Shown: positions 1 to 15,793 of the stretch, one piece after another
How positions within the stretch are numbered: the first letter of the stretch is position 1
Layout: every line of letters starts with the position of its first letter
Origin: Azolla caroliniana
Lineage: Eukaryota; Plantae; Polypodiophyta
DNA length: 15,793 nt
NCBI GenBank assembly: GCA_043228905.1
Contig: JBHGNT010000778.1
Coordinates: 1 to 15,793 of the forward strand
Direction of reading: 5' to 3'
The notes under the pieces: generated by a model
Told to the model about the DNA's origin: nothing
The model's database searches: none
Seen by the model: only the letters and a program-made list of their open reading frames with translations
Position numbers and translations under genes: made by a program

Positions 1-565
1 AAGCAGTACAAGAAGAGATACGGTCGGAGCCACCCACGGAGAGACTACAGACGGAAGCGCCGGTTGAGCCACAAAGCGACGAGCCTAACCACGTTACGGT
101 GCCACCAATCACAACAAGTAACGATGAACGCCAAATATCCTCGATATTTTGGAAGACGAGTAAAGGGAGGAGGGGTCCGACATGCCAAGGCATTGTCCCA
201 CAGGCGTGCTAGGTGTTGTTTGCCGTAAGAGGACACACGTAAATAACTCATGATAAAGAAGCGTATTAATTATAATAGAAGCGTTGAAGTAACGCGTTTA
301 ACGGTTTAGGCGGGAAGCGTAACCGACTAGGCCCTGTGTATATAAAGGGCATATGAACATTATAAAGAGCTAGCGCAATACTAAGCACAATCGTTTAATA
401 TAGTTTTGGTCTTCTCTAAGTTCTGTCTCTTATCTCTTGTCTCTTCTCTGTTGTCTCTGTGTGACTGTATCAACGTAAGTGTGTAAGGTGAATACAAGTT
501 GCGTGGTTACGCACACTAGGAGCTCGGTTGTAGCCGTCTCAAGTGTTACGCCGTTAGTAAACACA
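1..565 (+). mobile_element. Probable 3' portion of an LTR (3' LTR or solo LTR) of a separate retrotransposon
   Basis: Non-coding, with recurring GAAGCG motifs, TATATAAA at 339-346 and a CT-rich tract at ~405-460. It ends ...GTAAACACA (CA end at 563 or 565) immediately before the TG of the next LTR. No PBS follows and no second copy is in the window. Confidence 0.4.
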
Positions 566-803
566 TTGTCGTGAAAATATGATGAGGATACATGAACTTG
601 ACGCAAGACCTCGGGGCCTCCAAACAGAAGATATTAGATTCGTGCGTTTATACTTTTAACAATTAATGGGAATGAGAAAATTTAGTAATTTTTCATTAGC
701 AAAGGGAAAGAAAATTCCAATATGTCCCAAGATTGGGATTCAGAAGTTTTAGGTTTACTGAGATTAATAGAAAAAAAGAAAAATTAGGGTTTTTGAGAGA
801 TAT

Positions 804-1784
804 GGCTTCTGTAAAGAAAATTACGGTTTATGGCCCTGATAAAAAAATTAGGGTTTTTGAGTGTTATGGCTTTGATAAGATAAGGGAGCAACCCCCATGG
901 AGAAAAGAAGAGAGTAAAATATATATGGGGTTCTTTGTTGATCTTTGCCTTTGATGTTCCTTTGCATGCCCACTTTTAGTTGCATGACCGTTACTTTTAG
1001 TTGCATGGCCTTTACTTTTAGTTGCATCAATCATCCATAAAGTTCAGCCCGTGCATGATTCGTACTTGCGTCCCGACCGACTCGAGCCGTGCAATTGTCC
1101 TGACCGAGCCGTGCGTGCATCCCGCAATTGAGCCACACCAAGCCGTGTGTAATGAACCGTCGAGCCCACGTCCTTTTGAACTATGCACGCATCCCGCACT
1201 TCAGCCGCCAAGCCGTACGTCACAAATTGCCGACCCACGCGTCCTTCCGAACCGTGCATGCGCCCGTGTGTAATGAACCGTCGAGCCCACGTCGGGCTTC
1301 TGTAAAGAAAATTACGGTTTATGGCCCTGATAAAAAAATTAGGGTTTTTGAGTGTTATGGCTTTGATAAGATAAGGGAGCAACCCCCATGGAGAAAAGAA
1401 GAGAGTAAAATATATATGGGGTTCTTTGTTGATCTTTGCCTTTGATGTTCCTTTGCATGCCCACTTTTAGTTGCATGACCGTTACTTTTAGTTGCATGGC
1501 CTTTACTTTTAGTTGCATCAATCATCCATAAAGTTCAGCCCGTGCATGATTCGTACTTGCGTCCCGACCGACTCGAGCCGTGCAATTGTCCTAACCGAGC
1601 CGTGCGTGCATCCCGCAATTGAGCCACACCAAGCCGTGTGTAATGAACCGTCGAGCCCACGTCCTTTTGAACTATGCACGCATCCCGCACTTCAGCCGCC
1701 AAGCCGTACGTCACAAATTGCCGACCCACGCGTCCTTCCGAACCGTGCATGCGCCCGTGTGTAATGAACCGTCGAGCCCACGTC
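804..1784. repeat. Direct tandem duplication of 490 bp (804-1293 and 1295-1784)
   Basis: The copies are offset by 491 bp with one extra G at 1294. I saw only one substitution (G1102 vs A1593). The ORF track shows duplicated ORFs with the same offset. Confidence 0.95.
972..1027. repeat. 21-bp-period minisatellite (ACTTTTAGTTGCATG core x3), repeated at 1463-1518
   Basis: Cores start at 972, 993 and 1014. Confidence 0.9.
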
Positions 1785-1877
1785 CTTTTGAACTGTGCAC
1801 CCATCCCGCGATTCAGACGCCAAGCCGTACGTCACAAACTGTCGAGCCACGCATCCTTCCGAACGGTGCATGCGCCC
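1636..1877. repeat. Two diverged 121-bp GC-rich tandem units in the U3 region of the LTR (a further copy at 1145-1265)
   Basis: GTGTGTAATGAACCGTCGAGCCCACGTC starts at 1145, 1266, 1636 and 1757. Confidence 0.9.
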
Positions 1878-2115
1878 GTGCGTCGTTCTAACCATTCATC
1901 AACACAATCTAGCCCAAATCACCTTGAACATTCTATGCTCCACACATTGATATAACAAATATGTTCTGACCCTCCTTATATACTATTGGATCCGATGTTG
2001 TCCTATCTATGTGGGATATCTTGAAGACGTCCATCTTTTTGTACTAAGACATTTAAATTAATCTAAAACAATTATTTACTATTTTTTGACATCGTGTGTG
2101 AAGAACTACATGACA

Positions 2116-2130
2116 TTCACCCCCACCAAA
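2116..2130 (-). other. Polypurine tract of the Gypsy element
   Basis: The minus strand reads TTTGGTGGGGGTGAA immediately before the TGTC LTR start, ~50 bp past the integrase stop. Confidence 0.8.
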
Positions 2131-2179
2131 CCTGCACATCCACCAATATGTGCCAATTGTGGTGAGGTTCCTCTTTTGA

Positions 2180-3400
2180 TTACTCTTTTTCAACCTCGAT
2201 GGTCGAGGCTACATCGTTTAGAGCTTTGATTTCAAGATTTGGGGCCTCTCTTCTCTTAAAGATCTTGATTCTGTTTCTTGCAATTGGCAAAGCAAGTGGT
2301 GTACCATCCAGTTCTACTAAACGATATGTTGCATTATTTTCCACTTTCTTCAGCACATGGTCCAAACCATCGTTGTGAAAATTTTCGAGCCGTACTATGT
2401 TGGTTGTCTAGGCTACTGTCGTAGACCAGCACCCAATCTCCTTCAACGATTTTCCTCGAACAAAGTCAATGTCGTTTGTCGAAGTCTTTCTTGTTTTTCA
2501 GCCTTGCATTCTTTTGCCACGCTTTAGCCACTTCTATATCTTCCAACTTCCGCTCCAACTAGTGAATCTTCAATGCTAGAAGATCTTCTCTACTTATCTC
2601 ATCTTGCCATGGCAATGCAAACCATGAAACTGTAATACTCTGTTCCACTGGCATTATCGGCTTCTGACCGAATATAAGATCTTCCAGCATGTATCCCATC
2701 ACCGTGCGATGAGTAGTCCTGTCAGCCCATAGTGCAAATGGCAATAGACATGGCCATTCTCCTATTTTCCCATGGCAAGCTCTCACTAGAGCCTTCACAA
2801 TCAGTCCATGTCCACATTCCACTTTCCCATTCGCTTCCAGATTATACGCCGTGGTAAGAGATAATTTGATTCCCATCCCTAGACAAGAATTCTCTAGCTT
2901 CATTGGCATCCAACTCGCCTCTATCAACCACTATCTTGCTGACGCATCCACATCTGCAAATAACATCTCCAAGAAGGAATCTGCATACTGATGATGTCTT
3001 CTTAATTCTCAATGCTAGCCCTTCAACTTGATTGGTAAGATCCTCTCTCGCGAGCACAAGATACTTCATTTGCCATCGCCCCATTGGCATCATTACGATG
3101 TCCACCATCCACTTGTCATGCATAGCCAACGGGTAAGTCAGATGAAGTTCATCTCGATGGCGAACATTTGAAAACATCTAGCATTCCTTACATGTTTCCA
3201 CATAAGTTGCTACATCTTTGTAGATGCACGACCACCAATATTTCTCCTTAAGCTTCGCGAATGTAGCCCATATTCCTCGATGGCCTACAAAAACATTGTC
3301 ATGAAATTCAGACATTAGTTTTTGTCGGTCTTCCAGCTTGCAAACAACTCTCATTGGGGTCCCATTCTTCTGTTTTGCATGCCTCCAAAGAGCTCCATCC
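2180..3400 (-). pseudogene. pol: Gypsy integrase (HHCC zinc finger, DDE core, GPY/F-type tail), disrupted
   Basis: H..GHRGIWATFAKLKEKYWW..CKEC, KWMVDIV, VVDRGE, YNLEANGKVE and NATYRLVELDG are spread over ORFs 3178-4038, 2842-3177, 2559-2927 and 2180-2365, with stops and frameshifts. Confidence 0.92.
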
Positions 3401-5175
3401 TTAAGGAAATACTTGTACCCCTTCTTCCGAATTTGGTGGAAGTCTTCTGTAAACCATGATTCATCTTTTTGGAGAGAACTCAAGTATTTCCCGATCTCCA
3501 CGAATTCTCCTTCGTAGTCCTCTTCTATGAAAGTAGTCAGCACCCGAGGATAGGAACTTGTAAAGAAATCCAAGCCAACATCCTCTTCATTAGAATGTCG
3601 ATCTTCTTCTCCGTCGTATCTTTCTCGTGCTAGTATGTCTGCAATGACGTTACGCTTCCCAGCTACATGAAGGATCTCTAGGTTGAGTGATTTGATATAT
3701 GCAATCCAACGTAGTATGGCAATATCTAGTGTACTACAACTACATATCATACCCAAGATTGGTAGGCAATCTGTCTCGATTATGACTTCTCCTCCAATAA
3801 GGTAGTCACGATCAGACTTGATTGCCGATACAATTCCCCATAGCTTCCTCTTCACTTGGGCATACCTTCTTTGCCTATCACTTAACACTTTTGCGCAAAA
3901 CTGAATTGCATATCGGTTGCAATCTTCGTCTTCTTGGTTGACAACCCATCCAATTCCAGTCGGACTAGTATCCACGGTCACGAAAATGGGCTTGCCGTTT
4001 GAATAGTCTGCCTTCCATAATGCAGGTGCCTCCATCAATAATTTCTTCAGCCTTCAGACGGAGAAAGTATGCTCGCTCATCCATTCGAACCTCTACTTCT
4101 TCTTTAGTAGACCATACAATGGCTCAACAATGTGGGCGTAGTGTGGAATCCAAATATGATAAAACACACATGCTCCAAGGAACCTTTGAGCCTCCGTTTG
4201 GGTTACTCATTCTTCTTTCATGTCTTGGATCGCATTCACCTTGGATGGTGAAGCCTTCTGACTGTATGCTCCACACAAGTGACCAACCACCAAGATCTCT
4301 AGTTTCCCGAATGAGATTTTTTCTTCCGAAAATGTCAAATTCGCATCTTTGAGCATTTGAAGCACCTTCTCGCAATCTTTCATATGATCCATGACGAACT
4401 TTCTGCATCCATCCTTATCTTTCGATTCATCCTTCTCCTCATCCAAACATCCTTTTCTCGGATTGTCATCCAAGAATGGCATCGTGATGCTTGGGATGCA
4501 ATCCTTCAAGACCTTGTTCATGGCATTCACCATATGAGCCACCAAGTTCATTGCACCTTGAGGTAAGGTACACATCCGCACAAGCCCGATCGGAGTCCTC
4601 ATGGTTGTAATGTCACGACTGCTGATCGCCAACTGGAATTGATCATATCCAGAGTAGAGATCAGCAATGGAGTAGATGGACCGGCACGCAAACGCCTTGG
4701 CAAATTCATCCACACTCAGACCGATTCCATCATTCCAAATTCTTTCAAGCATTCTGCAGAACATTCGCTCCTCTTCAAGGGGGAGGAAATCCTCCCTTCC
4801 AACTTGTACCTTTCCTTTCATCTCTTCAATGAAGACGTGACCTATTGTCTTTGGATTCCTTAAGCTTGGATCTCTTGCAACTTCCTTCATCTTTTGCCAG
4901 CTATCTTCCGGTAGCGGAATTGCAATTGGCTTCATCTTCCTATCCACCATTTTATATTTTGTGGTGACTTTAGCTTCCTCCATCAAGATGCCTCGATGAT
5001 ATTCATCAATGATAGTATACATGTTGACAGAGTTAACAGAAATCACATGTTGATTGTGAGGATAGCTCAAGTCCATGACTTCCTCTATTTCGCCGATGGT
5101 GTTGTTAAATGAGGCTTCCTCCAGAATATGAGATAGGAATTCTTCTTCTTCGATTATGCTTTCTTCGTCTAGCAC
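3401..5175 (-). pseudogene. pol: Gypsy reverse transcriptase and RNase H, disrupted
   Basis: RT motifs ADLYSGYDQ, LPQGAMN, PFLDD (FLDD at 4465-4476), VVGH and RFLG. RNase H motifs VTVDTSPTGIG, RYAQVKRKLWGI, IETDC and GKRNVIADIL. In-frame stops lie between 4039 and 4209. Confidence 0.95.
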
Positions 5176-5399
5176 CTTCTTGGAGTCTTGTATCCAATGC
5201 TTGTCCTTCTGGTTGAGTAGTGTTAGTTTACATGTGCCCTAGGTGTGACGCATGTTGCTTCTCCTTGCAATCCACGGTCTTTGCTTCCTTGTGGAGATTT
5301 TTGATTGCTCAGACTATTTGTGGGCCATGCGTCAATAGTTCGCTTTAAAAATCTGAGGATTCACCTCCAAGGCTATCTCAGTTCCTTTCGTGATTAGCT

Positions 5400-6075
5400 C
5401 GCACCATCAGGAGTTGAACAGATCTTTCACTATCAAGACTCTTGACTCACGCAAAGGCTACTCCATTATCGAACACCTTGGTCTCCATCCGGGACAATGT
5501 TATATACGGTTGTCCTAGGATGACAGGATGCAAAGCCGAGTCTTGCACAAAGAAGTGTTGATCAATCTCCACATCCCTGATCGTGACCTTAACATTGGGG
5601 CAAGCTACGTACAAGTCCATGTGGCCTTCGTTGCCACTGAAATCCTCCATCCGTGGTTTGTATTAATCGGCCATCTTCCTTTCTTGTAAAACTCGGTCGA
5701 CATGAGGTTGATCTCCAAGCCATGGTCAATCAAGGCCACCACGGTCTCTTTCTTCTTCTCGATCTTCACCGGCATCTCCGTTGTCGCTCTTGGCCAATGA
5801 GGTTGAGAGTAATGGCTATCTCCCACCACTTCTTCTTCCTCCTCCTCTTTCGATCTTGTCATGGTTATGGCACTTGTTTTCATCTCCCCTTCATCATATT
5901 GTTGCCGCTTCCACTTAATAAGGTCCACGATAGTATCATGGAACTCCTTCTTCGCGATCCCAAGTAGTTCTCTCAAAGTAAGGTCGACATGACTATCTAA
6001 AGCCTTCTTCTCAAGGACCTTCTGCAAGTTAGTTGTTTGTTCTATGTCCAACCTTAACTTGTAAGTCTGTGCCAC
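5400..6075 (-). pseudogene. pol: Gypsy aspartic protease region, frameshifted
   Basis: VVALIDHGLEINLMS (D-H-G at 5719-5727) and downstream PVILGQPY (ILG motif) lie in adjacent frames. Confidence 0.88.
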
Positions 6076-7426
6076 TTATTCTTCTTCTTTCTTCGCTGAT
6101 TCATCAACTTCCATCTGAGCAGGTTGGCTCAATCCATTGGGCTTCATGCTTGTTTCTCCAACCTCTCTTCGTGGCGTCCATTGGGCTTGCCCTTCTTCTT
6201 ATTGGAACCTCGTACCTCGTATTGGAACGCTTTGATGTGCCATCTTCTTCTCCAGTTCTTTTCCTCTATTCTTCGACAAGAGCTTCATAGTTATCGCACA
6301 CAACCTCCGCAAAGCTAGTGTTATCATCGATTAGATCAGACCATCTCATAACTTGTCGCATGTTCCGATTAGCAAGTTTTAGATCCTCCAAATCGATTTT
6401 CCTTTTTTCTCGCACTTGAAGACCGTCAGCCAAAACCCAACTCCTAGCTTGATCATTTTAAGATTCTCTCTTCCAAGTCATATCCCGGCCGATGCAGCAT
6501 AGTGATGGCTTCCACATGCCTTGTGTCTTCCTCTTCCACAATCTTTTCATCCCGCCTCTTCCGAAGATCACTCGTAGTGGCTTCCGGGTCTCGCTCGAGT
6601 GGATCATGTTGCCCTTGGGCCCGCGTCGACCTAAGTTGGCTAGTGATACAGCTTCAAACTTCTTGGAGAGCTCTTCGATTATAGATTCCTCCATCGCTTT
6701 CTTGTCAAAATTGTTGATCAGCTTGCTCGGCTCGATCATTGTAGGCATTGTCCTCCACGATTGTGGATTCTCCACATCAGTCTCCTCTAACCATTGTCGA
6801 TGCTTATCAAGACGGCTACAAGCCTTCTTCACCGCCGCCCAATCCGCTACCAAGCCATTTGGTTGCGTTTCAACCTCCAAAAGGCTGCCCAATTCTCGCC
6901 GTTCTTTCATATCCACCACCTTCAAGAACAGCAAGACTTTATCTCTTTCGAGAACTCGTTGATCCGCACTCAGAAGTCAGTTGTACTTTTCGTCAAATTC
7001 CGCATATACTCCTGCCGCACACATATTCTTCCCTTTCTTCTCGATCCAAATCATTAGTGTATGTCGAGTCATCCTTGATGCATCTTCAAGCATGTATTCA
7101 GCAAGAACCACATTTTCGAACTCCGCCCAAGTTGTGTGCTCATTTTAGATCTCCATTATGCGCTCACAGATCCCTGGTTCCACCACACGTTTAAAGCTAG
7201 AAATTTGTTTTAGATCATTGACATCCCTCTGCTACATCTCGTTTAGATAGGTAGCAAGGAAATCTGTGATATTCTTGCCACCAAACCATCCAACTATCTC
7301 CACCGTTCAATCAACATCTTTGTCGATTAAAGCCTCCCGATCTCTCACCTTCAGCATGTATTCCACGACGAACACCATGCCTTTCGTTAATTCCTCTCCT
7401 TGAGTTCTGCTTGTCGAAGCCATCAT
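6076..7426 (-). pseudogene. gag: Gypsy gag, disrupted
   Basis: The ATG at 7426, just after the PBS, is in frame with ORF 6458-6934 and reads MMASTSR...GWFGGKNITDFLATY...TTWAEFE... with several in-frame stops. Position is between the PBS and the protease. Confidence 0.8.
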
Positions 7427-7454
7427 CGCACTTGATATCCTCCTACCGCCTTGT

Positions 7455-7472
7455 TTCACGTTGGGTTCACCA
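7455..7472 (-). other. Primer-binding site complementary to the tRNA-Trp 3' end
   Basis: The plus strand reads TTCACGTTGGGTTCACCA versus the plant cytosolic tRNA-Trp end TTCACGTCGGGTTCACCA (17/18, tRNA sequence recalled). A 4-nt spacer separates it from the LTR end at 7477. Confidence 0.85.
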
Positions 7473-7476
7473 AAGA

Positions 7477-7744
7477 TGTTGCGAAAATACGACGAGTGTC
7501 ATGAACTTGAGGTAGGACCCTGGGTCCTCCGACCAAAGGATATGAGATTCATGCGTTTATACTTTTAACAATTAACGAAAATGAGAAATATTGTAATTTT
7601 CTTTTCCTTTGCTAATGAAAAATTACAATATTTTCTCATTTCCATTAATTGTTAAAAGTATAAACGCATGAATCTCATATCCTTTGGTCGGAAGCCCTGG
7701 TGTCCTACCTCAAGTTCACGTATCCTCGTCGTATTTTCACCACA
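7477..7744. repeat. 268-bp imperfect palindrome made of two oppositely oriented LTR U5 ends (remnant 5' LTR)
   Basis: 7477-7600 is the reverse complement of ~7619-7744 (roughly 88% by eye, with a perfect core of ~48 bp). It begins TG and ends CA, and both arms are homologous to 567-~690. Confidence 0.93.
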
Positions 7745-7859
7745 ATGCTCTAACTCACTACGTTCCACACGCTATGCAATTTCCTACCCTGTACCACGAT
7801 CACCTTGATACGTACCCCGAAGGACTGAGGGTAGGCCATGTTCCTAACCGGCAACACTT

Positions 7860-8507
7860 GGTTGCTTAACATGAGAACAAGTGACTGAAGAGTATTCGAT
7901 TACATCTTCATACAAGGAGTTATCGGAATATTTTATTGCTTTTAAGGATTGGGTTAGTATTACATATTTGAAATTTTCCATTCTAGTTTATTACATATGT
8001 GAACAATGTATGAGTTACTTCTTTTGTTGTTTCACATAGAAACCATGTCATAGCAAGAAGCCTGGATAAGTCAAAGACAAACATGATTTTCCAGCTTCCT
8101 TTCTTGCCCATCTTGAAAGAGCACAGAAACAAAACAATCGGTGCTTAATGAAGGCATTCGATGTGGACGATTACGGAACTTTCAAGAAGTTTAGCCACAA
8201 AAATGATGTCACCCAAGAATTGTATTATAATGTGTACTATGGTGATGTGCCAAAGATGATCCAGAAGTTGCCAAAGAAGCAGTACACGTTACTCATTGTG
8301 GATATTCCATACGATTTATATATGGTCGGATCTTCTTATGATGATTAACCATTTAGGTTCAAACAATTGGAGAAAATGGTGAAGGATTTCGCAAAAGTTG
8401 ACCAAAACGAGCTTGTGGAGAATAGTGGTCTTTCATAGCATGGACCAAAGATATTCTATGGCTCAAGCGTTGAGATCTCGTTGTCATGGTGTAGAGAACC
8501 TTGTTTG
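7860..8507 (+). pseudogene. Spliced pseudogene fragment resembling a beta-class N6-adenine/N4-cytosine DNA methyltransferase
   Basis: Putative exon ending 7952 (..KELSEYFIAFKDW), intron 7953-8039 (GTTAGT..CATAG), then exon 8040-8507. That exon reads ..NVYYGDVPKMIQKLPKKQYTLLIVDIPY..YDD*PFRFKQLEKMVKDFAK/LTKTSLWRIVVFHS..VENLVW followed by GTAAGC. It has two stops and one inferred frameshift. Confidence 0.65.
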
Positions 8508-11500
8508 GTAAGCCTTACTTTTGGGTGTGACCATAATGAGTCTCCAAGTGTATCCACTATATGATACGTGTGTATGGATGTCCTCATTCATGTGTGTGTA
8601 TTGGGAAAACTCTAGATGATATTTCACATGGACTTTATATCCATAGTGTCCATATGTTTGATTTTCTTCTTTCTTACTAACATTAGAGTAAGGTATTATA
8701 TCGGGCCGCATTCACTAAGTATTAGAGTGCATAATGCATAATCACTAACTATAGCTATCAAATGTTGTATACACCATGTTCGTAACCTGTAATTTAATTA
8801 CATTTTATGTCTAGAGGTCATGATTTTCTCAATATTTCAACCAACTTTGCATATTACATAATATAGCATTTCAATTGAATAAGCAATTGTCATATTCTTA
8901 ATTTTAAATAAATTTTGTATTCAGAGATCATCAACTTTATAAATATTCAAAGAATACATGTTTTTTACTTTAAAACTTGTTAACTATTAATAATTTAGCA
9001 AATTCTATATGGGTTGACGAACATGTGATACTAATGTAACAAGTTTCTATATATTGCATAAATTTGCAAAATTATAAAAAGAATCTAAAAATGGAATGCA
9101 CTATCCTTCCACTTCTGAACGCGAACGTGTTTATTATAGGATCATGTTATGACATTGAGAGCATGTCAAAACCTTTATGAACTCTTTCAATGGGTCTCTC
9201 TATTTGAGGGAGGTATGACTCCACAAAGTCATCTAACTCTTTTAAACAAAACCATAACTCCTAGAGAAATCCCATCAAGGCTCTTGTCAAGATTACAATC
9301 AATTCTTAGAGTCACGCGTGATCGTGTGGAAGTTGATGATGTATTTGTAAACCCACCAGTTGTAGGTTTCAGCCCATGCTAGAAGTCAAGCTGGTTACGA
9401 CCTTTGGTACACCTCTAGTATGTCCTTACAAAATAAAGCAAGATAATCAAGAAACTATGGACTAAAATATGGCTAATGTTTCTTGACATACAAACCTTTC
9501 AAGACCCTCCATCTTGTCAAGTCAGTCTAGTTGGATCTTTCAATCAAACCTTATTGCATTATTTGCAACATGATAACAATGTAGGAAGTGCCCTTGACGG
9601 TGCCTATACGTGTTCTTGGTTTTGGTGATGGTTCTGGTGCTGGTGGTTGTACTTGAGTTGTCCTCCTAGTGTGTGTTTGCAATGGCATCAGAGAAGCACT
9701 TACGGAGGTCATCATACTCAAGCGTTTGTAAGAGAGCCAAGTGTGATGTTATATCCTCATCTGTATACCCCGATACCATCGTGCAACTATATGGAGAATA
9801 TAAGTGCTGGGATGGTTGATGGTAATTTCTCCAACATAAGTTCCATAATACCTAAAACACGTACATAAACAATTTTAGTATGTATGTGTGTGCATGAATG
9901 ATTGATTGTAGGAATGAATGTGTGCATCAATTTATGTATGCTATATGTGTGTGACTGAATGTGTATGTATGAATGAGAATCTTGTGTATAAATGTTAGTT
10001 TGAATATATTTATGCTAGTTTATAATTGAATTGTTAAACGTAAGCTATCTATGTGTACGAGTGTATAAATGTACGTGCATGAATGTGTTAATGAATAAAT
10101 TATTATATGGATGTTTGTATATGATTGTGGTAATGCGTACATATATATGAAATCATAAATAGCCTGAATAATGTGCATGTGTCCATTACCATACACACTT
10201 ACATTACAATGTAACAATGAAGTCCCAAGTACCTTTGAGATATTGGATATATTTTTCTCATGAATTAGAATGCTTGATAATAATATAAAAGGAAAGAAGG
10301 TGGTCAATACAATGGTCCATGCATTGGGACATGAAGATTATAACAAGGGTGTAAGTGTGGTGTAGAACAACTTCGCATCATTTGATCGTGAAGTGCCCAA
10401 TGATAAGGCTAAAGATAAGAACATGTGTGAAAACGAGATCCCTTGGAATAGTTTGGACAATGCCGTGACATAAATCTCCAAGGCTTCAAGCCTAGCCTAC
10501 ACTACATTGGAAAATATGAGAGGACCATTGGCATTGTGCAACAATATGCACCTTAGAAGCTTTGAGTTGGAGCACTACTATACCCGATAATGGAAATAAG
10601 AAGGTTGAAGGTTGTCTAGATGATGGCATGAATGTCCTCTCCAAAACTTCATCCCCAAGCTTCACTATACTTTGTAACTTTATGAAGCAATGAAGTTATA
10701 TGGGAACAAAGAATATGTAAAGGCCAAATTTGAGAAGTCATTTGCCATATAGAAACATTTAATACATGCATAAAATCATAAACATACATACAATTGTACT
10801 TTGTACATATATACACATACAATCATTAATTTATACAAATGCATACATTCATTCATTTACACATGCATATAACAATCACACACGCACATTTTTTACAATC
10901 ATTTGCATACAATCATAGAAATATAAATGCATTAATTTATATACATATAAACATTCGCATAAGCTCTTCATCATTGCGACTTGCCATTTTATTTCCATTT
11001 GACATTCCTCACCATCTAGTTCTATATGTAGCTCAAATTTTAATGGTAACTACTAACGGAGGAGTAATAGGAACACTTCAAGAAAAGGAAATGAAGAACT
11101 ATAAATAAAAGGGGTTGTACTCCCCTAAACTATATTACGGATAATGTTGCTTTCCATTACTTTATGAATGATAGATTAAGTAGAGTAGGCCTTTGACATT
11201 TATCTCATTATATTGCAAATTACATTTTGCTTGATTTATACTTCATTTTCCATATATATTAAGTAGAGTAATGCAAATATGGTCAAAACGATAGATGATG
11301 AAAAAAAAAACCATAAAAAATGTGGAAAAAAAACCTAATCCAAATTATGTTATTTAGATTTCGTAGATTAGACAAATAAAATTGCATATTGTATGTTATG
11401 TTGTTATTGAAGTTATGGAAAAAGGATGGATCATGGGAGACGATACAATACCCCCCCAAAAAGAACAAAAAAATACGAAGAATATGCTGGGTAGGAATCT

Positions 11501-11823
11501 CCTCAAGGTCAACACAGATACAGAGGGTAGTGCGCACAGATGATGTTCAAAAGAATTCCTCTCTACATAATTTCCTGAAAAAGAGGTTTGAATATAATGA
11601 GTCTGTGCAGATTAAATTTTTCAATGAGTTGAATGGCGATTGAGCAATGCATGATCTGTGGGTCTCCCCTTTAGATGACCTTACGAACGAGGAGAGCTCA
11701 ATCAGAATCTCCTGGTTCTAGCAGCGACACATCAATCCATCCTTACAGCGAAGGATTGACCAAAATGCATGATTCTCTGCAGATGATGCTCTCTGAGCAA
11801 TAGACCATGACTTGCTCATTCTG

Positions 11824-11826
11824 TAT

Positions 11827-11868
<42 letters not shown>

Positions 11869-11922
11869 TACATATACATGATATATATTATGTATATGTG
11901 TATGTATACATACATTATTACA
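11824..11922. repeat. (TATACA)n microsatellite and flanking TA-rich low-complexity tract
   Basis: Six perfect TATACA units from 11828, then degenerate units. Confidence 0.92.
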
Positions 11923-11952
11923 TATATAAACCCCTCTCTCTCTCTCTCTCTC
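11923..11952 (+). promoter_or_regulatory. Candidate TATA box plus (CT)n pyrimidine patch of the GLR gene
   Basis: TATATAAA at 11923-11930, then (CT)9 from 11934, ~70-100 bp upstream of the ATG at 12022. This is a typical plant core promoter/5' UTR layout. Confidence 0.6.
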
Positions 11953-12021
11953 CCTCGTCCCTTCCACCCCCTCAGTTCACACTTGGCCACCCGTTGGGGC
12001 CGTCATTCTCATCCCCCGACC

Positions 12022-12348
12022 ATGTATGCTCCGATGGGCCTCATCACGGCTCTCCTAGTGCTTGCCATCTTCTTCTCCCCTGAATTTCCGACTGCGCACG
12101 CGACCAATTCCTCCAACTTGAAGATCCTTGTTCCTCTCAAACTTGGATTCGAGGAGTTTGTGAGTTGGCAATCGTCTGAGATACCGGTCACGCCCAACTC
12201 CGTCGTCAATTTCTCCGGCTTCGCCATCAATGTGTTTCAAGAATGCGTTGAGAAGCTTAATTATCGTATTAATTACACATTAATTGGCTATGGAGATGGC
12301 CTTGTAGACCCAACCTATAATGACCTTGTGCAAAAGCTTGTCTCTAAG
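12022..12348 (+). CDS. GLR: Glutamate receptor-like channel, exon 1 (signal peptide plus first part of S1 ligand-binding segment)
   Basis: MYAPMGLITALLVLAIFF..AHA signal-like peptide, then LKILVPLKLGFEEFV..FSGFAINVF..L.Y..Y..YGDG..PTYNDLVQKL, matching the plant GLR S1 pattern (LRIGVP..F.EFV..GFCIDVF..P.Y..LV). Phase-0 donor AAG|GT at 12349. Confidence 0.9.
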
Positions 12349-13389
12349 GTATTACATTAGCTATACGTAATTTTTTTTTGTTTTTGTTGTAGTAATGACA
12401 CTTAATTTTCATAAAAATCAATCGCTTAAGGTTAATCATTTATGATAAATGGACCTCGATAATGTGTTTATATCTATGTTAGCAAGAATTTGTACGTGCA
12501 CATTAATGATAGAAAAGACATAAGGGATTGTGGCAATCCTCAAGTAGGATGTCATGGCTAGACAGGGAGAAACTAATATCTAAGTCCATAAAATACCTCG
12601 AGACTATATGTAACAAATTACTAAGATTGTCCTAATATCATACCCCTTACCATGGAATCTCGTTCAAAGATTGACATAGGCACTAACAAATTGTTGATAA
12701 TTCCATCTATAATTGAGGGTTTGATCCAGTGGACAAGAGTTTGAACTCCAATACATATGAGTGTTTTAAAAGTAATTTTTAGCATCGCTAAAATTATTTT
12801 GACATTCCATGATATACTATTCAAGCATCGGTTGGCCAAGGTAATGTTTTCTAGTTATTCTTGTAAGATCTATTTGATTAATTGTGCAAGATCTATATTT
12901 CTTAGCGCCAAGTAAGTCAAATATGAGAGGCTTATTCGGTGAATAATTGGTTTTGTTGTATTGTATGGAAAAGCTACTCTCAAGAGAGTACGATGTGCTC
13001 ACTTCGAAGAGATAAAGTAACTTTGTTAGTAATCCTTGTGTAGAATGGTCCAAGGAATAGTTTGAGCAAATTTAATACCAAAGATTGAAATTTTTACTCA
13101 AAGAAATACATGTGCAATCAAGTACAAGTGTATGGAGTAAGAGCCAAAAATGTATGCAGTAGAATCGCTTCGTATGGAGAGGGAGTTGTCCGATTTTGAC
13201 ATACGGAAGCCGATTTGATGAAGATATTGCGTTATCTTTGAATGCCAAGCACACGGTGCTTTGAATTTCCACTGCTTGATAATGATATTTACATAGCATA
13301 CAACAAGTTGGATTAATAAGGTTTTAATTAATTCTGTGCTCCAGTAATACGTTCGTATTGGTTTTCACTATATGCATGCATGGTCATAG

Positions 13390-13673
13390 GACGTAGATGG
13401 AGTAGTTGCTGATTTGACGATCACTAGTGACCGGTTACAGTTAGTAGACTTTACCCAGCCATATATAGGATCAAGTCTTCAAATGATCGCGCCACTTCAA
13501 TCTAGGAGTAATATTTCATTCTGGACATTCATTTCCCCTTTCTCTTGGCAACTTTGGATAACCATTGGAGCATTATTTATTGTCACAATGTCTTTGATCT
13601 TCTTCGTGGAATGGTGTGGCCGAGCTGATGAACACGATGGAGGTTGGGGAAAGGCCTTCTCAAAATCGTTTTG
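13390..13673 (+). CDS. GLR: Glutamate receptor-like channel, exon 2 (rest of S1, pre-M1, M1, up to start of M2)
   Basis: Acceptor CATAG| at 13389, then DVDGVVADLTITSDRLQLVDFTQPY..FWTFISPFSWQLW..IFFVE..SFW, and phase-2 donor TG|GTAAG. Both intron positions match those I recall for plant GLRs. Remaining exons were not found in the window. Confidence 0.93.
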
Positions 13674-14624
13674 GTAAGAACTCATGATCACCTCATATCA
13701 TATTGTTTGTATCAAACTAGATTTTTCAACACCTCATATTAGTGTGTAATTTAAACACACACAACATATGAATGCGAATATTTAATTGTATATATTGATA
13801 ATAAATATGTTAAATTCGAGTCATAATATGGCATTGATGGCAATTGACAAGGTGCGGAACAACTTTCAATAGCAGGTACTATGACATTGACAAGGGATAC
13901 AAGACTCTCTTAGGTGGAGGGTTTGTCGAGGTAGTGTTTATAGCAAAAAGAAGACAACCCAAACTTGAAGATAGATGTCTAGGGTTTACGGTTTAGGAAC
14001 ATGGAATTGGACGAGGTCCGGGCTGGGAGTACATGTGTAATATCGCGCTTTATATCAAAATGAAGTTAACCCAAACCCAAAGATAGACGTCTAGGTTTCT
14101 CAAGTAACCCTCACCTAATAGGGTTTAGGGTTTCATAGTAACTGCTACCCAATTGCTCTAGATTGTTTTCCAGGAGCTATTTAGACAACAATCTTACGAT
14201 TGATTGCTAGCCATAGTTGGTTGGGAGATTAGTTACAAGCATAAACTGAAAGACATGAAGGGGATAGATATCATGAGGAATGTAGGAAGACAATGTGTTG
14301 TTGAAGAAGAGAAAAATCTAGAGACGTGAACCATGGGTAGAGTTCATCATAACAATAAATATATTAGGAAAATAAATATATCAAGTAGCTAAAATTACAA
14401 GTTAGTTACCTTCGACGGAGAGTTACTTGGGTGTTGAAGGACTATAGACTATGCCCTCACTAGTGTGCATTATATAATTGAGTACCTAACTAACATACTA
14501 CGCCTTGCCTCATCTCATCTTTGAAGATCCTTGTCCCATTAGGAGCATCTACCCTTCAACAAAGCTTTTGCTTGAGTAAATGACAATAGAATAGTATGCT
14601 TGCCCAAATCTTCAACTACAAACG

Positions 14625-15147
14625 TGTTGGTCTTCGATTACTGAGATTCGTGAGGAAATCCGATTATGAAATGCACAATAATGCGGGAACAAAAAAATAG
14701 GAAATGCACAGAGTACACAGTTTTACGTGGAAGTCCTAAACAGGGAAAACCACGGGAATAGAGATCCAGTATACAATGGAGAATACAAAGGAGACAATAT
14801 AAAACACTCTCTCTGCACAGAGTCTTGGCGTCACTCTCACTCTCACTCTTCACTCTGTTCCTACTACTCTTACTTCTATTATTATACTAATAATAATAGA
14901 AAATAATCAACCGATTGACTGAATAGTCAATTCAACTAGTCGACTCTAGTGTCGACTGTCCAGTTCGCCCGACTAATCGGCCTTGTCGTTGACAGTCCGG
15001 TCGGCTCGACTAGTCGGTCTAGTTTTCGACTTGGATCCTCTGTTGTCGACTCTCCTTGACATCGACTGTTGTCTCCCAGCCCGACCAGTCAGCTACTCCT
15101 TGTCTTCGACTATCGGCTCCTCCCATAGGAGGGACATATCCCTAACA
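14625..15147 (-). repeat. 3' LTR of the Copia element (523 bp)
   Basis: The minus strand starts TGTTAG after the PPT and ends CCAACA. It contains the Copia U5-type motif CCCGTGGTTTTCC..TTCCACGTAAA and multiple GTCGAC/TCGACT motifs in U3. Confidence 0.85.
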
Positions 15148-15163
15148 AACTCCCCCTTCACTC
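15148..15163 (-). other. Polypurine tract of the Copia element
   Basis: The minus strand reads GAGTGAAGGGGGAGTT immediately before TGTTAG. Confidence 0.88.
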
Positions 15164-15164
15164 C

Positions 15165-15793
15165 TATGGGTGGAGTTAGTTAGCCCTGTCCTTTGTCGAC
15201 TTACTTTGAGTTTGTCCATCGATAGGTTCTTCGTGAGCATGTCGGATCCATTTTAGTCAGTATGGATCTTCACAAGAGTAAACTCTCCATCTTCCACTCT
15301 CTCCTGTAACCAGTGATACCTTCTCTATATGTGCTTGGTTCAGGAGTGGTACATAGCGTTCTTGGCTAGATGTATGGGGTTGTGGCTATCACAGTGAAGC
15401 AAGGACTCCCTTTGCTTCATTCCTAACTCACTGAGAAAATTTCTCATCCAGATCAGCTCTTTTCCGGCCTCTACCGCTGCCATATACTCTGCCTCTATGG
15501 TCAACAAGGCCACATATTTTTTGAAGTTGTGACTGCCATGACATTACTCCCCATGCATAAGTCATCATGTACCCTGAAGTGGATGAACTTGAGTTTGTGT
15601 CCCCCAATGTTTCCAAGTCGGTAAACCCTTCAACCATACCTTAGGCATACCCCAAAGGTGCCTTTCAAGTACTTGAGTATTTATTTAATAGTTGCCCAAT
15701 GTTCTCTTCCTAGATTACTCCTATATCGGCTTATTGTCCCCATAGCAAATGCTATGTATGGTCTCGTACAATCCATAGCATACATTAAACTGC
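15165..15793 (-). pseudogene. pol: Copia RT C-terminus and RNase H, disrupted (Tnt1-like motifs)
   Basis: SLMYAMDCTRPYIAFA, HWATIK*ILKYLKGT, GFTD..STSGY..SWQS, VALSTIEAEYMA, LHCDS, TKHI and SDMLTK, with stops and frameshifts. Confidence 0.93.

Follow-up and report, generated by a model that had tools for sequence, protein, structure and literature searches.

A dead Sola1-like transposon fragment in Azolla caroliniana and its family with a predicted ParB-like methyltransferase cargo gene

The window analysed here is a stretch of 15,793 nucleotides from Azolla caroliniana, the whole of contig JBHGNT010000778.1. Positions 7857-9131 are what remains of a dead Sola1-like cut-and-paste DNA transposon that has also suffered an internal deletion, and the feature under study is almost certainly the relic of a transposon-borne ParB-like methylase. 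The original prediction had confined a decayed methyltransferase gene to 7860..8507, an extent that holds for the exon region but not as a limit, since the relic runs on as far as position 9131, where its right terminal repeat ends. The features of the locus are as follows.

about 2180..7856, minus strand: decayed remains of a Ty3/gypsy-type retroelement that truncates the relic (RVT_1, RT_RNaseH, Integrase_H2C2 and DUF4100 matches; junction at 7856, outer limits approximate)
7857..7952, plus strand: surviving 3' part of exon 3 of the ParB-like/methyltransferase gene, which is predicted to have six exons (blastn matches to intact and older copies start at 7856; donor GT at 7953)
7953..8039, plus strand: GT-AG intron, in the same position as in intact copies, from comparison with these
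8040..8507, plus strand: exon 4, linker and N-terminal half of a beta-class methyltransferase (DIPY, its motif IV, occupies 8301-8312; the frame is broken by stops at 8067 and 8346 and by an extra base near 8393)
8508..8516, plus strand: splice donor and deletion junction, a gap between flanking matches in loci L061, L063 and L064
8513..9102, no strand assigned: 3' non-coding transposon end, 76-92% identical in nucleotides to the older-subfamily copies L061, L063 and L064
9103..9131, minus strand: right terminal inverted repeat of the older-subfamily type (exact match G000:C778:9103-9131; 76% identical to the right end of the young element)

The reading of the exon itself was borne out by comparison with intact copies. 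In the window translation DIPY shares its frame with VYYGDVPKMIQKLPKKQYTLLIV and has a TAA stop on its 3' side at 8346-8348, while LTKTSLWRIVVF..VENLVW sits one frame over, a shift that corresponds to a single extra A near 8393. The bounding GT-AG signals proposed from the letters (donor GT 7953, acceptor AG 8038-8039, donor GT 8508) are those used by the intact copies. A second stop, at 8067-8069, is private to the copy on the window contig and missing in the other 9 near-identical copies compared. Overall the relic shares 72-73% identity with the young subfamily and 85-88% with an older one; exon 4 has 65% amino acid identity with young copies and 85-88% nucleotide identity with older-subfamily copies. 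Just after the donor at 8508 a deletion of about 1.08-1.14 kb, with CTTA microhomology at its junction, has taken away exons 5 and 6 with the SAM-binding motif I; having lost these exons, and with two stops and one frameshift, the window copy retains an incomplete methyltransferase domain and is a pseudogene fragment. Its left edge at 7856 lies inside exon 3 and abuts LTR-like sequence of the Ty3-type element. The left end of the transposon and its left target duplication are absent from the window, and a search of about 21 kb upstream of the corresponding place on the chromosome-scale contig C2 did not recover the missing left part.

We then scored the window with a profile of 15 database homologues (alignment A1), which included no locus of the A. 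caroliniana genome. Window positions 7866-8408 reached 56.9 bits (i-E 4.8e-19) and positions 8392-8511 a further 15.7 bits, while the top score in 20 shuffled windows and 1 reversed window was -2.3 bits, which rules out a chance motif as the explanation of the DIPY region. A Pfam search with the window exon alone matched no family; PF01555, the family that the original prediction had proposed as a check, is reached through the next exon, which the window copy has lost. Exon 5 of an intact copy did match PF01555, with 31 bits against a cut-off of 26.7, and matched phage methyltransferase families as well. The earlier reading of a decayed, spliced beta-class amino-methyltransferase is supported.

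The whole window (G000:C778) is a 99.87% duplicate of G000:C2:21,193,113-21,208,903 and is likely a haplotig or an extra array unit of C2. About ten copies of the relic, 97.7-99.8% alike, are found on small contigs and in the 21.05-21.20 Mb region of C2, indicating that it multiplied passively after its death, spreading with a tandem segmental duplication near a glutamate-receptor-like gene. Exons of such a gene lie at 12045-12360 and 13390-13677 on the plus strand (Lig_chan-Glu_bd E 2.5e-5) and are probably part of the C2 tandem array that carried the relic along. Several other features were recorded in the window. Positions 804-1784 hold a near-exact 491-bp tandem duplication with internal 121-bp repeats, also present in C2. 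Upstream of the first frame of the Ty3/gypsy-type element, for which no second LTR was seen in the window, a hairpin of about 270 bp spans 7477-7744 (87-bp arms, 92% complementary), with an inverted relative at 543-729 (region 543-830) and another upstream on C2 (L055). Frames at 15340-15640 on the minus strand resemble by eye what we take to be a Ty1/copia RT-RNase H remnant. On C2, only a few kb away from the sequence that corresponds to the window, L054:2251-4913 and L055:4276-5302 represent a third, more diverged subfamily of the transposon with its own palindrome variant.

Searching the A. caroliniana genome with the relic returned 1087 candidates, and all of the 150 that were scored had E <= 5e-36; the intact paralogues whose existence had been anticipated do exist. 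Copies are dispersed over all large contigs, and dozens of matches on many contigs share an identical score. Ten copies picked for this identical score, and thus biased to young ones, all contain a common unit of about 9.1 kb between unrelated flanks. This young element is bounded by 29-bp terminal inverted repeats that begin AACACG (termini AACACG-CGTGTT) and is flanked by target duplications of 4 bp in 9 copies and 5 bp in the remaining one. Divergence among nine copies, the tenth being omitted for a nested insertion, amounts to 0.6-3.6%. The young terminus has 775 exact matches in the genome against 0 for a control, and an older-type terminus has 41, one of which is window 9103-9131. We drew the features of Sola1 elements from PMC3845634, PMC9033089 and PMC5751038, in the parts of these sources that describe them. 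An AWWT target preference is given as a hallmark of Sola1 (PMC3845634), and none of the nine 4-bp duplications is AWWT, although six of them end in A; we therefore file the element as Sola1-like and not as canonical Sola1. In two loci, L056 and L057, two element copies adjoin or are nested within 10 kb, a possible case of local hopping or nesting.

One strand of the element encodes a 927-codon frame with DUF7869 (Pfam E 1.8e-51), the transposase, so that intact copies carry both the terminal repeats and the transposase that the original prediction had suggested looking for. Its stretch KVKVNFLLVGHT resembles, by eye, the last 17 of the 124 positions of the Sola1 RNase H profile (kvIelkflepgHs) in the PMC5751038 supplement. 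The transposase also has a conserved C-terminal domain (L051:601-1290, minus strand), for which a BAH fold found no match, either with alignment A3 against PDB or in Pfam. The opposite strand carries the spliced methyltransferase gene, head-to-head with the transposase. Its four downstream introns are all GT-AG and keep one open frame, and a short first exon with matching phase is present in 8/10 copies, giving a predicted cargo gene of six exons and, by arithmetic, about 974 amino acids. All methyltransferase exons are open in 4/10 young copies, and both genes in 2/10, one of them the reference copy. In young copies that have inserted, C-to-T changes amount to 2.3% in CG and CHG contexts against 0.55% in CHH and 0.42% for changes at A/T, the signature of host 5mC, which means that any protection of the element would be incomplete and at best partial.

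Homologues were named for 30 of 150 listed representatives and their kin, and come from Ceratopteris, Adiantum, Ginkgo, Riccia and Chara and, more distantly, from Holothuria and Clastostelium. A further 80 related loci were collected from metagenomes; they probably represent related plants, come from few assemblies and are not independent of each other. DIPY is present in 45 of the 49 that cover it and DLFSGT in 38 of 40; a head-to-head transposase accompanies the gene in all 12 with more than 2 kb upstream, and intron positions are kept in the six loci inspected. Searches with exon 4 alone found no longer homologues, and against phages gave only matches with E >0.05, so that no prokaryotic relative of the DIPY type was found in this way. 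The top phage match to the family is a fusion of ParB_N and PF01555 beside terminase genes, at about 25% identity. In a midpoint-rooted tree of 42 rows (7 near-duplicates omitted, bootstrap not settled) eukaryotic-type rows split from prokaryote-like rows (97/94), with neither a donor nor an order of events indicated.

The intact copies keep DIPY and carry the exon with motif I. DIPY in exon 4 is followed by DLFSGT|GTT (motif I) across exons 5-6, so that motif IV lies N-terminal to the SAM-binding motif, as in the beta class. The PF01555 cut-off is passed by 11/11 methyltransferase-bearing homologues tested. Intact exon 4 alone gives weak methyltransferase matches (E about 0.1), and in ESM feature space it adjoins PF01555 clusters at 0.93. 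The family profile searched against PDB matched adenine enzymes with E-values of 2.9e-14 to 4e-10 and 4mC enzymes with 5e-5 to 1e-4. For the fold we used a predicted model (pLDDT 82) of the intronless homologue P0041, whose motif is DFPY and which stands in for the A. caroliniana protein. The model has a permuted Rossmann fold closest to CcrM (Z 24.6, rmsd 2.6, 225 residues aligned), followed by M.BceJIV, MboIIA and M1.HpyAVI. Between young and older subfamilies synonymous sites are saturated (pS 0.70-0.86), while pN is about 0.05-0.2 (0.07-0.19 in exons 4-5), and omega, where computable, is 0.03-0.05 over a span that includes the catalytic exons. The cargo gene is thus under strong purifying selection.

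The cargo methyltransferase is likely an active enzyme. The main alternative, which we consider unlikely, is that the domain is catalytically dead or weak and has been kept as a DNA- or SAM-binding module that would regulate the element through occupancy of the palindrome array described below. DIPY departs from the canonical (D/N/S)PP(Y/F/W) in that the first proline is replaced, this position being variable (I, A, F, V, L) across the 15 A1 homologues. Distant relatives keep motif I and the GG.H motif of the ParB-like region, with motif IV decayed to DMPQ, DMPK or DTPT, in P0253 (Holothuria KAJ8049666, a sea cucumber), P0117 and P0113 (Clastostelium, an amoebozoan); the cargo may therefore be mobile across eukaryotes and sometimes non-catalytic. 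The methyltransferase domains carried by DIRS1 elements are likewise described as likely all inactive (PMC4738411, in the part concerned with them). Because of DIPY and of this decay in distant relatives, selection may act on a non-catalytic role. Against a dead enzyme, the D of motif IV (found in all 15 A1 homologues), the second P, the Y and DLFSGTG are nearly invariant although exon 4 itself varies between 46 and 95% identity across the related metagenome loci, the full-length homologue P0078 has canonical DPPY, and the low omega extends over the catalytic exons.

If the enzyme is active, adenine is quite likely its target, in preference to cytosine. An enzyme whose product is N4-methylcytosine, placed for instance on the CG within the CGAT half-site where it would block host 5mC directly, is less probable still than a dead domain. 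It would fit the CG contained in the invariant array core, the closeness of the fold scores (Z 20-21 for 4mC enzymes against 22-25 for adenine enzymes) and the use of 4mC at CG by Marchantia, as described in bioRxiv 10.1101/2021.02.12.428880. The profile E-values given above favour adenine enzymes, and motif IV contains S in the 4mC enzymes known from eukaryotes and in most of those from bacteria, according to the relevant sections of PMC4738411, bioRxiv 10.1101/2021.02.12.428880 and PMC8885841, where the Azolla family has D. On the same ground kinship with Marchantia DN4MT1, an enzyme with (T)SPPY, was rejected, and the link to the 4mC enzymes of Marchantia and rotifers that the original prediction had raised finds no support.

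The extra N-terminal region foreseen for the protein is also present in the intact copies, and is predicted, with modest to moderate support from structural and embedding comparisons, to be ParB-like. Foldseek searches of BFVD matched ParB/Spo0J proteins of phages with E-values between 2e-4 and 1.5e-3 (prob about 1) and gave long alignments to a phage protein named ParB/Sulfiredoxin, and ESM features placed this region at 0.92 to a cluster in which ParB_N is found on 35% of members. The best ESM named family for this half is DUF3723, not ParB. No Pfam match to ParB_N was obtained, and an alignment of the ParB-like region alone matched neither PDB sequences nor, profile to profile with hhalign, a phage ParB domain (prob 1.9%). 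The PDB fold lists for P0041 are filled by the methyltransferase domain and are hence silent on this half. The family motif in the region is GG.H[ST]..A; chromosomal ParB has GxxRxxA.

The predicted first intron of the cargo gene holds a conserved array of palindromes with the 15-bp core CGATRC-N3-GYATCG. Young copies contain 2-9 palindromes with the exact core, about 51 bp apart, and the core is kept in older subfamilies and in related loci while the flanking bases vary. It was found in 12/13 distinct perfect palindromes, which had been selected by symmetry and not by the core. Genome-wide the core has 4272 matches against 12 for a control, with none in the window. Among related loci with 700 nt upstream, 19/20 have the array within 1 kb upstream of the large exon, and these loci hold 151 core sites in 25 kb of array zone against 14 in 176 kb elsewhere. 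Site spacings cluster near whole numbers of helical turns, from 3 to 7, with R 0.78 for a period of 10.2-10.3 bp; as the spacings are not independent, the accompanying shuffle value overstates this clustering. Another repeated palindrome, with core AGCTAATTAGCT, belongs to a different element and occurs as several copies in a row (L062:1714, L068:8963-9403).

The cargo protein probably binds this array. The array might instead be bound by the transposase or be structural, with the methylase acting elsewhere, genome-wide or at target sites, a reading that we find improbable. Transposase-bound internal repeats are common in cut-and-paste elements, and the array does lie between both genes; against this, the terminal repeats lack the core, and the array is 3.5-4.5 kb inside the element, in the predicted intron of the cargo gene. 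Inverted-repeat arrays of red-algal elements also adjoin a ParB-like gene, as described in bioRxiv 10.1101/2025.02.11.637652.

That the exon derives from a domesticated host gene or an endogenous virus is hardly credible. In its favour, the annotations of Ginkgo, ferns, Riccia and Chara treat the homologues as ordinary genes, and the nearest prokaryotic relatives are phage proteins. The terminal repeats and target duplications, the transposase linked to the gene and the spread of copies over all large contigs speak against both origins, as do the consecutive Riccia tags R1sor_010795 (transposase) and R1sor_010796 (ParB-methylase) and the broken state of the window copy, and for the window itself both are refuted by the terminal repeat at 9103-9131. 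Of the two carriers named by the original prediction, transposon or virus, only the transposon is thus retained, on its repeats and target duplications.

The explanation that we favour, with moderate confidence, is that the spliced ParB-like methyltransferase of the intact relatives binds the array in its own intron and would methylate adenines of the element. The cargo gene would be transcribed and spliced as modelled, and the ParB-like and helical half would dock as dimers on CGATRC-N3-GYATCG sites presented on one face of the helix. The DIPY..FSGTG domain would be catalytically active and make N6-methyladenine. The mark, or the bound protein, might then keep the divergent promoter region of transposase and methylase usable against host silencing; alternatively, its effect could be a feedback tuning of this region. 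An anti-silencing effect of the cargo is a tentative proposal. More doubtful, in its complete form, is the picture of a land-plant transposon, recently active in hundreds of copies, whose ParB-like clamp loads on the array, spreads and lays 6mA (or 4mC) over the divergent promoters, resisting host 5mC. The window copy, without motif I, ParB exon, array and transposase, is incapable of any of these steps.

A related logic is known from VANDAL elements of the Mutator superfamily, in which the accessory protein VANC binds its own element and alters its methylation. VANC differs from the Azolla cargo in that it removes host methylation and is not a methyltransferase. The design of a self-modifying cargo is already in print for Sola1-1_Ec32 of the brown alga Ectocarpus and, in parts, for red-algal Plavaka elements. 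According to its description in PMC12477816, Sola1-1_Ec32 is of the Sola type and has, opposite the transposase, a second gene with ParB-like and N4C/N6A methyltransferase domains; the likeness to the Azolla cargo is one of described architecture, not of sequence alignment. Its transposase has moss Sola1-1_PPa as best match, it is listed with a target bias other than AWWT, and like the Azolla element it has 4-bp duplications biased to end in A (PMC12477816). The two differ in cargo length (1104 amino acids against about 974 in Azolla), termini (AACCG-CGGTT against AACACG-CGTGTT), size (21.5 kb with 282-bp repeats against 9.1 kb with 29-bp repeats), copies (2 intact Sola-1 listed in Ectocarpus against 775 exact termini) and host, a plant in the case of Azolla; the account of Sola1-1_Ec32 in the sections consulted mentions no palindrome array (PMC12477816). 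The accessory genes PAG2 and PAG3 of red-algal Plavaka elements are described as transposon cargo with a PF01555 methylase and a ParB-like domain, with tandem inverted repeats beside the ParB gene and self-binding proposed (bioRxiv 10.1101/2025.02.11.637652). On these EnSpm/Plavaka elements the two functions sit in separate genes, one joining the methylase with SET and the other the ParB domain with a 2OG oxygenase, whereas in Azolla the ParB-like part and the methylase form one protein of a Sola1-like element. For the algal elements, self-binding and self-modification are proposed without any assay in the relevant parts of PMC12477816 and bioRxiv 10.1101/2025.02.11.637652.

Outside eukaryotic transposons, phage ParB-methyltransferase fusions (PMC4738411, in the part that treats them; Javan69_0014) likewise join ParB_N and PF01555 in one chain. 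Javan69_0014 differs in that it shares only about 25% identity, is 417 amino acids long, has DPPY and lies beside terminase, and the phage fusions, as described, have no introns and no helical middle region of the length seen in the Azolla protein (PMC4738411). The beta-class enzymes CcrM, M.BceJIV, M.MboIIA, M1.HpyAVI and M.RsrI share the order of motif IV before motif I and the fold, while the Azolla cargo has DIPY in place of DPPY and a long N-terminal fusion, and is transposon-borne and spliced. Marchantia DN4MT1 and bdelloid N4CMT are also eukaryotic beta-class enzymes of bacterial origin but, in the accounts consulted, have (T)SPPY, make 4mC, lack a ParB domain and are host genes serving the host (bioRxiv 10.1101/2021.02.12.428880, PMC8885841). 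Land plants are said to have few N6A methyltransferases in PMC4738411, whose sections consulted list no land-plant clade of the ParB-methylase type, and the portions of PMC12344493, PMC12695648 and PMC12633428 that we consulted contain nothing on a ParB-methylase transposon family. We found no report of a land-plant member of this kind in the literature searched, which is not proof of absence.

The Azolla family thus adds a new member, from a land plant, to a kind of element that algal work has described, and the copy in the window is only its fossil. The family makes the algal idea of self-binding and self-modification directly testable, as it offers open copies and a 15-bp candidate site that is conserved across diverged subfamilies and present thousands of times in one genome, so that a methylome would show a local signal. 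It bears on the dispute over real enzymatic 6mA or 4mC in land-plant DNA, and points to transposons as carriers that bring such enzymes into plants. If the more doubtful complete picture, with a clamp that loads, spreads and marks the promoters, is true, no self-targeting amino-methylation system encoded by a transposon would have been shown in land plants before this one. It would also provide plant DNA with localized 6mA of enzymatic origin, and its lineage would have stayed on Sola-like elements all the way from charophytes to Ginkgo.

Follow-up and report, generated by a model that had tools for sequence, protein, structure and literature searches.

A glutamate receptor-like gene with a leader joined directly to S1 and its place in a clade of ATD-less receptors shared with ferns

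Canonical plant GLUTAMATE RECEPTOR-LIKE (GLR) proteins, those of clades 1-4 and GLR0, are marked by a LIVBP-like amino-terminal domain (ATD; PF01094) of approximately 400 amino acids (aa) that separates the signal peptide from S1 and according to the accessible text of PMC11479355 makes up about 45% of a canonical GLR. In the accessible portions of PMC11479355 and PMC3483616, the ATD is given as a part of plant and eukaryotic receptors, and only the cyanobacterial GluR0 is named as lacking it. GluR0 comprises a leader followed by S1-M1-pore-M3-S2, has no M4, and is K selective. The insect tuning ionotropic receptors (IRs) are derived from iGluRs, have lost the ATD, and have expanded and diverged beside a few ATD-bearing paralogs; most of them need the co-receptor IR8a or IR25a, although IR76b was reported to work without ATD co-receptors (PMC5615767, accessible part). 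As regards plants, the accessible text of PMC4995503 counts 11.03% of annotated GLRs as devoid of an ATD, 74% of these in GLR1&2, and interprets the absence as loss of the domain, with no check of transcripts or leaders given in it; the word 'ferns' never occurs in that text. We found no description of a conserved ATD-less fern GLR class in the accessible texts searched, including PMC10975470, PMC12226733, and PMC10281673; subscription papers and supplements lay outside the search, and supplements such as Table S10 of PMC4995503 or those of fern genome papers may list such genes. The class described below is apparently new to the literature.

The locus studied here occupies positions 11923 to 13673 on the forward strand of a 15,793-nucleotide (nt) stretch of DNA (the window) and constitutes the 5′ half of a spliced GLR gene in which a leader is joined straight to S1 of the ligand-binding domain (LBD). 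Exon A (12022-12348; 109 codons, phase 0, stop-free) opens with the ATG and a 27-residue leader (12022-12102), predicted to be a signal peptide from its hydrophobicity, its position, and its terminal A-x-A motif (A-H-A); residues 7 to 17 form its hydrophobic core, with a mean Kyte-Doolittle (KD) value of 3.1. A five-residue linker, TNSSN (residues 28 to 32; 12103-12117), replaces the ~400-aa ATD together with the WPG..GW linker, and the first part of S1 starts with LKILVP at residue 33 (12118) and takes up the rest of the exon (12118-12348). The original prediction, made from the sequence, had placed a signal peptide ending in AHA some five residues before LKILVP, and this layout was borne out, with the peptide itself still a prediction. 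Intron 1 (12349-13389; GT..AG, 1041 nt, phase 0), whose position is common to three of the relatives introduced below (L004, L007, and L009), is followed by the stop-free exon B (13390-13673; 94 codons plus 2 nt), which encodes the remainder of S1 with D-x-T-x4-R at 13411-13434, the S1-M1 linker, M1 (about 13549-13611), and the start of the M1-M2 loop. Right after exon B, a strong donor (GTAAG at 13674) opens intron 2, which extends to the end of the window (13674-15793), the next exon lying beyond it; neither an M2 exon nor M3-S2-M4 exons were found in the window, which ends at 15793.

Exon A matched S1 of AtGLR3.3, AtGLR3.4, and AtGLR3.2 from residues 23 to 32 onward (4/4 PDB matches, E values of 2e-6 to 5e-5), and exon B matched residues 565 to 635 of AtGLR3.4, that is, the end of S1 with D-x-T-x4-R plus M1 (E value of 6e-12). 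The gene thus bears the mark of the GLR/iGluR superfamily, an LBD of the periplasmic-binding-protein type II whose S1 leads into M1. The window sequence ADLTITSDR aligns to GDITIVTNR of GLR3.4, with Asp, Thr, and Arg all present, in agreement with the earlier claim that the amino-acid-binding residues of S1 are retained. The Pfam pattern foreseen for the gene was found in part, since ANF_receptor had no match in it, yet Lig_chan-Glu_bd, SBP_bac_3, and Lig_chan matched exon B only weakly, all below the cut-off. A search with exon A against proteins of 192 to 2000 aa passed none of 422 candidates, which is weak evidence. Upstream of the ATG, the TATA-like word TATATAAA (11923-11930) and a (CT)n tract (about 11934-11951) make up a possible core promoter (11923-11951) that is partly kept in paralogs. 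This block was rightly described as present; its promoter reading is weak, however, as the TATA-like word sits in an AT-rich microsatellite and, although exact in L001 and L002 and shifted in L003, is not kept in L004 and L005.

Transcript evidence was drawn from one public run of one study (run X1), which we took as RNA-like from its spliced, exon-only cover. Its contigs were aligned to positions 10500-15793 in 30 bins; the five covered bins correspond to the two exons and the leader, and the other 25, which are intronic, intergenic, or retroelement bins, were empty, as expected of RNA. Contigs of a second run, X2, gave no alignment, which counts neither way. Record 2 (428 nt) agrees with the window at every position and connects 12348 with 13390 across GT..AG, skipping 1041 nt, at the canonical splice sites that had been predicted; it then continues in frame for 12 nt into a further exon outside the window. 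Such a 12-nt loose end reading into another exon was seen in two contigs and has no match anywhere in the window, and the first M2 residues that it supplies for the window gene differ from the fern consensus. Record 1 spans 11966-12248 in one piece and runs unspliced through the leader, the ATG, and S1, so that the 5′ leader (11966-12021) is colinear with the coding exon; on its way it crosses three AG dinucleotides usable as acceptors, including a pyrimidine-tract CAG at 11974-5. Record 1 is 98.6% identical to the window, and its 4 differences in 283 positions are all non-synonymous, so it may represent an allele or a close paralog. The RNA-like cover begins near 11957-11966, a position at which contigs cannot show the start of a transcript. 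Two further expressed paralogs are represented by records 3 and 4. No splicing of upstream ATD exons into exon A was seen in the RNA-like contigs, and the contigs splice onward past exon B.

Genomic relatives were collected in a metagenome scan, in which 9 loci (L001 to L009) were retained out of 389 candidate stretches. L001 is the same gene in a near-identical allele; L002 to L009, at 49-84%, represent paralogs or relatives. A Met and a leader with a hydrophobic core (KD values of 2.6-3.4) stand directly before S1 in 9/9 loci, and an in-frame stop precedes the Met by 30, 57, 58, 40, 31, 45, 2, 2, and 2 codons in L001 to L009, respectively; ahead of the ATG, the reading frame stays open over 75 codons in the window, as against only 30 in L001. 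A protein search with exon A kept five of seven candidates, four of which were non-self clusters at 76-79% identity, and in all four the Met and its hydrophobic leader occupy the same position, with the upstream frame not conserved. The S1 segment of exon A yielded dN/dS values of 0.15, 0.08, 0.21, 0.23, and 0.26 against L002 to L006, which answers the check proposed with the original prediction: S1 is under purifying selection. For the leader, the values against L002 to L005 were 0.66-1.2; it is under no residue-level purifying selection relative to close paralogs, and only its frame and hydrophobicity are kept.

The ATD was searched for in six frames with a profile built from 16 ATDs, with an S1 profile as the control. 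No ATD was found in the window, which holds 12 kb upstream of the gene, or in the loci, which hold 0.2-4.6 kb (most of them under 1 kb) upstream (best E value of 2.3), and the S1 control found every exon in the window and the loci. The upstream open reading frames (ORFs) at 10830-11105, 11380-11640, and 11797-12357 had no relevant Pfam match. Likewise, the ATD profile had no match in 14/14 fern-clade proteins (best E value of 1.7), and ANF_receptor was absent from the 12 fern-clade proteins scanned and from P0029, whereas in 5/5 truncated seed-plant or unnamed control models, taken from outside the clade, the profile found ATD remnants (E values of 5e-7 to 2e-53). Since such remnants persist in five short angiosperm models, P0168, P0176, P0166, P0183, and P0089, we did not accept these as naturally ATD-less. 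The claim that the gene lacks the entire ATD, the mark of canonical plant GLRs, is therefore supported both by the 12 kb upstream and by the leader-to-S1 start in 9/9 loci.

When exon B was searched against 1.84 billion protein representatives, and the Pteridium protein P0026 against a large protein set (99 matches), full-length short GLRs were found in Pteridium aquilinum, Adiantum nelumboides, Adiantum capillus-veneris, and Ceratopteris richardii as well as in unnamed Logan contigs. These short fern GLRs carry Lig_chan, SBP_bac_3, and Lig_chan-Glu_bd and no ANF_receptor. Among the public entries with a leader directly before S1 are P. aquilinum EP00250 P019767 and P008237, C. richardii KP509_23G025300, A. 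nelumboides L7F22_002707, L7F22_020363, L7F22_040230, and L7F22_062626, and A. capillus-veneris GOP47_0012736 and GOP47_0012738; all are unnamed, with an annotation that goes no further than 'hypothetical' or a domain, and we found no paper on them. Two Pteridium members are transcript-derived, their ORFs opening at nt 607 and 331, and the full-length transcript-derived fern relatives share the start architecture of the window gene. A clear hydrophobic leader is present in 11 of the 14 fern-clade tree rows; the models of P0029 and P0138 start without one, and P0161 has a weak one. The features by which we delimited the fern-type ATD-less clade, a leader within about 80 residues of S1 and no ATD, were found in the window gene and in 9/9 loci.

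Trees were built from 161 columns of S1-M1; they have long branches and are unrooted, and none of the named GLRs in them comes from a moss, liverwort, hornwort, or lycophyte. In a tree of 64 rows, hand-picked from 266 proteins, the window gene, L004, L007, and L009 shared one branch (support of 100/99) with the fern proteins that are ATD-less or short, 14 out of 14, and the grouping was repeated with 30 rows, likewise hand-picked. This placement makes a fern or other seedless vascular plant the likely host of the gene. The ATD-bearing fern GLRs P0025 and P0179, which come from the same fern genomes, fell outside it. In the largest tree, comprising all 154 of 270 proteins with enough S1-M1 to be placed, the clade held 24 rows, and 0 of the 106 ATD-tagged rows fell inside. 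Over S1-M1, the window gene is 35-44% identical to the fern ATD-less proteins, and its subfamily, in which the M1-M2 loop is shorter, branches by itself. The original prediction had asked for ATD-less orthologues and a GLR phylogeny; the search recovered a conserved clade with full-length members, and the phylogeny placed the window gene on a supported branch free of ATD-bearing proteins. That the gene belongs to an ATD-less GLR clade shared with ferns is well supported, and a single ancient loss of the ATD is the likely origin of the clade. As a separate observation, P0048, P0160 to P0163, and P0063 form a subgroup of the clade whose cytosolic loop between M1 and M2 carries a long, proline-rich insertion. 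In the Atlas, P0163 lies close (0.98) to a Streptophyta cluster of 65 'glutamate receptor' members, 452 aa in length and lacking PF01094, which we mention as a lead only.

Similarly built proteins occur in Fabales, where Bauhinia L6164_002622 and L6164_002645 and Quillaja KAJ7979516.1 have the same leader directly before S1 and no ATD match. P0230 and P0231 (Bauhinia), P0096 (Quillaja), and P0097 form one branch (100/99) among GLR2-like angiosperm proteins, and a single clade of all ATD-less proteins was rejected marginally (p-AU of 0.041). Judged by these gene models, the Fabales appear to have lost the ATD separately from ferns. The six rows labeled rosid_noATD occupy three places in the drawn 64-row tree, the count of '1 change' ignoring ungrouped rows, and the short models P0022 and P0015 (Hevea) and P0213 (Aegilops) were neither accepted nor rejected as ATD-less.

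Compared with the clade 3 receptors AtGLR3.2, AtGLR3.3, and AtGLR3.4 (PDB 7LZH, 6R85, and 6VE8), the window gene shares S1, M1, and Asp-Thr-Arg, and the full-length fern clade members share S2, M2-M4, the SYTAxL gate, and the LBD fold. The window gene differs in having no ATD, and so no glutathione site, and in belonging to a separate clade with a variable M1-M2 loop. Nor does it bear the marks of clade 3 itself: it stands on a separate branch, and a Lys is aligned to the Arg of VPLRV in GLR3.3, which we take to be the clade 3 side-chain arginine. Among 18 aligned proteins, 10 of them from the fern clade, D119, R126, SYTAxL, and F304 are invariant and E347 is nearly so, and the S2 Tyr is mostly kept in clade members. 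The full-length fern members retain the LBD, M1-M4, the SYTASL gate, and the ligand residues, which are the features named for ligand binding and gating in the accessible part of PMC11479355, and the M1-M2 loop and M2 are strongly divergent within the clade. A structural model of P0026 (pLDDT of 75, pTM of 0.59, 18-row alignment), confident in the LBD and the transmembrane helices, best matches AtGLR3.4, and its LBD aligns to that of GLR3.3 with a TM score of 0.93.

These features suggest that the gene likely encodes a stripped-down amino-acid-sensing ion-channel subunit. Once the leader is cleaved, the S1/S2 clamshell would lie outside the cell, where an amino acid held by the Asp-Thr-Arg of S1 and a Phe-Glu-Tyr ring of S2 would close it, and the closed clamshell would pull on the SYTASL gate formed by M3 in a tetrameric cation channel. 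Lacking the ATD, such a channel would have neither ATD-layer assembly nor glutathione modulation. Because the same fern genomes hold canonical ATD-bearing GLRs, the most plausible role for the many short, fast-evolving subunits would be to confer specificity, assembling together or with an ATD-bearing partner, in the manner of insect tuning IRs. For the window copy itself, we infer an intact 3′ half and channel function. Of the minimal ligand-gated channel class that was originally proposed, a conserved multi-gene ATD-less fern clade has been substantiated, with gating by a ligand as its inferred part; the sharing with ferns, the expansion, and the second, apparently separate loss in Fabales go beyond that proposal. 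Overall, we consider it probable that this is an ATD-less GLR gene with a leader-S1 join, that its clade is shared with ferns and goes back to one old loss, and that its products are subunits of an amino-acid-modulated cation channel. The parallel with insects is a hypothesis by analogy: the IRs, like the fern clade, would represent an expanded ATD-less set beside few ATD-bearing paralogs, but they are of independent origin and keep an N-terminal region of about 150 aa, in contrast to the five residues of the window gene. More tentatively, and with somewhat more doubt than confidence, ferns and their kin may possess an old, expanded class of minimal GLRs (signal peptide, LBD, and transmembrane domain) that work like IRs with ATD-bearing co-receptors, the Fabales representing a second loss.

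A different function, which partly overlaps with this preferred reading, would be that the ATD-less proteins are non-conducting or dominant-negative regulators of canonical GLRs. The accessible texts state that ATDs drive iGluR assembly (PMC3483616) and that a co-receptor is required by many of the insect IRs without an ATD (PMC5615767), and the variable M1-M2 loop and M2 of the clade, along with the departure of the first M2 residues of the window gene from the fern consensus, would fit such a role. Nevertheless, the gate motif, M4, and the ligand ring are kept in full-length members, IR76b is reported to work without ATD co-receptors (PMC5615767, accessible part), and GluR0 is a channel without an ATD, and we regard this reading as unlikely.

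Less likely still is that the family is real and the window copy, though transcribed, has become a pseudogene or been truncated, perhaps as a result of the retroelement in intron 2. The downstream exons of the copy are not in the window, retroelement debris surrounds the gene, and exon B is less constrained than S1, with a dN/dS value of 0.42 against L004, 5 non-synonymous changes to 1 synonymous against L001, and 17 non-synonymous among 24 changed codons against an RNA paralog. Moreover, the paralog L005 is broken (positions 218-1275 of that locus): its exon A is followed by an M3 exon, exon B and the M2 exon are missing, and the M3 exon has a stop after SYIASL. The gap in L005 may be a deletion or a misassembly. 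Against a decayed window copy, both exons are intact in the window and in L001, the exact-match contig splices in frame into a third exon, and S1 is constrained. In addition, X1 contigs cover an M3 exon of the family (<90% identity to L005) that reads sense at the position of the L005 stop, so that M3 exons with an open frame are expressed in the family, none of them tied to the window copy. We retain a functional subunit as the preferred reading of the window gene, within a family that turns over by birth and death and has at least one broken paralog. Two details of its copies may be recorded here. Where exon B ends, L001 (6200-6256) departs from the window (13615-13671) in 5 residues, several of which it shares with an expressed paralog, possibly through gene conversion or a chimeric assembly; and in intron 2 of L004, 83 nt (2561-2643) repeat part of exon A in inverted orientation (77%).

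The repeats around the gene were examined as well. On the minus strand of intron 2, positions 14625-15793 hold a decayed LTR element, with the LTR at about 14625-15147 as judged by eye, and the element is also present in L001, up to the end of that locus. The Copia insertion originally reported here is thus upheld as a decayed LTR retroelement, but its Copia type, which we assume from Copia-like RT and RNase H motifs, had no significant Pfam match. A decayed Gypsy-order retroelement (DUF4100, RT, RNase H, zinc finger, and integrase) lies at 2500-7500 on the minus strand, flanked by 187-nt inverted repeats (543-729 and 7582-7768, 82%) and with a long hairpin (7502-7588/7632-7718, 92%) beside it; such inverted repeats and a hairpin are unusual for an LTR element. 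An exact 491-nt tandem duplication with internal 121-nt repeats at 804-1785 may be a recent duplication or an assembly artefact, and a tRNA search of the window found none.

The long branch of the clade and the unrooted trees would also accommodate a primarily ATD-less origin, from a GluR0-like or transferred lineage and with no secondary loss from a plant GLR. This is very improbable, however, given that plant GLR3 proteins are the closest in both sequence and fold and that the full-length fern members have M4 and showed no TxGYG filter of K channels, unlike the K-selective GluR0. Least credible of all is a canonical GLR whose upstream ATD exons splice into exon A and whose leader is chance intron sequence: the pyrimidine tract with CAG at 11974-5, the 75-codon open frame, a contig start that cannot prove a transcript start, and the short upstream stretches of most loci leave it some room, but the contig is unspliced across that AG, the AG is absent in L002 to L005, a stop stands 2 codons before the ATG in L007 to L009, 12 kb upstream contain no ATD, and full-length transcript-derived fern relatives have the same start.

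The preferred reading, an ATD-less GLR clade of channel subunits shared with ferns, bears on the role of the ATD in the assembly, gating, and glutathione sensing of plant GLRs. A conserved, expressed, multi-gene clade of this kind shows that plants can dispense with the ATD and suggests convergence with insect IRs, and it also means that short GLR models should not all be thrown out as annotation fragments. The ATD-less fern GLRs would offer half-size natural channels for structural work and electrophysiology, and the clade can be studied in Ceratopteris. Should the IR-like class prove true, these natural ATD-free GLRs would be ready tools for asking what the ATD does in plants.
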